Shown here: piece after piece, positions 1 through 51,730 of the stretch
How positions within the stretch are numbered: the first letter of the stretch is position 1
Layout of the letters: each line of letters starts with the position of its first letter
Source of the DNA: an uncultured Bacilli bacterium
Lineage (GTDB): Bacteria; Bacillota_I; Bacilli_A; RF39; UBA660
Direction: 5' to 3'
Length of the DNA stretch: 51,730 nt
Assembly: GCA_947585915.1 (NCBI GenBank)
Contig: CANPXJ010000001.1
Location: forward strand, 1-51,730
Made by a program: the position numbers and the translations under genes
The notes under the pieces: model-generated
Seen by the model: the letters and a program-made list of their open reading frames with translations, nothing else
What the model was told of the DNA's origin: nothing
Database searches by the model: none

Positions 1-22
1 TATTACACAAGACGCAAAAATT

Positions 23-59
23 GAGCAAAACCTTATAATTACTAGGTTTGCTCTTTTTT
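23..59 (+). terminator. Terminator-like hairpin closing a gene that lies upstream of the window
   Basis: GAGCAAAACC (23-32) pairs imperfectly with GGTTTGCTC (45-53), followed by T6 (54-59). Confidence 0.4.
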
Positions 60-110
60 ACTGCAAAACTCAAGATAATAGTATTTTATAACACTCGACA
101 AAGAAAATCA

Positions 111-127
111 ATAAATTTATTGCTTTT
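111..127. repeat. Left copy of 17-bp direct repeat (target-site duplication) ATAAATTTATTGCTTTT
   Basis: Identical 17-mer recurs at 1599-1615. Each copy directly abuts one terminal inverted repeat of the IS. Confidence 0.75.
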
Positions 128-1598
128 GTTAATCCTATTTTAAAATGATACCAATATATAAATGATATATAATATCTCTTTAGAAAGGAGATTTTTTATA
201 TATGCATAATAAAGAATATGCATTAAAACCTGTTCAAGATAAACTTAATGGTTTAAATAATTATTCTTATTCTCAAATTGGTTCTTTAACTGGATATAAA
301 AAACTTCAAATAATTAGATTTTCTAATCTTTTAAAAGAAAAGGATATTGATTCTATATTAATTCATGGTTTAACAAACAAACCTTCTAATAATTCACCCT
401 CAACAAAAGAAATTGAATTTATTAAGAACTTCAAGAATAAATATCCGATTATTAGTATACAACAATTTATGGATATTTACCATGAAGATATTATTTTTAA
501 TAAAAAAAATGATTAATGTAGTTAAAGATAATAATCTTAAAGTTAGAAGTTATTCATTTTATGAATCTTTATATGAAAAGTTTAATTGGGTTAAACCTAT
601 CAAGCATAAATGGTTTAATAAGGATTATGAAACTCATCCATTAAGAGAACCTTCTCCTCAAAGGGGCATTTTAATTATGATTAATGGTACACCTCATGAT
701 TGGTTTCAAAATGGTAGAAAATCTTCCCTACATTTAGCTATTGATGACGCTACCGGTGAAGCTTTATGTGGTTGATTTATGCCTAATGAATGTTTAGAAG
801 GTTATGTCCATATGCTTGAAATTCTAGTTACTAAATTTGGTATTCCTGAAAATATCTACTGTGATAGACATACTATCCTAATTAATCCTAAAGATGGTAA
901 ATTAACTAACTTTGGTCATATGTGTAAAGATTTAGGCATTAATATCATTACAGCTAATACTCCCCAAGCTAAAGGTAAAGTCGAAAAATGGAACAACACT
1001 ATTTAAAATAGATTAATAAATGATATTACTAGATACAACATTAAATCTATAGATGAATTAAATAAATTTTTTAATGACTATTATTGTAACTATCTTAATC
1101 ATAAATATGCCTATGAACCTAAAGAAGAAGATACTGCATTCGTTCCTTTAGATAATATGGATTTATCTAATATTTTATGTATTAGAGACAAAAGAATTAT
1201 ACTTAAGGGTAATATGATTTCTTGGAATAATAACTATTATCAAATATTGAATCAAGACAAATTTATTAAACAAATTTATAAAGGAACAGAAATAACTGTT
1301 TATGAAAATGTTTTTACCAAAGTTATAAAAGTTAAATATTACAGCATCTTTTATGAACCTAAGCAAATTGAAGGTCATAGAAAAGATCCAGTTAAAAAAG
1401 AACAACTAAGAATAGATAATCAAAAACAATTAGAACGAGTTTTAAGAGAAAGAGATGAAAGATTAAAAGTAAGGGCGAGCAAAGCGAGTTTATCTTGACC
1501 CTTGCTTTTTAGATTTCATCATTTACAATGCTTTCACAAACAAAGTTCACCTTTGTTACCATCTTTTTAAATCGGTATCATTTCAACTAATGATTAAC
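128..1598 (+). mobile_element. IS1202/ISNCY-type insertion sequence (about 1.47 kb), transposase inactivated
   Basis: Terminal inverted repeats: GTTAATCCTATTTTAAAATGATACC (128-152) versus the reverse complement of 1574-1598, GTTAATCATTAGTTGAAATGATACC (20 of 25 match; the outer 7 and inner 10 nt are identical). They are flanked by a perfect 17-bp direct repeat. The interior encodes a DDE transposase with the DGSxHxWF / IDDATG-type motifs. Confidence 0.75.
202..1498 (+). pseudogene. DDE transposase (IS1202 group) disrupted by one frameshift and two nonsense codons
   Basis: ORF-track pieces 202-516, 413-775, 779-1006 and 1157-1498 join into one protein of about 430 aa. Lesions: a frame change at the A8 run 502-509; an in-frame TGA at 776-778 (EALCG*FMPNE, Trp expected); an in-frame TAA at 1004-1006 (KWNNTI*NRL, Gln expected). 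Motifs seen: MINGTPHDWF, LAIDDATGE, CDRHT, QAKGKVEKWN. The first catalytic Asp position reads Asn. Confidence 0.75.
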
Positions 1599-1615
1599 AT
1601 AAATTTATTGCTTTT
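1599..1615. repeat. Right copy of 17-bp target-site duplication
   Basis: ATAAATTTATTGCTTTT, identical to 111-127, immediately after the right inverted repeat. Confidence 0.75.
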
Positions 1616-1662
1616 AAAAAGTAAAATATATTATTTTATCAGCACTTTACAAAAAATTTACT

Positions 1663-2166
1663 TTATTTTTTAATAATACAAATTTCATCATTGTATGAAA
1701 CCGCCGGAGTAGCAGTGCTAAAAAGTTTCATACTGCCATCAGTTTCGTTTGGCTCCGTACTACAATTACCACCTGCTTTTTTTCCCCATGCTCTATATGA
1801 TTTATTTTCGATAACATATTTATATTTTGGTAAACCATCCTGAATTTCTACTTCTATTTCATAGTTATATCCTTCTTTATTTTCAATATCAACGTGTTTA
1901 TTTTCAGCTTCACTTTCAAAAACAATCGTTTGATTTGCGGTATTACCTACAGCTTTTTCTGCATACTTTGTTTGAGCAGCTTTTAAATATGCTCTTACTT
2001 CTGTTTCAAAAGCATTCTTTCGAGCATTTTCCATTATTCTTAAAACACTAGGCATGGCTAGTAGTATTAATATTGATAATATTACTATTACAGCCAGTAA
2101 TTCTATTAATGTAAAACCTTTTTTTTTCTTTAATTTTTTTATAACGTTTTTTATTTTCTTTAGCAT
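1663..2166 (-). CDS. Type IV pilin / ComGC-like pseudopilin precursor
   Basis: N-terminus MLKKIKNVIKKLKKKKG/FTLIELLAVIVILSILILLAMP is a class III (prepilin) signal: Gly-1, Phe+1, Glu+5, then a hydrophobic helix. RBS AGGTGA lies 5 nt before ATG 2166. The ORF-track GTG at 2175 lies inside the RBS. Confidence 0.8.
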   Translation of the reverse strand: MLKKIKNVIKKLKKKKGFTLIELLAVIVILSILILLAMPSVLRIMENARKNAFETEVRAYLKAAQTKYAEKAVGNTANQTIVFESEAENKHVDIENKEGYNYEIEVEIQDGLPKYKYVIENKSYRAWGKKAGGNCSTEPNETDGSMKLFSTATPAVSYNDEICIIKK

Positions 2167-2187
2167 TTCTATCACCTATATATAAAT

Positions 2188-2216
2188 AGTATACTTTTAA
2201 CCCCCCCCCAAGTCAA
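2188..2216 (-). promoter_or_regulatory. Sigma-A type promoter of the pilin gene with a G9 tract in the spacer
   Basis: Minus strand reads TTGACT(2216-2211)-T-GGGGGGGGG-TTAAAAG-TATACT(2193-2188). The spacer is exactly 17 nt. Confidence 0.7.
2201..2209 (-). repeat. Homopolymeric G9 (C9 on plus strand) tract
   Basis: Read directly. It is one of only two G/C runs longer than 5 nt that I could find in the window. Confidence 0.95.
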
Positions 2217-2280
2217 TTTTTTTAATAAATTTATTTATATTTTTACATATATTTTACACAAACATTTTATTTTTATACAA

Positions 2281-2304
2281 AAAAAATAAGAGTATTTACT
2301 CTCA
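2281..2304 (-). terminator. Terminator after the ylbE-like gene
   Basis: Minus strand GAGAGT-AAAT-ACTCTT hairpin followed by a T run. Confidence 0.5.
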
Positions 2305-2328
2305 TTTTCAAATAAGTTTATAAATAAT

Positions 2329-2550
2329 TTATTTTAACACATTTAAAACACTACTAATTAAATCAATATTTTCAATTGCATTATTTATTTTATCAGTAGT
2401 ATGTAATTTATATAAGTCTTTCATGGCTTCTTCGAACTTTTTATAATTAGTGGCTGACCGATTTAATTCTTTATACCAATGAGAATTTAATTTTAAATAT
2501 TCATACATTTTGGGATTTTCTTTTAATTTCATTTGAACATATTTCTGCAT
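2329..2550 (-). CDS. YlbE-like small protein
   Basis: 73 aa, MQKYVQMKLKENPKMYEYLKLNSHWYKELNR. Sits next to a YlbD-like gene, as in Bacillus ylbD-ylbE. Confidence 0.5.
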   Translation of the reverse strand: MQKYVQMKLKENPKMYEYLKLNSHWYKELNRSATNYKKFEEAMKDLYKLHTTDKINNAIENIDLISSVLNVLK

Positions 2551-2552
2551 AA

Positions 2553-2903
2553 CTAATCCTCAAAAAACTTATTTAAAGGTCGGGGATTTAAAGGACCTTT
2601 AGCAATATTAGGAGTTGATGGTGTTTTTGTTGTTAATTCAGAAATAAACCCTAGAGCCTTTTGGGCCGTATTTATATGTTTTTGAATGGAATCCATATCA
2701 ACGCTTTGAACCATTTTTGTTATCTGATTTAAACCATTATTAGTAGTACTATTATTAATATATTCTGACCAAGCATTACTATTTTCTCCATAAATATCAT
2801 ATATTTCATAGAACTTTTGCCAACTCATTGAGCCATTTTTAATGTATTTTATCAGTTCCGGATGAAGCGAAGCAAACCTTTTAAACTCTTCTTTCTTATT
2901 CAT
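2553..2903 (-). CDS. YlbD-like putative spore coat protein
   Basis: FKRFASLHPELIKYIKNGSMSWQKFYEIYDIYGENSNAWSEY resembles the YlbD family. Start moved to MNKKEEF, which has RBS AGGTGG. Confidence 0.5.
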   Translation of the reverse strand: MNKKEEFKRFASLHPELIKYIKNGSMSWQKFYEIYDIYGENSNAWSEYINNSTTNNGLNQITKMVQSVDMDSIQKHINTAQKALGFISELTTKTPSTPNIAKGPLNPRPLNKFFED

Positions 2904-3148
2904 AAAACCACCTAATATATCGTATGCTTTAAACTTGTTATTTATTATTTGTTTGCAATATGTAAAAATATATGTTATACTTTCTCTTGAGGAAAGGCTA
3001 TATAGTAAAAACAAATATCAATCACAAATTCGGGGTTTTGGTTATAGAAAAAACTCGTTTTATACGAGTACCTGTTTTTACTCAAATATATAGTTGAGTA
3101 CTCTTTTTATTTTACTATAAAGTTTACTAATAATCAATTAGCAAAATG

Positions 3149-3173
3149 TAAAAAAAATAGTCTTCTGACTATT
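3149..3173 (-). terminator. rpmF terminator
   Basis: Minus strand AATAGTC-AGAA-GACTATT followed by T7. The stop codon lies within the stem. Confidence 0.7.
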
Positions 3174-3366
3174 TAGTTTCTTCTGTTTCTTCTTGTTGAT
3201 TAATTACTTCTTTACCTTTATAATATCCGCATTTTGTACAAGCACGATGTGGTTTTAAAACTTCGCCACATTTTGGACAATTAGTTATTGTAGGTGCTTC
3301 CTTTTTTAAATGAGTACGACGCATTCTTTTTTTTGTTTTACTTGTTCTTCTAAATGGAACTGCCAT
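3169..3366 (-). CDS. rpmF: 50S ribosomal protein L32
   Basis: [19 protein letters not shown] plus CPKCG..CTKCG zinc ribbon. RBS GGAAGGAG precedes ATG 3366. Confidence 0.95.
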
Positions 3367-3370
3367 ATAA

Positions 3371-3832
3371 TCACTCCTTCCCTTCCTCAAGTAGCTCTGT
3401 TAATTTTGCCAATCGAGAGTCTATTTTCTTTGTGTTTTTATCTTTTAGTTCCCAACCATTCCCTTTGCTTTTCTCTAATTTTTTATTTTTCGAAAAGCTA
3501 ATTGGAACCTCCAATACAATATTTTGCCATAAAACTTCGGTAATATCAAGTATATTTTTATTATTTTTGCTTATTTTTATGTTTTCTTCAATATCAATAT
3601 TAAATGGATAATCTACTAACTCTAAAGTATATGAATCTTTTAAAATCATAATACCTTGTATTTTACCAGTAAGTGTTACTTGTTCGTCTAAATCTAAAAG
3701 ACACTGCCCTTCCAAATAAACTTTTTGTAAATCAATAATTTCTGAATGATGAAAATCATCTAGATTAAAATTTACTTGGCCTTCAACATTTAAAATTTGT
3801 TTATTAAAAAGTTCTTTTAAATCAATTTGCAT
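3371..3832 (-). CDS. yceD: YceD/YlbN family (DUF177) protein
   Basis: About 150-aa acidic protein immediately upstream of rpmF (conserved yceD-rpmF pairing). RBS AAGGTGA before ATG 3832. Ends with TGA. Confidence 0.75.
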
Positions 3833-4002
3833 AACTATCACCTTTTTTAATTCTACTAAAAACTTAAGTTATTGTCTACTTTTCTGTAACTTGTAAATTA
3901 GAATTTATTTACAAATATTGTAATCCCGCAAATTAAAAGTGTGAAGTTCCCTTAAATTGATTTACATTTCTCAATATGCTAAACTAATTTCAGGTGATAA
4001 TT

Positions 4003-5112
4003 ATGCACTTAGTTGGCATTATTTGTGAATATAATCCTTTTCATAATGGTCATTTATATCATTTAAAAAAAATTAAAGAGTTATATCCTAATTCTTTAAT
4101 TATCTTAGTTTTAAATTCTCTTTTTACACAGCGGGGAGAAATAAGCATTCTTTCTTTAAGTACAAAAAGCAAAATAGCTTTAGAATATGGTGTTGACATA
4201 GTTTTAGAATTACCTATTATTTTTGGTACTCAATCTGCTGATACTTTTGCTTTAAAAAGCATTGAAATATTAAATTATTTTCAAGTTGATACTATTATAT
4301 TTGGAAGTGAAACCAACGATTTAACCACGCTTGAAAATATTGCCATAAAACAACTTGCTCCTAACTATAATCAAGAAGTAAAAAAATATTTAAAAGAAAA
4401 AAACAATTATCCAACAGCCTTAGCTAAAGCTTTAGATAGCGATTTTGATTTTAATAATCCTAATGATTTATTAGGAATTTCTTATATTAAAGCTATTAAG
4501 CAATTAAACCTAAATATGAAATATGAATGTATAAAAAGAACTAGTTCTTATCATGATTTAAAAAGTACAAATAAAATAGTAAGTGCTTCTAATATAAGAA
4601 ATAAATTTAAAAATCAAAAAAATATTAATAAATATCTTCCTTCAAAAGTAAAAGATGAACTTAAAAATATAAATGAAGATTTATTATTTACTTTACTTAA
4701 ATACAAAATTAACACTTGTGATAATTTAGAAATATATCTAGATGTAGATGAAGGAATTGAAAATCGAATTAAAAAAGTTATTAACAGTTCAAAAAATATG
4801 GAAGATTTAATTATGAAAATTAAAAGTAAAAGATATACCTATAACAAAATAAGAAGAATGCTCATTCATATCTTATTAGACTTTAAAAAAAGTGATAATC
4901 TAAATAAAATAGAATATATTAAAATATTGGGATTTAATCAAAAGGGACAAGATTATTTAAACAAAATAAAAAAAGAAATTAATATTTCTTTAAATCAAAT
5001 TCCCTCATCTAATACTTTTAAATTAGAACAAAAAGCAACAATTATTTATGATTTACTAACTAATTCTAATGAACAAAAATTTTTAATAGCAAATAAACCA
5101 ATAATAAAATAA
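4003..5112 (+). CDS. tmcAL: tRNA(Met) cytidine acetate ligase (YlbM/TmcAL nucleotidyltransferase)
   Basis: MHLVGIICEYNPFHNGHLYHLKKIKE signature N-terminus. Divergent from yceD, as in Bacillus ylbM-ylbN. Confidence 0.85.
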   Translation: MHLVGIICEYNPFHNGHLYHLKKIKELYPNSLIILVLNSLFTQRGEISILSLSTKSKIALEYGVDIVLELPIIFGTQSADTFALKSIEILNYFQVDTIIFGSETNDLTTLENIAIKQLAPNYNQEVKKYLKEKNNYPTALAKALDSDFDFNNPNDLLGISYIKAIKQLNLNMKYECIKRTSSYHDLKSTNKIVSASNIRNKFKNQKNINKYLPSKVKDELKNINEDLLFTLLKYKINTCDNLEIYLDVDEGIENRIKKVINSSKNMEDLIMKIKSKRYTYNKIRRMLIHILLDFKKSDNLNKIEYIKILGFNQKGQDYLNKIKKEINISLNQIPSSNTFKLEQKATIIYDLLTNSNEQKFLIANKPIIK

Positions 5113-5118
5113 ATAAAA

Positions 5119-5136
5119 CTTCTCTTAATTGAGAAG
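5119..5136. terminator. Shared hairpin between convergent units
   Basis: CTTCTC-TTAATT-GAGAAG, with A/T runs on both sides. Confidence 0.5.
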
Positions 5137-5239
5137 CTTAAAATTTGATATCCTCTTCAGGCATATACATACCTCTTTTCTTAATTTTTTTCCTTACAAA
5201 TATTATTATAAAATATCTTTTTTATTTTGACAAGATTTT

Positions 5240-6061
5240 TTACATCTTTTGACAAGCAGAACAATAATAAGTGCTTCTTCCTCCTATTTTAATTTTTAAA
5301 ATTGGTTTATGGCAAATAGGACATGGCTCACCTTCTTTTTTATGAACTGCTAGTTTTTGTTGGAATCTACCCGTTATTCCTAAAGAAGATGTATAGCTTT
5401 TAATTGTAGTTCCACCCATTTTAATAGCTTCTTTAATAATTTTATTAGTAGCTATAACTATATTATCACATTCCTTTAAAGTTAAATCTTTTCCTAGCTT
5501 TAAAGGATTAATTCGAGAAGCAAATAAAACCTCATTAGCATAAATATTACCAAGACCACTAATGATTGTTTGGTCTAAAAGTAAAGTTTTAATCGGAATG
5601 TTTTTATTTTCAAATTTTTCCTTTAAATACTCCTTAGTTAAATTAGGACTAAATGGTTCTTCACCTTGTTTTTTTAAAGCAGGATAAGTTTTAAGTTCAT
5701 CTTTTTTTATAAGGGCCATTCGTCCAAATTTACGAGTATCATGATATCTTAATTCACTATTATCTTTAAAAGTAAAAATAATATGTTCATGTTTTTGGAT
5801 AGGCTCTTCTTCTTTTTTTAGAAAATATTTCCCTTCCATTCTAAGATGTGATAATAAATAGTAATTATGCAGTTCAAAGATTAACCACTTACCTCTTCTT
5901 TTTATATCAATAAACTCATTATCTATAAGATGTTTTTTAAAATCTTCTAAATCGGTTTCTATAATTTTAGAATATAAAATTTTAACATCTTTTATTTTTT
6001 TCTTTAATATTTGTTTTTTTAATGTATTTCTTACTGTTTCAACCTCAGCTATTTCTGGCAT
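5240..6061 (-). CDS. mutM: Formamidopyrimidine-DNA glycosylase
   Basis: MPEIAEVETV N-terminus (catalytic Pro2) and C-terminal CPICHKP..YYCSACQ zinc finger. Confidence 0.9.
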   Translation of the reverse strand: MPEIAEVETVRNTLKKQILKKKIKDVKILYSKIIETDLEDFKKHLIDNEFIDIKRRGKWLIFELHNYYLLSHLRMEGKYFLKKEEEPIQKHEHIIFTFKDNSELRYHDTRKFGRMALIKKDELKTYPALKKQGEEPFSPNLTKEYLKEKFENKNIPIKTLLLDQTIISGLGNIYANEVLFASRINPLKLGKDLTLKECDNIVIATNKIIKEAIKMGGTTIKSYTSSLGITGRFQQKLAVHKKEGEPCPICHKPILKIKIGGRSTYYCSACQKM

Positions 6062-6611
6062 TATGTTCAATCCTTTCTAGATATTCTTCTAAAGTAAGAT
6101 TATTTTTATAAATATCCAAAGCCGCCTTTTTACCAACATAACGTAAATGCCATGGTTCATAACCATAACCTGTTACTTTTTCTTTACCTTTTGGGTAACG
6201 AATAATAAAACCAAATTGGAAAGAAACGCTAGCAACTATTTCTAAAACGGAATGATTAGTCATTTCAAAATCAACATAAAAGTTATTATTTTCTTTCAAG
6301 CAAAAATCTAGAGCCAAACCAGTTTGATGTTCAGAATAGCCAGGTTTAGCTACATATTTTAATGTATGCTCTAAGCCTTTTTGCATTTTTGTTTCATTAA
6401 ATACTAATTCTTGCTCTTCATAAGAACGATAACCGCTTTCTATATCTATATCATACCCTTTTTTCTTAATATAATCTTTTAATTTTAAAAATTGTTGGTA
6501 AGTCTTTTCTTCTAAATAGACCTTGGCATATGCACTATTTGTTTCTACCAAATGAAAATTATTATCCTTAAATTTATGATTTTTATTTACTAAAATTAAA
6601 TATTTAGACAA
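6045..6611 (-). CDS. VanY-type D-Ala-D-Ala carboxypeptidase (peptidase M15B)
   Basis: Motifs SGYRSYEEQ, SEHQTGLALD, EPWHLRYVG. TTG start with RBS AGGAGG. Confidence 0.8.
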   Translation of the reverse strand: MSKYLILVNKNHKFKDNNFHLVETNSAYAKVYLEEKTYQQFLKLKDYIKKKGYDIDIESGYRSYEEQELVFNETKMQKGLEHTLKYVAKPGYSEHQTGLALDFCLKENNNFYVDFEMTNHSVLEIVASVSFQFGFIIRYPKGKEKVTGYGYEPWHLRYVGKKAALDIYKNNLTLEEYLERIEHNARNS

Positions 6612-6632
6612 AATAGTTCCTCCTGTTATATT

Positions 6633-7364
6633 TTATTTTTTTCTAAGCTTTTTTATCCATTCGTAAATAAAATTATCATTATCTAAATATTCAGGATGAA
6701 ATTGTAATCCAATCCAAAAAATTTCCGGATTAATACTTTCAATGGCTTCAATAACATTATCTTCACTATAAGCAACCACTTTAAATGAAGGACTAACTCG
6801 ATTAACTTTCATACCATGCATATGCAAAACATTCTTTTTAGTGCCATAAACTTCAGCCAGAAAAGAATCTTTAGCAATTGTTATCGGTTGCATGGCATGG
6901 ATATATTCAGTTTTAGTAATTTCATTATTGTGAATATTGTCATTTTCTATTTTTACTATTACAGGATTAGAATTAATCATTTTTTGATATATTTCTATCC
7001 ACTGTTCTTGAGACATTTTATTGATATCTAAATTATGCTTTTGAATTTCTTCCATCATAACCATAAAAATACTCATAGCTTGCATTCCCATACAAATACC
7101 TAGTACTGGTTTTTTATTTATATAGGCATAATACAAAATTTCATATAAGGTTTTAGTTATTTTATTGCCTCCTGGCCAAAGATAAGCATCACACATTTCT
7201 AAACTAGATGTTTCGACCTTTTTGTCGTTTAAAAGCAAACCAATTGGTATAGCTCCAGCTTGAAATAGTTTTTGACTATAGAGTTCAACAAATTCATAGC
7301 GATTTTTATAAGGATCATTAGTATCCTCTCTTATAGTAGGTATTATTCCAATTATTTTTTTCAT
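6633..7364 (-). CDS. Class I glutamine amidotransferase / gamma-glutamyl hydrolase (peptidase C26, PuuD-like)
   Basis: GICMGMQ nucleophile elbow and LQFHPE motif. Confidence 0.7.
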   Translation of the reverse strand: MKKIIGIIPTIREDTNDPYKNRYEFVELYSQKLFQAGAIPIGLLLNDKKVETSSLEMCDAYLWPGGNKITKTLYEILYYAYINKKPVLGICMGMQAMSIFMVMMEEIQKHNLDINKMSQEQWIEIYQKMINSNPVIVKIENDNIHNNEITKTEYIHAMQPITIAKDSFLAEVYGTKKNVLHMHGMKVNRVSPSFKVVAYSEDNVIEAIESINPEIFWIGLQFHPEYLDNDNFIYEWIKKLRKK

Positions 7365-8168
7365 TTTTGCATCTCCCTGTAAAAATTTATATTCCAATTA
7401 GATATAATTTCTTTACTTATATTAAGATCGCCCCTACCAACTGCCAATTCGTGTTGTTTTTTATTTAGTCCATGGTAATCCGAACCACCAGATATTAATA
7501 AATTTCTTTGCTTAGCAATATTTAATATGTAATCTTCTTGTTCTTTAGAAAAGGTTGTATAGAAACATTCCTCCATTTTCATGAACAATATTTATAATTT
7601 CTTTTAATGGTGGTTTAAATTCCCCACGATTTATAAATATTTTACTTTGAGGATTAGTTAATCCTTTTCTATAGAAATCACTAAAGGTATTCCATATATC
7701 TTCTTTTATTTTTTCCATATTTTCAGTATATTTAACTAATTCTTCATAAATTTCTCTTTCCAAAAATTCATTCTTAAACTTCTTTTTTCTTATATTATTA
7801 ACATTAGAAGTTAAATCTAAATCGTTGATTTTACTTAATAATCTTTTATAAATAATATTTGTGCTTTCATCTACTAAATCTTTGTTATAAAATTTATTTA
7901 AATATTCATTTATTTTTTTGTAATTAAATCCATAACCTAAAACTTCTATTAATCTTTTATCAAAAGAAGTAGTGAATTCACATCCAACTAAAATATTACC
8001 TTTAAATATTTTGGAAACATCAAATGATTCCATTTCATCATAAGCGTTACAAGTATTATGGTCTGTAATAGAAATAGTTTCTAAATTTATTCTATTAGCA
8101 TTATTTAATATATCTTTTACAGAGTACGTTCCATCAGAATATTTAGTGTGCATATGCAAATCTATCAT
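7361..8168 (-). pseudogene. PHP-domain phosphoesterase, split or frameshifted
   Basis: MIDLHMHTKYSDG...ISITDHN N-terminal PHP motifs are in ORF 7545-8195; the C-terminal GGSDYHG motif is in ORF 7361-7588 in another frame. The junction ENGGMFLYNLF* lacks the expected AHP segment. Confidence 0.6.
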
Positions 8169-8233
8169 TTTAATCTCTTCTTTCAAATAAATCATAACAT
8201 AAAAATGGAATTAGGAAAATTAAAAGCATATAC

Positions 8234-9514
8234 TTATTTCAAAGTATATACTTTTATTTGATTATCAGGTGTAATACATTGGTAAATTCCATTCCCGTTT
8301 TCTTCTATTGTTTTAAACGTTTTACAAGGAATAAATACTTCATTTTTAGTTACATTGTATATTCCATCTGCATAACTATCGTCATAAAGAACACTAATCC
8401 TTCTAAGGATATCACCAGTATTCGATAGATATTCACTTCCTATATAATCATAAGTAGCGCAAGGAATATCTATCCTATTTTTAGTTACATTGTATATTCC
8501 ATCTGCATAACTATCGTCAGAAGGAACACTAATCCTTCTAAGGATATCGCCAGTATTCGATAGATATTCACTTCCTATATAATCATAAGTAGTGCAAGGA
8601 ATATCTATCTTATTTTTAGTTACATTGTATATTCCATTTACATAACTATCGTCAGAAGGAACACTAATCCTTCTAAGGATATCACCAGTATGCGATGGAA
8701 ATTCACTTCCTATATAATCATAAGTAGCACAAGGAATATCTATCCTATTTTTAGTTACATTATATATGCCCTTTACATAACCATCGTCAGAAGGAACACC
8801 AATTCTTCTAAGGATATCACCAGTCAGTGATCTAAACTCTTCTCCAACGTACGAATACGTACTATATAAATCAGTAGTATTAAATTCTTTTTTGTTTTCT
8901 TGTAAGTTTTGATTAGGTATTTCTGTGGGCTCTGGAGTTGGAATTTGTGTTGGCTCAATAGATGAGACTGGTTCTTCAGATGGAGCTATGGATGGATCTG
9001 TATTTAAAGCAATATCTAAATTTTCTTCATCATCTTTAATAATTTTTCTTTCAAGCTTTAATGTACCATAATCTAATAAATCTATTTCGCCATTTTTATA
9101 AAATACTACTATAAAAGATTTATAGTCTTCACCAATATAGTAACCAAACTTTTCTAATTTATTATAACCAATTTTTATAATTTCTTCTCTTGTAAATGGA
9201 TCTATAAATCCATATTCTAACTCATTATTATCATTATATATTCCTACTTTAAGTAAAGCTATTTTGCCAATCTGTGATAACACATCATCTACGAAATCAT
9301 ATTTTTCGTTTATCTTATATTCAGCATCTGATTTTAAACTATTTATAATCTCACCTGCCGATATATTATTTGTTTGGTCTAAACTGATAATATCATAAGT
9401 CATACTGTTATATGAATCACATCCACTTGCAGCTACTGATATTGTTGCTATTGCACTTAATGCAATAAGCTTTTTACGATACTTTTTTATTTTTTCTAAT
9501 TTTTTATTTTTCAT
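8234..9514 (-). CDS. Lipoprotein with WG-like repeats and four 45-aa tandem repeats
   Basis: Signal peptide with lipobox AASG/C. C-terminal repeats have the form YDYIGSE..S.TGDILRRISVPSDDSY..GIYNVTKN.IDIPC.T. Confidence 0.75.
   Translation of the reverse strand: MKNKKLEKIKKYRKKLIALSAIATISVAASGCDSYNSMTYDIISLDQTNNISAGEIINSLKSDAEYKINEKYDFVDDVLSQIGKIALLKVGIYNDNNELEYGFIDPFTREEIIKIGYNKLEKFGYYIGEDYKSFIVVFYKNGEIDLLDYGTLKLERKIIKDDEENLDIALNTDPSIAPSEEPVSSIEPTQIPTPEPTEIPNQNLQENKKEFNTTDLYSTYSYVGEEFRSLTGDILRRIGVPSDDGYVKGIYNVTKNRIDIPCATYDYIGSEFPSHTGDILRRISVPSDDSYVNGIYNVTKNKIDIPCTTYDYIGSEYLSNTGDILRRISVPSDDSYADGIYNVTKNRIDIPCATYDYIGSEYLSNTGDILRRISVLYDDSYADGIYNVTKNEVFIPCKTFKTIEENGNGIYQCITPDNQIKVYTLK
8318..8857 (-). 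repeat. Four tandem 135-bp coding repeats
   Basis: Units at 8723-8857, 8588-8722, 8453-8587 and 8318-8452. Units 2-4 are nearly identical at nucleotide level. Confidence 0.9.
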
Positions 9515-9634
9515 TTTCTTTTTCCCCCTTAAATAGAAAAAATCCTTTCAATAAGGATTTATAAGTCTAATAATTATATGCTAACCAATCCCCATTGATA
9601 TCGAAATTGTAGCATAAATTTTCTCTTTTGTCAA
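9515..9634 (-). promoter_or_regulatory. Promoter plus about 85-nt structured leader (copy 1 of a shared leader motif)
   Basis: Minus strand promoter TTGACA(9634-9629)-17 nt-TACAAT(9611-9606). The leader contains ATGGGGATTGGTTAG (9595-9581), then hairpin AAATCCTT/AAGGATTT (9540-9560) with a U run, directly before RBS AAGGGGG. Confidence 0.6.
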
Positions 9635-9765
9635 GTCCCCCGTAACAAGATTATCGGGGGCCGTTGTACCCTTGATTTAATTTTCAAAATTTCATAATGT
9701 TTCACAAAATTCATATTGAAAATTAAATCGTGTCAAATTTTGTAAAGCAAATGTATTACTATATA

Positions 9766-12339
9766 CTATTTTGTTTCATACCAATCTTTACCATAATCAG
9801 CACTAGCTTTTAAAGGAACCGAAAGTTTTACGACATTTTCCATAATAGTTCTAACTATAGATTCTACGCGTTCTTTTTCTTCCTTTCTAATATCAAAGAT
9901 TAATTCGTCGTGAACTTGAAGTAACATCTTGCTTTTAATATTATTTTGCATAAATGCTCTATCAATTTCGACCATTGCTTTTTTTATTATATCAGCCGAT
10001 GTTCCCTGAATAGGGGTATTAAGAGCAATACGCTCTCCGGCACTTCTTACTTGAAAAACTCGACTTGAAAGCTCTCCAATAATTCTCTTACGATTAAACA
10101 AAGTCCTTACACACCCTTCTTCATAAGCCTCTTTAACAATATTATCCATATATTTTTTTACACCTGGATAAAGTTCTAAATATTTATCAATAAACACTTT
10201 AGCTTCTTTAGGATTAATACTTAAATTTTCTCCTAAACCAAAGCCACTTATACCATAAACAATTCCAAATATTACAGCTTTAGCAGTCGAACGCATTTGT
10301 TTAGAAACCGCTTGTTCTTCTACTCCAAAGATATCTGCAGCAACTTTAGTATGAATATCTTGATTATTAATAAAAGCTTCTTGTAAATCTTTAGATTCAG
10401 AGATATGAGCTAGAATACGTAATTCAATTTGCGAATAGTCAGCTGATAAAAACATATCATTAACAGGAATAAAAGCCTTCCTAATTTTTCTTCCTTCTTC
10501 ATCGCGTGTCGGTATATTTTGTAAATTAGGATAGATAGAAGAAAGTCTACCAGTTCTCGTTAAATTTTGGGTATAAATAGTATGAATTTTACCATCTTCC
10601 ATTATAAAATTAGGAAGTCCTTCAATATAAGTATTCATGAGTTTTGTCAAATTTCGATATTCAATTATTTTTTCAATTATAGGATGATAATTTAAAAGTT
10701 TATGTAATACTTTAATATCCGTTTTATATCCTTTAACATTTCTCTTACCAAAAGGAAGTCCCAACTTTTCAAATAATATTTCTCCTAGTTGTTTAGGCGA
10801 AGAAATATTAAATTCCATTCCAGCCATATTATAGATTTCTTTAGATATCAAGTCTATTTTAACATCGATTTCTTCCTTCATTTCTTTTAAAACTTGGGGG
10901 TCTACTTTGACGCCTTCTATTTCCATTTTAGCAAGTACTTTAATTAATGGCATCTCAATATTTTTAAATAAATCATACATTTGCTCTGTTTTTAACTCGA
11001 TTATTAAATCATCTTGGGTATCATATATAAATCTTGATTTTAAAGCACAAGTTTTCTTTAAAGTCTCATATGCAAATCCTTCTTTTTTTAAAATTTCATA
11101 AAAAGGAACTTCTACCCCTTTATTGTTCATAAGATAAGCTAAATCATCTTTTAGATTATCGTAAAGTAAAGATGAAGCAATCATAGCATCATATATACAA
11201 TTAGTAACTTTTAAACCAAGTTTATTAAGTAAAACAATATTTTTCTTTAAATCATAAGTATATAAAATCTTATCTTCTAGTTTTAAAAAAGCATCTTTTA
11301 TTAATTCTTTTTTAATAAAATAATTATTTTCTTTATCACTAATACTCATTCCTAAAATATTAGCAGTATGATAATTTAAATCATCACATTCAATATAGAA
11401 AGAAACAATATCATCTAATTTTAATTCTTGAACATTTTCAATTTCTTGATATTCACAATCTAAAGCAATTTTTTCTTGTTGATGATTTTTGATTAGGGAA
11501 TAGAATTCTAATTCTTGGTATAATTCATATAATTCTTTATTATCAGTAGGTTCATATTTAATATCTTCTAAATCTTTAATATCTAAAGGGACATCACGAT
11601 AAATAGTGGCAATTTCTTTACTAAAAAAAGCATTATGCTTATCATTTTCTAATTTTTCTTTTAATTTCCCTTTGATTTTATCAATATTAGCATATACATT
11701 TTCGATAGTTTGATATTCTCTTAAAAGAGTTAAGGCCGTTTTTTCGCCTACTCCTTTTACACCGGGAATATTATCAGAAGAGTCTCCTGCTAAAGCTTTT
11801 AAATCAATAATATTAATTGGTTTAATCCCATAATCTTCAAAAAATGTCTCGGGATTATAACGAATAAAACCCTTTTGTTTTAATAACTTTACATCTACAA
11901 CATCGCTAATTAATTGTAATAAATCTCGGTCAGATGATACTATGGTAGCATCAAACTCGGGGTCTAAATCAGCCATTTTAGCTAAAGTTCCAATTATATC
12001 ATCAGCTTCATATGGTTCTAATTCAAAATGTTTAATTCCCATTTTATCTAAAACCTCACGAGCTAGAGGCATTTGCACCTTTAAATCTTCAGGAGTTTCA
12101 TTACGTCCTGCTTTATAATCCTCATATTTATCTTTTCTAAAGTTTTTACCAACATCAAAAGCAACAGCCATAAAAAGAGGTTGCTCTTCATCAATTATTT
12201 TATTAATCATAGAAATAAAACCATATAAGGCATTTGTGGCTATTCCTTTAGAATTACGCATTATATTTCCTGTATAAGCTGTGGCATAATAGCTTCTAAA
12301 CATTAAATTATTACCATCAACTAAAATTATTTTTTTCAT
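9766..12339 (-). CDS. polA: DNA polymerase I
   Basis: 857 aa. 5'-nuclease N-terminus (LVDGNNLMFRSYYA) and family A polymerase motifs (DYSQIELR, QVHDELIF). Confidence 0.95.
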   Translation of the reverse strand: MKKIILVDGNNLMFRSYYATAYTGNIMRNSKGIATNALYGFISMINKIIDEEQPLFMAVAFDVGKNFRKDKYEDYKAGRNETPEDLKVQMPLAREVLDKMGIKHFELEPYEADDIIGTLAKMADLDPEFDATIVSSDRDLLQLISDVVDVKLLKQKGFIRYNPETFFEDYGIKPINIIDLKALAGDSSDNIPGVKGVGEKTALTLLREYQTIENVYANIDKIKGKLKEKLENDKHNAFFSKEIATIYRDVPLDIKDLEDIKYEPTDNKELYELYQELEFYSLIKNHQQEKIALDCEYQEIENVQELKLDDIVSFYIECDDLNYHTANILGMSISDKENNYFIKKELIKDAFLKLEDKILYTYDLKKNIVLLNKLGLKVTNCIYDAMIASSLLYDNLKDDLAYLMNNKGVEVPFYEILKKEGFAYETLKKTCALKSRFIYDTQDDLIIELKTEQMYDLFKNIEMPLIKVLAKMEIEGVKVDPQVLKEMKEEIDVKIDLISKEIYNMAGMEFNISSPKQLGEILFEKLGLPFGKRNVKGYKTDIKVLHKLLNYHPIIEKIIEYRNLTKLMNTYIEGLPNFIMEDGKIHTIYTQNLTRTGRLSSIYPNLQNIPTRDEEGRKIRKAFIPVNDMFLSADYSQIELRILAHISESKDLQEAFINNQDIHTKVAADIFGVEEQAVSKQMRSTAKAVIFGIVYGISGFGLGENLSINPKEAKVFIDKYLELYPGVKKYMDNIVKEAYEEGCVRTLFNRKRIIGELSSRVFQVRSAGERIALNTPIQGTSADIIKKAMVEIDRAFMQNNIKSKMLLQVHDELIFDIRKEEKERVESIVRTIMENVVKLSVPLKASADYGKDWYETK

Positions 12340-12427
12340 CCTACTTCACCTAGTTTTATTATACAAAAAAAATAGCTTAAATACTATTTTTTATTTATTA
12401 TTCTATTTGATTTTTCTTATCAGCAAA

Positions 12428-13417
12428 TTAGGATGAAAGTTGAGCAAAAGAGTAACAATCATCACCTAATTGAGTCCTCCTTTCTTCAGAGGTATATCCA
12501 AATGGATCAGAATTGGTATCAGGAAAAGAATAAAATGTAAATTCTCCTCCTTGGACTGATTCACTTTGCTTAACATGAGTTTTAAAAGGAATATATTTAC
12601 TCTTATCCATTGGAGCAAAACTCACTCCATCATTAGAAGCACTCGCAATGGCTCCAATGTAGACTTGTTCATCAACATAAGCAGGAAGCGTTCGTTTTCC
12701 ATCCACTAAAACAGCTTTAACAACATTTCTAATTTCATCAGTCACATTCTGGAATCGGTCTAAAGAAACATCAGGAAACCATTTACTATTTTTAACATAA
12801 CTAACTAAACCATCGGCTCCTTGACCAAATATACGTCCATTTTTCTCAAACAAGTTAGCAAATAAAGAAGCTTCGGCGGCATAACCTTTTAAACTCGCCT
12901 GTTCATTCATTGCAACTTTTGCCAAAAAATTTATTTGTTCATCACTTAAATCATATTTAACAAAATTACCTTTACCACTTACCTCCATAGCGCTATTATC
13001 GGCAGTCCTTCTAACATATTTTTGTTTATCATATGATGCTAAATACTTTTGAGAAGTTGCTTCATATCCTTTTAATTCTTTTTCTTGGGCTCTTTTTAAA
13101 CCAGCAACTACATCCTTATTAGCATTATTTATACAAATTGATAATTTATTATAAATGCCATCATAGCTATCCATAGTATCAAAAACAATATGAATAATTT
13201 TAGGCATCAGTAAAATAATTAGGATGCTAGCAGTTTTTGCTCCCATATTAAAAAGTATTCCTTTTAATTCATCTGCTTTGCCCGACATAACTGCTTTAAA
13301 TCCATCAAAAGTACCCATTGCTAGCATAACAACAGGTAAAATAATTAAAGCAGCATTATAAATAAATTTTACGATGATTAATCCATTTAAAAAATTATAA
13401 TCTGTACAAAAATCCAT
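12428..13417 (-). CDS. Membrane-anchored protein with a conserved extracytoplasmic domain of unknown function (paralog of 17981-18712)
   Basis: N-terminal TM helices. The C-terminal ~170 aa align with ORF 17981-18712 (AAEASL.AN, VKNS.WF, GKRTLP.Y.D, FP.TNDPFGYTS). Start moved to MDFCTDY, which has RBS AAAGAGG. Confidence 0.5.
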   Translation of the reverse strand: MDFCTDYNFLNGLIIVKFIYNAALIILPVVMLAMGTFDGFKAVMSGKADELKGILFNMGAKTASILIILLMPKIIHIVFDTMDSYDGIYNKLSICINNANKDVVAGLKRAQEKELKGYEATSQKYLASYDKQKYVRRTADNSAMEVSGKGNFVKYDLSDEQINFLAKVAMNEQASLKGYAAEASLFANLFEKNGRIFGQGADGLVSYVKNSKWFPDVSLDRFQNVTDEIRNVVKAVLVDGKRTLPAYVDEQVYIGAIASASNDGVSFAPMDKSKYIPFKTHVKQSESVQGGEFTFYSFPDTNSDPFGYTSEERRTQLGDDCYSFAQLSS

Positions 13418-13481
13418 AATTACCTCTTTTACTCTCATAATTTATATATTATAATATTAGTATAGCAAAGATGGTGGTTAA

Positions 13482-14024
13482 ATGAAAAGCTTTTTTAAGA
13501 AATATGGTGTATTTATTGTCTTTATTATCTTAATTATTATCTTATTTTTTAGTTTTTTCAAAAAAACTCCCAATGAGAAGTTAAAAAAATATTTAATAGA
13601 AAACGGATTTAATTATTTTTCGGAAAGTGAATTAAGTAAAGAAAATCCTGCCTTAGAAAAATATGAAGATGGTTCAAGTGATATATACAATATTATTACT
13701 TATGATTTTAACAATAGTAAATTTTATTATATAAATAGGCAGAAAGAAGATGGATATGAAAATGCCTATAATTTATCAATTGATTTAATGAATGGCTTTA
13801 TTACAGGTGATTATAAAAAAGAAAACGAATACGATTCTTGGTATATAGAAGCTTCTTTAGATTCCAAAACTAATAAATTTAATTGTGATACCGATGGATA
13901 TAAAGGAATGATTGAATATTGTGATTTTTTACAAGAAGAGATGACAAAATTTAGATCTCAAGTATCTGCATATTTAATAGAAAGTGGCACAAATGACTAT
14001 TATTCTAAACAAATGAATGACTAA
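13482..14024 (+). CDS. Membrane-anchored hypothetical protein
   Basis: 180-aa ORF with an N-terminal TM helix and RBS GGTGG. No recognisable motif. Confidence 0.5.
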   Translation: MKSFFKKYGVFIVFIILIIILFFSFFKKTPNEKLKKYLIENGFNYFSESELSKENPALEKYEDGSSDIYNIITYDFNNSKFYYINRQKEDGYENAYNLSIDLMNGFITGDYKKENEYDSWYIEASLDSKTNKFNCDTDGYKGMIEYCDFLQEEMTKFRSQVSAYLIESGTNDYYSKQMND

Positions 14025-14035
14025 AAAAAGAGATT

Positions 14036-16069
14036 TTATTTCTCTTTTTTTTCATTCTCACAATTAGGACAAACCTCTTTTTTGCGTTTTATAACCATTA
14101 CACTACCACATTTAGGGCATTTATTTTCTGTTGGCTCATACCAAGAAGCATAATCACATTTAGGATAATTATTACATCCCCAGAATTTCTTTCCTCTTCT
14201 AGTTGTTTTTTCGATGACTTTACCATCACATTTAGGACAATCAATGACCTCGACAACTTTTTTTTCTTCCTTTTTAATATATTTACATTCAGGATAATTA
14301 GAACAAGCCACAAATTTACCATATCGCCCATTTCTAATAACTAAATCGGAGCCACATTCTGGACAAGCCTCACCTGTTTTTTCAGCTTCCTTTTTTTCCA
14401 TATTCTTAAAAGCATCCTCAACCGTAGGTTCAAAAACATTATAAAAATCTTTCAATATTTTAATATTATCACATTTATTTAAAGCGATTTCATCTAAGTC
14501 TTTTTCCATATTAGCAGTGTATTCTACATTAATAATGTTACTGAAAAACTCTTGTAATTTATCAGTTGTTTCAATTCCAATGTCAGTTGGCACAAATCTT
14601 TTATTATCAATCGTAACATACCCTCTAGCCTTAATTGTTTCCATGGTTGGTGCGTAAGTTGAAGGACGCCCTATTCCTAGTTTTTCCATTTCATCAATTA
14701 AAGAGGCTTCAGTATATCTAGCTGGTGGTTTAGTAAAGTGTTGTTCCTTTTTAATTTCACTAGCAATTACTACATCACTATTATACTTTTCTAAATCTGG
14801 TAAGATGACATCTTCATTTTGCTCATATTTACTATATACTTTTAAATAACCATCAAAGATTAAAACACTACCTGTAGCTTTAAAAGTATAACCATTATTT
14901 TCTAATATAATAGTTGTTGCTTTAACTCGAGCGTCTTTCATTAAAGAAGCCAAAGCGCGATAATAAATTAAACTATATAATTTATATTCATCTGGGCTTA
15001 AATAAGATTTAAGACTCTCTGGTGTTCTTTTAATACTAGTTGGACGAATTGCCTCATGCGCATCCTGGGAATTTTCATCTTTTTTAACCTTTTTAATAGC
15101 TCCTACATATTCAGGACCATAGTTATCCTTAATATATTTAAAAGTTTCCGCTGTAAACACTTCTGATAAACGATACGAATCAGTACGCATATAAGTAATT
15201 AAACCAGTAGTTTCACTCCCAATATTTATACCTTCATAAAGTTTTTGAGCAATACGCATAGTTTTAGAAGAGCCAAATCCTAATTTAGAAGAAGCATCTT
15301 TTTGTAAAGTAGATGTTTTAAAAGGCATTTTTCCTTTCCGATTTTTTTCTTTCGAAGTGACACTTTCAATTTTAAAAGCATTAGAAAGTTTACCTAATAT
15401 TTCCTCCGCTTCAACTAAACTTTTTATTTCTACCTTTTTACCATGATATTTTTCTAACATGGCATTAAAATCAGCAAATATAGCTTCAATAGTATAATAT
15501 TCTTCTTCTTTAAAAGCTTCGATTTCTCTTTCTCTATCTACGATTAATTTCAAAGCCACGCTTTGCACTCTACCGGCACTCTTACCGCCTGTTTTAGATT
15601 GCATTAATTTTGATAATCTAAAACCAATTATTCTATCTATTATTCTTCTTGTCTCTTGAGATTTTACTAAATTATTATCAATTTTACGAGCGTGATTAAA
15701 AGCATCTTTTACGACATCTTTAGTTATTTCATGAAACTCAACTCTTTTATAATCATCATCTTTTAATCCTAAGGCATCAAATAAATGCCAACTAATTGCT
15801 TCTCCTTCCCGGTCAGGGTCGGTAGCTAAATAAACTATATCAGATGCTGCAACATCTTTTTTCATTTCGGTAATTAATTTTTTCTTACCCTTAATTGGCA
15901 CATAAGTTGGTTTAAAATCTGCATCAACATCGACACCTAAACCAAACTTACCACTTGTTGCTAAATCACGAACATGACCTTTAGAAGATATTACTTTATA
16001 ATCTTTACCTAAATATTTTTCGATTGTTTTACTTTTACTTGGTGATTCCACAATTACTAAATGTTTCAT
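14036..16069 (-). CDS. topA: DNA topoisomerase I
   Basis: MKHLVIVESPSKSKTIEKYLG Toprim N-terminus and C-terminal C4 zinc ribbons. Confidence 0.95.
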   Translation of the reverse strand: MKHLVIVESPSKSKTIEKYLGKDYKVISSKGHVRDLATSGKFGLGVDVDADFKPTYVPIKGKKKLITEMKKDVAASDIVYLATDPDREGEAISWHLFDALGLKDDDYKRVEFHEITKDVVKDAFNHARKIDNNLVKSQETRRIIDRIIGFRLSKLMQSKTGGKSAGRVQSVALKLIVDREREIEAFKEEEYYTIEAIFADFNAMLEKYHGKKVEIKSLVEAEEILGKLSNAFKIESVTSKEKNRKGKMPFKTSTLQKDASSKLGFGSSKTMRIAQKLYEGINIGSETTGLITYMRTDSYRLSEVFTAETFKYIKDNYGPEYVGAIKKVKKDENSQDAHEAIRPTSIKRTPESLKSYLSPDEYKLYSLIYYRALASLMKDARVKATTIILENNGYTFKATGSVLIFDGYLKVYSKYEQNEDVILPDLEKYNSDVVIASEIKKEQHFTKPPARYTEASLIDEMEKLGIGRPSTYAPTMETIKARGYVTIDNKRFVPTDIGIETTDKLQEFFSNIINVEYTANMEKDLDEIALNKCDNIKILKDFYNVFEPTVEDAFKNMEKKEAEKTGEACPECGSDLVIRNGRYGKFVACSNYPECKYIKKEEKKVVEVIDCPKCDGKVIEKTTRRGKKFWGCNNYPKCDYASWYEPTENKCPKCGSVMVIKRKKEVCPNCENEKKEK

Positions 16070-16196
16070 AAAATTTTCCTTTCTCTTTTAGAATTGAATT
16101 ATAAACTAATATATTATGGTTGTCAATTTAATAAAACTACTCTAATATTAAAACATCTTATTTAACAAAGCAAGAAAAAATTACCATTTCTAGTAA

Positions 16197-17081
16197 TTAT
16201 CTTTTAATAAAATTAATATGAGGATTATTTAAAGGAACTCTTTGATAGTCTAAAAACTTTTTAGTTTCATGATTATATTGATTATCTAATCCATTTAAAA
16301 ACTTTTCATAATCAATATCAGTATAAGGCGTGGTATAAGAAAAATCTTGATATTCTTCATAATACAGGCCATTACAATAAGAAATAGCAAAACCATCTAG
16401 ATAAGCTTTTAAAACATTTGAAGTTATCTTAATATAACCATCACTTAATATTTTCTTGGCTACTTCTTCTCTTTTATCATTCATTAACATAAATGTTCCC
16501 GCTTGAGGAGAAGCTAAAAAAGGAATACCTAAGCGATTTAAAAGACATCTTTTAAGTAGAAAAAATTGTTTATAAGTACAATCAACTAAATAATAAGAGT
16601 CTTGATATTTTATAATATTAAAATAATGTCTATGAAAGTAAGAATTAGGGTTATTAACAAATCCTGGTTGTAAACAAAAAGTATAAACGGGAAGATTAAA
16701 CTTTTTACATAATTTGCGAGTAAATAGAGTCGAATTTAAACAAGTTCCTTGCATATCTTTTTTTTGATCTTTATTTAAATAAGTTTGAGTTTTTAAAACA
16801 ATTTGTTCTAATATATTGCCTTGTTTTACTACTTCATTAATTTCTATTAAGTATTTATTTGGAAGTAATTGCTCACATATTAAAATTAGTTTACTCATAT
16901 TTTTTAAATCTTCAATATCAGTTATTTCTAATGCTCTTTCTTTGGCCAGTTGATATATTTTATTCATTATTTTTATTTTTTCTTCTTCACATGTATTCTT
17001 TAACTGGTAATAACAATTACAAATAGAAAGAAATGGTTCTTCTTCTAAATTAATCTTCTTTTTTAAGATATCAATATTCAT
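16197..17081 (-). CDS. Transglutaminase/papain-like Cys-His-Asp protein, paralog A
   Basis: QGTCLNSTLF...HRHYFNII...YLVDCTYKQFF gives Cys, His and Asp in transglutaminase-core order. No signal peptide. Confidence 0.55.
   Translation of the reverse strand: MNIDILKKKINLEEEPFLSICNCYYQLKNTCEEEKIKIMNKIYQLAKERALEITDIEDLKNMSKLILICEQLLPNKYLIEINEVVKQGNILEQIVLKTQTYLNKDQKKDMQGTCLNSTLFTRKLCKKFNLPVYTFCLQPGFVNNPNSYFHRHYFNIIKYQDSYYLVDCTYKQFFLLKRCLLNRLGIPFLASPQAGTFMLMNDKREEVAKKILSDGYIKITSNVLKAYLDGFAISYCNGLYYEEYQDFSYTTPYTDIDYEKFLNGLDNQYNHETKKFLDYQRVPLNNPHINFIKR
16267..16510 (-). repeat. Near-identical 3' block shared with paralog B
   Basis: Long identical runs with 17139-17390, e.g. a 32-nt run gtataagaaaaatcttgatattcttcataata. 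Confidence 0.85.
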
Positions 17082-17083
17082 AA

Positions 17084-17971
17084 TTACCTCCCTAATTTAT
17101 TTAATGGCCTTTTTTGATACCCCAAACATTGAGCCTTTTCATGATTATATTGATTATCTAGTCCATTTAAGAAATTCCAATAATCATCATCCGTATATAA
17201 AGTTGTATAAGAAAAATCTTGATATTCTTCATAATATAAGCCATTACGATAAGAAATAGCAAAACCATCTAAATAAGCTTTTAAAACGCCTGGAGTAAGT
17301 TCTATCCAACAATCACTTAATATTTTTTTTGCTATTTCTTTTCTCTTTTCATTCATCAGCATAAAACTTCCAGCTTGGGGTCCAACCATTTCCATCATTC
17401 CTAAATATTCAAAGCAATTTCTTTTTAATAAGAAAAACTGACTATAAGTTGCATCAATTAAATATTTCTTTCCTTTATTATCAACAATTCCAAAAAAGTG
17501 TTGACCATAACTATGTTTATTTATAAATCCTAAATTTATTTCTTGAATATGAAATTTTAAATCATACATGAAAGCATATCTTTGTGCGAGGATTGTGGCA
17601 TTATAACATTGGCCTCGTAAATCCCCACTAATCTGATATTCATTTATTTCTTCTCTAACTTTTTTTATTATTAAATCTAAAATATCTTCTATATTATCAA
17701 AACTAAAACTTACTTTATTACTAAAAGGAACATTTATTAGTTTTTTACATGGTAAAAATTTCTCCATATAAATTAGTTCTTTAATAATTTTTTCATAATC
17801 ATAAGATATAGATTTTTTTTCATAATCATAAAAATTAGGAGACACTTTTTTAATATAACTACACATGTCTTTAAATAATTTTAATTTTCTATTACTAGTT
17901 AAACTACTATCAAAACGCTCTTGATAATTTTTTATTCTATCTATTATTTTCTTATTAACTTCCATATTCAA
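17084..17971 (-). CDS. Transglutaminase/papain-like Cys-His-Asp protein, paralog B
   Basis: RGQCYNATILAQ...GQHFFGIV...YLIDATYSQFF. The C-terminal ~90 aa are nearly identical to paralog A. Confidence 0.55.
   Translation of the reverse strand: MNMEVNKKIIDRIKNYQERFDSSLTSNRKLKLFKDMCSYIKKVSPNFYDYEKKSISYDYEKIIKELIYMEKFLPCKKLINVPFSNKVSFSFDNIEDILDLIIKKVREEINEYQISGDLRGQCYNATILAQRYAFMYDLKFHIQEINLGFINKHSYGQHFFGIVDNKGKKYLIDATYSQFFLLKRNCFEYLGMMEMVGPQAGSFMLMNEKRKEIAKKILSDCWIELTPGVLKAYLDGFAISYRNGLYYEEYQDFSYTTLYTDDDYWNFLNGLDNQYNHEKAQCLGYQKRPLNKLGR
17139..17390 (-). repeat. Near-identical 3' block shared with paralog A
   Basis: See 16267-16510. Confidence 0.85.
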
Positions 17972-17980
17972 ACCCTCATA

Positions 17981-18712
17981 TTATTTTTTTAACAATTTTT
18001 CAAATTCGTAATGTTCTTCACCTAAATTATTTTTATTCTCTACACTAGTATAACCAAATGGATCATTGGTTCCTGGGAAATCATAAAAATAATAATTAGA
18101 ACCATAAACATTGTAAATTTTGGTTTCATCTTTTTCATAATCAATTTGACAATCAGCATCACCCGTATTTATCATCGAAATATCACTTAAACAATCATGG
18201 CTATCAATATAACGAGGAAGAGTTCTTTTTCCTTCTATTAAAACTTGACGGACTATCTCTAAAACATCTTTTTGTAAATTGCTAGTATTATTCATATAAT
18301 AATCAGCATTAGCAAACCAACCACTATTTTTAATATAACTATATAAACTACTATAATTTTGACCATATAATTCATATCTATTAGCCATTAAAGATGCCTC
18401 AGCTGCTGAACCTTCTAGAGTATATTGCTCTTGTTGACAAAGATTTGCTATGCCTTCTAATTGCTCCATAGACATATCATAAGTAGGAGACTCAAATGTT
18501 GTTTTTTGTTCATTTTCTAAAGCTTTTTGTTCTAATTCTTCCATTTTTAGTTGAAAATTTTGATTATTTTTACTACTATTACTTTCCCCAAATTGCAATT
18601 CATTATCCAAAGATTCTTCAATATTAAAATTAAATTCAGCCTTACTAGCATTTATTGATGATATAGAAACTATAAAAGCAATCATTAAAGAAATTAATGT
18701 TTTCTTTTTCAT
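17981..18712 (-). CDS. Secreted protein with the same unknown domain as 12428-13417
   Basis: Signal peptide MKKKTLISLMIAFIVSISSINASKA. C-terminal domain shared with 12428-13417. Confidence 0.55.
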   Translation of the reverse strand: MKKKTLISLMIAFIVSISSINASKAEFNFNIEESLDNELQFGESNSSKNNQNFQLKMEELEQKALENEQKTTFESPTYDMSMEQLEGIANLCQQEQYTLEGSAAEASLMANRYELYGQNYSSLYSYIKNSGWFANADYYMNNTSNLQKDVLEIVRQVLIEGKRTLPRYIDSHDCLSDISMINTGDADCQIDYEKDETKIYNVYGSNYYFYDFPGTNDPFGYTSVENKNNLGEEHYEFEKLLKK

Positions 18713-18828
18713 TATTTAACCCCCTTAAATAGAAAAAAATCCTTGATAAGGATTTATAAAATTAACTTTTGTCTCTAACCAATCCCCATCAGTGGGATAA
18801 CTATATCATATTTACACTTGTTTGTCAA
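18713..18828 (-). promoter_or_regulatory. Promoter plus about 80-nt structured leader (copy 2 of the shared leader motif)
   Basis: Promoter TTGACA(18828-18823)-17 nt-TATAGT(18805-18800). ATGGGGATTGGTTAG at 18789-18775. Hairpin AAATCCTT/AAGGATTT at 18737-18755 with a U run, then RBS AAGGGG. Confidence 0.6.
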
Positions 18829-18845
18829 ATTGATAAAATGCTAAA

Positions 18846-19460
18846 TTAAACTAATTTTCTCTTTATTATTTTTATAAATACTACTAAATAGCAAAAAGAA
18901 ACAATAAAACCAGCGATAATATCGGAAAAATAATGCACTCCTAAATAAACTCTGCTTAAACCAATTAAACAAATAAGTAAACTTAATATAGATATTAAGG
19001 TTACTTTTAATTTCTTATTTTCAACATATCTATAAATTAAATAGATTAAAAAGCCATAAAAAGCAAAGGAAGCCATAGCGTGCCCCGAAGGACAAGAATA
19101 ACCATCTTCTTCTACTAAATGTCTAATGGAAGGACGAGGACGACAAATTAGATTTTTTAAGATAATATTTAAAATTGTAACCATAATTAAATTTAAAATA
19201 ATAAATAAGCCTACTTTCTTATTTTTTAAAACTAAAAATAACGAAATAGCTAAGAATATTAAAACATATGGTCCACCAAAATTGGTTATTACTTTAATAT
19301 AAAATAAATAACTTAAATCTATTACTCTATTTAAAAAATTATAAACATTTAAATCTATTGTTAAATAATCATATTTTTTTACCATAATTATTAGAAATAC
19401 AAATAATAACATCAAACAAATTGCTAAAATTATACTTTTATTATTTTTTATCTTTTGCAT
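18846..19460 (-). CDS. PAP2-family phosphatase (BcrC/undecaprenyl-diphosphatase-like)
   Basis: Motifs KNLICRPRP, PSGH, SRVYLGVHYFSD. Multiple TM helices. Confidence 0.75.
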   Translation of the reverse strand: MQKIKNNKSIILAICLMLLFVFLIIMVKKYDYLTIDLNVYNFLNRVIDLSYLFYIKVITNFGGPYVLIFLAISLFLVLKNKKVGLFIILNLIMVTILNIILKNLICRPRPSIRHLVEEDGYSCPSGHAMASFAFYGFLIYLIYRYVENKKLKVTLISILSLLICLIGLSRVYLGVHYFSDIIAGFIVSFCYLVVFIKIIKRKLV

Positions 19461-19548
19461 ATCATCACCTTTTTTATTATATCATTAACAAAGTAAAAAT
19501 AAATTAATAAATAAATTAATTTCTAATATAATTTATTAGGTGAAAAGT

Positions 19549-20889
19549 ATGAAGAAAAAATATTTAGGTTTAATTATTATTTGCGCAATTATTTTATTAT
19601 CAATATTTTTATTTATTAAAATGTTTATTAAAATAGACAATGATAAAGTTTATGAATTTAAAGGAATGGTTATGGGTTATAATGATAATCAGGTTTTTGT
19701 TGCGGATAAAAACAATATTATTCATTCTTTTTTAGGATGCCAAAATGTAAGTAATTTAGAAAATATTGCCATTAAATATAGTGGTTTACTAGATAAAGAA
19801 CCAGTAATTAAAAGTTGTGAAGAAATAGAGGTTAATAACGATTTATCTTTACCTAAAGAATACCAAGATGAGGGAATATTTTCTCAATATTATAAACTTG
19901 CCTATGAAACTTTAAATAAATTATCTTTAGAAGAAAAAATTGGGCAATTATTACTTGTACGCTTTCCAACTGAGGGATTAAAAGCTGAACAAAAATATAA
20001 ATTTGCGGGATTTGTTTTTTACGAAAATGATTTTAAAAACAAAGATAAAAAGAGTGTCAAGAAAATGATAAGTAATTTACAAGATGTTGCCAACATTCCT
20101 TTACTGACTGCTGTTGATGAAGAAGGTGGGAAAGTAATAAGAGTAAGCTCTAATCCTAATTTAGTTTCTTCTCCTTTTCTTTCTCCTAGTGAATTATATA
20201 ACTCTGGTGGATTTTCAGCTATCAAAGAAGATACTATAAATAAAAGTAAAATTTTAAAAGAATTAGGTTTAAATCTTAATCTATCTCCGGTTGTTGATGT
20301 TTCTACTAGTCCAAGTGATTATATCTATGATAGAACCTTAAAAAAGGATACAACTTTAGTTAAACAATATGCTGAGGACGTCATAACAAGTAGCAAAAAC
20401 ACAGGTGTATCCTACACCTTAAAACATTTCCCTGGTTATTCATCAAGTGTTGATACCCACTACTCAGCTGCTGTTAATAATGCTTCTTTTGAAAATATCA
20501 AAAAAACTAACTTACCACCATTTGAAAGTGGAATCAAAGCTGGAGCCGAAGCTGTTTTAGTAAGTCATATTATTACTGATAGTATTGATGAAGATAACCC
20601 TGCTTCTTTATCGATAAATACCCATAATTTATTACGAGATGATTTGCAATTTAGTGGTGTTATTATTAGTGATGATTTAGCGATGGGAGCCACGGCTTCT
20701 ATTGAAAATAAAGAAATTAAAGCTTTACTTGCTGGAAATGACTTATTAATAGTCACCGATTATGAAGAAGCTTTTAATAATATAAAAAAAGGTCTTGATG
20801 ATAATACTATAAGTGAAAATTTAATTAATAAATTAGCCTTTAAAGTTATAGCTTGGAAATATTATAAAGGTTTAATGTACGAAAAATAA
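19549..20889 (+). CDS. Membrane-anchored glycoside hydrolase family 3 (NagZ/YbbD-like beta-N-acetylhexosaminidase)
   Basis: Motifs DEEGGKVIRV, KHFPGYSSSVDTH, ISDDLAM. RBS AGGTGA before ATG 19549. Confidence 0.75.
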   Translation: MKKKYLGLIIICAIILLSIFLFIKMFIKIDNDKVYEFKGMVMGYNDNQVFVADKNNIIHSFLGCQNVSNLENIAIKYSGLLDKEPVIKSCEEIEVNNDLSLPKEYQDEGIFSQYYKLAYETLNKLSLEEKIGQLLLVRFPTEGLKAEQKYKFAGFVFYENDFKNKDKKSVKKMISNLQDVANIPLLTAVDEEGGKVIRVSSNPNLVSSPFLSPSELYNSGGFSAIKEDTINKSKILKELGLNLNLSPVVDVSTSPSDYIYDRTLKKDTTLVKQYAEDVITSSKNTGVSYTLKHFPGYSSSVDTHYSAAVNNASFENIKKTNLPPFESGIKAGAEAVLVSHIITDSIDEDNPASLSINTHNLLRDDLQFSGVIISDDLAMGATASIENKEIKALLAGNDLLIVTDYEEAFNNIKKGLDDNTISENLINKLAFKVIAWKYYKGLMYEK

Positions 20890-20897
20890 AAAAGCTA

Positions 20898-21482
20898 CTA
20901 ATCAGTAACTTTTTTTAAGGTTTTTATTTCACTATTGTCCATAATTTCTTTTAACTCTATAAAATGTTGTTGATACTCACTAAAGACAATATCACAATCT
21001 TCTAAAGAAAGGTAACGTGAAAATCCTATTCCTTCATTATAAGCTTGAATAAATCCTAAAGGACTTAAAAGTAAAGTTTTTTCACTATTAATTAAACTAT
21101 TATATATATTTTCAAATTCTACATATGCAGGTATATTTCTTATAGCTTGGTCTAAAGAAGTAATTTTAGTTAAATTAGTAAACATTTCTTCATAATTTTC
21201 TTTTACTATTTTTCTTTTTATTAATATATTTTTAAGATACTCTAAAGGTAATTCATTTTGTAAAATATCTTGATAAAAAGAACTAATTTTAAAATCTAAT
21301 ATTCCAAGCATATAACCAAAATATTGATATAAAGCTTCAATAATTTCTTCTTTAATTAAAACACTACTAATTTCATAAGATTGTTCATAAATTTTACTTT
21401 TTTCAATGATTTTATCTTTAGTTTTAGTTAATTTAGAAATTAATACATCTGTTTTTGTTCCCATATTCTCCCTCTTTTCCAA
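20898..21482 (-). CDS. Hypothetical protein
   Basis: 194-aa ORF with no recognisable motif. Confidence 0.4.
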   Translation of the reverse strand: MEKRENMGTKTDVLISKLTKTKDKIIEKSKIYEQSYEISSVLIKEEIIEALYQYFGYMLGILDFKISSFYQDILQNELPLEYLKNILIKRKIVKENYEEMFTNLTKITSLDQAIRNIPAYVEFENIYNSLINSEKTLLLSPLGFIQAYNEGIGFSRYLSLEDCDIVFSEYQQHFIELKEIMDNSEIKTLKKVTD

Positions 21483-21532
21483 AACTATATTATAAGTATT
21501 TTTGATTTTTTTGCAACCCCTATTTTTTCTTT

Positions 21533-22348
21533 TTAATAATCATCTAAAAAACTATGATACTCCCCATCTTTTTTAGTTCCTAAAACACAATTTAAATTAA
21601 TATTATTTAAAGCTGTAAAAATATTATGATCGACATCTTTATTTATTTTACGAAGGTTAGCAATTAAGTTTTTAATTTCTTCTCTTTTACTATTTTGTTT
21701 TATTTTATTTTCTTTGGTAAAATTGCAAGCACAGTTAATAAATTCTAAATTATTATATTTTTGCCAAGCCTTAATATCTTTTTCTTTAACCAAATATAAA
21801 GGACGAATTAATTCTAAATTAGCAAAATTATCCGATTTTAATTTAGGCATCATTGTTTTAACCTCTGCCCCATAAAGCATTGAAAGTAAAGTAGTTTCAA
21901 TAACATCATCAAAGTGATGACCTAAAGCAATTTTATTACAACCTAATTCCTGGGCTTTATTATATAAGTGGCCTCTACGCATTCTGGCACATAAATAACA
22001 TGGACTTTCTTTAGCTACTTTATCGACAACAGCAAAAATATCGCTTTTAAAAATCAAACAATCAACATTAAGTCTTTTAGCATTTTCTTTAATTTTTTGT
22101 AATATTTCTTCATCATAACCCGGGTCCATTATGACATATTTAATTTCGAAAAAAATCTTGCCATGACGTTTTAATTCTTCTAAACATTTTGCTAACAAAA
22201 AGGAGTCTTTACCACCACTTATACAAACCATAATTCTATCATTTTCTTTAATTAATTCATAATCATTAATAGATTTAACTACTCTACTCCAGATTTCTTT
22301 ACGAAATTTTTTGATAATACTTCTTTCAATTTCTTTATAATCGTTCAT
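21533..22348 (-). CDS. PP-loop ATPase, TtcA-like tRNA thiolase
   Basis: CISGGKDS PP-loop, CYLCARMRRG and GHHFDD motifs. Confidence 0.7.
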   Translation of the reverse strand: MNDYKEIERSIIKKFRKEIWSRVVKSINDYELIKENDRIMVCISGGKDSFLLAKCLEELKRHGKIFFEIKYVIMDPGYDEEILQKIKENAKRLNVDCLIFKSDIFAVVDKVAKESPCYLCARMRRGHLYNKAQELGCNKIALGHHFDDVIETTLLSMLYGAEVKTMMPKLKSDNFANLELIRPLYLVKEKDIKAWQKYNNLEFINCACNFTKENKIKQNSKREEIKNLIANLRKINKDVDHNIFTALNNINLNCVLGTKKDGEYHSFLDDY

Positions 22349-24544
22349 TTAAATCTTTCTTTCTTTTTTTAATCTTAAAGCATTTATAATAACCATCAAG
22401 CTACTAAACATCATAGCACACGAAGCCCACATTGGTCCAATTACAATATTAAAAGGTCTAAATAAACCAGTAGCTATTGGAATCATTAAAACATTATAAA
22501 AGAAGGCCCAAAATAAATTTTGTTTAATAATTTTAATAGTCTTTTTACTAATTTCCATTAAATTTAATATCTTTTTTAAATCATTATCTAAAAGAATAAC
22601 ATCAGCACATGAACTAGCTATATCTGTTCCACTGGCTAAAGATATGCCAATATCAGCTTTAGTTAAAGATGGAGCATCATTAATGCCATCGCCAATCATG
22701 ACTACTCTTTTTCCTTTTTTTTGCAACTCAGTTACGATTTTAGTTTTATCTTGTGGTAAGACGGAGGCATATACTTGGTTTATTCCTACTTCTTCAGCAA
22801 TGGCTAAAGCTGTTTTTTCATTATCACCAGATAGTAATATAGTTTCGATATTTTGCTTTTTTAATTTTTTTATTACGTCGCTTGCCTCTTTTCTTGGGGT
22901 ATCTAAAACCCCTATTAAAGCTAGGATATTATTATTTTCTACCAAGTAGATAACACTAGCATTTAAATCTAATAATTTATCTTCATCTTTTAAATAAGGA
23001 TTATCCAACTTTAATTTATTTATTAATTTCCTACTACCAACATAATAGGTTTTTTTGCTTATCTTTCCTTCAATTCCTAAACCTTCTATATTTTTAAAAG
23101 AATTAACAGGTATTAATTTTAATTTATGTTCTTGCGTATAATTTTTAAAAGCTGTCGCAATCGGATGAGTTGCTAAATTTTCTAAACTAGCTGCAATTTC
23201 AATTAGTTTATCCTGGGAATATTTACTATAATTAAAGATATGAGCTATTTTTAAATTGCCATAAGTTAAAGTTCCCGTTTTATCAAAAATTAAGGTATCA
23301 ACATGACCCATTTGTTCTAAAATAGTAGTTGATTTTACTAATATTTGTTTACTAGCACAAGTACCAATACTAACTACGGTAGCTAAAGGGGTGGCAAGTC
23401 CTAAAGCACATGGACAAGATACTAAAAGAACACTAACAAAACTCGTAAAAGAAAGAGAAAAATCTTTAGTAATTATTAAATTAATCAAAAAAGTAACAAG
23501 AGCAACAATAATAACTCCAGGGACAAATAAAGAACATATTCTATCAGCCATTTTTTCATATTTAGTCTTAGTTCCTGTAGCTTGAGCAACTAAATTAACG
23601 ATTTGCGAAATAGTCGAATTTTTTCCAATATTTAAAGCTTCATATTCAATATATCCATCGATATTTAAAGAACCAGCTAAAACTTTATCTTTGCTTTTCT
23701 TTTTAACAGGTCGCGCCTCGCCAGTGATAAAAGCTTCATCTATATGGCATTTACCTTTCGTAATTACACCATCTACAGCAATTTTCATTCCAGGTTTACA
23801 TATTAAAATATCTTTCTTTTTAACTTCATCAATTGTTATTTGCTTTTCCCCTTTTAAAAGAGCGTACTCTGGAGTAATTTGCACCAATTCACTTATAGCT
23901 TGTTTTGATTTTTCTTTTCCTTTATTATCTAAAAATCTCCCTAGCTTAATAAAATAGATAATAATACAACATGATTCAAAATAAAGATTATCAACTAACA
24001 TATAGTTGCCTTTTAAAATTAAAATAAAATGATAAACTGAATAAGTAAAGCAAGTAAGAACTCCTAAAGTTACTAAAGTATCCATATTAAAGCTTAAATG
24101 TTTTAAATTTTTAAAACCACTTTTTAAAATATCTTTACCATAAAGAAAAAAAGGACAAGTTAAAATAAGTAAACATACTGTATAATTAATAGGATTTTTA
24201 TGCATATCTAAAAAAGAAATCATAGGCATTTTTAACATACTCGCCATAGCAATATATAAAACCAAGGTAGCTAAAAAACTATAAATAATTAAATTTATTT
24301 TTGGTGTTTTATTTTTTTCGTTTTTTTTTAAGTTAAATTCGCCTAAACTTTCGAAGCCGGCTTCCGAAACGAAGTTTTCTAAATCGCTTATTTTTAAAGA
24401 ATCTTCATATTCAATTGTAGCTTGAGCCATAACTAAATTAACACTAGCCTTAATTACACCATCTTGTTTATTTAAATATTTTTCTAAACTATTAGCACAA
24501 CCACTACAACTCATTCCTTTAATACTTAATATAACTTTTTTCAT
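22349..24544 (-). CDS. copA: Copper-translocating P-type ATPase
   Basis: N-terminal HMA GMSCSGC, CPC in a TM helix, DKTGTLT, GDGINDAP. Confidence 0.9.
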   Translation of the reverse strand: MKKVILSIKGMSCSGCANSLEKYLNKQDGVIKASVNLVMAQATIEYEDSLKISDLENFVSEAGFESLGEFNLKKNEKNKTPKINLIIYSFLATLVLYIAMASMLKMPMISFLDMHKNPINYTVCLLILTCPFFLYGKDILKSGFKNLKHLSFNMDTLVTLGVLTCFTYSVYHFILILKGNYMLVDNLYFESCCIIIYFIKLGRFLDNKGKEKSKQAISELVQITPEYALLKGEKQITIDEVKKKDILICKPGMKIAVDGVITKGKCHIDEAFITGEARPVKKKSKDKVLAGSLNIDGYIEYEALNIGKNSTISQIVNLVAQATGTKTKYEKMADRICSLFVPGVIIVALVTFLINLIITKDFSLSFTSFVSVLLVSCPCALGLATPLATVVSIGTCASKQILVKSTTILEQMGHVDTLIFDKTGTLTYGNLKIAHIFNYSKYSQDKLIEIAASLENLATHPIATAFKNYTQEHKLKLIPVNSFKNIEGLGIEGKISKKTYYVGSRKLINKLKLDNPYLKDEDKLLDLNASVIYLVENNNILALIGVLDTPRKEASDVIKKLKKQNIETILLSGDNEKTALAIAEEVGINQVYASVLPQDKTKIVTELQKKGKRVVMIGDGINDAPSLTKADIGISLASGTDIASSCADVILLDNDLKKILNLMEISKKTIKIIKQNLFWAFFYNVLMIPIATGLFRPFNIVIGPMWASCAMMFSSLMVIINALRLKKERKI

Positions 24545-24555
24545 GTCATCCTCCT

Positions 24556-24831
24556 TTAATTTATTTTTTGTGTCAAATCAATTACCTCATCAATAATATC
24601 TAATTTATTATTTTTTATATCTTCAACTACACAAGTTTTAAGGTGATTTTTAAGTATTTTATGGCCTAATGCTTTTAAGGAATTATTAACAGCTGATATT
24701 TGAATGATTATATCACCACAATAACGCTCTTCCTCCACCATTTTACTTATCCCCCTAATTTGTCCTTCAATGGTCTTTAAACGATTTTGTAAATATTTCT
24801 TTTCTTCTTCACTCCGCACTTTACTTTTCAC
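24556..24831 (-). CDS. csoR: CsoR-family copper-sensing repressor
   Basis: IEGQIRGISKMVEEERYCGDIIIQISAV...H..KTC (C-H-C ligand pattern). GTG start with RBS GGTGAT. Confidence 0.85.
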   Translation of the reverse strand: MKSKVRSEEEKKYLQNRLKTIEGQIRGISKMVEEERYCGDIIIQISAVNNSLKALGHKILKNHLKTCVVEDIKNNKLDIIDEVIDLTQKIN

Positions 24832-24848
24832 TTCTAATCACCAAATTA

Positions 24849-24878
24849 ATTATAGTACCCCCTAGGGGTATTAGTCAA
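24849..24878 (-). promoter_or_regulatory. csoR-copA promoter with a CsoR operator in the spacer
   Basis: Minus strand TTGACT(24878-24873)-18 nt-TATAAT(24854-24849). The spacer carries the GC-rich pseudo-palindrome TACCCC-N3-GGGGTA (24856-24870). Confidence 0.75.
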
Positions 24879-24926
24879 GAAAATTATCTTGTTGATAAAA
24901 AACTCAAAATATGCTATATTGAATAT

Positions 24927-25037
24927 GCAAGAGATACTTGCATATAATAAAAAAGGAACAAATTAACAGTTGCATGTTAGTTGTTGCCTATATGTTTTGC
25001 TAAATCACCTAATCATGTAAAATTAGGTGATTTTTTT
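24927..25037 (+). ncRNA. Candidate small RNA, convergent with the 29-aa peptide gene (putative type I antitoxin)
   Basis: Plus-strand promoters: TTGATA(24892-24897)-17-TATATT(24915-24920), and/or TTGAAT(24919-24924)-18-TATAAT(24943-24948). Internal hairpin TATGCAAG/CTTGCATA. Ends at the 12-bp terminator plus T7 at 25002-25037. Confidence 0.35.
25002..25037. terminator. Strong hairpin shared by convergent units
   Basis: AAATCACCTAAT (25002-25013) pairs perfectly with ATTAGGTGATTT (25022-25033). T7 follows on the plus strand. On the minus strand an A7 run precedes the stem and only a short U tract follows it. Confidence 0.7.
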
Positions 25038-25125
25038 ACTTTAAGACTAAAATCAAGATGATGATAAGAATAAGTAAAAAAATTATAGTGAATAAAGAAG
25101 AGATTACCAAATCTTTCTTAGACAT
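25036..25125 (-). CDS. 29-aa hydrophobic peptide MSKKDLVISSLFTIIFLLILIIILILVLK (type I toxin-like)
   Basis: Not in the ORF track. Strong RBS AGAGGGGTGAT lies 4 nt before ATG 25125. Single TM helix with a charged N-terminus. Has its own promoter. Stop TAA at 25036-25038 abuts the terminator. Confidence 0.5.
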   Translation of the reverse strand: MSKKDLVISSLFTIIFLLILIIILILVLK

Positions 25126-25190
25126 TATATCACCCCTCTCTTCCTTAGAATTAAGAGGCAACACCTAACGTGTTAATTCATTCCACATTT

Positions 25191-25219
25191 ATTATATCGA
25201 ACAATTGTTACTATTTCAA
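25191..25219 (-). promoter_or_regulatory. Promoter of the 29-aa peptide gene
   Basis: Minus strand TTGAAA(25219-25214)-17 nt-TATAAT(25196-25191). Confidence 0.55.
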
Positions 25220-25245
25220 TGTTTTTCTTTACTTTTCGTAAAAAA

Positions 25246-26145
25246 TTATTGAGTGCTCAAATTAATATATTTGATAGCCAAATCCGCAACTAAAGCGCCA
25301 TCTGCAACTGCTGTTGTTAATTGATACAAACTCTTTTTTCGTGCATCACCAGCAACAAAAATACCTAGTGTTTTAGTCATAACATCATTATGGGTTTCGA
25401 TATAACCAAATTCATCTAAATCAACAACATTAGTAAAAATATCATTTTGTGTTTCGCCACCGATGGCTATAAATAAACCTTGAACTTTAAGATTAATAAT
25501 TTCATTATCTTTTTTTATCTCGATACTTTCTAAAGAATCATTACCATTAATTTTGGCAATATTACTATTTAAAATAAATTCCACATTTTCCTTAGATTTT
25601 AATTCTTCTATTGATTTAGAAAAAGCCCTAAATTCTTCTCTTCGATGAATTAAATATACTTTTTTACAAATTGCTGATAAATATATAGCGTCTTCTATAG
25701 CTGTATTTCCTCCTCCGACAATTGCTACTTCTTTACCTTTATAAAAGTTTCCATCACAAGTTGCACAATAAGAAATTCCTTTTCCTATTAATTTATCTTC
25801 CCCTTCAATTTCTAATTTGCGTGGTTTTTTTCCTGTTGCAATAACAATAACTTTAGCTTGGTAAGTGTCTTTAGCTGTTGTAACTTCTTTATTTTCTGTT
25901 ACCTTTAAAACTTTTTCAAACTTTATTGTAGCTCCTAAATCTTTTACTTGATTATATAAATTAGTAGCAAAATCAAAACCCGAAATACTTTTTATTCCCG
26001 GATAGTTTTCAATATTAGAAGCATTTATTATTTGACCACCATAAGCGCTAGCCTCTAATATAAGAACCTTTTTATTAGCTCGAAGAGCATATAAAGCTGT
26101 AGCAAGGCCTGATGGTCCAGCACCGATAATTATAATATCAAACAT
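25246..26145 (-). CDS. trxB: Thioredoxin reductase
   Basis: MFDIIIIGAGPSG FAD motif, CATCDG redox centre, second GGGNTA dinucleotide motif. RBS AAAGGTGAT before ATG 26145. Confidence 0.9.
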   Translation of the reverse strand: MFDIIIIGAGPSGLATALYALRANKKVLILEASAYGGQIINASNIENYPGIKSISGFDFATNLYNQVKDLGATIKFEKVLKVTENKEVTTAKDTYQAKVIVIATGKKPRKLEIEGEDKLIGKGISYCATCDGNFYKGKEVAIVGGGNTAIEDAIYLSAICKKVYLIHRREEFRAFSKSIEELKSKENVEFILNSNIAKINGNDSLESIEIKKDNEIINLKVQGLFIAIGGETQNDIFTNVVDLDEFGYIETHNDVMTKTLGIFVAGDARKKSLYQLTTAVADGALVADLAIKYINLSTQ

Positions 26146-26243
26146 AAATATCACCTTTAAAAACATTTTAGTTATTTAATAATTTAAAGTCAAGATGTAA
26201 AACTTGATTTTCCTTTAAAAACTAATTATAATTAAATTGATTT

Positions 26244-26320
26244 GTCCCCGTAGCTCAGTAGGATAGAGCAATTGCCTCCTAAGCAATAGGTCAACAGTTC
26301 GACTCTGTTCGGGGACGCCA
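26244..26320 (+). tRNA. tRNA-Arg (anticodon CCT), CCA encoded
   Basis: Folded by hand. Acceptor GTCCCCG/CGGGGAC, D arm GCTC-AGTAGGATA-GAGC, anticodon arm ATTGC-CTCCTAA-GCAAT, T arm AACAG-TTCGACT-CTGTT, 3' GCCA. Upstream promoter TTGATT-17-TATAAT. Confidence 0.9.
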
Positions 26321-26328
26321 TTTTTTTA

Positions 26329-27129
26329 TTATATATCCATTTTATAACTTATTACAAAACCAATTATAAATAATAAAAGATAATAAAAAATATTTCCTAA
26401 TATTAATTTGGGTAATAACTTTAAAAATAGATAAATTAAAGAACTTAAAGAAAAGCCAATTATTAATAAGTAGAGCTCTTCTTTTTTATTTTTTAACAAA
26501 TAATTAATTAACATACTTATTAAAATAATTCCAAGTAAAATTCCACTAAAAAATAAAAAACTTGCTAATAAATTTTTAAAAGGATTACTAAAAACATCTA
26601 AAACAAAATTATAAGCATTTAACATCATAAAAGTAGCTGTTCCACTAATTCCGGGAATAATCATCGTTGTAGCATCAATAAAACCTAATAGAATAATATA
26701 GGCATAACTTAAAATATTTGGTTTAGGTTTAAAGGGAACAGTAATTTTTAGTATTCCGATTAAATAAACAATAAATAAGGCTAAAAATAAAAATATAATA
26801 TTTCTTTTTTTCTTTAAAGTGACCTTTTTTAAAACGGAAGGGATTGTTCCGGCAATTAAACCAATAAATAACATAATCGTAAAATCATAATAATTATTTA
26901 ATAAATATATTAGGAGGTTAGAAAAAAGTAAAATTGAAATGACTATGCCTATACCTAAGTAACTTAAAAATAAAATATTTTTTTTTAAATTATTTTTAAA
27001 ATTAGTAATAGCATTTATAGCATCTTCATAAACTCCTAAAGAAAAGGCTAACATACTGCCACTAACTCCAGGAATTATTTTACCTAGACCAATTATTATT
27101 CCTTTTAAAGTAAGTTTGATATTTTGCAT
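26329..27129 (-). CDS. DUF368-family polytopic membrane protein (polyprenyl-phosphate transporter family)
   Basis: Duplicated IPGVSGS / IPGISGT motifs and about 8 TM helices. Confidence 0.65.
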   Translation of the reverse strand: MQNIKLTLKGIIIGLGKIIPGVSGSMLAFSLGVYEDAINAITNFKNNLKKNILFLSYLGIGIVISILLFSNLLIYLLNNYYDFTIMLFIGLIAGTIPSVLKKVTLKKKRNIIFLFLALFIVYLIGILKITVPFKPKPNILSYAYIILLGFIDATTMIIPGISGTATFMMLNAYNFVLDVFSNPFKNLLASFLFFSGILLGIILISMLINYLLKNKKEELYLLIIGFSLSSLIYLFLKLLPKLILGNIFYYLLLFIIGFVISYKMDI

Positions 27130-27173
27130 ATCTTCACCCTTTAAATTTTATTTAAAAAAGAGTCTTTATATGC

Positions 27174-27198
27174 TAAAAAAACCTACAAAAAATTGTAG
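27174..27198 (-). terminator. leuS terminator
   Basis: Minus strand CTACAA-TTTT-TTGTAG followed by G and T7. Confidence 0.65.
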
Positions 27199-27205
27199 AT
27201 TTATT

Positions 27206-29986
27206 TTATTTAACCACGATATTAACTATTTTATTTGGAACAACTATCACTTTAATTATTTCTTTTCCATCTATATGTTTTTTAGCTTTTTCATCTTGTA
27301 AAGCTAAAGTTTCTAGTTTTTCTTTTGGAGTATCTTTTTCCACTGCTATAGTACTTCGTAATTTGCCATTAACAGAAATAGCAATATTAATTTCTTTATC
27401 AACCATTTTTGCTTCATCATATTTAGGCCAAACCTCAAAACATAAAGGAGAATAACCAATTTCTTCATTTAATTCTTCTGTAATATGCGGAGCTATTGGA
27501 TTAAGTAATGTTAAAAGCAAATGATAATCATCTTTAGTTATACTTTCCTCATCATCATAAGCATTAGCTAAAATCATTAAAGCTGCTACGGCTGTATTAT
27601 AACCCATATTTTCGATATCATCTTCTACTTTTTTAATAGTCTTATTAATAATTCCTTCTAATTTTTGCGAATAACCTTTTTCATTATTCACTTTATCTTT
27701 TAAACGAATAATTTTATCAATAAAGCGTTTACAACCTTTAAGTGAGTCTGTGCTCCAAGGTGCATCTTGTTCATAGTTACCCATAAACATTTCATATAAA
27801 CGAAGAGTATCAGCACCATATTCTTTTACAATATCATCGGGATTGATAACATTTCCTTTGGATTTACTCATTTTTTCATTATTAGAACCTAAAACCATAC
27901 CATGAGAAACACGCGTCCATATCATTTCTTTTTGCGGAACTAAACCGATGTTGTATAAAAACTGAACCCAAAAACGTGCATATAATAGGTGTCGAGCCGT
28001 ATGCTCCATTCCCCCATTATACCAATCAACTCTATGCCAATATTTCATAGCATCCATTGAAGCAAATTCTTTATTATTATGAGGGTCCATAAATCTCAAG
28101 AAATACCAAGAAGAACCAGCCCAGTTAGGCATTGTATCAGTTTCTCTTTTAGCTGGGCCACCACATTTTGGACATTTACAATTAACCCATTCTTCAATTT
28201 TAGCAAGTGGACTTTCACCTGTATCAGTTGGTTCATATTCTGCTACATCAGGAAGAAGCAATGGTAATTCTTCTTCCTTCATTGGTTGCCATCCACATTT
28301 TTCGCAATAAATCATCGGAATTGGTTCGCCCCAGAATCTTTGACGAGAGAATATCCAATCACGCATTTTGTAATTAGTTTGTTTTTGACCACATTTATTT
28401 TTTTCTAACCAAGAAATCATTTTGTTAATGGCTTCTTCTTTATTTAAACCATTTAAATCAGCCGAGTTAATATGAATTCCATCTCCTACCATAGCTCCTG
28501 GGCCTTTAGCATATTCATAAGTTTTGCTATGTAACTCGTCTTTAATTTCTTTTAAGATAACATCTTCTTTTACCCACTCTACTTTTGTATCTACTTTCTT
28601 GTTATCTTTTAGTTTAAAGAAAAAACCAGTACTTTCAATATTAAAATATTTATTATCTTCTTGATTATGATGATTAATTTTTGGTAATTCATAAACTAAC
28701 TCTAAATTAGTATAGCCAGTTTCTTCTTCAATTTCTCGTTTAGCACATGCAAGTGGTGTTTCTCCCTCATTTATAGTGCCTCCAACAAATAATCTTTCTT
28801 CCCCATTTTTGATTGTTAAATATTTATCTTCTTTTTCATCATATACAATAGCTACAATCGAATTTTTCTTTTCTTCATTCTCATGAGGAGTACCGGTAAC
28901 TTCTTCTAATACTTGAACAATAGGAATGTTAAATTTTTGAGCAAATTCATAATCGCGTTCATCGTGAGCTGGAACAGCCATAATAGCACCTGTTCCATAA
29001 CTAGCTAAAACATAATCACTAATATAAATTGGAATTTTTTCTTTATTAACTGGATTAATAGCATAGGCACCCGTAAATACCCCAGTTTTTTCTTTATTAA
29101 GTTCAGTTCTTTCTAAATCATTTTTTAAAGCACAAGCTTTTTTATATTCTAAAACCTCACTCTTTTTATCAGGTGTCGTAATTATATCAACATATTTATG
29201 TTCTGGCGCTAAAACACAATAAGTTGCTCCATATAAAGTATCGCATCTAGTTGTAAAAACTGTGAAAGTTAAATCATGCTTATCTATTTTAAAGTCAACA
29301 CAAGCTCCCGTTGATTTACCAATCCAATTAATTTGCCCTAATTTTACTTTTTCAGCAAAGTTCGTATCTTTTAGACCAGTAAGTAAATCCTCAGCATAAT
29401 CCGACATTCTTAGCATCCATTGTGATTTTTCTTTTTGAATTACGGGATGGCCACAACGTTCACAAACTCCTCCTGCTGAATCTTCATTAGATAAAACTGT
29501 TTTACAATTTTCACACCAATTAACCGGTACTTTTTCTTTGTAAGCCATACCATGTTTATAAAATTGTAAAAACTGCCATTGCGTCCATCTATAATAATCT
29601 GGATCAGTTGTCGAAAATTCTCGGCTCCAATCAAAAGAAAATCCTATTGATTGCATTTGTTTTTTAAAAGTAGCAATATTTTTTTTAACTGCTTCTTTAG
29701 GATGAATATGATTTTTTATGGCAAATTGCTCGGCTGGGGCACCAAAAGCATCCCATCCCATAGGATATAAAACATTATAACCTTTCATTCTTTTTAAACG
29801 AGCCAAAGAATCTAGAGCTGTATAACTTCTAACGTGCCCTACATGTAAACCTGCTCCTGAGGGATAAGGAAATTCAACTAAAATATAATATGGTTCCTTT
29901 TTATCCCCTGTTACAGCCTCAAAAACTTTATTTTCTTCCCAATATTTTTGCCATTTAGCCTCTATTTTTTTGTGTCCTTTTTCCAT
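27206..29986 (-). CDS. leuS: Leucine--tRNA ligase carrying an inserted Nudix domain
   Basis: HVGH and KMSKS motifs, CP1 editing motif TTRCDTLYGATY, zinc CxxC pairs. At 926 aa it is longer than typical bacterial LeuRS because of the insertion at residues ~362-495. Confidence 0.95.
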   Translation of the reverse strand: MEKGHKKIEAKWQKYWEENKVFEAVTGDKKEPYYILVEFPYPSGAGLHVGHVRSYTALDSLARLKRMKGYNVLYPMGWDAFGAPAEQFAIKNHIHPKEAVKKNIATFKKQMQSIGFSFDWSREFSTTDPDYYRWTQWQFLQFYKHGMAYKEKVPVNWCENCKTVLSNEDSAGGVCERCGHPVIQKEKSQWMLRMSDYAEDLLTGLKDTNFAEKVKLGQINWIGKSTGACVDFKIDKHDLTFTVFTTRCDTLYGATYCVLAPEHKYVDIITTPDKKSEVLEYKKACALKNDLERTELNKEKTGVFTGAYAINPVNKEKIPIYISDYVLASYGTGAIMAVPAHDERDYEFAQKFNIPIVQVLEEVTGTPHENEEKKNSIVAIVYDEKEDKYLTIKNGEERLFVGGTINEGETPLACAKREIEEETGYTNLELVYELPKINHHNQEDNKYFNIESTGFFFKLKDNKKVDTKVEWVKEDVILKEIKDELHSKTYEYAKGPGAMVGDGIHINSADLNGLNKEEAINKMISWLEKNKCGQKQTNYKMRDWIFSRQRFWGEPIPMIYCEKCGWQPMKEEELPLLLPDVAEYEPTDTGESPLAKIEEWVNCKCPKCGGPAKRETDTMPNWAGSSWYFLRFMDPHNNKEFASMDAMKYWHRVDWYNGGMEHTARHLLYARFWVQFLYNIGLVPQKEMIWTRVSHGMVLGSNNEKMSKSKGNVINPDDIVKEYGADTLRLYEMFMGNYEQDAPWSTDSLKGCKRFIDKIIRLKDKVNNEKGYSQKLEGIINKTIKKVEDDIENMGYNTAVAALMILANAYDDEESITKDDYHLLLTLLNPIAPHITEELNEEIGYSPLCFEVWPKYDEAKMVDKEINIAISVNGKLRSTIAVEKDTPKEKLETLALQDEKAKKHIDGKEIIKVIVVPNKIVNIVVK
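28502..28903 (-). other. Nudix hydrolase domain inserted in-frame in LeuRS
   Basis: Perfect Nudix box G-x5-E-x7-REUxEExGU: G403 TINEG E TPLACAK REIEEETGY (nt 28712-28780). Flanked by beta-strand-like NSIVAIVYDEKEDKYLTIKNGEERLFVGG. Lies between the conserved LeuRS blocks AVPAHDERDYEFAQKFNIPIVQVL and GDGIHINSADLNGL. Confidence 0.85.
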
Positions 29987-30332
29987 TTGTTTTCCATCCT
30001 TTCTTTTTACAATATATTCCTAATAATTCATAGAATAAAAACATCATTACAAATAATACTACAAAAGCTATTAACATTTGCCACATAAATTTAATTGGTA
30101 AAATACTAATAATCGTACAAACAAATGATATTATAAAAGCATTTGTTATATTAACTAGTCTAATAATCTTTTTATAGTCTATTTTTCTTCGATTTAAACC
30201 AAACCTATTAACTAAATAATTAACTTCCCATAAATTCTTTTTATTCTTTTTAAGTTTTCTTCCATTTAAAATAACGAATACGAGCCATGATACAAAAAAT
30301 AAAATGAGAAAAAAGATTAAATTAAATAACAT
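29955..30332 (-). CDS. Small three-TM membrane protein between the T-box and leuS
   Basis: 125 aa. RBS AGGAGG lies 9 nt before ATG 30332. Its stop at 29955-29957 overlaps the leuS start by 32 nt. Confidence 0.5.
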   Translation of the reverse strand: MLFNLIFFLILFFVSWLVFVILNGRKLKKNKKNLWEVNYLVNRFGLNRRKIDYKKIIRLVNITNAFIISFVCTIISILPIKFMWQMLIAFVVLFVMMFLFYELLGIYCKKKGWKTNGKRTQKNRG

Positions 30333-30351
30333 AAACAACATCCTCCTAATA

Positions 30352-30545
30352 AAAAAACGTCCTTAATAAGGGCGAAAAATTTCGTGGTACCACCTTAATT
30401 CCTAGTATAATAACTAGCTTATAATCCATAAGGGAGATGACCCATCACATCCAAAAGCAAGTTCATATATCATTATTGCTAGTTTCCATCAACCACTAGC
30501 TTTCTTTAAAATAAATAATATACTACTACTCTTTTTTCTTCGCTT
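30352..30545 (-). promoter_or_regulatory. T-box riboswitch, Leu specifier (CUU)
   Basis: Minus strand elements: AGAGUA GA-motif; distal stem I CUAGUGGUUGAUGGAAACUAG; specifier loop ..AUGAA-CUU-G; T-box sequence AAUUAAGGUGGUACCACG (GGTGGTACCACG at 30383-30394); terminator CGCCCUUAUUAAGGACG plus U7. Confidence 0.85.
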
Positions 30546-30551
30546 GCTAAT

Positions 30552-30580
30552 ATTATATTAAAAATTAAAAATTTATTCAA
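30552..30580 (-). promoter_or_regulatory. Promoter of the T-box/leuS unit
   Basis: Minus strand TTGAAT(30580-30575)-17 nt-TATAAT(30557-30552). Confidence 0.6.
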
Positions 30581-30722
30581 CAATATTTCTTAAATTTTTC
30601 TCTTTATTTTTTCTTGACATTAACTTATCTTTTTTTATTTTTAATGTGTAAAATTATTGTATAGCTTGTTATGAAAAATATACAATCAGTTTTAGATATA
30701 TTATAATTTAAATGTGATAATT

Positions 30723-31583
30723 ATGCGTAACAAACCAATTAAAATTATATTTACATTAATACTATCAATTGTCTTTTGCTTTACAGTTATAGCCGACTCA
30801 GGTTGGGACACCGATTATGACAGTGGTGGTTTTGGAGGATATGACAGTGGCGGCTACGACTATGGTGGTGGTTGGGACTATGACGATTGGGATTATGACC
30901 GTCCTAATAATTACCATTCTTCCTCTAGTTCTTCTGGCGGGGATGTTTATACACTTATGATGATTTTTGCTGTAATTTTAATAATTGTTCTTTTAAGTAC
31001 AAATCGCAAAAATGCTTATTATTCTAAATCTAGCACTAAATTTAATGATATAAGTAATGAGACTTTACAAAAACTATTACCTACTTATACAGTTGAGGCT
31101 TTAAAAATGGAAGCATTACAAAAATTTATTGATATTCAAAATGCTTGGACGAACTTTGATTATGAAAAATTAAGACAATTATGTTCTGATGAACTTTACA
31201 ATTCCTACATAAGTGAACTCGACGTATTAAAACTTAAAGGGAATCAAAATATTATGAGTGATTTTAGTCATAACGATATTAAACTAATTAATATCAAAGA
31301 AGAACAAGAATTGATTACCCTATATTTCTATTTAGACATTTCTTTTTATGATTATGTTGTTGATAAAGACAAAAAAGTCGTAAGAGGTACAGATGTTCAT
31401 AAAATTAATAATCGTTACTATTTAAGATTTACGAGAAGCAAAAATGCTGTTGATAAAATCAAAAATTGTCCTAATTGTGGCGCACCGATTAAAAATATGG
31501 CTTCTCAAAAATGTGAATATTGTGGCAGTACAATTGTAAAATCGACAACGAATTTAGTTTTAAGTAAGAAAAATAAATTTTAA
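30723..31583 (+). CDS. Bitopic protein: Gly/Asp/Tyr-rich exo-segment, TM helix, Tim44-like domain, C-terminal zinc ribbon
   Basis: Signal/TM segment, then DSGWDTDYDSGGFGGYDSGGYDYGGGWDYDDWDYD, then a TM helix. FIDIQNAWTNFDYEKLRQLCSDELY is a Tim44-like pattern. Ends in CPNCGAP..CEYCGS. Confidence 0.55.
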   Translation: MRNKPIKIIFTLILSIVFCFTVIADSGWDTDYDSGGFGGYDSGGYDYGGGWDYDDWDYDRPNNYHSSSSSSGGDVYTLMMIFAVILIIVLLSTNRKNAYYSKSSTKFNDISNETLQKLLPTYTVEALKMEALQKFIDIQNAWTNFDYEKLRQLCSDELYNSYISELDVLKLKGNQNIMSDFSHNDIKLINIKEEQELITLYFYLDISFYDYVVDKDKKVVRGTDVHKINNRYYLRFTRSKNAVDKIKNCPNCGAPIKNMASQKCEYCGSTIVKSTTNLVLSKKNKF

Positions 31584-31595
31584 AAGGTGAAATAA

Positions 31596-32138
31596 ATGAG
31601 TAAAGAAGAATTTTTAAAAAACAATCCAGATTTTAATGAAACTATGTTTATTGCCAAGATAAATAATATTTTTGTTAAACTTTTAACAAGTATTATGACC
31701 GATAAATTAGAAGAAGTAAAACATTTTTTAAGTACTGAAGTTTATACCTATGCTCAAAGCGTTATAAATGAAGCTAAAAGTTTAAATGGCACGCATATGT
31801 TTGATGAAATTAATATCAAAGATAGTATGATAACTGATTATATAGTAAATAAAGATGTTTATCAAATTAATGTCTACTTGCAATCAAAATACATGGATTA
31901 TATAATTGATTTAAGTAATAGTAAAATTATAAGAGGAAATAATAATCACCGAATTGATGTGAATTATAATTTAACTTTTACTAAAAAAATAAAGACTTTA
32001 AATCAAGAAGTAGTAAGGCGTTGTCCAGGTTGTGGCGCGCCACTTAGCGTTAATACATCAGGCTTATGTGAATATTGTGGCAGTACATACAATCAAGAAG
32101 ATTATGATTGGATTTTAAAAAAAATTACCCGAATTTAA
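31596..32138 (+). CDS. Soluble Tim44-like domain protein with C-terminal zinc ribbon (paralog of the preceding gene)
   Basis: Same domain order without the exo/TM part. CPGCGAP..CEYCGS. Confidence 0.5.
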   Translation: MSKEEFLKNNPDFNETMFIAKINNIFVKLLTSIMTDKLEEVKHFLSTEVYTYAQSVINEAKSLNGTHMFDEINIKDSMITDYIVNKDVYQINVYLQSKYMDYIIDLSNSKIIRGNNNHRIDVNYNLTFTKKIKTLNQEVVRRCPGCGAPLSVNTSGLCEYCGSTYNQEDYDWILKKITRI

Positions 32139-32150
32139 GGAGGAGATATT

Positions 32151-33254
32151 ATGGGTTTAATTAAAGCAATAGGTGGTGCTATATCATCTAATTTAAAAGA
32201 TCAATTTAAGGAGTTTATCGTTTGTCCAACAACAAGTGAGCATTTTTTAATAGCTCGAGGCGTTATTAAGGATGAAAAAAATAATAACAACGCTACTGTT
32301 AATGTTATTAGTAATGGAAGCACAATTGTTGTACCTCAAGGTTATGCTATGATGGTAGTTGATAATGGTAAAATCACTGAATTTAGTGCAGAGGCTGGAG
32401 AATTTACTTATGATAGTGGTAAAGAACCAAGTATCTTTTATGGCTCACTTGGCAAAAATATAGTTGATACTATTAAAAATATTGGTTCTAGAATTACTTA
32501 TGCCGGTAATGCACCCGAAGATCAAAGAGTTTATTATATTAATATTTTAAATAATACTGGTAATAAATTTGGTACACCTCAACCTAAAAAAATTACTGAT
32601 GAAAAGTATGGTATCATTGAGGTTACATTTTTTGGAGAATATGCCTACAAAGTTGATAATCCTGTTACCCTAATTAATAGTGTTATAGGAGCTAATCCTA
32701 AAGATATTATTACTTTTGAAGAAATTATTGGCAGTCAATTAAAACAAGAATTTGTTGAACAACTTACCAAAGCTATTTCTAATGTCATGCGTAATAAAAA
32801 AGTATCTATTGGTGATATGGGCTTGCATGGTAGTGATATTTCTAATGAAATGAATAACATTTTAAGTACAGCCTGGAAAGAAAAATATGGTATTATTGTT
32901 ACTGATGTAGCTATGGGAGATATTAATGTTACTGATGAATCATTAGCTAGAATTAATCAAATAGATGATGCCAAAATTTTCTCAGATCCCAATTTACAAT
33001 CTGGTTTAATGGCTTCTTCAACAGCTAGTGCTTTAAAAAATGCTTCGCAAAATGAAAATGGCGCTATGGCTGGTTTTATGGGAATGAATATGGCTACAAA
33101 TGCTGGAGCTAATCTAATGGGAGCTGTTAATTCAACCAATAATCCAAACAACCAAAACACTCAAGAGTCAGGAAAAACAAATTTCTGTCCTAATTGTGGT
33201 CAACCTAATAATGGAAGTAATTTCTGTCCTAATTGTGGAGCTAAATTAAATTAA
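32151..33254 (+). CDS. SPFH/Band-7-like protein (COG4260, YdjI-like) with a C-terminal double zinc ribbon
   Basis: N-terminus MGLIKAIGGAISSNLKDQFKEFIVCP...NVISNGSTIVVPQGYAMMVVDNGKI. A Gly/Ala/Met/Asn-rich linker. Ends in FCPNCGQP..FCPNCGAK. Confidence 0.6.
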   Translation: MGLIKAIGGAISSNLKDQFKEFIVCPTTSEHFLIARGVIKDEKNNNNATVNVISNGSTIVVPQGYAMMVVDNGKITEFSAEAGEFTYDSGKEPSIFYGSLGKNIVDTIKNIGSRITYAGNAPEDQRVYYINILNNTGNKFGTPQPKKITDEKYGIIEVTFFGEYAYKVDNPVTLINSVIGANPKDIITFEEIIGSQLKQEFVEQLTKAISNVMRNKKVSIGDMGLHGSDISNEMNNILSTAWKEKYGIIVTDVAMGDINVTDESLARINQIDDAKIFSDPNLQSGLMASSTASALKNASQNENGAMAGFMGMNMATNAGANLMGAVNSTNNPNNQNTQESGKTNFCPNCGQPNNGSNFCPNCGAKLN

Positions 33255-33266
33255 TAAAGTTGTATC

Positions 33267-33299
33267 AAAAAAGCACACGTAAGTGTGTGTTTTTTTTTT
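33267..33299. terminator. Bidirectional terminator between convergent genes
   Basis: A run, CACAC-GTAA-GTGTG, then T10. Confidence 0.7.
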
Positions 33300-33305
33300 G
33301 ATAAT

Positions 33306-35720
33306 TTAAATTTCCGCAATATATTCTAATAATTTAATAAACATACGGACAAATAAACTTTTTAATCCCTTTCGATGGAGCTTTCTAATAGCAATTCTTT
33401 TTTTGCTTATATCATCTTCACTATAGAAAATATTAGCAATTTCCTCTTTTAAAGAAGTTTTAATTTGTAAGTCACTGATGATCGAATCAACATCTTCATT
33501 AATAAGACGAACAGCATTTATTTCAATATCTTTTCCTTTACAATTAATAGTAAGCTGTCTAGTTGTTGGCACATCTTGAACCTCTACTATAAAATCGGCA
33601 TCATCAACATAAGCATTATAAGCAACCCCATCTTTATCGACAAAGGCACTAACCTCTTCGGCAAGTTTAGTGTTTCTAAATCTGATTTTATAATTTCTAG
33701 TATCAGGAATAATTCCTCCCTTACCTTCAGTTGGTCTAATTATTAAAGTATAATTATTAGCAAGATAATTGTATTCAATTCTTGTATTTATAAAATAACC
33801 ATCTTCGTGCAAGCGCGTTACCCCATCATCTTCATATAAATTATAAAAATTACTACGGCCAGGGAAAACATGGATTTCCATTGATTTAGGAGCATCAGTA
33901 ATATTTTTATTATCTTCTAGTCTAGCCATAGGAATAATTGAACCACTACGAGCATAGACAGGATAATCTTCATCTTTAAAGAATAAAACATATCTTTTAT
34001 TACCAACAATCTTCTTACCGGTTTTAAAATCATACCACATACCATTTGGTAAAAATATTCTTTCCACGGCCCTATTCATGACAGGATCTTTTTTACTAGT
34101 AATTGGACAGACAAATAACTCACTACCAAAGAAATATTCATTTTTATATAATGGTTCATCATATATTTCTGGATAGATATAATAAAGAGGTTGAATAATA
34201 GGTAACCCAGTTTTGGAATACTTGTACGCTTCAGCATACAAATAAGGAATTAAACGATGTCTTAACTGACAATAATTAGTAACAATACTTAAAGTACGAA
34301 CATCCCAACGCCATGGTTCTCTTTTATAAAAGTGACCCTCTTTAGAAGAAAATCTAAAGATTGGACTATAAGCTCCTAACTGAACATAGCGAGTATATAA
34401 CTCTGGATCTTCAATTCCGTCTTTATAACCACCTATATCATGACTCCACCAAGTAATACCTATATTACTAGCGGAACTATTATAAAAAGGCAAATATTTT
34501 AAAGTTTTCCAACTAACTATAGTTTCACCTGAATATAAAACTGGATAACGATGAGCAGCTACTCCACCATTTCGACTTAAAATTAATCCTCTTTTTGATT
34601 TATCAACTTTTGTACTATTATATTGATAATAATTTAAAGCTCTTAAGGTTAAAGTATCCATTGTATTATAATAATCAATCCAATAAAAATCAGTGCCCAT
34701 ATCAGTTAATGGTTTAATAAGTTTTTCTAGATAGGTATTGACTATATATTTATCAAAAACATTAAAAGGAATTATATCTTTATTAACCATCCCTAATTCT
34801 GTTGAAATTTCACTATAAGCCTCTTCATGAGGCATTATTCCTTCTTTAGGATCGATATTTAAACCAAGTCGAACTCCTCTTTCATGCAAAAACGAAGTCA
34901 AATTTTCGGGATTCGGAAAATCTTCCGGATCAAAAGTATAACCAGTTTTCATAATATTAGGATTTTTAGGATCTTTAATGTGCCATCTATGTCCTAAAAG
35001 TAAAATACTTAAAGGGATTTCATATTTTTTAAAAGAATTTACTAAATCTCTAACATCTTCAAAAGCATAATCTTGGTCTTTATTCCACCAAATTCCTAAA
35101 GCATACCTTGGAATTAAAGCAGGATAACCAGTTAAATGAAAATAATCTCTTAAACATAAACCAAAATCTCTTCGATAGATAAATAAATATGTATCTACTC
35201 TAATAGCATCTCTTTTAATAAGTCCGCCTTCATCATCAATAACTAAAGTTCTAGAATCATCTAAAGTTGCAAATCCATCGGTAGAATATAATCCTCTTTC
35301 TAGTTTAACATTTCCCTCGGTGTTATCTAAAGACATTGCCGTACCATTAAAGTTACGAGCCTCGGGGTGATTATAATACCAAAATTTATCGGTACCATTT
35401 AAAATAACTTTTAAATTAGCATCGGGTGCGACTTTAGAACCAGCAAAAGGTCTTCCTTTAATATAGTTCATACTAAAATATTTAGTTGTAATACTTAATA
35501 CTTTGTCATCTTCTTTTACTTCCATTTGAGGAACAGTAAAATTTCGATTCAAAACTAATTCGGTAGGTCGATCTAAAAATTTACCATCCTCAGCATATTC
35601 AAACCTAATTAAAAGTTCACTTAAAATAGTGATACGATATTTATCACCTTGAAATATAGCTTCTTTTTTACTTACAGAATTACTTTGGTCAAATTTTAAA
35701 TATTCTGGTAATTTTGCCAC
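33306..35720 (-). CDS. Glycoside hydrolase family 31 (alpha-glucosidase/alpha-xylosidase-like)
   Basis: 804 aa. Motifs DFYWIDYYN and WWSHDIGGY typical of GH31 catalytic regions. Confidence 0.75.
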   Translation of the reverse strand: MAKLPEYLKFDQSNSVSKKEAIFQGDKYRITILSELLIRFEYAEDGKFLDRPTELVLNRNFTVPQMEVKEDDKVLSITTKYFSMNYIKGRPFAGSKVAPDANLKVILNGTDKFWYYNHPEARNFNGTAMSLDNTEGNVKLERGLYSTDGFATLDDSRTLVIDDEGGLIKRDAIRVDTYLFIYRRDFGLCLRDYFHLTGYPALIPRYALGIWWNKDQDYAFEDVRDLVNSFKKYEIPLSILLLGHRWHIKDPKNPNIMKTGYTFDPEDFPNPENLTSFLHERGVRLGLNIDPKEGIMPHEEAYSEISTELGMVNKDIIPFNVFDKYIVNTYLEKLIKPLTDMGTDFYWIDYYNTMDTLTLRALNYYQYNSTKVDKSKRGLILSRNGGVAAHRYPVLYSGETIVSWKTLKYLPFYNSSASNIGITWWSHDIGGYKDGIEDPELYTRYVQLGAYSPIFRFSSKEGHFYKREPWRWDVRTLSIVTNYCQLRHRLIPYLYAEAYKYSKTGLPIIQPLYYIYPEIYDEPLYKNEYFFGSELFVCPITSKKDPVMNRAVERIFLPNGMWYDFKTGKKIVGNKRYVLFFKDEDYPVYARSGSIIPMARLEDNKNITDAPKSMEIHVFPGRSNFYNLYEDDGVTRLHEDGYFINTRIEYNYLANNYTLIIRPTEGKGGIIPDTRNYKIRFRNTKLAEEVSAFVDKDGVAYNAYVDDADFIVEVQDVPTTRQLTINCKGKDIEINAVRLINEDVDSIISDLQIKTSLKEEIANIFYSEDDISKKRIAIRKLHRKGLKSLFVRMFIKLLEYIAEI

Positions 35721-35805
35721 ACTAAACCACCTCTATTATAAATAATATAACACTAAATCGCCTTATTTAAAAGAGTGTAAAGTTAGTTTGACAAATTTAG
35801 ACATC

Positions 35806-36444
35806 TTAAGCTTTTACCTTTTTTGCCTCTTGAACTGGTTTATAAGAAAAACGATAATTATCTAAAACACCATATTTTTTAATAGCTTCTAAGTGTTCTT
35901 TCGTTGGATAACCTTTATGTCTTTTAAAACCATATTCAGGATATTTCTCATCAAGGTCATACATCATTTTATCTCGAGTGACTTTGGCAATAACACTTGC
36001 AGCAGCAATCGATAAAGATAGCGCATCCCCATGAATAATACTAGTAGATGGAATATCTAAATCAAGTGGCATTGCATCTACTAAAATATGTTCCGGTTTT
36101 ATTTTTAAATTATTTATAGCTTTTATCATTGCTAGACGAGAAGCCTGATAAATATTAATTTCATCAATTGTTTTGGCATCTACTATCCCAATTCCAATTG
36201 CAATCGCTTCTTCGTTAATTATTTTATAAAAAGTATTTCTTTTTTTCTCACTTAATTTTTTAGAATCATTTAAACCTACTAGGTGATAATCTTTAGGTAA
36301 AATAACAGCCGCAGCTACAACAGGTCCAACTAAAGGTCCTCTTCCTACTTCATCTACCCCGGCAATTAAAGTAATATCCTTTATATATAATTCTTTTTCA
36401 TATTTTAATAAATCAGGCATATTTAAAACCTGATTTCTTTTCAT
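35806..36444 (-). CDS. rnhB: Ribonuclease HII
   Basis: [21 protein letters not shown] and DSKKLS motifs. The start is uncertain (ATG 36444 or ATG 36420; both have weak RBS). Confidence 0.9.
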
Positions 36445-37012
36445 TTATTTTTTCTTTAAAAATAGCATTCTCTTCTAAATCTAATAATTCATTTAAAACA
36501 TTATCATCACATGGATATTCACTAATTAATACTTCATTAGACCTTTTAAAGGTATTTTCAAATTCTTTATTAGTCATTTTAAGTAAATAATATTTTGTTA
36601 AAGGTTCTCCATTTTCAACTAAATATTTATATCTAGCATAAAGAGTCTTAAAACCTATTATTAAATACTTAGAATGATTAACTAATATGTCTTTTCTAAT
36701 TCCTTCATTAGTATGAGGGTCTTTTATAACTCCTAATAGTAAATATTTTTCTAAAAAATCTTTTTTATTAGCATGTAAAACAGAAGGATAATTCTTAATA
36801 ATTGTTAATATATCCAAATATTCTAAATCTAAAAATTCTAAAAATTCAATAGTTTCGTCTAATCTATAAGATAGAGAATTTTTATATATTCTTTTCTTTT
36901 TTAAATATCTTTGCATAGAAGAATAAAACTCATCAATAGCTTCTTTACTTAAGAATTCTGATAAATTTAACTTTTCTTCTAAAAATTTTTTAGCTTCCTC
37001 ATCAATCTGCAT
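36413..37012 (-). CDS. Hypothetical helical-repeat protein (possible mTERF-like repeats)
   Basis: 199 aa, overlapping rbgA by 11 nt and rnhB by up to 32 nt. [40 protein letters not shown] resembles the mTERF repeat pattern. Confidence 0.4.
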
Positions 37013-37877
37013 TTAAATCATCTCTTCTATCAAATGTTATATTTTTTATACTTTCTTTTTTTATATCATTTATAATGGCCAAGCTTACTTTATCATAGTC
37101 AACTTCGCCACCAGATACAATAGCCCCTATTTTTCTTCCAATCTTATTATAAACCATTTCGTAATCTTCTTCAAGCTTTAACATCCCATATCTTAAATTT
37201 AATATCTCTGGATAATATTTTTCTAGTTTTTTTAAAATATGAATAGCTACCTCATCAATTGGTAAGATTTCAGTTTTTATACTACTCATACTTGCCAAAT
37301 TTAAAGCAACTTCCTCACTTTCAATTTTAGACCACAATATTCCTGGTGTATCTAAAAGTAAAATATTACTTTTAGTTTTTAGCCATGTTAAAGCTTTTGT
37401 AACCCCTGGTTTATTACCAACATTGGCTACTTTTTTACCAACCATTTTATTAATTAATGTACTTTTCCCTACATTGGGAACACCAACGACTAGTGCTCTA
37501 ATTTCCTTGTTTTTTAAACCTTTTTCATTTCTTTTTTGTTGCTGTTTATCCATTAAATTATGAGTTAACTCAATTATTTTTTTATAATCATTATTATCAT
37601 TTAAATTAGTTAATATTACATGATATCCTTTTTCTTCATAATATTTTTGCCATTTTTTGGTTTCTTTTATATCACATAAATCACACTTAGTCATTATCAA
37701 AATTCGTGTTTTATTTTTAAGAATTTGATCAATATCAACAATTTTTGAAGAATAAGGAATTCTAGCATCTACAAGCTCATATACGATATCAATTAAATCA
37801 TATTTTTCTTTGATAATTTTTTTTGTTTTAGCCATATGACCGGGATACCAATTTATATTAGTTTTATTTTCATTCAT
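37002..37877 (-). CDS. rbgA: Ribosome biogenesis GTPase A (YlqF)
   Basis: NWYPGHMAKTKK N-terminus and circularly permuted GTPase motifs (TKCDL ... GVPNVGKST ... DTPG). Confidence 0.9.
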   Translation of the reverse strand: MNENKTNINWYPGHMAKTKKIIKEKYDLIDIVYELVDARIPYSSKIVDIDQILKNKTRILIMTKCDLCDIKETKKWQKYYEEKGYHVILTNLNDNNDYKKIIELTHNLMDKQQQKRNEKGLKNKEIRALVVGVPNVGKSTLINKMVGKKVANVGNKPGVTKALTWLKTKSNILLLDTPGILWSKIESEEVALNLASMSSIKTEILPIDEVAIHILKKLEKYYPEILNLRYGMLKLEEDYEMVYNKIGRKIGAIVSGGEVDYDKVSLAIINDIKKESIKNITFDRRDDLNAD

Positions 37878-38454
37878 TTGAAGTAACTCCTTTTACTATG
37901 TAATCATATATTTCTTTCCAATTACATGTTTTAAATATTTTATCATTATTATATTCTTTTGTTTTATTTGTTTCCATCATTATTACTTTGACATTTGATT
38001 TTTCTAATGCTTGTTCACAATTACGAATTGCATCATCTATAAAATATTCACAATCATTTAGATACATATATTTATCATTTGATTTAGTAATTATACTATC
38101 ATAAGGAATATTATTTTTTTCTAAATATTTAGGAACAATCAAATCAGTATAATCATCATCTTTAATTCCTCTATTAGTAATAAATATTATTTCATTTTCT
38201 AATTCTTTAAGTTTATTTATATAAAAAACTGCTTCTTCTTTAATTGGAATATTTATAGATTCTTTATTGAAATAGTTTTCTACAAAATAAGCAAGTTCTT
38301 CTTTTGACCAATTATCACTTCTAGGAACTATCCTATCATAATTAATAACATTATTTTTATGTAATACATTTATATCATAATTCTCGGCCATCTTTCCAAA
38401 GAAGTCACTCGTATTGCAAATTGTGTTATCAATATCAATTGCAATTTTACTCAT
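37870..38454 (-). CDS. HAD-superfamily 5'(3')-deoxyribonucleotidase-like protein
   Basis: IAIDIDNTI is a DxDxT nucleophile motif. Size and layout resemble YorS/NT5C-type nucleotidases. Confidence 0.5.
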   Translation of the reverse strand: MSKIAIDIDNTICNTSDFFGKMAENYDINVLHKNNVINYDRIVPRSDNWSKEELAYFVENYFNKESINIPIKEEAVFYINKLKELENEIIFITNRGIKDDDYTDLIVPKYLEKNNIPYDSIITKSNDKYMYLNDCEYFIDDAIRNCEQALEKSNVKVIMMETNKTKEYNNDKIFKTCNWKEIYDYIVKGVTSNE

Positions 38455-38605
38455 GTTAATTCACCTCAATTACCTTATTATAAATTATATAACCGCCTTT
38501 AAAGGTTAGCATAAAAATACATTATCTCACAAACCCTTATTTTTATATAAGGTTTATTTTATTCTTGTATAAAATCGTAATCAGCCAATTGATGTTTGTT
38601 TCATT

Positions 38606-39454
38606 TTAATCACCACTACTTTTACTTTCTTTTAATAATTTGATTTTTTCAGCATTATTAAGTATATTTAATTGATATTTTGCAATAACCCTTAATATAT
38701 CAAATCTTTCTTCTTTACTTTTCCCTTCTTTAATTAATTCTGCATTATGTGACTCAAGATTTGATAATACTGTTAATTCATTAATGGAAGCATAGTCCCT
38801 AATATTAGAGTTTTTTGCTAAATCAAGATTAAGTTCTCTCCATGTTTTTGCTGTCGTATAAAATAATACAACATTTAAAATATCAGCTTCTTCAGCATAT
38901 TTTATCCATTCTCTATTTTTAAAATAATCATTATCTGGTAATATATATCTTTTTATAGCATCCGTATGAATTAAATAATTATTCTTTGTAAGTATTCTTT
39001 TTACATCCCATTCTCTATTTTGATTTTCTAACTCTTTTAATCTTTCAAATTCTTTTATTAAATATAATTTAAATACTGGACTTATAGCAGAAGCAAATTC
39101 AAAAGCAATATCTTTATGTGCGTAAGTTCCACCATATTTTCCACGCTTAGAATAAATACCAATAGCATTAGTTTTTGCACACCATTCAGTTACACTAAGT
39201 GTAAAAGTATGAAGACTAGCATTTTTTCTAAACCCGTCGAATTCGACGGAATTAAAATTTGGATTATAAATTGATTCCCAAGTACCTAAAAACTCTAAAG
39301 TTATCCGATTCCTTAACCAATTACGTATTATATCATCAGATTTTGAATTTCCTTCTTTATATTTACCAAAATCAGAAATACAAATATAATCATTATTGTC
39401 TAGCTTTGTAACATTAACTTTTATGTTTTGAACTTCTAATGTTTTATTAGACAT
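38606..39454 (-). CDS. KilA-N domain DNA-binding protein
   Basis: YICISDFGKYKEG...NWLRNR...GGTYAHKDIAFEFASAISPVFKLYLIKEF is the KilA-N pattern. Has its own RBS AAGGAGG and a downstream hairpin. Confidence 0.65.
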   Translation of the reverse strand: MSNKTLEVQNIKVNVTKLDNNDYICISDFGKYKEGNSKSDDIIRNWLRNRITLEFLGTWESIYNPNFNSVEFDGFRKNASLHTFTLSVTEWCAKTNAIGIYSKRGKYGGTYAHKDIAFEFASAISPVFKLYLIKEFERLKELENQNREWDVKRILTKNNYLIHTDAIKRYILPDNDYFKNREWIKYAEEADILNVVLFYTTAKTWRELNLDLAKNSNIRDYASINELTVLSNLESHNAELIKEGKSKEERFDILRVIAKYQLNILNNAEKIKLLKESKSSGD

Positions 39455-39656
39455 ATATTCACCTCCTTAATTTAAATCAAATATAATTCAAATAAAAAAT
39501 TTTTTTCATTAGCATTAATATAATAAATTGGCTCAGTTTTATTAAAATCTTTCATTTTTAACTCCTTTGCAATACTTTAAAAATGTCATTATTTGTTTTC
39601 TTATAAAGCTTTTTTTCAAGAATTTATTATAATGTCATTTAATTCCTTTATTTCGG

Positions 39657-40172
39657 TCACATTATATTTTGGACTAAAATGCCAGCTTTTTTTATCAAAA
39701 TTTTATTTGCCGATAACATATTAGCATAATTCTCTAAATTTTTTAGAGAATTCATCTCATCATTATCACTATAAAAAGAATAAATATTAGTTACTAATTT
39801 TTGACATTTGTTAAATTCTTCTTTTGTTGGCAAAAATTTTTTAATAATAGCTTCTATATCTTCTCTACCTTTATAATTTATAAATTCTGCCACACTTATA
39901 TAAGTTTTTATTTTCACATTATTTTTTGCTTAGGAATAAAATGTGTAGCCTAAACTATGCGAAATTATAATAGAATTTTCATTTAATAACTTTTTGTCTT
40001 TATAATTGTTTAAAATTTTTTCCCAACTTTCATATGTTGCTTCACTTTTAATAGGAAATTTAGAAAAATAATATTTAATATGATTATTATTACATAGATT
40101 TTCAATGCTTGGTGCAAATGAATATTCTGTATCACCATTGTAGCTATGTATTACAAAAACGTTTTTCCTTAT
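39657..40172 (-). pseudogene. YdeN/RBBP9-type alpha/beta serine hydrolase, inactivated
   Basis: Minus-strand frame reads (I)RKNVFVIHSYNGDTEYSF...SIIISHSLGYTFYS*AKNNVKIKTY.. and continues into ORF 39657-39917. In-frame TAA at 39930-39932. The start position reads ATA (40170-40172). SHSLG is the nucleophile elbow. Confidence 0.5.
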
Positions 40173-40193
40173 TAAATCACTTCTTTCTAAATT

Positions 40194-40862
40194 TTAGATA
40201 ATAACTTTTGTTTTTATTTCATTTTCTATTATCCAATTTATATCCTCTACCGCTTTGTCCATATTAAAAATGCCATTTCCTACTGGGTAATAAACTGGAT
40301 AAACTTTATATATCTTTTTATTAATTTCTATTTCATGACACACTTGGCGATTGGCAGATACTGAAATCTTTTTATTTAAAATAATTGAACTAACTTGATT
40401 ACCAAAAGTAATTATGATTTTAGGTTTAATTATATCAATTTCTTTATATATTAAATGAAGATATTTTTTTAAGACTTCATCAGGTAAAGGTCGAGCATCA
40501 ACTTGCGTGCATTTTCCCAAATTAGTAATAAACACTCCACTATTAGATACTTCTCTATAAACGTAATCACAAAATTCATAATCCCAATCTTTAGGCTTCT
40601 TTGTTTGAATTTGATTAAAGACATTCTCGCTTATCAAATTAACTTTAGAAAATAATTTCCAAATATTCTTAGTACCTAACCAAGGAGACTTCCTGCCTTG
40701 CCATGCTTTATTACTGGCAATATTTTTTCCAGTAGGATTCATAAAAACAAAACATATATCAGGATTTTCTTCACATCCACCATTATAGATAGAATCTAAA
40801 TTTTTATCTCCATATATAACTTGTAATTTATCATATTCTTTTTTTAAATCTGCTACTTTCAT
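40194..40862 (-). CDS. Uracil-DNA glycosylase superfamily protein (family 4/5-like)
   Basis: GGCEENPDICFVFMNPTGKN and ITNLGKC motifs in the positions of UDG motifs A and B. Confidence 0.55.
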   Translation of the reverse strand: MKVADLKKEYDKLQVIYGDKNLDSIYNGGCEENPDICFVFMNPTGKNIASNKAWQGRKSPWLGTKNIWKLFSKVNLISENVFNQIQTKKPKDWDYEFCDYVYREVSNSGVFITNLGKCTQVDARPLPDEVLKKYLHLIYKEIDIIKPKIIITFGNQVSSIILNKKISVSANRQVCHEIEINKKIYKVYPVYYPVGNGIFNMDKAVEDINWIIENEIKTKVII

Positions 40863-40881
40863 GTAATTCTCCTATACTTTA

Positions 40882-41871
40882 CTATTGATTAGTCTGTTTA
40901 TCATTTCCAATTTCTTTTAACTTTTTATCACATTCAAGAAATTTATCAAAATCGAAAACAAATAATGTATCTTGTTTTTTTCTGAATTTGTCATATTCTT
41001 TATATGCAAGCTCTTGAGCTACTTTATGAGAAATTTTTCCAGAGTTATGTAATATTTCCTGACCATTAAATTGTAAAAAAACATTAAGCTTTTCTGCCAA
41101 ATCATTCATTGTCATTGCATTATGATTTTCTGCTTGTAATTCAGCATAATCTAAATACATTGTAACAATTCTATTTAAGTTTTTTAATTCTTTTTCCGTT
41201 AAATAATTTTTAGCAATATCTACATCATATCTATAAATTGGACCATTTGGTGATTCACCCCAATTTTATTTCGGCAACAGTATTGCCAGTTACAGCATAA
41301 CGAAGTTTGTTTTGAACTGATTTAAAAAATTTTTTAGTAACATCCGAATCTTTCTCATAACCAATACTACAAGATGAATAAATGTCAGTATTTTTTGGTA
41401 AAATCTTCTTTCACTAGAGCGTATATTTTTAATCCTTTCTAAAAGTCTTTCGAAGTAATCTTCACCAAAAATATAATCAGGATTTTTTAATCTTTCATCA
41501 TCCACTACAAATCCAGTAATTAAATACTCTTTTAATACTTTTGTTGCCCAAATTCTAAAATGAGTTGCTTTTTTAGAATTTACTCGATAGCCAACCGCAA
41601 TAATCATATCTAGATTATATATCTTTACTGGTTTTTTAGAAGTATCAACGTCGGTTTTTCCGACGGTGTTATCCACACTAAGTTCACCACTATTTAAAAT
41701 ATTATTAATATGTTCTGTTATAGTACTTCTAGAAACTCCAAATAATTCCGCAATCAAATTTTGGGTTAACCAAATCTCATTATTAATTAAAAGTACCCTT
41801 ATCTTAACATCATTATTCTCATCTTTATATATTAAAAAATCATGATTTGTAATTTGTAATTTATTTTTCAT
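40882..41871 (-). pseudogene. rhuM: RhuM-family protein gene with at least two frameshifts
   Basis: The N-terminal part (MKNKLQITNHDFLIY...RSSERRFYQKI) loses frame near 41389-41391. The middle segment TDIYSSCSIGYEKDSDVTKKFFKSVQNKLRYAVTGNTVAEI is in another frame and breaks again near 41258-41272. The C-terminal part NWGESPNG...IAKNYLTEKELKNLNRIVTMYLDYAELQAE continues into ORF 40882-41160. Confidence 0.65.
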
Positions 41872-41928
41872 TATGCTCACCTCTTTTTCTATGCAAACCA
41901 AATTTTTAAAATTTTTTTATTTATTTTT

Positions 41929-42363
41929 CTAAACTTTACTAAGGCTCATAAAAAGCCTAGAATTAGTTTGCTCCACTATTTTAAATCCTAATTTTTTATA
42001 TAAAGATATAGCATTTATATTCTCCTTATAAACCCAAAGAAATATCGTATTATATTCTTTAATTATATTTTTTATAATATTAGTTCCTATTCCCTTATGA
42101 CGATAATTTTTTTCTAAAAAAATCTCATTTAAAAGTACTCCATCTTTTTCCTTTTCAATGAGTAAACAGCCAACTATTTTATTTTCAACTATTATCAACT
42201 GATAGTTTACTATTTCCTTTTTGATAGCGTTATCGATGTAATTATTAATTTTATCATTTTCTTCTTTAGTTAAATTTTGGGCATAGGCAAAGATAGTTTC
42301 TTTTTTATAATTCTTTATTCTTAAAATATCCTTTTTAGTAGCATTTTTTAGTTCATAATCCAT
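41929..42363 (-). CDS. GNAT-family N-acetyltransferase
   Basis: EKNYRHKGIGTNIIKNII is an acetyl-CoA binding motif (Q/RxxGxG/A). 144 aa. Confidence 0.7.
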   Translation of the reverse strand: MDYELKNATKKDILRIKNYKKETIFAYAQNLTKEENDKINNYIDNAIKKEIVNYQLIIVENKIVGCLLIEKEKDGVLLNEIFLEKNYRHKGIGTNIIKNIIKEYNTIFLWVYKENINAISLYKKLGFKIVEQTNSRLFMSLSKV

Positions 42364-42386
42364 AAAATTTCTCCATTTAATATAAC

Positions 42387-42776
42387 TTACTTTTTTCTTT
42401 GATATTTAATATTATTATCAATAGAATTATAAATTATATCTTTATATAACTTAAGCTTATTTGTTTGCGCTTGTAATATTTCTAATTTTTCTAATAAATT
42501 TACCTTTTCATTTAAAGATAAATCTTTTAAGTAATCATCATAAGTATTATTTTGCACAGCTATAATAAAATTTGCCAAAATTTCATTTTCTACTTGTGTA
42601 TTAGCTATAACAAACATTTCTTGTAATTTTTGATCATATTTTTGAACCATAAATTGTAATTGCTCTCTTTGACTAATATCTAATCCTTTAATCTTTAAAG
42701 CAATATCATCAATATTAATTCCCTTTTTATTTATCCAATAATTTATTATATTTTGTAATCTTTTTGTATCTACCAT
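42387..42776 (-). CDS. Hypothetical protein
   Basis: 129-aa helical ORF immediately downstream of lepA. Confidence 0.4.
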   Translation of the reverse strand: MVDTKRLQNIINYWINKKGINIDDIALKIKGLDISQREQLQFMVQKYDQKLQEMFVIANTQVENEILANFIIAVQNNTYDDYLKDLSLNEKVNLLEKLEILQAQTNKLKLYKDIIYNSIDNNIKYQRKK

Positions 42777-42785
42777 ATTTCCTCC

Positions 42786-44585
42786 TTAATTATCATCATT
42801 TTTTAAGACTGCTAGAAAAGCTTCTTGAGGGATTTCCACGCTCCCAATCATTTTCATTTTCTTTTTACCTTCTTTTTGTTTTTCTAAAAGTTTTCTTTTT
42901 CGCGTTATATCCCCACCATAACACTTTGCCAAAACATTCTTGCGCATGGGAGAAATATTTTCCCTGGCAATTATTTTAGAACCAATTGAAGCTTGGATTG
43001 GTACTTGAAACATTTGACGAGGAATTAATTTTTTTAAGTTTTCAACTATTTTCTTTCCTCTTTCATAGGCAAAATCTTTATGAACGATTACTGATAAGGC
43101 ATCAACGCTCTTACCATTAAGTAAGATATCCATTTTAACTAAATTACTTGCTTCATATCCAGCGTATTCATAATCAAAAGAAGCATAGCCCTTTGTCGAA
43201 CTTTTTAATTTATCAAAAAAATCATAAACAATTTCAGATAAAGGCAATTTATAATGAATATTTACTCGTGTTTCATTAATATACTCCATATTTTCATAAA
43301 TACCTCTTTTATCTTGACACAATTCCATAATGGGCCCAATATATTCACTAGGTACAAAAATATTAGTTTTAATAAATGGTTCTTTTACCTCTTTAATTGT
43401 TGCGCGATCTGGCATTTTGTTAGGTGAATCAATCATCAGTTTATTACCATTAGTTAAAATCACTTCATAAATAACTGAAGGCGAGGTCGCAATTATATCT
43501 ATATTAAATTCTCTTTCAATTCTACTCATTATTATTTCCATATGTAATAAGCCTAAAAAACCACAACGAAAACCAAAACCTAAGGCATCAGATGTTTCAG
43601 GTTCAAAAATTAAGGAAGCGTCATTTAATTTTAACTTTTCTAAAGCCTCTCTTAAATTCGTAAATTTATTAGGTTCGACCGGAAATAAACCAGAATAAAC
43701 CATCGGTTTTAGAGGTTGATAACCTTCTAACATTTCTTGGGCCGGCTTTTTTATAGTTGTGATTGTATCACCAACATTTACTTTAGAAATTTCTTTAATG
43801 CTTCCAGAAATCCACCCTACTTCCCCACTAACTAGCTTTTCTTTTTTCACTTCTTTAGGAGTATTTATTCCTAGTTCGACTACTTCACACTCAAAGTTAT
43901 TTGCCATCATTTTGATTTTATCGTGTAATTTAATTTCTCCATCAACAAGACGAATATGAGCAATTACGCCCCGATAAGAATCAAAATAAGAATCAAAAAT
44001 TAACGCACGTAAAGAAGCATCATTATTAACTTTTGGGGGATCAATTTTAGTAATAACTGCTTCTAAAAGTTTATCTACACCTACTCCCGTTTTTCCACTA
44101 CATAAAATAATCTCTTCTTCTTTAAAGCCTAAAACATTACATAATTCCTCTTTAACTTTATCAATATTAGCATTAGGCAAATCAATTTTATTAATAACGG
44201 GAATGATTGTTAAATTGTTATTTAAAGCTAAATATAAATTAGCTAAAGTCTGCGCCTCGATACCTTGGGCAGCATCAACAACTAAAACTGCCCCTTCACA
44301 AGCAGCTAAACTACGTGATACCTCATAAGAAAAATCGACATGACCGGGAGTATCAATTAAATTAAGTAAATATTTTTCCTTATTATATTCATAATTTAAA
44401 GATACAGCATTTAACTTAATTGTAATACCTCTTTCTCTTTCTAAATCCATGCTATCAAGAAGTTGGTCTTTCATATCGTGTTTAGAGACACTTCCAGTTA
44501 ATTCTAATATTCTATCAGCTAAAGTACTCTTACCATGGTCTATATGAGCAATTATTGAAAAATTACGAATATTTTGTTGATTCAT
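42786..44585 (-). CDS. lepA: Elongation factor 4
   Basis: [20 protein letters not shown] and DTPGHVDF motifs. 599 aa. Confidence 0.95.
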
Positions 44586-44651
44586 AACAACTCCCCATTT
44601 CTTTTTTTTATTATACTAAAAAATACTTAAATCTTAAAGTATTACTAGCAG

Positions 44652-44677
44652 AAAAAAACTACTGATTTCTCAGTAGT
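44652..44677 (-). terminator. Terminator of the beta-helix surface protein gene
   Basis: 8-bp stem ACTACTGA/TCAGTAGT with a 4-nt loop, followed by a U run on the minus strand. Confidence 0.7.
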
Positions 44678-44685
44678 AATTTTAA

Positions 44686-45825
44686 TTAATTATGTAATTT
44701 TTTAAAAGCAAATGTTAAACCTAAAGCTGAAATTACAACAGCAATAATTGAATAAATAATTGCATCAGCTGTATTTGGGTTTTTCTCTTCTGCTTTTGCT
44801 TCAGTTGAACTAGTTTCCTCTGTTTTAGGAGTAACTAATTTACCATCTGTACCTAATACCATACCTTCAGGAATATATTGGTCTTCAAGTCCACCAATAA
44901 ATGTTCCACCACTAATGGCTGTTGTAGTTTTACCAGATTTTTCTCCATATCCTTCAGCTGGGGCAGTAACACCAATATCTTTTAAGCTTAAAACATCATA
45001 AGCATTACGTTCAGTAGCATTAGTTTTTAAAACAGCATTACCTGAAATAGAAACAGTAGCTTCTTGTTCAACTTTACCTAAATCGTAAATAGCTATAGCA
45101 CTACCTTTACCATTTTCGCTATTAAATGTTCCACCAGTGATATTTAACTTAACAGAGTTATCATCACCTTGAGTATAAGATCCAGCTAAAACATATAAAG
45201 CATCAGCAAAGAAAACTCTTCCAGACCAAGAATAATTATCTTTTGGCTCATCTAATTCTCCAGTAGTAGCATTAATTGTTCCACCAGAAATATTTACATC
45301 ACCCATTCTTAAAGCAATACCACCATTAATAGTACCACCAGAAATATTTAATTTACCTTGAGCTGGCATATAAATAGCTGGTCCTTTTTGAGTAGTTAAT
45401 GTACCATTAGAAATAGTAAAATTACCTTTACCTGTTGTATTATTACTAGATAAAGCAGAACGTACAGAATCAATAATTCCACCTTGAACATTTACAGTAG
45501 CATCTTGTGTTGCAACAATACCATAATCCTCTGATTTAATTGTACCATTACTTCCACTATCAGTAATAGTCAAAGTATGTGCACCACTTATTTGAATAAA
45601 ATGATCTACTCCAGTAAATTTTAAAGTATGACCTTTTAAATCGATAGTAACATCATCTGTAATTGTTAATATTTCATTAATAGTTACTTCATTGCTATTA
45701 ACGGTATATACTTTGTTATCTCCTGTAATGTCAGTGCTTAAATCAGTAAGCGTTTTAGCTGATACTGTTGGTATCATTGCTACTCCAGCAACTATACTAG
45801 CTAACGCTAATAATTTTCCTTTCAT
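44686..45825 (-). CDS. Secreted parallel beta-helix protein with a C-terminal NPNTA sorting signal (putative SrtB substrate/adhesin)
   Basis: Signal peptide MKGKLLALASIVAGVAMIPTVSA. Repeated (I/V)(S/T)GGT(I/F)N turns. C-terminus NPNTAD plus hydrophobic helix plus KKLHN. RBS AAGGAG before ATG 45825. The ORF-track ATG at 45852 lies in the -10 box. Confidence 0.7.
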   Translation of the reverse strand: MKGKLLALASIVAGVAMIPTVSAKTLTDLSTDITGDNKVYTVNSNEVTINEILTITDDVTIDLKGHTLKFTGVDHFIQISGAHTLTITDSGSNGTIKSEDYGIVATQDATVNVQGGIIDSVRSALSSNNTTGKGNFTISNGTLTTQKGPAIYMPAQGKLNISGGTINGGIALRMGDVNISGGTINATTGELDEPKDNYSWSGRVFFADALYVLAGSYTQGDDNSVKLNITGGTFNSENGKGSAIAIYDLGKVEQEATVSISGNAVLKTNATERNAYDVLSLKDIGVTAPAEGYGEKSGKTTTAISGGTFIGGLEDQYIPEGMVLGTDGKLVTPKTEETSSTEAKAEEKNPNTADAIIYSIIAVVISALGLTFAFKKLHN

Positions 45826-45850
45826 TTCAAATTTCTCCTTTCCTATTCTC

Positions 45851-45880
45851 ATTATAACCCCCCCCCATAATGAAAGTCAA
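45851..45880 (-). promoter_or_regulatory. Promoter of the beta-helix protein gene with a G9 tract in the spacer
   Basis: Minus strand TTGACT(45880-45875)-TTCATTAT-GGGGGGGGG-T-TATAAT(45856-45851). The spacer is 18 nt. Confidence 0.7.
45858..45866 (-). repeat. Homopolymeric G9 (C9 on plus strand) tract
   Basis: Read directly. Confidence 0.95.
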
Positions 45881-46023
45881 GCTTGAGATATTAATTAAAA
45901 TTGAAAAAGTGTAAAACGCAAATTTTACGAAAAAATTATATAAGTCAATTAAGTAGGATAACTTAATATTTTACATTTTTTTTAACTAGTGATAAAATAA
46001 GAGTACAAAAAGGGTGATTTAAA

Positions 46024-47748
46024 ATGGCGCAAAAGAAGACAACAAATCAAAATAAAACTAAAAATAATTCTCACAATAAACCCCAAAAAAGTGATTTAAG
46101 AAGTAAACAATATTTTGATGAATCCACTATTCAAATTCCTAAATTAAAAAGTGACATAAAAACTGAATATAAAAAAATTAACGAAAATACCAAAAGAAAA
46201 AATACTAGCAATGTAAAAAAAACAAATAATTCTAAAGCAATTCCTACCTCTTCACAAAAAAAGAGTAATAATTCTAATAAAAATAAAAGTACTAAAAGTG
46301 TAAATAAGAGTGAGCCCTCAAGAAAGAAAACTGAAACTAAAAATTTAGTTAATAATAATTCTAAAAATAATAAAAAAGATCTCTCATCTAAAATAAAATC
46401 CCAAAAAATTGATGAGGAAATAGATAAATTTAATAAGGAAAAAAATCAAATAGATTTAAAACAGGAAAAAAATATTGACGATAAAGGTTCAAATACCAAA
46501 ACTAATATCAAAGATATTTCCAATTATGAATATCAAAAAAACGATAATTATAACTATAAAGAAAAAGCTAAAGAAATTGATGAAGAAATAGATAATTTTA
46601 ATAAAGAAAAAGAACAACAAAACGATTTAAAACAAAAGAAAAATTTTAACGATAAAAAGTTACAATCAAAAGTTATTAGCGAAGATACTACTAATTATAA
46701 AAGCAAAAAAAACGATAATTATATAAATAAGGAAAAAGAAAAGACAATCGATGAAGAAATAGATAATTTTAATAAGGAAAAGAAAAAAAATGATTCAAAG
46801 ACAAAAACTAATATCGAAGATACTACTAAATTTGATACAACATTAATTGATAATCAAAAATTAAATATAAATGATTTAAAAAGAGAACTAGAAATAATAT
46901 ATGGTGAAAAAAAGATAGATGAGCCAAAAACTAAAATTATCAAGAAAAAAAGATTACGTCCTTGGGTATTTTATCTTCTTATAATTATATTTTCTTCTAT
47001 TTTAATCTTTTCTGGTTATCAAATATATAAATGGCATAAAGATAATCAAAACATTAAAGAAATCAAAAAAGATATCGATTCAGATATAAAACCAAAAGAA
47101 AACAATGAACAAGGAGAACTTGTAAATCCTCCTGATGATAAAAATAGTGATTATTGGTATTATATAAATCTACCTTTTTATGAAGTTGATTTTAATGAAT
47201 TAAAGAAAAAAAATAGTGATACTGTAGCTTTCATTCATATGAATAATACTAATATCAATTATCCTGTAGTTCAAACATCTAATAATGATTACTATTTAAC
47301 TCATGCCTTTGATAAAAGCAAAAATAATGCGGGATGGGTATTTATGGATTATCGTAATACCTTGTCTCCTTTAAGTGATAATGTTGTAATTTATGGCCAT
47401 GGTCGTGTTAATAAAACAGTCTTTGGTTCTCTAAAAGATGCTTTATCTAAATCATGGCAAAAAAATAAAGATAATTTTGTTATTTGGCTATCAACACCAA
47501 ATGAAAATTTGCTTTATCAAATATTTTCAATTTACACAGTTCAAAGTGAAAGTTATTATATTTCTACTGACTTTGCTACAAATACCGATAAGCAAAATTG
47601 GCTTAATACTATGAAGCAAAGAAATACTGCTAGTATTGATACTCCAGTTGATGTCAATGATAATATAATTACATTATCAACATGTCAAAATAATAATGGT
47701 GGTAGAATTGTTGTTCAAGCCAAATTAATAAAACGCCAAACAAGATAA
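46024..47748 (+). CDS. srtB: Class B sortase with a long basic N-terminal extension
   Basis: Catalytic domain NINYPVVQTSNNDYYLTHAFDKSKNNAGWVFMDYRN ... VIYGHGR ... TLSTCQNN ... GRIVVQAKL (His/Cys/Arg). Preceded by a TM helix and about 310 aa of Lys/Asn-rich sequence. Confidence 0.85.
   Translation: MAQKKTTNQNKTKNNSHNKPQKSDLRSKQYFDESTIQIPKLKSDIKTEYKKINENTKRKNTSNVKKTNNSKAIPTSSQKKSNNSNKNKSTKSVNKSEPSRKKTETKNLVNNNSKNNKKDLSSKIKSQKIDEEIDKFNKEKNQIDLKQEKNIDDKGSNTKTNIKDISNYEYQKNDNYNYKEKAKEIDEEIDNFNKEKEQQNDLKQKKNFNDKKLQSKVISEDTTNYKSKKNDNYINKEKEKTIDEEIDNFNKEKKKNDSKTKTNIEDTTKFDTTLIDNQKLNINDLKRELEIIYGEKKIDEPKTKIIKKKRLRPWVFYLLIIIFSSILIFSGYQIYKWHKDNQNIKEIKKDIDSDIKPKENNEQGELVNPPDDKNSDYWYYINLPFYEVDFNELKKKNSDTVAFIHMNNTNINYPVVQTSNNDYYLTHAFDKSKNNAGWVFMDYRNTLSPLSDNVVIYGHGRVNKTVFGSLKDALSKSWQKNKDNFVIWLSTPNENLLYQIFSIYTVQSESYYISTDFATNTDKQNWLNTMKQRNTASIDTPVDVNDNIITLSTCQNNNGGRIVVQAKLIKRQTR
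46408..46836 (+). repeat. Tandem coding repeats (168, 171 and a partial 90 nt) in the sortase N-terminal extension
   Basis: Units begin with ATTGATGA(G/A)GAAATAGAT at 46408 and 46576, and ATCGATGAAGAAATAGAT at 46747 (IDEEID(K/N)FNKEK...). Confidence 0.8.
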
Positions 47749-47769
47749 AAAATCCGCAAGGGATTTTTT
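47749..47769. terminator. Bidirectional terminator between srtB and corA
   Basis: AAAATCC-GCAAG-GGATTTT with flanking A and T runs. Confidence 0.6.
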
Positions 47770-47774
47770 CTTTT

Positions 47775-48656
47775 TTACCAAAATTTCTTTTTCTTAAAGA
47801 TAATTAAACAAATGATTACAATTAAAGCAAAAACAATAAAGATCATAGGATAACCAAATTCCCAAGTAAGTTCTGGCATATATTTAAAGTTCATTCCATA
47901 CCATCCTGTAATTAAAGTTAAGGGTAAAAAAATGGTTGTAACAATAGTTAATATTTTCATTACATCATTCTGACGAAGAGAGATTTGCGTTTCATATAAG
48001 CTTTGTAACTCTTGGGTATATTCTCTTAAAAGTAAAGCTTCACTTTGTAAACGAGATATTCTTTCAATAAATCCACTAAAAATATTTTCAACAGCAATAT
48101 CACTATCAATTAAAATATCCATCATGTCTAAAATTTGATTATAATAATGATAAAATCTAATTATTTCTTTTTTTGTTTTTATAATAGCTTTGTTAAAATT
48201 ATCAGCTTTATTTTCCATTATTTTATCTTCTAAAATTGATAATTTAGTTTCTAAGTTTTCTAAATAACTTAAATCCTCTTTAATAATTACTTCTAAAATA
48301 TCATGGAATAACTTAATAATATTATAATCACTTTTACTCTTAGTATTAATTATCTGTTGTAATAATTCATTTATTATATCTTCATTATCAATTAATATTA
48401 AATTATCATTATATAAATAAAAATATATAGAAAAATAATTAGCAAATTTTTCTTTGATAGGAATAAATAATGTTCCATACATATATTTTTTCTTATCCTC
48501 TATTTTACAAAAATGAACTTTTTCATTATATTCACTATTAATAAATGGATATTCTTCCCACTCTTTTTTAGATAATATGCAAATTAAATTATGAGATTTT
48601 TCGGTTAAAGTTTTAGAACTCTTAATAATTTTATCATCTTTTATTTCATAAATCAT
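47775..48656 (-). CDS. corA: CorA-family magnesium/cobalt transporter
   Basis: Two C-terminal TM helices with the GWYGMNF motif. Confidence 0.85.
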   Translation of the reverse strand: MIYEIKDDKIIKSSKTLTEKSHNLICILSKKEWEEYPFINSEYNEKVHFCKIEDKKKYMYGTLFIPIKEKFANYFSIYFYLYNDNLILIDNEDIINELLQQIINTKSKSDYNIIKLFHDILEVIIKEDLSYLENLETKLSILEDKIMENKADNFNKAIIKTKKEIIRFYHYYNQILDMMDILIDSDIAVENIFSGFIERISRLQSEALLLREYTQELQSLYETQISLRQNDVMKILTIVTTIFLPLTLITGWYGMNFKYMPELTWEFGYPMIFIVFALIVIICLIIFKKKKFW

Positions 48657-48686
48657 CTTATCACTACCCTACTTATTAGTATAGCA

Positions 48687-49016
48687 CTACGAGAACAATT
48701 TACCAATAACTTTTAGAAATTTAGATAAACCTTTGGTCATAAATTTTTCGCTACCTTCTGATATTTTTAAACCTAATTTCGAGGCTTTATTGGAATAGTC
48801 TATATGTTCTTTTTCTAAATAATCATCAATAGTTACATCTTTACCTTGAGCAACATCTTTTTCAAATTTTGTAATAGACTCACTAGTTAGTTTAACCTTA
48901 TCACTTAATTTACTTTCATAATAACCAGCACTATTGGCAATATACAAACCCATATATACTACAAAAAGAATGGTAAGCGTAACCCAAAATAACCTTCCTT
49001 TTTTCTTTTTTTTCAT
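48687..49016 (-). CDS. Small membrane protein in the position of Bacillus yqxA
   Basis: 109 aa with an N-terminal TM helix. Overlaps the spoIIP stop by 4 nt. The identification is positional only. Confidence 0.4.
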   Translation of the reverse strand: MKKKKKGRLFWVTLTILFVVYMGLYIANSAGYYESKLSDKVKLTSESITKFEKDVAQGKDVTIDDYLEKEHIDYSNKASKLGLKISEGSEKFMTKGLSKFLKVIGKLFS

Positions 49017-49987
49017 ACATCCCCCTTTATAAGTTCATATAAGCTATCAGCTAATACTGTAATAGTATTAGTTACCTCATCAATTGTATTTTCTGGTCCT
49101 CCTAGTTCAATTAACATAGCGTTAGAACTTAAATCTTGATTATATATTCCGTTATTGCCCTTACCTCCTTTTTTTAATATTCCTTTTGATAAATTATTTT
49201 GTTTAGAATTGATAATATCACTTAATTTTTGGGCAATAGTTAAATTTGCTTCATAATTTTCATGCTCAATTCCTACTACAAATAATAATTTGGCAAATGA
49301 TTTATTATCAACTTTTAAAGTGGTACTATTTTTAGGAATAGAATCACGATGTAAATCAATGATATATTTTAAAGAAGAATTTTTTTCTAATGTGTCTTCT
49401 ACTAACATTCGACTAGCTTTATAAGAATAGTTATATTTCCAACTATTAGTTCTTAAAAGCTCAGAAATATCAGTTTGTTCAACAATCGTTGGGACATTTA
49501 AATCATTTAATTTTTCTTTTAAAATATAAGAAGCCATTAAAACATTAGGAGTAGTATTATACATATTAACATTACTATTACTATATTCCTCTAATTGATG
49601 AGAATTATATAAATAAACAATAGGTTTTTTAACCACATAATTATTTGGATCTTCAAAATATTTAGTAACAATGGTATTTTCATTATAACTATCTTCAAAG
49701 ACTGGCATTTCATCACTAACTAAATTATTCATACTAGTTTTAAGTAAAAGTGCAGATGAGGTAAAATTAATATTAAATAAATCTTTGGTTTTACTAGTTT
49801 CAATTAAATTATTAGAACTAGATTTTAAAAGATAATTAATTATTACTTTATTAGATACTTTATCAGCTATTTTTTTGGTAAATAAAAATTTTAAACAATA
49901 AGAAAAAGATAAGTAAATGATAGCTATAATGATAATAGTTTTTAATAACAAATGCTTTTTCTTTTTTCGTGCTCTAAATTTTTTCAT
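49013..49987 (-). CDS. spoIIP: Stage II sporulation protein P (SpoIIP-type amidase)
   Basis: N-terminal TM helix. Motifs YIIDLHRDS and MLIELGGPENT typical of SpoIIP. Confidence 0.75.
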   Translation of the reverse strand: MKKFRARKKKKHLLLKTIIIIAIIYLSFSYCLKFLFTKKIADKVSNKVIINYLLKSSSNNLIETSKTKDLFNINFTSSALLLKTSMNNLVSDEMPVFEDSYNENTIVTKYFEDPNNYVVKKPIVYLYNSHQLEEYSNSNVNMYNTTPNVLMASYILKEKLNDLNVPTIVEQTDISELLRTNSWKYNYSYKASRMLVEDTLEKNSSLKYIIDLHRDSIPKNSTTLKVDNKSFAKLLFVVGIEHENYEANLTIAQKLSDIINSKQNNLSKGILKKGGKGNNGIYNQDLSSNAMLIELGGPENTIDEVTNTITVLADSLYELIKGDV

Positions 49988-50048
49988 ACGCTAGTCACCC
50001 TTTTTTATATAGTACAATAAAGCCCATAAAAAAATAGTCAAATATTGA

Positions 50049-51551
50049 CTATCTTACGACTAGAGCTTTATTTCCAATTGCTCCATATAAACTTTGAACT
50101 TTGTTAAATGAAGTAGTCCATGTGTGAGTTGCCCTAGCCCATGGATCAATTAAGTATTGTTCTTTTGTCATTGTGTTATATCCTGCCAAAACATAAACAT
50201 GTAAATTTTTAGGAACTCCTTCTGCCCATGCTTGAGGAGCTTTTAAGTCTCCAGTTAAATAAATAATAACAGGATTCCCAGCCAATACTTCATTATCTAG
50301 CGTGGCAAGAGCCGAACCAGACACATCAGCAACATTGGCACCGGAAGTACTTCGACCAAACGCCGCAAGTGGTGCAGGAGCTATCCAATGGGCTACGTCG
50401 CGCGGCTCTAAATCATAAATTGAATAAGTAAATCCTTGATTAGGATCAGTGCTTTTAGGTAACATTTCAGCATATGTTCCAATACTCATGCCCCCTAAAT
50501 AACCCTTATATTTTAAAGCCATAAGTAAGGTAGCAACCTCACAACCATTTAAAACTCCTGATAAATTTTGAGATATATAAGGAACATCTAATTTTACCCA
50601 AGCTGCAGCAATTTGTCTTTCTCTTTCTTTTCTTTTTTCCTCTTCAATTCTTCGTCTTTCGGCTTCTTCTTTTTGCGTTAAGGTTTTATCTACTAAACTT
50701 AAATATTCTTTTTGTTTAAGTTTAACATCTTCTTGTAAAATAGCATCAGCTAAAGCTAAAACCTCTTTATATTCCTCGCGTGTAACTGAATCTTTTACTT
50801 TTGTTCTTTCATCATCGGAAAATAAAGTTTTTACTTTTTCATCTAAAGCTACTATACTTTCATATTGAGGTTTCATCTTTTCTAATTTTTCTTTTAAAAG
50901 ATTTCTAACATTTTCTGATAATTTTTGATATTTATTATTTAACTTCTCTATTTGTTTTAAAGTTGTACTAGATTTTAAAATATCACCATCAAAATAACTT
51001 TCCAAAGTTTCTTTTACTTTCACAAAATCATCTATTTTATCTAATTTTTGGGTTAAGTCTTTCTTTTCTTTATTATAAACAACTTTTTCAATTTTTTTAG
51101 AAACGTTGTTTACATCTTTAGTAGTAATTTCATATTTAGGTATTTCTTTTTCTTTATTTTGATATAAAAGATTTAAAGCAGTTGTAGCGTTTTGTAAGAC
51201 CATTTCATTATGTTCTTTATTTTTTTGATAGTTTAAATATTTAAGTGTAAAAACTCCCGTTAAAACACAAACAAAGACAATACTTGCTATAATAATTGTT
51301 GTTTTATTAAATAATTTTTCTTTTAAAATTTTATTTTTATTATCGATTTTTTCTTTTTTTTCTTTTGGAATTTTATTTTTATTATCGGTTTTTTCTTTTG
51401 CTTTTATTTTTTCTTCAGAATTAGTTTTTAATTCATTTGGCTTAGAGTTTTTTTCTGTTTCATTTTTTATAGTTTTTAATTTTTCTTTTGCCCCATCTTC
51501 TTTTTTTACATTCTTTAATTTTGGCAATTCTAAAGTTTTTTCCTTTTTCAT
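50049..51551 (-). CDS. Membrane-anchored coiled-coil protein with a C-terminal peptidase C39-like (YvpB-like) domain
   Basis: VPYISQNLSGVLNGCEVATLLMALKYKG is a papain-like Cys motif. N-terminal Lys-rich repeats (KTDNKNKIPKEKKEKIDNKNKILKEK), a TM helix, then a long coiled coil. The start is uncertain (ATG 51551 or TTG 51563). Confidence 0.6.
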   Translation of the reverse strand: MKKEKTLELPKLKNVKKEDGAKEKLKTIKNETEKNSKPNELKTNSEEKIKAKEKTDNKNKIPKEKKEKIDNKNKILKEKLFNKTTIIIASIVFVCVLTGVFTLKYLNYQKNKEHNEMVLQNATTALNLLYQNKEKEIPKYEITTKDVNNVSKKIEKVVYNKEKKDLTQKLDKIDDFVKVKETLESYFDGDILKSSTTLKQIEKLNNKYQKLSENVRNLLKEKLEKMKPQYESIVALDEKVKTLFSDDERTKVKDSVTREEYKEVLALADAILQEDVKLKQKEYLSLVDKTLTQKEEAERRRIEEEKRKERERQIAAAWVKLDVPYISQNLSGVLNGCEVATLLMALKYKGYLGGMSIGTYAEMLPKSTDPNQGFTYSIYDLEPRDVAHWIAPAPLAAFGRSTSGANVADVSGSALATLDNEVLAGNPVIIYLTGDLKAPQAWAEGVPKNLHVYVLAGYNTMTKEQYLIDPWARATHTWTTSFNKVQSLYGAIGNKALVVR

Positions 51552-51730
51552 CAAACAACACAACCCTTAATTAAAAAAAGTTTTAAACTGTTTAAAATTA
51601 TAACATAAGTTGTAAATAAATTAAAGTCCTTTTTGCTTATATTATATGCCAAATTGTGCAATTATAATAGAAATATGACAGTTATTCCAATTTGCCATCA
51701 AAATTTCAGGAACCGATAATGTGATAAAAA

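Follow-up and report, generated by a model that had tools for sequence, protein, structure and literature searches.

A nine-nucleotide poly-G tract in the promoter spacer of a type IV pilin-like gene, a candidate contingency promoter in an uncultured low-GC Bacilli lineage

Nine consecutive G residues separate the -35 and -10 boxes of a type IV pilin-like gene in the 51,730-nt stretch of DNA from an uncultured Bacilli bacterium that was analysed here as a whole (hereafter, the window). The underlying observations are solid: the tract itself, its location in a conserved promoter, the recurrence of similar tracts in the lineage and, at a twin promoter, a G9/G10 polymorphism within the species. 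As judged from the sequences compared, the pilin promoter belongs to a small group of promoters found in an uncultured low-GC Bacilli lineage, each of which would drive the expression of a secreted or surface protein. With moderate confidence, we propose that the pilin tract acts as a slipped-strand contingency promoter of the porA/tp0126/vlp kind, which would currently have its optimal spacing.

The pilin-like gene and its promoter

The initial annotation described this promoter as TTGACT-T-G9-TTAAAAG-TATACT with a 17-nt spacer, followed by the ribosome-binding site AGGTGA and the pilin ATG about 20 nt downstream. Both parts of this description proved correct. Indeed, direct reading of the minus strand from 2216 to 2188 gives TTGACT-T-GGGGGGGGG-TTAAAAG-TATACT, and the consensus scan scored the promoter at 10/12 with a 17-nt spacer. 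A homopolymer of at least about 8 nt is thus found between a recognisable -35 box and a recognisable -10 box, and the pilin ATG (2166-2164, minus strand) is located 21 nt past the -10 box and 34 nt downstream of the G9 tract. The elements of the locus are as follows.

1663..2166, minus strand: 167-aa type IV pilin-like gene (PF07963, TIGR02532, profile match, AlphaFold model)
2172..2177, minus strand: Shine-Dalgarno sequence AGGTGA, with the ATG 5 nt downstream (direct reading)
2188..2193, minus strand: -10 hexamer TATACT of the pilin promoter, 17 nt past the -35 (sequence, consensus scan, pattern scan)
2194-2200, minus strand: TTAAAAG between the G9 tract and the -10 (sequence)
2201..2209, minus strand: G9 homopolymer in the -35/-10 spacer of the pilin promoter (sequence, homopolymer census)
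2210, minus strand: T between the -35 and the G9 tract (sequence)
2211..2216, minus strand: -35 hexamer TTGACT of the pilin promoter (sequence, consensus scan, pattern scan)
2275..2309, minus strand: intrinsic terminator after ylbE, with a 12-bp stem, a 4-nt loop and a U-run (-11.1 kcal/mol, z = -2.7)
83..111, minus strand: second pilin-type promoter TTGATT-17-TAAAAT, without G tract (comparison with contigs L008-L010)

The gap between ylbE and the pilin gene is 162 nt long with the G9 allele versus 75 nt otherwise, and the terminator hairpin falls inside this gap. Since the terminator stands between ylbE and the pilin promoter, the pilin gene would constitute its own transcription unit. Its neighbours are housekeeping genes, namely ylbD, ylbE, rpmF, fpg, polA and others.

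The product of 1663-2166 appears to be a genuine prepilin-type protein. Its description as a type IV pilin-like surface protein was borne out by matches to PF07963 (35.1 bits for a cut-off of 21.2, E 8e-9) and TIGR02532 (32.7 bits for a cut-off of 16.3), and by a profile of 24 pilin relatives, which matches PilE1 of Streptococcus sanguinis (8pfb, E 9e-10). The N-terminus has the organization of a class III signal peptide: a 16-residue basic leader ending in G, the F-x-x-x-E motif (G|FTLIE) and then a long hydrophobic helix, with MLKKIKNVIKKLKKKKG|FTLIELLAVIVILSIL as the cleavage region. In the AlphaFold model (mean pLDDT 75), a helix spanning residues 20-72 is followed by a five-stranded beta-sheet head, and two cysteines, Cys135 and Cys163, are present in the C-terminal part. 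A Foldseek search of the PDB with this model gave no significant match, the best one being a T2SS pseudopilin (E 0.38). A scan of species-representative genomes with the pilin recovered three distant relatives only, and none of the window ORFs scanned encodes pilus machinery, either a prepilin peptidase or an assembly ATPase or platform protein.

Comparison with related sequences indicates that the pilin promoter assignment is good and that the promoter is real. The TTGACTT sequence is retained upstream of orthologous pilins in five other contigs (L005, L012, L018, L023 and L026). In those from related species (L005, L012 and L018), the ylbD-ylbE-pilin order is retained as well, and the pilin promoters consist of TTGACTT, a T-rich spacer of 16-18 nt (T6-T9) and TATATAAT, at an equal distance from the start codon. 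More generally, the distance from the TATA(A/C)T -10 box to the pilin start is constant across alleles and species, whereas the spacer sequence varies. Hexamers that are conserved around a replaced spacer are what a promoter leaves as its footprint. In conspecific contigs whose YlbE protein is identical, the pilin exists as other alleles, 169 and 152 aa long, preceded by a similar T-rich promoter. Together with the 167-aa form of the window, there are thus three pilin alleles behind an identical YlbE (window 1663-2346 versus L023, L024 and L026-L029). Their first 70 residues or so are conserved, their C-terminal halves are unrelated, and the promoter spacer differs with each allele.

The pilin cassette, at about 1500-2346 (some 850 nt), is 100 % identical in 5/5 assemblies, whereas the next 650 nt contain 15 SNPs between haplotypes and the flanks are about 2 % different. 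An invariant cassette between differing flanks points to its recent spread. Downstream of the pilin gene, four broken ORFs occupy positions 202-1498 of the plus strand. A repeat is suggested by the fact that a number of assemblies terminate in this region. A Pfam search with these four ORFs detected no match and no transposase, and the term "IS-like" that we apply to them is our own reading only. Beyond them lies the second pilin-type promoter (111-83, minus strand), which in contigs L008-L010 drives a paralogous 153-aa pilin, P0002 (cf. L008 1-513); the window sequence diverges from these contigs directly after this promoter, at 74-1. The flanks of the two pilin promoters are homologous (AATAAATTTATT ... 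TACTATT(T)AT ... AGG(A/T)GATAG), and over their first 220 nt the two pilin genes share 90 % identity. For these reasons, the G9 promoter looks like a diverged duplicate of an ordinary pilin promoter, the spacer of which would have been rebuilt.

Several other features of the window deserve a mention in their own right. The editing domain of the leucyl-tRNA synthetase (926 aa, 27206-29986, minus strand) is directly followed by an inserted NUDIX domain (PF00293, residues 376-475, E 1.7e-12), as is that of a related species (L042 3525-6344), and the synthetase gene of the window is preceded by a T-box leader (30365-30548). A 426-aa ORF (8234-9514, minus strand), whose sole family match is weak and cloacin-immunity-like, harbours at 8342-8824 a 135-nt unit repeated 3.6 times with 94 % identity. 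KilA-N-domain and RhuM-family genes (38606-39454 and 41290-41901, minus strand) are found among the housekeeping genes and may be mobile-element remnants.

G tracts in the window and in related sequences

The G+C content of the window is 26.6 %. In a census of its G/C runs, the length of 5 nt is represented 11 times, lengths of 6-8 nt are absent and 9 nt occurs exactly twice, at 2201-2209 and 45858-45866, each time as C on the plus strand. This agrees with the initial annotation, which had reported only two G/C homopolymers longer than 5 nt, each of 9 nt and both on one strand. An independent-nucleotide (iid) model predicts about 0.0024 C9 runs for each window; with two runs of 9 nt and none of 6-8 nt, a chance occurrence of the G9 tracts was rejected. 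A G9 run would hardly be expected in a genome of 26.6 % GC without selection or some special origin. Sites of the form TTGAC[AT]-N16-19-TAnAnT are also few: there are only 8 in the window versus 4.3 +/- 1.9 in block shuffles, and 8/8 are located on the minus strand, which is the gene-rich one. Two of these eight sites contain the two G9 tracts. A promoter-like site at 24849-24878 (minus strand), upstream of the gene (22349-24544) for an HMA-domain P-type ATPase of the copper type, holds in its spacer the palindrome TACCCCTAGGGGGTA. This palindrome looks like an operator of the CsoR/CopY type, and it accounts for two C5/G5 runs of the census.

The second G9 tract belongs to a promoter that we refer to as the twin of the pilin promoter, and the features of this locus are listed below.

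44686..45825, minus strand: 379-aa surface protein (signal peptide, beta-solenoid body, C-terminal sorting signal)
45851..45856, minus strand: -10 box TATAAT (perfect) of the twin promoter (sequence, pattern scan, allele alignment)
45858..45866, minus strand: second G9 tract, 1 nt before the -10 TATAAT, in an 18-nt spacer (sequence, census)
45875..45880, minus strand: -35 box TTGACT of the twin promoter (sequence, pattern scan)
46024..47748, plus strand: class B sortase, divergent to the gene of the 379-aa protein (PF04203; TIGR03064 with E 2e-44 and 151.8 bits, just below the cut-off of 153.75)

As claimed earlier, each G9 tract is situated between a TTGACT -35 box and the -10 box of a surface-structure gene, which the sequence, the pattern scan and the family and motif matches support. 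On the other hand, the 17-nt spacing does not apply to the second tract: its spacer, TTCATTAT followed by G9 and T, places the perfect TATAAT at 18 nt.

The 379-aa protein terminates with NPNTAD, a transmembrane segment and KKLHN, and its homologues conserve (N/S)PxT(A/F/S)D. With its signal peptide, an NPxTx motif, a hydrophobic segment, a basic tail and an srtB gene nearby, it has the organization of a class B sortase substrate, and the twin gene product is accordingly predicted to lie at the surface, its sorting signal being of the sortase B type. Since the other G9 gene encodes a pilin, each of the two would specify a surface structure. The model of the 379-aa protein displays an all-beta solenoid body, with pLDDT >90 for most of residues 30-330; a Foldseek search yielded no significant PDB match for it, with weak beta-helix matches only. 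In exact-protein look-ups, a 388-aa form of this protein was matched, and neither the 379-aa form nor LepA had a match. The adjacent sortase is itself variable. It has 482 versus 574 aa between strains, at a 171-nt tandem repeat (window 46406-46807), and in a single sample (L040, ERZ27249187) its gene, beside the orthologue of the twin tract, is split by a 7-nt deletion.

The twin tract differs in length between closely related contigs. The surface protein is present in three further allelic forms on contigs whose flanks, over 4-9 kb, share 95-97 % nucleotide identity with the window; this level of identity assigns these contigs to the same species or to its boundary. The P0124 allele (84 % identity) is represented by six contigs that encode an identical protein and have flanks 97 % identical to the window. 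Their tract is G10 in two (L036 and L038) and G9 in four (L037, L039, L040 and L041), a polymorphism that needs one mutational event only and that comes from assemblies of 2-12x coverage, in which some ENA and Logan contigs may share source samples. Over 2.4 kb, the other differences between these six contigs amount to 2 SNPs and the 7-nt sortase-gene deletion, and the two G10 contigs are one SNP apart. In the P0123 allele (88 %), the tract is the 10-nt GGGGAGGGGG (G4AG5) in 6/6 contigs, in the P0126 allele (54 %) it is G9 (1/1), and the window's own allele has G9 in a second sample too (P0122, 2/2). The coexistence of G9 and G10 in P0124, together with the 10-nt G4AG5 in P0123, indicates that at least two changes between 9 and 10 have occurred at the twin tract within the species. 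Slippage, as far as these alleles can tell, does happen at such tracts in this species.

Alignment of the twin alleles showed that the segment from the -35 box to the start codon is nearly invariant, whereas the sequences upstream of the -35 are unalignable; the point at which L036 becomes homologous to the window again is precisely the -35 box. The tract was thus kept while the proteins diverged to 54 % identity, and its retention across diverged alleles in an AT-rich genome argues that selection acts on the homopolymer itself.

At the pilin promoter, no length change was found in the window and in the four other assemblies with G9 among the matches listed (ERZ27249187, -657, -228 and -419; L001-L004). 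These five assemblies span haplotypes distinguished by the 15 SNPs in the adjacent 650 nt. Since the cassette of about 850 nt is invariant throughout, the absence of any length change at the pilin tract constitutes a weak negative only. A divergent pilin copy from another study (L025, DRR848815) has a tract of equal length that is interrupted, GGGGGAGGT, i.e. G5AG2T. Its promoter reads TTGACT-T-GGGGGAGG-TTTAAAAG-TATACT, so that two substitutions leave the spacer at 17 nt. This preservation of the spacing through substitutions rather than indels would also be expected of a fixed promoter. Both interrupted tracts, G5AG2T and G4AG5, have what we take to be the appearance of locked contingency loci.

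The comparison of tract lengths in relatives therefore gave a positive answer for the twin tract (G9 in 4 contigs, G10 in 2) and a negative one for the pilin tract (G9 in 5/5 of those listed). Thus, the initial suggestion of a phase- or rheostat-variable pilin stands as regards the promoter, the surface nature of the genes and the presence in the species of a slippage-prone class of tract, but not as regards the pilin tract itself, the length of which was constant.

Similar tracts recur in the lineage. Across related low-GC sequences that total about 150 kb (a rough sum), all the G/C runs of at least 8 nt are sense-strand G runs located in promoter spacers, and every one of them precedes a gene for a secreted or surface protein; the G6 runs of these sequences lie outside promoter spacers. 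For instance, a related species with about 80 % nucleotide identity in housekeeping genes (L012) carries TTGACT-TTTCTTC-G9-TGA-TATAAT, with a 19-nt spacer and an extended -10, in front of a gene for a 505-aa protein whose N-terminus is of the SipW/camelysin type, on a weak family match. Contigs L042 and L043 carry TTGACA-TC-G8-TATTAAAT-TATAAT, with an 18-nt spacer, upstream of a homologue that shares 66 % identity with the sortase substrate and is situated at a different chromosomal place, and contig L123 has a G9 tract in a promoter spacer. In a metagenome scan, 79 loci of relatives of the twin surface protein, with a GC content of 42-62 %, had no promoter G tract, indicating that the tract belongs to the low-GC lineage and not to the gene family. 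A metagenome scan with the variable-length pattern ATTGACTTGGGG-N0-14-AAAAGTATACTAT gave 0 matches, and our literature search found no papers on such tracts in Gram-positive pilin promoters.

Possible roles of the tract

In the mechanism that we propose, the G9 run would be a hypermutable simple-sequence repeat within the sigma-A-type promoter spacer of an accessory type IV pilin gene. Slipped-strand mispairing at replication, presumably at a high rate for the pilin tract, would lead to the gain or loss of G residues and, in turn, to a shift in how far the -35 box lies from the -10 box. With transcription expected to start downstream of TATACT, G9 would provide the optimal distance of 17 nt, G8 and G10 (16 and 18 nt) would be weaker, and G7 and G11 poor. 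Changes of tract length could in this way alter pilin expression, and pilin transcription would be dialled, heritably and reversibly, in a fraction of cells. The clustering of tracts at nine G probably results from the way in which poly-G mutates and not from selection for each spacing. Indeed, since G9 is found in spacers of 17, 18 and 19 nt across loci, a mutational attractor fits better than promoter-by-promoter tuning, and the individual spacings are not obviously set ON.

Some of the same data could be explained by a fixed cis-element, either a rigid G:C spacer block that sets promoter strength or a site for a regulator of surface genes. The nine-G length would then be under purifying selection and slippage would be deleterious noise. 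We hold this explanation to be unlikely, though it deserves serious attention. It agrees with G9 being the commonest length (5/5 of the pilin tracts listed, P0122 2/2, P0124 4/6, P0126 1/1 and L012 1/1), with the conservation of the tract across strongly diverged twin alleles, with the total spacer length kept in the L025 variant and with the orientation, which is invariably G on the sense strand. However, the tract adjoins the -35 box at the pilin and L042 promoters and the -10 box at the twin locus, and spacings of 17, 18 and 19 nt are awkward for a single protein-binding geometry. Furthermore, G8, G9 and G10 all occur, and the interrupted G5AG2T and G4AG5 persist in several samples, so an uninterrupted run is dispensable. 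From mutational dynamics by themselves, one would likewise expect tract lengths to peak at nine (PMC3401435). A particular form of the fixed element, which appears improbable to us, is a G:C spacer block of fixed length that would constitute a lineage-specific module read by a dedicated factor or RNA polymerase, with slippage as a side effect; such a module would place the pilin, the sortase-anchored and the SipW-type proteins under common control. A first promoter-spacer poly-G "phasome" in walled, uncultured gut Bacilli seems likelier than this module.

It is equally improbable, in our estimation, that the tract is functionless, having hitch-hiked on a pilin cassette of recent acquisition or duplication, and is now decaying through G>A/T substitutions. 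The recent spread of the cassette, identical over about 850 nt in five assemblies with flanks about 2 % different, fits this idea, as do the succession of the cassette, the broken ORFs of an assembly-breaking repeat and a second, ordinary pilin promoter, and the decay of the L025 tract to G5AG2T. Against it, a G9 run would be unexpected at 26.6 % GC without selection or special origin, similar tracts are found at no fewer than three other unlinked promoters and only there, and the twin tract has outlasted a long allelic divergence. That the G run functions at the RNA level, either as a leader structure or in the manner of a Shine-Dalgarno sequence, with the promoter further upstream, is very unlikely. 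This possibility was suggested by the twin locus, where gene callers take as the start of the 388-aa product an ATG that lies 5 nt past the tract. But AAGGAG is found there 9 nt before a second ATG, at which the homologue P0125 starts with its G8 tract 41 nt upstream, and at the pilin locus 34 nt, including AGGTGA, separate the tract from the ATG downstream. Moreover, Rfam contains no family matching the pilin tract or the twin tract region, and a terminator precedes the pilin promoter. The geometry at 3/4 loci, the upstream terminator and the Rfam result rule out such a role. Lastly, two-colour Illumina data can yield poly-G artefacts, and the contig coverage is low (2-12x). A sequencing or assembly artefact is nevertheless scarcely conceivable, as the tract is internal with unique flanks, has substitution variants and recurs in independent samples and in two pipelines (ENA/SPAdes-style and Logan), with G9 found again in four more assemblies for the pilin locus and in one more for the second. 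These replicate assemblies effectively refute it.

Relation to known contingency promoters

The contingency promoters studied best are those of Neisseria, Haemophilus, Campylobacter, Treponema and Mycoplasma. The mechanism discussed here is thus already known; what is unusual is the host, an uncultured, walled and very AT-rich member of the gut Bacilli. If the contingency reading of the pilin tract is true, simple-sequence contingency promoters would operate beyond the classic mucosal pathogens, in an AT-rich gut commensal, where a type IV pilin as well as a sortase-anchored protein would be under their control. Surface proteins under fluctuating selection by phage, host immunity or adhesion could then also be recognised cheaply in MAGs by a sequence signature: at least 8 consecutive G between TTGACT and TATAAT in a genome of <30 % GC.

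In Mycoplasma hyorhinis, a poly-A tract in the -35/-10 spacer switches the vlp surface lipoprotein genes of a wall-less, low-GC bacterium. The vlp system resembles the present one by its promoter-spacer homopolymer, its surface proteins and its host, a low-GC bacterium from within the same broad class. It differs by the nature of the homopolymer, which is poly-A in lipoprotein genes of a wall-less organism and poly-G in the window. In Neisseria meningitidis porA, a poly-G tract between the -35 and -10 boxes controls expression, with 17 nt as the optimal spacing, as summarised in PMC7864442. The pilin promoter shares with porA a G homopolymer in the sigma-70-type spacer of a surface-protein gene. 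However, porA belongs to a Gram-negative pathogen in which both switching and its effect on transcription are experimental, whereas the pilin of an uncultured low-GC Bacilli is described from sequence only.

The tp0126 gene of Treponema pallidum also carries a poly-G tract between its -35 and -10 boxes, and transcription is best at a 17-nt spacing; in the same species, G9 predominates among the tprL tracts, alongside minorities of G7-G11 (PMC7864442). As in T. pallidum, several surface-protein promoters of a single genome carry poly-G here. Unlike in this spirochaete, for which variation within isolates was measured by fragment-length analysis and promoter activity in reporters, the G9 tract of the pilin is known from its sequence. 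Finally, in the similarly AT-rich Campylobacter jejuni, the modal poly-G length is nine, which PMC3401435 ascribes to the mutational pattern. On that account, the two AT-rich genomes are alike in that long G/C runs are rare except at surface-structure genes and have a mode of nine, but the tracts of C. jejuni act, in the work consulted, as ON/OFF switches of the reading frame, whereas those of the Bacilli are all located in promoter spacers.

Follow-up and report, generated by a model that had tools for sequence, protein, structure and literature searches.

The window, by which we mean the whole 51,730-nt stretch of DNA analysed here, carries on its minus strand two transcription units that code for exported proteins and are preceded by leaders of the same build (Table 1). 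Both leaders lie where the first-pass annotation had placed them, and the promoters it described, with TTGACA boxes and 17-nt spacers, are well founded, as each scores 11 out of 12, carries a TG extension and ranks among the top four promoter matches of 10.5 kb. The two blocks of similarity reported between the leaders are likewise present. The first is an identical 15-mer, ATGGGGATTGGTTAG, which occurs twice in the window against 0.02 occurrences expected from shuffled sequences; the second, UAUAAAUCCUUAU..AAGGAUUUUUUCUAUUUAAGGGGG, is followed by the start codon. Between the two blocks lie 20-23 unrelated nucleotides. The similarity does not extend upstream of the -35 box or past the start codon, and the proteins encoded downstream are unrelated; the leaders do not belong to a larger duplication. 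The second block had been taken for an intrinsic terminator. A hairpin followed by a U-run is indeed found in every copy of the element; the stem, however, is weak. The terminators of both leaders contain only two G-C pairs (about -6 kcal/mol), and a consensus terminator scan does not flag them because their stems are AU-rich.

Table 1. Parts of the two leaders, the genes behind them and all copies of the element in the host genome.
Feature	Position	Strand	Remarks
Leader 1, -35 box	9629..9634	-	TTGACA
Leader 1, extended -10 box	9606..9614	-	TGcTACAAT; TACAAT at 9611-9606
Leader 1, predicted transcription start	9599	-	A, seventh nucleotide past the -10 box
Leader 1, invariant block	9581..9595	-	AUGGGGAUUGGUUAG; presumed sensor or recognition site; also readable as a mini-ORF, M-G-I-G-stop
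Leader 1, antiterminator 5' strand	9587..9598	-	UCAAUGGGGAUU
Leader 1, antiterminator 3' strand	9548..9559	-	AAUCCUUAUUGA; terminator 5' arm and loop
Leader 1, terminator hairpin	9540..9560	-	AAAUCCUU-AUUGA-AAGGAUUU; -6.4 kcal/mol
Leader 1, U-run	9531..9539	-	UUUCUAUUU; 3' of the hairpin
Leader 1, ribosome-binding site	9524..9530	-	AAGGGGG
Regulated gene 1	8234..9514	-	426-aa lipoprotein with four tandem repeats; family B, behind the leader in 5 genomes
Leader 2, -35 box	18823..18828	-	TTGACA
Leader 2, extended -10 box	18800..18808	-	TGaTATAGT; TATAGT at 18805-18800
Leader 2, predicted transcription start	18793	-	A
Leader 2, invariant block	18775..18789	-	AUGGGGAUUGGUUAG
Leader 2, antiterminator 5' strand	18781..18791	-	UGAUGGGGAUU; UG in place of the CA of leader 1
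Leader 2, antiterminator 3' strand	18744..18754	-	AAUCCUUAUCA; CA for UG in the loop, compensating the change in the 5' strand
Leader 2, terminator hairpin	18737..18755	-	AAAUCCUU-AUC-AAGGAUUU; -5.7 kcal/mol
Leader 2, U-run	18727..18736	-	UUUUCUAUUU
Leader 2, ribosome-binding site	18720..18726	-	AAGGGGG
Regulated operon 2	16197..18712	-	secreted 243-aa protein, then paralogous 295- and 294-aa proteins; no Pfam match
Copies in the host genome	two on C1; C3:28998-29102; C54:10087-10189; C71/C62 contig ends		the last copy is split across two contig ends

The leaders had been described as a pair of twins. The host genome (1.39 Mb in 93 contigs, 26.5% GC, 92% complete) in fact holds five copies, one of which was divided when the assembly broke within 67 nt identical to leader 1. 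Identical copies of the element split contigs and so account for assembly breaks in these genomes. A covariance model built from 14 copies and run against about 230 genomes extended the family to relatives. Eight of the nine species of the genus have between one and seven copies, a second genus (G008) has three, and a few further genera belonging to the same family of gut Bacilli (G030, G118, G164 and others) have single or weaker ones; no copy was found in the sampled genomes, many of them incomplete, of 23 other families of the class. These counts describe a sample in which many genomes are incomplete, and should be read as copies found or not found rather than as presence or absence. Within the family, the motif occurs in 15 of 90 genomes. 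Strong copies number 33, from 12 genomes, most of them from one genus. The covariance model far outperformed a one-mismatch pattern search of the family, whose matches beyond the genus were mostly chance hits inside coding sequence, and an exact-pattern scan of 185,000 genomes, dominated by chance matches to the 15-mer, included at least six real copies among the matches listed. The named records of the group are metagenome genomes of uncultured gut 'Bacilli' or 'Tenericutes', one of them from rabbit.

The layout common to these copies is compact. A TTGACA box is followed after 17 nt by a -10 box that usually reads TGnTAnnnT, and the -10 box is separated from the block by exactly 10 nt in nearly all of the 33 strong copies. 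The seventh nucleotide past the -10 box is a purine in all of the first 14 copies (A in 13) and is presumably the transcription start. The predicted RNA would thus open with A(U/C)(C/U)(A/G) and continue directly into the block, (A/G)UGGGGAUUGGUU(A/G)(A/G). Block and hairpin are joined by an AU-rich linker that has no conserved sequence and measures from 10 to about 40 nt. When folded one by one, the 31 distinct terminator regions yield hairpins of 6-12 bp followed by U-runs, whereas RNAalifold finds no consensus in the same regions aligned with MAFFT, because variable loop lengths misalign the 3' arms. The hairpin is followed in most copies by a GGGGG ribosome-binding site, which precedes only 2.9% of the ORFs of the host genome, where AGGAGG or GGTGA is usual, and 31 of the 33 strong copies stand directly ahead of a ribosome-binding site and a gene. 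At a syntenic locus represented in six to seven species, the orthologous leaders exhibit the same conservation footprint. Apart from the terminator, conservation is confined to about 19 nt at the 5' end.

The first-pass annotation had further proposed that a leader sequence can pair with the left arm and loop of the terminator to form a 9-bp antiterminator. This pairing holds and is accompanied by compensatory changes in related copies, but its length was underestimated. Since the first nucleotides of the RNA and the whole terminator loop also take part, the helix extends to 12 bp in leader 1, where UCAAUGGGGAUU pairs with AAUCCUUAUUGA, and to 11 bp in leader 2; nucleotides 2-13 of the predicted RNA are complementary to the 5' arm and loop of the terminator. 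In the alignment of the 33 strong copies, which was fitted to the structure under test, 92.4% of the cells of the 11 pairs are paired, and six pairs, with 16 cells in all, have changed on both sides. In 500 shuffles this was never reached, a statistic that is inflated by kinship among copies drawn mostly from one genus, and sliding the partners by 1-3 columns left only 36-63% of the cells paired. In a structure-blind MAFFT alignment of 14 copies, 93.3% of the cells are paired and three pairs have changed on both sides.

Several of these changes are clearly independent events. The CA:UG of leader 1 appears as UG:CA in leader 2 and as UG:CG in the C54 copy; an A-U pair at the first base of the block (the A of AUG) has become G-C in L201, L206, L191 and L210; and a U-A pair has become G-C or G-U in L188, L190 and L128. 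The terminator stems also differ in sequence while keeping their pairing (AUCCUU/AAGGAU, GACUCCA/UGGAGUU, GAGUCCU/AGGACUU, GUUCUC/GAGAGC and AUAUCUUU/GAGGAUAU). The block itself is nearly constant, and the terminator arm varies yet stays complementary to GGGG through G-C and G-U pairs. As the arm changes while the block hardly does, the block is the constrained partner. Covariation is therefore found in other genomes, and the possibility that the similarity might lack it outside this one, raised by the first-pass annotation, can be set aside.

The attenuator architecture originally suggested for these leaders, a terminator with a competing antiterminator, is upheld by the conserved helices. 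Layout, conservation and covariation can be read directly from the aligned sequences, and on this evidence the leader is a real, conserved and previously undescribed terminator/antiterminator family. Attenuators as such are a known kind of element; the sequence family and its compact 5'-terminal design are new. Neither leader has a match in Rfam 15, in agreement with the earlier impression that the element belongs to no known riboswitch class. At gathering scores the whole window yielded only a T-box and a tRNA, both elsewhere, and at E<=10 the two leaders gave only chance-level matches far below the gathering scores. A literature search with the block sequence returned only unrelated papers. 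The element is a candidate for a new Rfam family.

In 30 of the 33 copies the antiterminator exceeds the terminator in stability (mean energies -10.9 and -7.2 kcal/mol, respectively); when full leaders are folded, the energies of the two folds lie near each other, and which of them is the minimum-energy structure differs from copy to copy. Since the antiterminator is the stronger helix and is able to form once the polymerase has passed the 5' arm and loop of the terminator, read-through should be the default. If so, a conserved terminator is sensible only if something withholds the 5' strand. One candidate for such an alternative pairing is a 5' hairpin, UCAAU-GGGG-AUUGG, that fits every variant (92.5% paired); its changes are, however, one-sided and compatible only through wobble pairs, and it does no better than shuffles. 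Being marginal in stability (-1.4 to -4.3 kcal/mol), this hairpin would need the help of a bound factor.

The genes behind the copies encode mostly lipoproteins and secreted, membrane or surface proteins, as would be expected from the co-regulation of envelope and secreted proteins proposed at the outset. In the host and its relatives, the leader of about 70 nt precedes at least five surface or secreted-protein genes that are unrelated to one another. One recurrent family (A), whose members are secreted, rich in cysteine and about 295 aa long, occupies a syntenic locus in seven species; a second (B) consists of lipoproteins with tandem repeats, and a kinase-like family is also found behind leaders. 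The singletons include the 243-aa protein of the window with its 295- and 294-aa companions, membrane proteins and, by motifs assigned by eye only, a glucosaminidase-like and a Fic-like protein. Pfam returned nothing significant for nearly all of the downstream proteins. In two cases the leader does not run straight into a gene. Downstream of the C54 copy lies a convergent terminator, and downstream of L199 (in G208) a second promoter and then a gene for an NPQTG-anchored surface protein.

Almost nothing is known about gene regulation in uncultured gut Bacilli with small genomes. Here the leader defines a ready-made regulon of poorly conserved lipoproteins and of secreted, sortase-anchored and enzyme-like proteins, those likeliest to meet the host, phages and neighbouring cells. 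The design is also economical, in that the antiterminator would be formed from the transcript's own 5' end and the sole conserved 'sensor' measures about 19 nt. Identifying what binds the block would probably show either that a new RNA-binding regulator exists or that the block is a very small aptamer.

On balance, we lean towards reading these leaders as a lineage-restricted, multi-copy family of attenuators that would be on by default and through which a lineage-specific factor acting at the 5' block would shut off genes for exported proteins. A strong promoter of the housekeeping type would start the RNA at an A located 4 nt before (A/G)UGGGGAUUGGUU(A/G)(A/G). Some 40-50 nt later, the polymerase would produce the 5' arm and loop of the terminator, complementary to RNA nucleotides 2-13, and the long-range antiterminator helix could form ahead of the terminator 3' arm, so that the leader alone would permit read-through into the gene. 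A trans-acting factor, most likely a lineage-specific RNA-binding protein, may recognize the invariant 5' block, possibly in the form of the small hairpin with a GGGG loop. Its binding would withhold the 5' strand, allow the terminator to fold and stop transcription after about 65-70 nt. As the block stands ahead of three to seven genes per genome, one signal could silence lipoproteins, secreted proteins and surface proteins, all of them poorly conserved, at the same time.

In its working, such an element would come closest to the protein-operated attenuators of Bacillus subtilis, trp/TRAP and pyr/PyrR. In these systems too, an antiterminator forms by default, an RNA-binding protein sequesters its 5' part in favour of the terminator, and one protein controls several transcription units. 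Unlike them, our element has neither (G/U)AG triplet repeats nor a PyrR binding loop, and recognition would involve just one block of 15 nt, located at the extreme 5' end; its targets are orphan envelope proteins rather than a biosynthetic pathway, and no TRAP-like or PyrR-like partner was identified. In the way it may disarm a terminator with its own G-rich 5' end, the element seems closest to the pyrG attenuator of B. subtilis, in which the G-run at the extreme 5' end of the transcript pairs with a C/U-rich terminator 5' arm through G-C and G-U pairs. However, the G-run of our element is encoded, at +7 to +10, whereas that of pyrG is added at +1 by reiterative transcription; moreover, the helix described here includes flanking bases and the terminator loop, and nothing points to CTP sensing.

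The window also contains a T-box leader (RF00230), at 30365-30548. Similar to T-boxes, the element is a terminator/antiterminator switch of Bacilli, and the G-rich 5' strand of its antiterminator is followed by UGGN with a varying N (U, G or C), as in the T-box bulge. It nevertheless lacks the specifier loop, the second antiterminator helix and Stem I, for which the RNA, predicted to begin 1 nt upstream of the antiterminator, would leave no room, and its genes are not related to aminoacyl-tRNA. The T-box model (cmscan) gave no match on either leader, though it detected the true T-box of the window. Assignment to the T-box, leader-peptide, RAT (BglG/LicT/SacY) or CsrA elements was tried on the defining features of each class and rejected, and the element is likewise no member of the trp/TRAP, pyr/PyrR or pyrG systems.

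We searched for the effector from several directions. GGA-like sites occur in the block, in the terminator 3' arm and in the ribosome-binding site; CsrA (PF02599) was not found in the 92%-complete host genome, and the control genomes gave matches. The CAT_RBD domain of BglG/LicT/SacY-type antiterminators (PF03123) was likewise not found in the host genome, again with matches in control genomes, and no PTS genes lie downstream of the leaders. The ANTAR profile (PF03861) had no match in the host genome, but none in any control genome either; the two-hexaloop RNA motif targeted by ANTAR proteins is not present in the leader sequences. No second NusG of the LoaP type was found, the host genome having a single NusG N-terminal domain, and no regulator gene was seen to recur beside the copies. 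Mismatch and duplex-energy scans of the host genome for a complementary RNA acting in trans returned only the opposite strands or terminator arms of the elements themselves and scattered matches in coding sequence. One match of the antisense scan, on C37, overlaps a promoter -35 box. No 16S 3' end was found in the assembly, from which the rRNA genes seem to be missing.

Attenuation operated by a protein is the usual solution in Bacilli (TRAP, PyrR). A protein effector would also suit an invariant, asymmetric site of 13-15 nt that tolerates purine swaps and a change from G4 to G5. It is tempting to go further and suggest that the 5' block of 15-19 nt makes up, by itself, the entire sensor of a switch of a new type, either as the operator of a lineage-specific RNA-binding repressor or as a very small site for a ligand or an abundant RNA. 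We put this forward only tentatively, and with clearly less confidence than the general reading above. If true, it would mean that a family of uncultured gut Bacilli switches its fast-evolving surface and secreted proteins together.

Among the alternatives, the one that survives best, while still unlikely, replaces the factor by the ribosome. The block can be read as a near-leaderless mini-gene, AUG-GGG-AUU-GGU-UAG (Met-Gly-Ile-Gly-stop), starting 5 nt from the RNA 5' end; a ribosome loaded on it would cover the antiterminator 5' strand and so favour the terminator, whereas failed initiation, for example with scarce or inhibited ribosomes, would lead to expression. The first codon of the block is indeed AUG or GUG, and an in-frame stop usually closes it, at a constant distance of 10 nt between the -10 box and the AUG. 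Some variants are silent in this frame (GGU to GGG or GGC, AUU to AUA, UAG to UAA or UGA), L213 has lost one base and gained a stop one codon further on, and the 3-nt insertion in L218 keeps the frame. However, none of the silent changes disturbs the RNA pairings either, and the stop position is simply U-purine-purine, three of whose four combinations are stops by default. UGG, a sense codon (L200, L207 and L211), has appeared with a frequency similar to that of UAA or UGA, and with it the frame extends for 11-14 or more codons into the terminator, where the proposed logic would be inverted. Single-base insertions break the frame in L209, L203 and L217, and among the five distinct orthologous leaders of one syntenic locus the four-codon frame is found in two, both helices in all.

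Leader-peptide attenuators such as trpL and hisL, or the drug-sensing ermC and cat leaders, also have a short frame that overlaps the antiterminator strand upstream of a terminator. Unlike theirs, the frame considered here has four sense codons with no regulatory codon run, is not conserved among orthologues and is near-leaderless in a genome where leaderless genes are rare (two doubtful cases among 1025 ORFs). Any ribosome position would mask the 5' strand, so that the codons would be unable to sense an amino acid. The mini-ORF reading is thus weakened by both the comparison of orthologues and the rarity of leaderless genes.

Slightly less probable still is a riboswitch. Its ligand, a metabolite, a second messenger or an ion, would bind to the 5' block, either by itself or in combination with the junction of the antiterminator helix, and thereby favour one fold over the other. 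Orphan riboswitch candidates have this layout, with conserved sequence overlapping a terminator and no protein partner in sight, and the near-equal energies of the two folds over the full leader would suit such a switch. The arrangement is also reminiscent of the c-di-GMP riboswitch genes of Clostridioides difficile, where many leader copies stand ahead of adhesin, pilus and surface genes and one signal remodels the cell surface, and the host genome encodes one GGDEF protein. However, those aptamers measure about 90 nt and are in Rfam, whereas our element matches no known class and has no domain of the size of an aptamer. To our knowledge, the smallest natural aptamers are about 34 nt long. 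A small-molecule aptamer seems unlikely because so little is conserved apart from the terminator, the linker varying in both length and sequence, and the regulated genes have no common metabolic theme. A link with c-di-GMP was rejected, as GGDEF proteins are near-universal in the family (88 of 90 genomes) and do not correlate with the motif, which is found in far fewer of them.

We consider it improbable that the leaders represent primarily a family of small RNAs, that is, terminated transcripts of about 65-70 nt that would act in trans with their free 5' end as a seed, the copies ahead of genes being by-products or dual-function elements. The two copies without a ribosome-binding site and gene directly behind the terminator make a trans role of the short RNA conceivable, the promoters are strong, and the conserved sequence sits at the extreme 5' end, as do many small-RNA seeds. 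Against this stand the 31 of 33 strong copies with a ribosome-binding site and gene directly downstream, the covariation of the antiterminator, which is sensible only if read-through matters, and the host genome itself, in which no convincing complementary target was detected beyond the leaders' own terminator arms.

The least probable reading, by a little, dispenses with regulation at the RNA level and sees a duplicated promoter and leader cassette, in which the block would be the operator of a DNA repressor or merely inherited and the hairpin an insulator or a stabilizer of the mRNA 5' end; the block does lie at +5 to +19, where a repressor would classically act as a roadblock, at a fixed spacing from the -10 box, CAAT-GGGG-ATTG is a DNA palindrome, and a helix from nucleotide 2 onwards would protect the mRNA 5' end, but changes in the left half of the palindrome are matched not in its right half but in the terminator loop 45 nt away, they retain G-U pairs that have meaning only in RNA, insertions from G4 to G5 are tolerated though they would shift the operator spacing, and the terminator, U-run and antiterminator have all been kept across species whose linkers have fully diverged.

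In the lipoprotein of 426 aa encoded behind leader 1, a unit of about 45 aa is repeated four times in tandem, with the pattern YDYIGSE..TGDILRRISVPSDDSY..GIYNVTKN.IDIPC. Its one match was a weak hit to Cloacin_immun. Relatives of this lipoprotein, with two to four repeats, are found behind the same leader in four further genomes of the genus. The two genes of the operon behind leader 2 listed in the table, together with a third one next to the stand-alone leader of contig C54, encode paralogous proteins of 236-295 aa, which share a block ...YLIDATYSQFFLLKRNC... and have no Pfam match. The positions of their conserved Cys, His and Asp residues are reminiscent of papain-like or transglutaminase-like enzymes.

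Behind most leader copies, including the two of the window, the regulated gene has a GGGGG ribosome-binding site, a motif that precedes just 2.9% of the ORFs in this genome. As this site is similar to the GGGG in the leader's 5' block, it might be a second target of the factor proposed to act on the block, which would then prevent translation. Within the window, Rfam matches were limited to one tRNA gene and one T-box leader of canonical type, which scored 99 bits.

Another copy of the leader is split between two contigs, C71 and C62, whose starts each terminate inside the leader, in 67 nt identical to leader 1. The assembly was evidently broken here by the leader repeat itself. C71, which carries the promoter side, and C62, which carries a gene for a lipoprotein of 212 aa, probably form a single joined locus. 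At the stand-alone copy L199 (G208:C13), no gene lies directly behind the leader terminator; a second consensus promoter, located about 20 nt further downstream, is predicted to drive the gene of a surface protein of 382 aa with the sorting signal NPQTG.

Immediately upstream of leader 1 there is a palindrome some 75 nt long, and a second copy is present upstream of the C71 leader, in reversed orientation relative to the first. This element may be a small repeat that either travels with the leader promoter cassette or inserts beside it.

Features of the window and of related contigs
Feature	Location	Strand	Remarks
426-aa lipoprotein gene	window 8234-9514
GGGGG sites	window 9524-9530; 18720-18726
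Palindromic element	window 9660-9740	minus	GATTTAATTTTCAA ... TTGAAAATTAAATC; adjoins G+C-rich hairpin
Palindromic element, second copy	C71 about 150-230
Paralogue	window 16197-17081		operon behind leader 2
Paralogue	window 17084-17971		operon behind leader 2
Third paralogue	C54, locus L179 774-1484		directly upstream of stand-alone leader
tRNA gene	window 26244-26317	plus
T-box leader	window 30365-30548	minus
G9 promoter	C37 about 4990-5150

Contig C37 has a promoter whose spacer contains a G9 tract and which resembles the two G9 promoters of the window. Its -35 box overlaps 16 nt that could pair with the leader block, a complementarity that is probably fortuitous. Directly upstream of this promoter, a G+C-rich segment has the appearance of the 3' portion of a gene for a structured RNA.

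What the first reader, a model, noticed from the sequence alone, without database searches (positions are those of the whole stretch)
24892..25219. Unannotated 29-aa hydrophobic peptide gene with a convergent small-RNA unit: type I toxin-antitoxin-like locus
- **Peptide gene (seen, minus strand):** TTGAAA-17-TATAAT promoter (25219-25191), a ~65-nt leader in which CCUCU can pair with AGAGG of the RBS, a strong RBS, and the ORF MSKKDLVISSLFTIIFLLILIIILILVLK (25125-25036).
- **Convergent unit (seen, plus strand):** one or two good promoters (24892-24920 and/or 24919-24948) drive a ~100-nt non-coding stretch.
- **Shared 3' end (seen):** the plus-strand unit ends at the same 12-bp perfect hairpin (25002-25033), so the two transcripts would overlap at their 3' ends.
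- **Established:** Firmicute type I systems such as txpA/RatA, bsrG/SR4 and fst/RNAII encode ~30-60-aa single-TM peptides. They are controlled by cis-encoded antisense RNAs, often with 3' overlap and RBS sequestration.
- **Inference:** this is such a system, or otherwise a small membrane protein with an antisense regulator.
Basis: partly seen in the sequence, partly recalled or inferred. Interest (0 to 1): 0.6.

Follow-up and report, generated by a model that had tools for sequence, protein, structure and literature searches.

The report
New antisense-RNA toxin-like peptide cassette
The flagged 350 bases are one of at least six copies in this genome of an unannotated cassette (a 29-residue membrane peptide gene facing a small antisense RNA gene) that is widespread in one lineage of uncultured herbivore-gut Bacilli and is built like an RNA-controlled (type I) toxin-antitoxin pair, though neither toxicity nor transcription has been tested.

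Summary

- **Distribution:** the locus is a roughly 355-bp cassette (24891-25245). This 1.39-Mb genome holds at least 6 copies. The sRNA model hits 81 of 151 genomes (one per genus) in the same GTDB family and 0 of 137 sampled outside it.
- **Coding evidence:** 80 of 108 sRNA copies face an SD-preceded hydrophobic ORF of 17-36 codons, and pooled pN/pS is 0.30.
- **RNA structure:** two sRNA hairpins covary strongly.
- **Correction:** the 12-bp hairpin has no U-tract on the peptide strand. The peptide mRNA probably ends about 90 nt further on, so it overlaps most of the sRNA.
- **End-to-end helix:** the mRNA's 5' end pairs with its own 3' end. Cognate pairs average -33.6 kcal/mol, against -22.1 for non-cognate pairs, and 10 of 11 pairs show compensatory changes. 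The sRNA is complementary to that 3' arm.
- **SOS control:** a paralogue carries a perfect copy of this genome's LexA-type box; the window copy has a degenerate one.
- **No known relatives:** there are no Pfam, NCBIfam or Rfam matches.

It is most like bsrG/SR4 and is probably a new type I toxin-antitoxin family. This scan has already noted the same family in 24 other genomes.

The parts
25191..25219 (-). Peptide-gene promoter, TTGAAA-17-TATAAT. The spacer holds a degenerate LexA-type box, GTAACAATTGTTCGA (plus-strand CGAACAATTGTTAC at 25198-25211).
   Evidence: Promoter scan, 11 of 12 matches. A promoter in this position is conserved across family copies. The box has 3 mismatches to this genome's consensus AGAACAWWTGTTTGR, and 450 sites in the genome match that well. 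The paralogue on contig C36 has a perfect box.
25157..25184 (-). Predicted 5' end of the peptide mRNA (GGAAUGAAUUAACACGUUAGGUGUUGCC). It is the 5' arm of a long-range helix that closes the mRNA on its own 3' end.
   Evidence: Duplex with its own 3' UTR is -30.9 kcal/mol. The helix is present in the minimum-free-energy fold of the 237-nt RNA, z = -5.05. Family covariation covers 10 of 11 outer pairs, with 92% of cells paired against 27-51% when the partner is slid.
25131..25158 (-). Anti-SD CCUCUU (25158-25153), a small hairpin, and the SD GAGAGGGGUG (25140-25131).
   Evidence: Leader fold. P(SD paired) is 0.72 in family leaders against 0.45 in 250 control genes of this genome, and 0.85 in full-length family mRNAs.
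25036..25125 (-). 29-codon ORF, MSKKDLVISSLFTIIFLLILIIILILVLK: a basic N-terminus followed by one hydrophobic helix.
   Evidence: ORF list. Paralogues and homologues of the form M-x-K-K-D-[FL]-[LVI]-I-... occur in relatives. Pooled pN/pS is 0.30 over 204 pairs, and identical peptides are encoded by different DNA.
25002..25033 (.). 12-bp perfect hairpin. With the U-run at 25034-25040 it is the sRNA terminator. On the peptide strand it is an internal 3'-UTR hairpin without a U-tract.
   Evidence: Terminator scan. All 8 modelled pairs show compensatory changes. U-tract asymmetry.
24955..24988 (+). sRNA stem-loop 2 (GGAACAAAUUAACAGUUGCAUGUUAGUUGUUGCC). Its complement on the minus strand is the 3' arm of the mRNA closing helix.
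   Evidence: Folds. 7 of 8 pairs show compensatory changes. It is similar in sequence to the mRNA 5' end.
24944..24954 (.). A-rich linker of the sRNA. It corresponds to the U-tract (UUUUUUAUUAU) that follows the last hairpin of the peptide mRNA, so it marks that mRNA's probable 3' end.
   Evidence: It is nearly invariant in about 100 copies. A U-run directly follows the 3' pairing partner in all examples printed.
24892..24920 (+). Conserved sRNA promoter, TTGATA-17-(TG)C-TATATT. The predicted start is near 24927.
   Evidence: Promoter scan. TTGnnA-17-TGnTATAAT is conserved in the aligned copies.
24923..24945 (+). Palindrome ATATGCAAG-5-CTTGCATAT.
   Evidence: Fold. The sequence is nearly invariant, with only 2 of 6 pairs showing compensatory changes, so an RNA role and a DNA-level role cannot be separated.
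24926..25040 (+). Predicted sRNA of about 115 nt with three hairpins.
   Evidence: Model R1 scores 110.8 bits here. The fold has z = -4.1.

Best explanation
This is one copy of an undescribed family of type I toxin-antitoxin-like cassettes.

**Shown by sequence and comparison**
- A promoter drives a peptide mRNA of about 235 nt. Its first 28 nt pair with its last roughly 35 nt, closing the molecule. Its SD is buried in local structure.
- The mRNA encodes a 29-residue peptide with one hydrophobic helix.
- A convergent promoter drives an sRNA of about 115 nt. This sRNA is perfectly complementary to the last roughly 90 nt of the mRNA, including the 3' arm of the closing helix.

**Inferred**
- The sRNA docks on the mRNA 3' end, probably starting at the complementary hairpin loops.
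- It displaces the mRNA's own 5' end and creates a long duplex for RNase III, which this genome encodes. It also exposes the 5' end.
- The peptide mRNA would then be destroyed before the peptide, presumed to damage the membrane, is made.
- In part of the family, and perfectly in the contig C36 paralogue, a LexA-type box in the peptide promoter adds SOS control. In the window copy that box is degenerate.
For: - **Copy number:** at least 6 copies in this genome, several of them breaking contigs.
- **Distribution:** 81 of 151 family genomes hit, up to 17 matches per genome, with tandem arrays; 0 of 137 genomes outside the family.
- **Variable sites:** the cassette is absent from the trxB-csoR spacer of a relative and from upstream of csoR in same-genus genomes.
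- **ORF retained:** 80 of 108 copies keep it, always ending within about 20 nt of the sRNA 3' end.
- **Purifying selection:** pN/pS 0.30.
- **sRNA hairpin covariation:** 97% of cells paired against 28-40% when slid, with 0 of 500 shuffles as high.
- **5'-3' helix:** cognate -33.6, non-cognate -22.1 and shuffled -12.4 kcal/mol; covariation supports it; mean pairing probability is 0.86.
- **SD sequestration:**
- **Decayed peptide genes:** several copies have a decayed peptide gene beside an intact sRNA.
- **RNase III present**.
- **LexA box:** the consensus is defined on lexA, a Y-family polymerase gene and other promoters, with recA carrying a similar imperfect box, and it is perfect in the C36 cassette.
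- **Architecture:** it matches published 3'-overlapping Gram-positive systems (PMC6562991, PMC8594479).
Against:
- Toxicity is untested.
- The peptide has no similarity to any known toxin.
- Blocking the overlap in silico does not change SD pairing (0.85 against 0.83), so a bsrG-like effect on translation is not supported.
- The sRNA has no good complementarity to the SD or start region (best -15.7 kcal/mol).
- The finding of decayed peptide genes beside intact sRNAs is biased, because copies were found by searching with the sRNA.
- Family members are related to one another, so the covariation and pN/pS statistics overstate independence.
- The LexA box of this particular copy is no better than 450 other sites in the genome.
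Confidence: 0.72

Rival explanations
1. A real peptide-plus-antisense-RNA gene pair whose peptide is not a toxin. It could be a small membrane regulator, for example a damage-induced division or transport modulator, whose level is tuned by the sRNA.
For: The evidence for coding and for the RNA fits this reading equally well. LexA-type boxes in about a third of the promoters recall the SOS-induced small membrane division inhibitors of Gram-positive bacteria (from general knowledge). The peptide lacks the charged C-terminal tail found in many type I toxins.
Against: Several features are typical of selfish toxin-antitoxin cassettes rather than dedicated regulators. These are up to 17 copies per 1.2-Mb genome, tandem arrays, site-to-site variability between species, frequent decay of the ORF, and a tightly closed mRNA predicted to be translationally silent.
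Confidence: 0.2
2. A non-coding miniature mobile repeat (MITE-like), whose promoter-like, terminator-like and ORF-like features are incidental.
For: It is about 355 bp, multicopy and intergenic. Its two ends are inverted-repeat-like, because both transcription units start with similar sequence.
Against: - Conservation between genera ends at the two -35 boxes, not at terminal repeats.
- The ORF keeps its frame, start codon, SD and amino-acid pattern while the DNA diverges to about 67% identity, and pN/pS is 0.30.
- The hairpins covary as RNA helices.
- No transposase or target-site duplication was seen.
Confidence: 0.04
3. An ordinary bidirectional terminator between trxB and csoR, with a chance small ORF.
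For: All flanking genes are on the minus strand, and trxB needs a terminator.
Against: The same cassette occurs at many unrelated sites. A relative with trxB next to csoR has a spacer of about 118 bp without it. The ORF and the sRNA are conserved family-wide.
Confidence: 0.01

Closest known systems
bsrG/SR4 (and txpA/RatA, bsrE/SR5, yonT/SR6) of Bacillus subtilis
   Same: - Convergent genes.
- The antitoxin RNA is complementary to about 100 nt of the toxin mRNA 3' end.
- The toxin mRNA has a main helix formed by its 5' and 3' parts, which the antitoxin invades.
- The SD is sequestered.
- The RNase III route is available.

The published features are from PMC6562991.
   Different: - No sequence similarity of the peptide or the RNA.
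- The peptide is half the size (22-30 aa) and lacks a charged tail.
- No predicted extension of the SD helix on antitoxin binding.
- The cassette is chromosomal, multicopy and found in an uncultured lineage, not prophage-borne.
- Part of the family carries LexA-type boxes.
par of Enterococcus faecalis pAD1 (Fst / RNA I-RNA II) and the Fst/Ldr family
   Same: - Convergent promoters and a shared terminator hairpin whose complementary loops could start pairing.
- An intramolecular helix holds the mRNA 5' end, and a stem-loop hides the SD.
- A charged K-D pair lies at the peptide N-terminus.

The published features are from PMC7472228.
   Different: - No PXXXG motif and no charged C-terminal tail.
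- No direct repeats giving the sRNA complementarity to the translation start.
- No match to any Pfam or Rfam family.
hok/sok of plasmid R1 and aapA1/isoA1 of Helicobacter pylori
   Same: The full-length toxin mRNA is closed by a 5'-3' long-distance helix and is predicted to be translationally inert (the properties of hok and aapA1 are from general knowledge).
   Different: In those systems the antisense RNA binds the 5' region after 3' trimming. Here the sRNA is complementary to the 3' arm itself. There is no leader ORF and no sequence similarity.
tisB/istR-1 and dinQ/agrB of Escherichia coli
   Same: A LexA operator lies in the toxin promoter. It is perfect in the contig C36 paralogue, and an AAC-N4-GTT core is present in 25 of 72 family promoters.
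   Different: Those antitoxins are encoded divergently on the 5' side (PMC8594479). The window copy's box is degenerate.

Membership tests
Type I toxin-antitoxin systems (general definition) | A small (about 20-60 aa) hydrophobic peptide gene with its own promoter and SD | tested here: met
   A 29-aa ORF with promoter and SD, conserved with pN/pS 0.30.
Type I toxin-antitoxin systems (general definition) | A cis-encoded antisense RNA gene with its own promoter and terminator, sharing a complementary region with the toxin mRNA | tested here: met
   A conserved promoter, covarying hairpins and a U-run terminator are present. The overlap is about 90 nt if the mRNA ends at its U-run. This rests on sequence only.
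Type I toxin-antitoxin systems (general definition) | Both RNAs are actually transcribed | not testable with these tools
Type I toxin-antitoxin systems (general definition) | The peptide is toxic when overproduced and the RNA neutralises it | not testable with these tools
   This needs expression experiments.
Fst/Ldr (par) family | PXXXG motif in the hydrophobic domain and a charged C-terminal tail | tested here: not met
   The motif and the tail are absent from the window peptide and from the family peptides listed. There is no Pfam hit of any kind.
Fst/Ldr (par) family | Direct repeats DRa and DRb that make the antitoxin 5' end complementary to the toxin translation start | tested here: not met
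   The best duplex of the sRNA with the mRNA outside the 3' overlap is only -15.7 kcal/mol and is heavily interrupted.
BsrG/SR4, TxpA/RatA group | The antitoxin overlaps the toxin mRNA 3' end by roughly 100 nt | tested here: met
   The predicted overlap is 24946-25040. The RNA ends are predictions.
BsrG/SR4, TxpA/RatA group | Homology of the toxin peptide or the antitoxin RNA to family members | tested here: not met
   No Rfam hit at E <= 10 other than chance-level matches. No Pfam or NCBIfam hit.
BsrG/SR4, TxpA/RatA group | Antitoxin binding extends the helix that sequesters the SD (specific to bsrG) | tested here: not met
   With the overlap blocked in silico, P(SD paired) is 0.83 against 0.85 in the free mRNA, over 58 cassettes.
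LexA-controlled type I systems (tisB, dinQ, symE) | A LexA operator in the toxin promoter | tested here: inconclusive
   The window copy has 3 mismatches to the genome's own consensus, and 450 sites match that well. The C36 paralogue is one of only 6 perfect sites in the genome.

The most novel reading that the evidence does not exclude
This is a lineage-wide family of toxin cassettes, partly wired to the SOS response. In it the antitoxin sRNA is a sequence mimic of the toxin mRNA's own 5' end. The sRNA would act by strand displacement: it competes with the 5' end for the 3' arm of a covarying end-to-end helix, switching the mRNA from a closed, protected state to an open, degradable one.
Probability: 0.3. 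Interest if true: 0.7.

Novelty: new variant of a known kind. Interest (0 to 1): 0.55.

Why it matters
[quoted passage not shown] This cassette would add a large family of hundreds of copies from an uncultured, genome-reduced gut lineage. No gene caller has recorded these peptides: six of them, including this one, gave no exact match among 15 billion proteins.

It combines features usually seen separately: a 3'-overlapping antitoxin, a fold-back closed mRNA and, in part of the family, a LexA box. The abundant natural sequence variation is a ready-made data set for studying RNA-RNA recognition.

For annotation, these cassettes explain many 'empty' AT-rich spacers and contig breaks in such metagenome-assembled genomes.

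Tried and rejected
1. **sRNA pairing to the SD or start region.** Only a weak, interrupted duplex was found (-15.7 kcal/mol).
2. **A heteroduplex between the two similar 5' hairpins as a cognate-specific contact.** Cognate pairs average -18.1 and non-cognate pairs -16.6 kcal/mol, so there is no real specificity. The similarity is better explained by the mRNA 5'-3' helix.
3. **RNAalifold on MAFFT-aligned leaders to recover the SD hairpin.** This failed because the arms are misaligned. I used per-sequence pairing probabilities instead.
4. **A simple no-bulge hairpin finder to test leader-terminator covariation.** It mis-called terminators in three subfamilies. I replaced it with the model-based alignment. 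That alignment showed the 3' arm of sRNA stem-loop 2 and the 3' arm of the terminator sharing 6.9 of 10 positions, against 5.6 in shuffles.
5. **The second plus-strand promoter as the main sRNA promoter.** Its -35 is poor in most copies.
6. **bsrG-like extension of the SD helix on antitoxin binding.** Not supported.
7. **MITE and plain-terminator readings.** Rejected; see the rival explanations.

Full report
**Observation.** The intergenic region between trxB (26166-25246, minus strand) and csoR (24831-24556, minus strand) is 414 bp long.
- a minus-strand promoter, TTGAAA-17-TATAAT (25219-25191);
- an SD, GAGAGGGGTG;
- the 29-codon ORF at 25125-25036;
- a 12-bp perfect hairpin at 25002-25033;
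- two plus-strand promoter-like sites at 24892-24920 and 24919-24948.

csoR has its own promoter, with a CsoR operator in the spacer (24878-24849), so the cassette is not part of the csoR control region. Promoter-like hexamers alone are not above chance in this DNA: 11 were found against 8.8 expected. No Rfam family matches the region, and no Pfam family matches the peptide.

**The locus is a repeated cassette.** Window positions 24891-25245 recur in the same 1.39-Mb, 26.5% G+C assembly:
- contig C38, 86% identity;
- contig C85, 85% identity;
- contig C75, 80% identity, cut by the contig end;
- contigs C36 and C10, more distant copies, C10 also cut by a contig end.

Each complete copy keeps a small ORF. 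C38 and C85 encode MTKKDCVILFLLLIIFLLIKIILDLT, and C36 encodes MKKKDLLISFLILIIILLIVSIMILCIKK, even where DNA identity is only about 67%. The flanking genes are unrelated housekeeping genes: lgt and uvrA, rluD and lspA, a type II antitoxin pair, and an integrase-like gene.

Record titles of relatives identify the organism as an uncultured Bacilli lineage from rabbit and ruminant guts.

**Distribution.**
- A covariance model of the sRNA unit (R1) matches 81 of 151 genomes (one per genus) in the same GTDB family. Up to 15 matches occur per genome in that sample and 17 in the order sample, including tandem arrays.
- It matches none of 137 genomes from other families of the class.
- None of 80 trxB loci from relatives carries the cassette.
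- The one relative with trxB next to csoR has a spacer of about 118 bp holding only the csoR promoter.
- In same-genus genomes csoR follows a tRNA gene, without a cassette.

The cassette therefore moves, or is gained and lost, independently of its neighbours.

**The peptide gene is real.**
- Of 108 complete sRNA hits in the fetched loci, 80 face an SD-preceded ORF of 17-36 codons with a basic N-terminus and a hydrophobic core. That ORF ends within about 20 nt of the sRNA 3' end.
- A few more have the stop codon inside the hairpin.
- Pooled pN/pS over 204 pairs is 0.30, and identical peptides are encoded by DNA differing at up to 6 positions.
- About ten copies have a decayed peptide gene (premature stop, frameshift or deletion) beside an intact sRNA. 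This count is biased, because copies were found through the sRNA.
- The peptides match no Pfam or NCBIfam model. Six tested peptides are absent from a 15-billion-protein collection.

**The sRNA.**
The second lies inside a nearly invariant palindrome and has a weak -35 in most copies.
- From a start near 24927, the RNA of about 115 nt folds into three hairpins (z = -4.1).
- On 99 distinct copies aligned to the model, 97% of cells pair, against 28-40% when the partner is slid. Stem-loop 2 has compensatory changes at 7 of 8 pairs and the terminator at 8 of 8. The alignment was fitted to the model, so these figures lean towards the structure.
- The 5' palindrome hardly varies, so I cannot separate an RNA role from a DNA role for it.

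**The peptide mRNA is closed end to end.**
- On the peptide strand the 25002-25033 hairpin lacks a U-tract.
- Downstream lies the complement of sRNA stem-loop 2, directly followed by UUUUUUAUU. This is a better terminator.
- The predicted mRNA 5' end (GGAAUG..., 25184) pairs with that 3' segment at -30.9 kcal/mol in this copy.
- Over 68 cassettes the mean is -33.6 kcal/mol, against -22.1 for non-cognate partners and -12.4 for shuffled 5' ends.
- The outer helix shows compensatory changes at 10 of 11 pairs, with 92% of cells paired against 27-51% when slid.
- The helix appears in the minimum-free-energy fold of the 237-nt RNA (z = -5.05). Its mean pairing probability over 58 cassettes is 0.86.

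This helix explains why the sRNA looks like the mRNA leader: the sRNA is the complement of the arm that the leader pairs with. Earlier notes of this scan on other genomes led me to test this idea.

**Translation control.** The SD is predicted to be paired with probability 0.72 in leaders alone, against 0.45 in control genes, and 0.85 in full-length mRNAs. Blocking the overlap, to mimic bound sRNA, leaves this unchanged at 0.83. I therefore infer that the sRNA works mainly through mRNA decay rather than by closing the SD further. RNase III is encoded. Hfq was not found in this 92%-complete genome.

**SOS link.**
- This genome has lexA.
- The motif AGAACAWWTGTTTGR occurs perfectly at only six sites: lexA itself, a Y-family polymerase gene, two Bro-N genes, a RhuM-like gene, and the peptide promoter of the C36 cassette. 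recA has a close variant.
- The window copy carries GTAACAATTGTTCGA at the same promoter position. That is 3 mismatches, and 450 sites in the genome match equally well.
- Across the family, 25 of 72 peptide promoters have AAC-N4-GTT abutting the -10 box.

SOS control is thus plausible for part of the family and doubtful for this copy.

**Comparison with known systems.**
- The layout is closest to the 3'-overlapping Bacillus systems, especially bsrG/SR4, whose mRNA also has a 5'-3' main helix invaded by the antitoxin (PMC6562991).
- It shares convergent promoters, a common hairpin and 5' sequestration with par of pAD1. It lacks the PXXXG motif, the charged tail and the DRa/DRb repeats (PMC7472228).
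- The fold-back recalls hok and aapA1, and the LexA box recalls tisB and dinQ.
- It is not a member of any of these families by sequence.

I read it as a new family of a known kind of system, with confidence 0.72 that it is a true toxin-antitoxin pair.

Noticed in passing
Own genome contigs: C4:4665-4679 (lexA), C45:4629, C41:112, C59:8747, C7:33930, C19:4599, C58 (about -82 from the recA start): A candidate LexA regulon for this uncultured lineage. The motif AGAACAWWTGTTTGR sits in the promoters of lexA, a Y-family DNA polymerase gene, two Bro-N domain genes, a RhuM-like gene and an ORF6N-like gene. recA has a variant of it.
   Followed up: partly
Own genome contig C36:14188-14713, next to the cassette at C36:15303-15668: A Phd/YefM-like antitoxin ORF (85 aa) and an overlapping 105-aa ORF, looking like a type II toxin-antitoxin pair, lie immediately beside the type I-like cassette that has the perfect LexA box.
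   Followed up: no
G087:C11:6255-8057 (L144) and G233:C6:18945-25484 (L172): Relatives carry arrays of cassettes. One has five copies at 350-520-bp spacing, mixing three peptide subfamilies. Another has four copies spaced about 2.1 kb apart, which suggests a larger repeated unit.
   Followed up: partly
L022, L157, L122, L146:389-507, L148, L021, L162, L150, L152: These copies keep the sRNA and terminator intact, but the facing peptide gene has a premature stop, a frameshift, or survives only as its last few codons.
   Followed up: partly
window 25002-25013 and 25131-25137: The 5' arm of the hairpin (AAAUCACCUAAU) contains AUCACCU. This is complementary to the AGGUGAU-type extended SD present in many family copies and resembles the 3' end of 16S rRNA (from general knowledge). 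Whether this is functional or a by-product is unknown.
   Followed up: no
L177-L180 (same-genus genomes), upstream of csoR: In four of five same-genus genomes csoR-copA is preceded by a tRNA gene rather than by trxB, so the trxB-csoR adjacency in this window is a recent rearrangement.
   Followed up: partly

Follow-up and report, generated by a model that had tools for sequence, protein, structure and literature searches.

Homopolymeric tracts in promoter spacers are textbook expression switches in Neisseria, Haemophilus, Bordetella and the mycoplasmas. The Mollicutes, to which the mycoplasmas belong, are low-GC relatives of the Bacillota. With the poly-G tract of porA and with opc, a graded 'volume control' of expression is expected rather than a strict on/off switch. 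In the mycoplasmas, vlp, maa2 and vmm are switched by indels in the spacer between the -35 and -10 boxes, and the T-tract in the vpma promoter of M. agalactiae has no part in variation (PMC2268961). In N. meningitidis, the opc promoter carries a poly-C tract that tunes transcription, and clones have been recovered in which 11C had changed to 12C or 14C (PMC6389960). The G-tracts associated with sortase-dependent pili in Bifidobacterium breve undergo slippage to give a range of lengths, one of which is enriched in vivo (PMC9187656). SSR heterogeneity of surface proteins and pili is also found in the Bacillota, in the poly-A tract of S. aureus mapW and the leader repeats of S. gallolyticus pil1 (PMC7911514). 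A genome's phase-variable genes together are termed its phasome, and the regulon of one phase-variable DNA methyltransferase is termed a phasevarion (PMC11868660). In the literature searched on C. difficile and in gut-microbiome surveys, phase variation takes the form mostly of invertons (invertible promoters, found also in Bacteroides) and of methylation.

The window compared with these systems here is the whole stretch of DNA that was analysed, 51,730 nucleotides with a GC content of 26.6%. Two of its promoters, those of a surface-protein gene and of a type IV pilin gene, have a G9 tract in the spacer. The most likely role of the tract at the surface-protein gene is that of a mutational volume knob, a form of phase variation. 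The other genes in the window are ordinary chromosomal genes (PolA, TopA, LeuRS, LepA, RNase HII, Fpg, SpoIIP and YlbD), two of which, SpoIIP and YlbD, are endospore genes. TopA is 64% identical to that of a gut MAG labelled 'uncultured Bacilli'; among GTDB representatives with homologues, the nearest are gut MAGs that bear the labels 'uncultured Bacilli' and 'Tenericutes'. No RNA family in Rfam matches at either G9 tract, the matches elsewhere in the window being only a T-box and tRNA. The T-box leader (30365-30548) lies upstream of the leucyl-tRNA synthetase gene (27206-29986), in whose product the editing domain is followed by an inserted NUDIX domain (residues 376-475), as is also the case in L014. 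The ORF at 8234-9514 contains a 135-nt tandem repeat (8342-8824, 3.6 copies, 94% matches) and has a weak Cloacin_immun Pfam match. KilA-N, uracil-DNA-glycosylase-superfamily and RhuM-family genes sit amid housekeeping genes at 38606-41901, a segment which may be a small mobile or prophage-remnant island.

The G-tract promoter and the genes around it

The tract-bearing promoter lies on the minus strand, and the sortase gene is divergent from it. The main features of this region are as follows.

45875-45880, minus strand: -35 box TTGACT of the surface-protein promoter, read from the sequence
45874-45867, minus strand: TTCATTAT, the 5' part of the spacer, between the -35 box and G9
45858-45866, minus strand: G9 tract, GGGGGGGGG (C9 on the plus strand), putative slipped-strand hotspot
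45857, minus strand: single T between G9 and the -10 box
45851-45856, minus strand: -10 box TATAAT
45835-45840, minus strand: RBS AAGGAG, 9 nt 5' of ATG 45825, kept in all lineages
44686-45825, minus strand: surface-protein gene, 379 aa plus stop by translation
44658-44677, minus strand: terminator-like hairpin and T-run after the surface-protein gene
45970-45998, plus strand: sortase promoter-like site from the promoter scan, TTTACA, 17 nt, TAAAAT, with TG
46024-47748, plus strand: divergent class-B-type sortase gene, 574 aa, in which a K/N-rich repetitive extension at the N-terminus is accompanied by a transmembrane segment and a sortase domain

The original prediction had given this promoter as TTGACT, a stretch of sequence, G9, T and TATAAT with an 18-nt spacer, followed by AAGGAG and ATG 45825, and every one of these elements is found as it was given. 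The spacer covers 45857-45874, with G9 adjoining the -10 box. The tract (G9, 45858-45866) is uninterrupted and of a length that can slip, which takes about 7-8 nt or more, and by consensus match it is predicted to lie between the -35 and -10 elements. In the promoter scan the site appears as the rank 1 sigma-70-like match in 44500-46200, agreeing at 11 of 12 hexamer positions, and a weaker promoter-like site is located 5' of it at 45915-45888. A G-quadruplex is ruled out, there being one G run only, and transcriptional slippage is ruled out with the tract upstream of the predicted start.

The start given for this gene in the ORF list, ATG 45852-45850, shares its first two bases with the end of the -10 box (TATAATG), as the original prediction had also recognised. 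Judged from the sequence, ATG 45825 (45825-45823) is the true start, because an RBS precedes it, the signal peptide MKGKLLALASIVAGVAMIPTVSA opens there and homologue P0004 supports it; this homologue, 66% identical, starts at MKGKLL and has no in-frame ATG further upstream. The database entries of the family have 388-389 aa instead of 379 and are nine codons too long, because gene callers start the gene within its -10 box. Between lineages, conservation extends over the region bounded by the -35 box and the start codon, while the DNA 5' of the -35 box is unrelated. The -35 box is TTGACT, TTGATT or TTGACA across all five lineages, and TTATAATGAGAATAGGAAAGGAG, the stretch comprising the -10 box and 5'UTR, is identical in four of them. 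At its other end the surface-protein gene is monocistronic, because the terminator-like hairpin at 44677-44658 follows it; lepA has a promoter-like site of its own.

The N-terminus of the surface protein is a typical signal peptide, and its C-terminus consists of NPNTAD, the hydrophobic segment AIIYSIIAVVISALGLTFAF and a KKLHN tail. In the alignment of homologues, the sorting-motif column is NPNT, NPDT or SPKT. NPxT and SPxT are SrtB-type sorting motifs, and all features of a class B sortase substrate (signal peptide, NPxT-type motif, hydrophobic segment and positive tail) are present. The description of the product as sortase-anchored in the original prediction is supported by NPNTAD, the hydrophobic segment, KKLHN and the divergent class-B-type sortase gene, and as a prediction from sequence the anchoring is well founded. 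The product had also been called a beta-helix protein and an adhesin. Its AF2 model is confident (pLDDT 82), all-beta and solenoid-like, but the Foldseek comparison with the PDB gives no significant match, with a best E-value of 0.099 and a TM of at most 0.33. The highest-ranked of these non-significant matches all belong to right-handed beta-helix proteins (AlgG, pectate lyases, tailspikes and the SRRP of L. reuteri), and a beta-helix fold is no more than plausible. No Pfam or NCBIfam family matches the protein either, which leaves the adhesin role as a guess.

More than 400 homologues of the surface protein are found, all of them from genome or metagenome assemblies, and 13 genome loci with homologues were recovered, mostly from gut or rumen MAGs. 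Between the window and P0002-P0005, there is almost no difference in the signal peptide, the promoter and 5'UTR, or the C-terminal sorting signal, whereas identity drops to 23-50% in the central exposed part. This mosaic, cassette-like divergence suggests that diversifying selection or recombination may act at a conserved expression site. A contig from a further lineage carries two tandem surface-protein paralogues (L030:9-773 and 912-2090), and the downstream one, P0083, has TTGACT and TATAAT without a G tract.

The divergent sortase, which matches Pfam Sortase at 3.4e-12 and scores 151.8 bits against NCBIfam sortase_srtB, just below the cut-off of 153.75, is presumed to anchor the surface protein. 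Its synteny with the surface-protein gene is retained in L002, L003 and L008-L011. The sortase promoter-like site is about 90 nt from the G tract and does not overlap it; at this distance, overlapping divergent promoters of the hifA/hifB type are ruled out. The spacer of this site contains a T8 run (45976-45983, A8/T8) that is invariant across all lineages. The N-terminal extension of the sortase, 380 aa long and rich in Lys and Asn, is built on a 171-nt tandem repeat (46406-46807, 2.4 copies); the enzyme has 574 aa in the window and 482 aa in the P0003 lineage. At L012:524-540, a 7-bp deletion disrupts the sortase gene.

Occurrence, position and length of the tracts

The G/C runs of the 51.7-kb window comprise eleven of length 5, none of length 6, 7 or 8, and two of length 9. 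In shuffles of the window, the expected number of runs of G8 or longer is 0.12. The search string GGGGGGGG has four overlapping matches against 0.12 expected from dinucleotide shuffles, and none of 100 shuffles reaches four. A chance origin of the G9 runs is excluded. Each run falls within the sigma-70-like promoter that scores best for its surface-protein gene, and in both the sense strand carries the G's. The same arrangement is found in the clade-wide run scan, which covered 84.9 kb of clade loci together with L035-L045. Every G/C run of at least 8 in the clade loci scanned lies between a -35-like and a -10-like hexamer, upstream of a gene for an extracellular protein, and always has G on the sense strand. 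These runs fit the pattern TTGAC-N(1-10)-G8+-N(1-10)-TATAMT, with the sole exception of L029, where the -35 box is TTGATT. The original prediction had regarded a random scatter of long G/C runs as evidence against a promoter device; in the window and in the clade loci, all such runs are in promoter spacers.

The second tract of the window belongs to the pilin gene.

2188-2216, minus strand: pilin promoter, with TTGACT (2216-2211), T, G9 (2209-2201), TTAAAAG and TATACT (2193-2188), spacer 17 nt
1663-2166, minus strand: orphan type IV pilin or pseudopilin, 167 aa, ATG 2166, with the prepilin GFTLIE motif

The pilin promoter is rank 1 in its region in the promoter scan, with 10 of 12 hexamer matches. 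Its likeness to the surface-protein promoter, for which the TTGACT box, the 9-nt G run and the common minus strand had been cited, holds in these three respects, but the pilin spacer is 17 nt long, the -10 box is TATACT and the tract adjoins the -35 box, whereas that of the surface-protein gene adjoins the -10 box. The pilin leader, KKKKGFTLIELLAVIVILSIL, has the G/FTLIE N-methylation motif and matches Pfam N_methyl (8.2e-09) and TIGR02532 (4.2e-08). The pilin tract is G9 in all five assemblies (the window and L031-L034), which represent at least two strains. Related pilins (lineages P0129 and P0133) have no G tract, which makes the tract specific to one pilin gene.

Several features of the pilin locus can be added. 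An A9 run at 2119-2127 (T9 on the plus strand) lies in the leader (KKLKKKKG), before the cleavage site, and is identical in all contigs seen; it could be a second slippery site, of the frameshift type. At this locus (1157-1498 and 1663-2166), the G9 pilin gene stands after ylbD-ylbE, with no pilus-assembly genes nearby, and is followed by an ISNCY-type transposase remnant. In relatives, a tract-less pilin is located between ylbE and a zinc-ribbon/AP-endonuclease pair.

A third type of tract-bearing gene is found in the genome of a species with P0004-type genes. At L039:5649-5683, TTGACT is followed by TTTCTTC, G9, TGA and TATAAT, giving a 19-nt spacer; the promoter has a TGn extended -10 element and a terminator immediately upstream. 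The gene (L039:5712-7229) encodes a 505-aa protein whose N-terminal part has a signal anchor and matches Pfam Peptidase_M73 (camelysin/TasA). The tract-bearing genes are thereby of three unrelated types, which encode the putatively SrtB-anchored, beta-solenoid-like surface protein, the type IV pilin and the TasA/camelysin-like protein, and the expectation that independent surface genes share the device is supported at unrelated genes for extracellular proteins. On this evidence, genes for extracellular proteins appear to form a small phasome in the clade.

The spacing of the tract promoters can be compared with that of ordinary promoters of the clade. A scan of about 96 kb of clade DNA for hexamer pairs with at least 11 of 12 matches, set against shuffles, shows enrichment only at a spacer of 17 nt (12 observed, 4.2 in shuffles). 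The tract-free strong promoters of the clade prefer 17 nt, and the tract promoters have 17-19 nt: the pilin promoter has 17, and the surface-protein and TasA-like promoters have 18 or 19, one or two slips off 17. Since the 18-19 nt spacing is one or two slips from the local optimum, a +/-1 indel would matter there. The original prediction had taken 17 nt as the optimum, and this agrees with the enrichment in the clade, but no surface-protein assembly is at 17 nt. Because none of the assembled states of this gene has a 17-nt spacer, the assignment of one length as ON and another as OFF is a guess, and 18 nt could itself be the functional state of the surface-protein promoter.

Five lineages were recovered through exact-protein look-ups, for which the window protein was represented by its 388-aa mis-called version; look-ups with the 379-aa form and with LepA gave no match. 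A single large ENA study (ERZ272491xx-ERZ272496xx), together with its runs, is the source of the contigs that carry close relatives. The tract and spacer of each lineage are listed with the protein identity.

Window lineage: 100% identity, G9, spacer 18 nt, 3 of 3 assemblies
P0002: 88% identity, GGGGAGGGGG (interrupted, G4AG5), spacer 19 nt, 6 of 6 assemblies, identical
P0003: 84% identity, G9 or G10, spacer 18 or 19 nt, G9 in 4 and G10 in 2
P0004, at a different chromosomal locus: 66% identity, TTGACA, TC, G8, TATTAAAT, TATAAT, spacer 18 nt, 2 of 2
P0005: 54% identity, G9 with -35 box TTGATT, spacer 18 nt, 1 of 1

By contig, the tract is G9 or G10 in L008-L013, G4AG5 in L002-L007, G9 in L001, L029 and L045, and G8 in L014 and L015. 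Length polymorphism is seen in the P0003 lineage, whose contigs are at least 99.6% identical to each other. Apart from the tract, the contigs that differ in its length agree at 99.9-100%. Over 3,438 nt, the sole difference between L010 and L011 is the tract, G10 in one and G9 in the other, and both lengths are found on one two-SNP haplotype. The variable contigs have a coverage of about 5-6x, and since ENA and Logan contigs may share samples, the independent observations of G10 are perhaps only two. Two internal controls are invariant: the interrupted G4AG5, which behaves as a locked allele, is identical in six contigs, and the A8/T8 run 110 nt away from the tract is the same in all lineages. 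In P0004, it is the -35 box and not the -10 box that G8 adjoins, and the spacer is still 18 nt long. This positional freedom, together with the conserved core promoter, suggests that what is selected is the presence of a tract and not a particular sequence. The window's own lineage shows no length variation (G9 in all three assemblies). The comparison of related genomes suggested in the original prediction shows variation in the sister P0003 lineage, as G9 and G10, but neither in the window lineage nor at the pilin gene, where all assemblies have G9. More distant homologues, 31-57% identical in the family alignment of the GTDB genome scan, have no upstream G tract; they come from MAGs of Clostridia, Oscillospiraceae, 'Bacilli', 'Tenericutes' and Saccharibacteria, and the window's species is not among them. 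A scan of JGI metagenomes for TTATAATGAGAATAGGAAAGGAG gave no matches.

Proposed slipped-strand variation and rival explanations

The G9 tract is probably a slipped-strand contingency locus that grades transcription through the spacing of the -35 and -10 boxes. In the proposed mechanism, a hypermutable G9 would sit in the spacer of a sigma-A-type promoter, upstream of a monocistronic gene for a secreted, class-B-sortase-anchored, beta-solenoid-like protein. Slipped-strand mispairing during replication would add or remove one G, the spacer being 17 nt with G8, 18 with G9 and 19 with G10, and the distance and helical phasing of the -35 and -10 boxes would shift with each step. Transcription would thereby be graded up or down in a heritable yet reversible manner, and such length-dependent switching might be frequent within populations. 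The divergent sortase gene would retain its separate promoter. The same device would operate on the type IV pilin promoter in the window and on the TasA/camelysin-like promoter in a related genome.

The constancy of G9 in the three window-lineage and five pilin-promoter assemblies, and the 18-nt spacing of most lineages, would also be expected of a fixed architectural element, an inherited G run that perhaps stiffens or shapes the spacer and whose length differences reflect slow, effectively neutral microevolution. A promoter homopolymer without switching is on record in the vpma T-tract (PMC2268961). Such an element is unlikely here. Contigs with no other difference carry G9 or G10 on a shared SNP haplotype, the pure tract varies whereas its interrupted form shows no change at all, and independent recruitment has placed tracts in different parts of the spacer and in front of non-homologous genes; with a genome GC content of 27%, G9 is, in addition, an extreme outlier in composition. 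The apparent G9/G10 difference might instead be attributed to homopolymer miscalls in low-coverage metagenome assemblies, the tract itself being real, since homopolymers are error-prone and the variable contigs have only about 5-6x coverage. This is extremely improbable, given that ENA NODE contigs and Logan contigs each give both G10 and G9, from different samples, that such noise is absent from the six contigs with G4AG5, from the five assemblies of the pilin G9 and from the A8 run at similar or lower coverage, and that every assembly reproduces the existence and position of the tract.

It is very unlikely that G-richness rather than length matters, with the run serving as a sequence-specific cis element, either a regulator site or, if the start lies upstream, part of a transcribed leader. 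The weaker promoter-like site at 45915-45888 is upstream of the tract, and the G run is conserved down to 54% protein identity, as a cis element would be. However, the tract shifts from the -10 side to the -35 side between homologues, and its flanks at the pilin and TasA-like genes are unrelated, the sole constant being placement between the hexamers. The upstream region is not conserved between lineages, and in L039 the terminator lies directly upstream of the tract promoter.

If the tracts do switch by slipped-strand mispairing, this uncultured gut lineage varies a sortase-anchored protein, a pilin and a matrix-type protein by localised hypermutation, and tract length in metagenomic reads would report the expression state in situ. 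The tract-linked surface proteins are likely targets of host antibody or phage. In very AT-rich MAGs, G/C runs of at least 8 would mark variable surface genes cheaply and with high specificity.

Comparison with known switches

The mechanism proposed here is a classic one, and the host belongs to a group in which its spacer-tract form is not well documented. The original prediction that the device had not been described in this type of organism stands in part: no report of a promoter-spacer G-tract in a walled, spore-forming Bacillota was found in the literature searched, where absence is no proof, but spacer switching is known in the Mollicutes (PMC2268961), and other Gram-positive SSR switches are known. 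It is put forward tentatively that, in this very low-GC gut Bacillota lineage with endospore genes, tracts of G8-G10 have been repeatedly recruited into promoter spacers to form a genuine SSR phasome in a walled Gram-positive. The term 'phasevarion-like', used in the original prediction, is not appropriate. The tract-linked genes encode the surface protein, the pilin and the TasA-like protein, and no DNA methyltransferase is found among the window ORFs scanned; the right term is phasome (PMC11868660). As in a phasevarion, several genes would vary stochastically, but each has its own tract here.

The mycoplasma switches, vlp of M. hyorhinis (poly-A), maa2 of M. arthritidis and vmm of M. mycoides, likewise have their tracts in the spacers of surface-protein genes, and several surface genes per genome carry the device. 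Their tracts are A or TA repeats, their hosts are wall-less Mollicutes and their products are lipoproteins. Here, in contrast, the tracts are G8-G10 in a genome of 27% GC with endospore genes, the organism is sortase-bearing, the protein is wall-anchored, and switching is predicted from the tract. In opc and porA, a homopolymeric G/C tract is similarly found in the core promoter of a surface-protein gene. Their hosts are Gram-negative pathogens with dozens of SSR loci, while the present host is a gut Bacillota with two tracts in 51.7 kb. B. breve resembles it in being a gut Gram-positive commensal whose G-tracts are tied to sortase-dependent surface structures. The tracts of this high-GC actinobacterium are intragenic and act by frameshift, as a translational on/off switch, whereas the tract described here would act on transcription from a promoter spacer in a low-GC Bacillota. 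In mapW and pil1, variation operates through shifts of the coding frame or through leader-peptide and terminator control; at the present locus, it would operate through the spacing of the -35 and -10 boxes.
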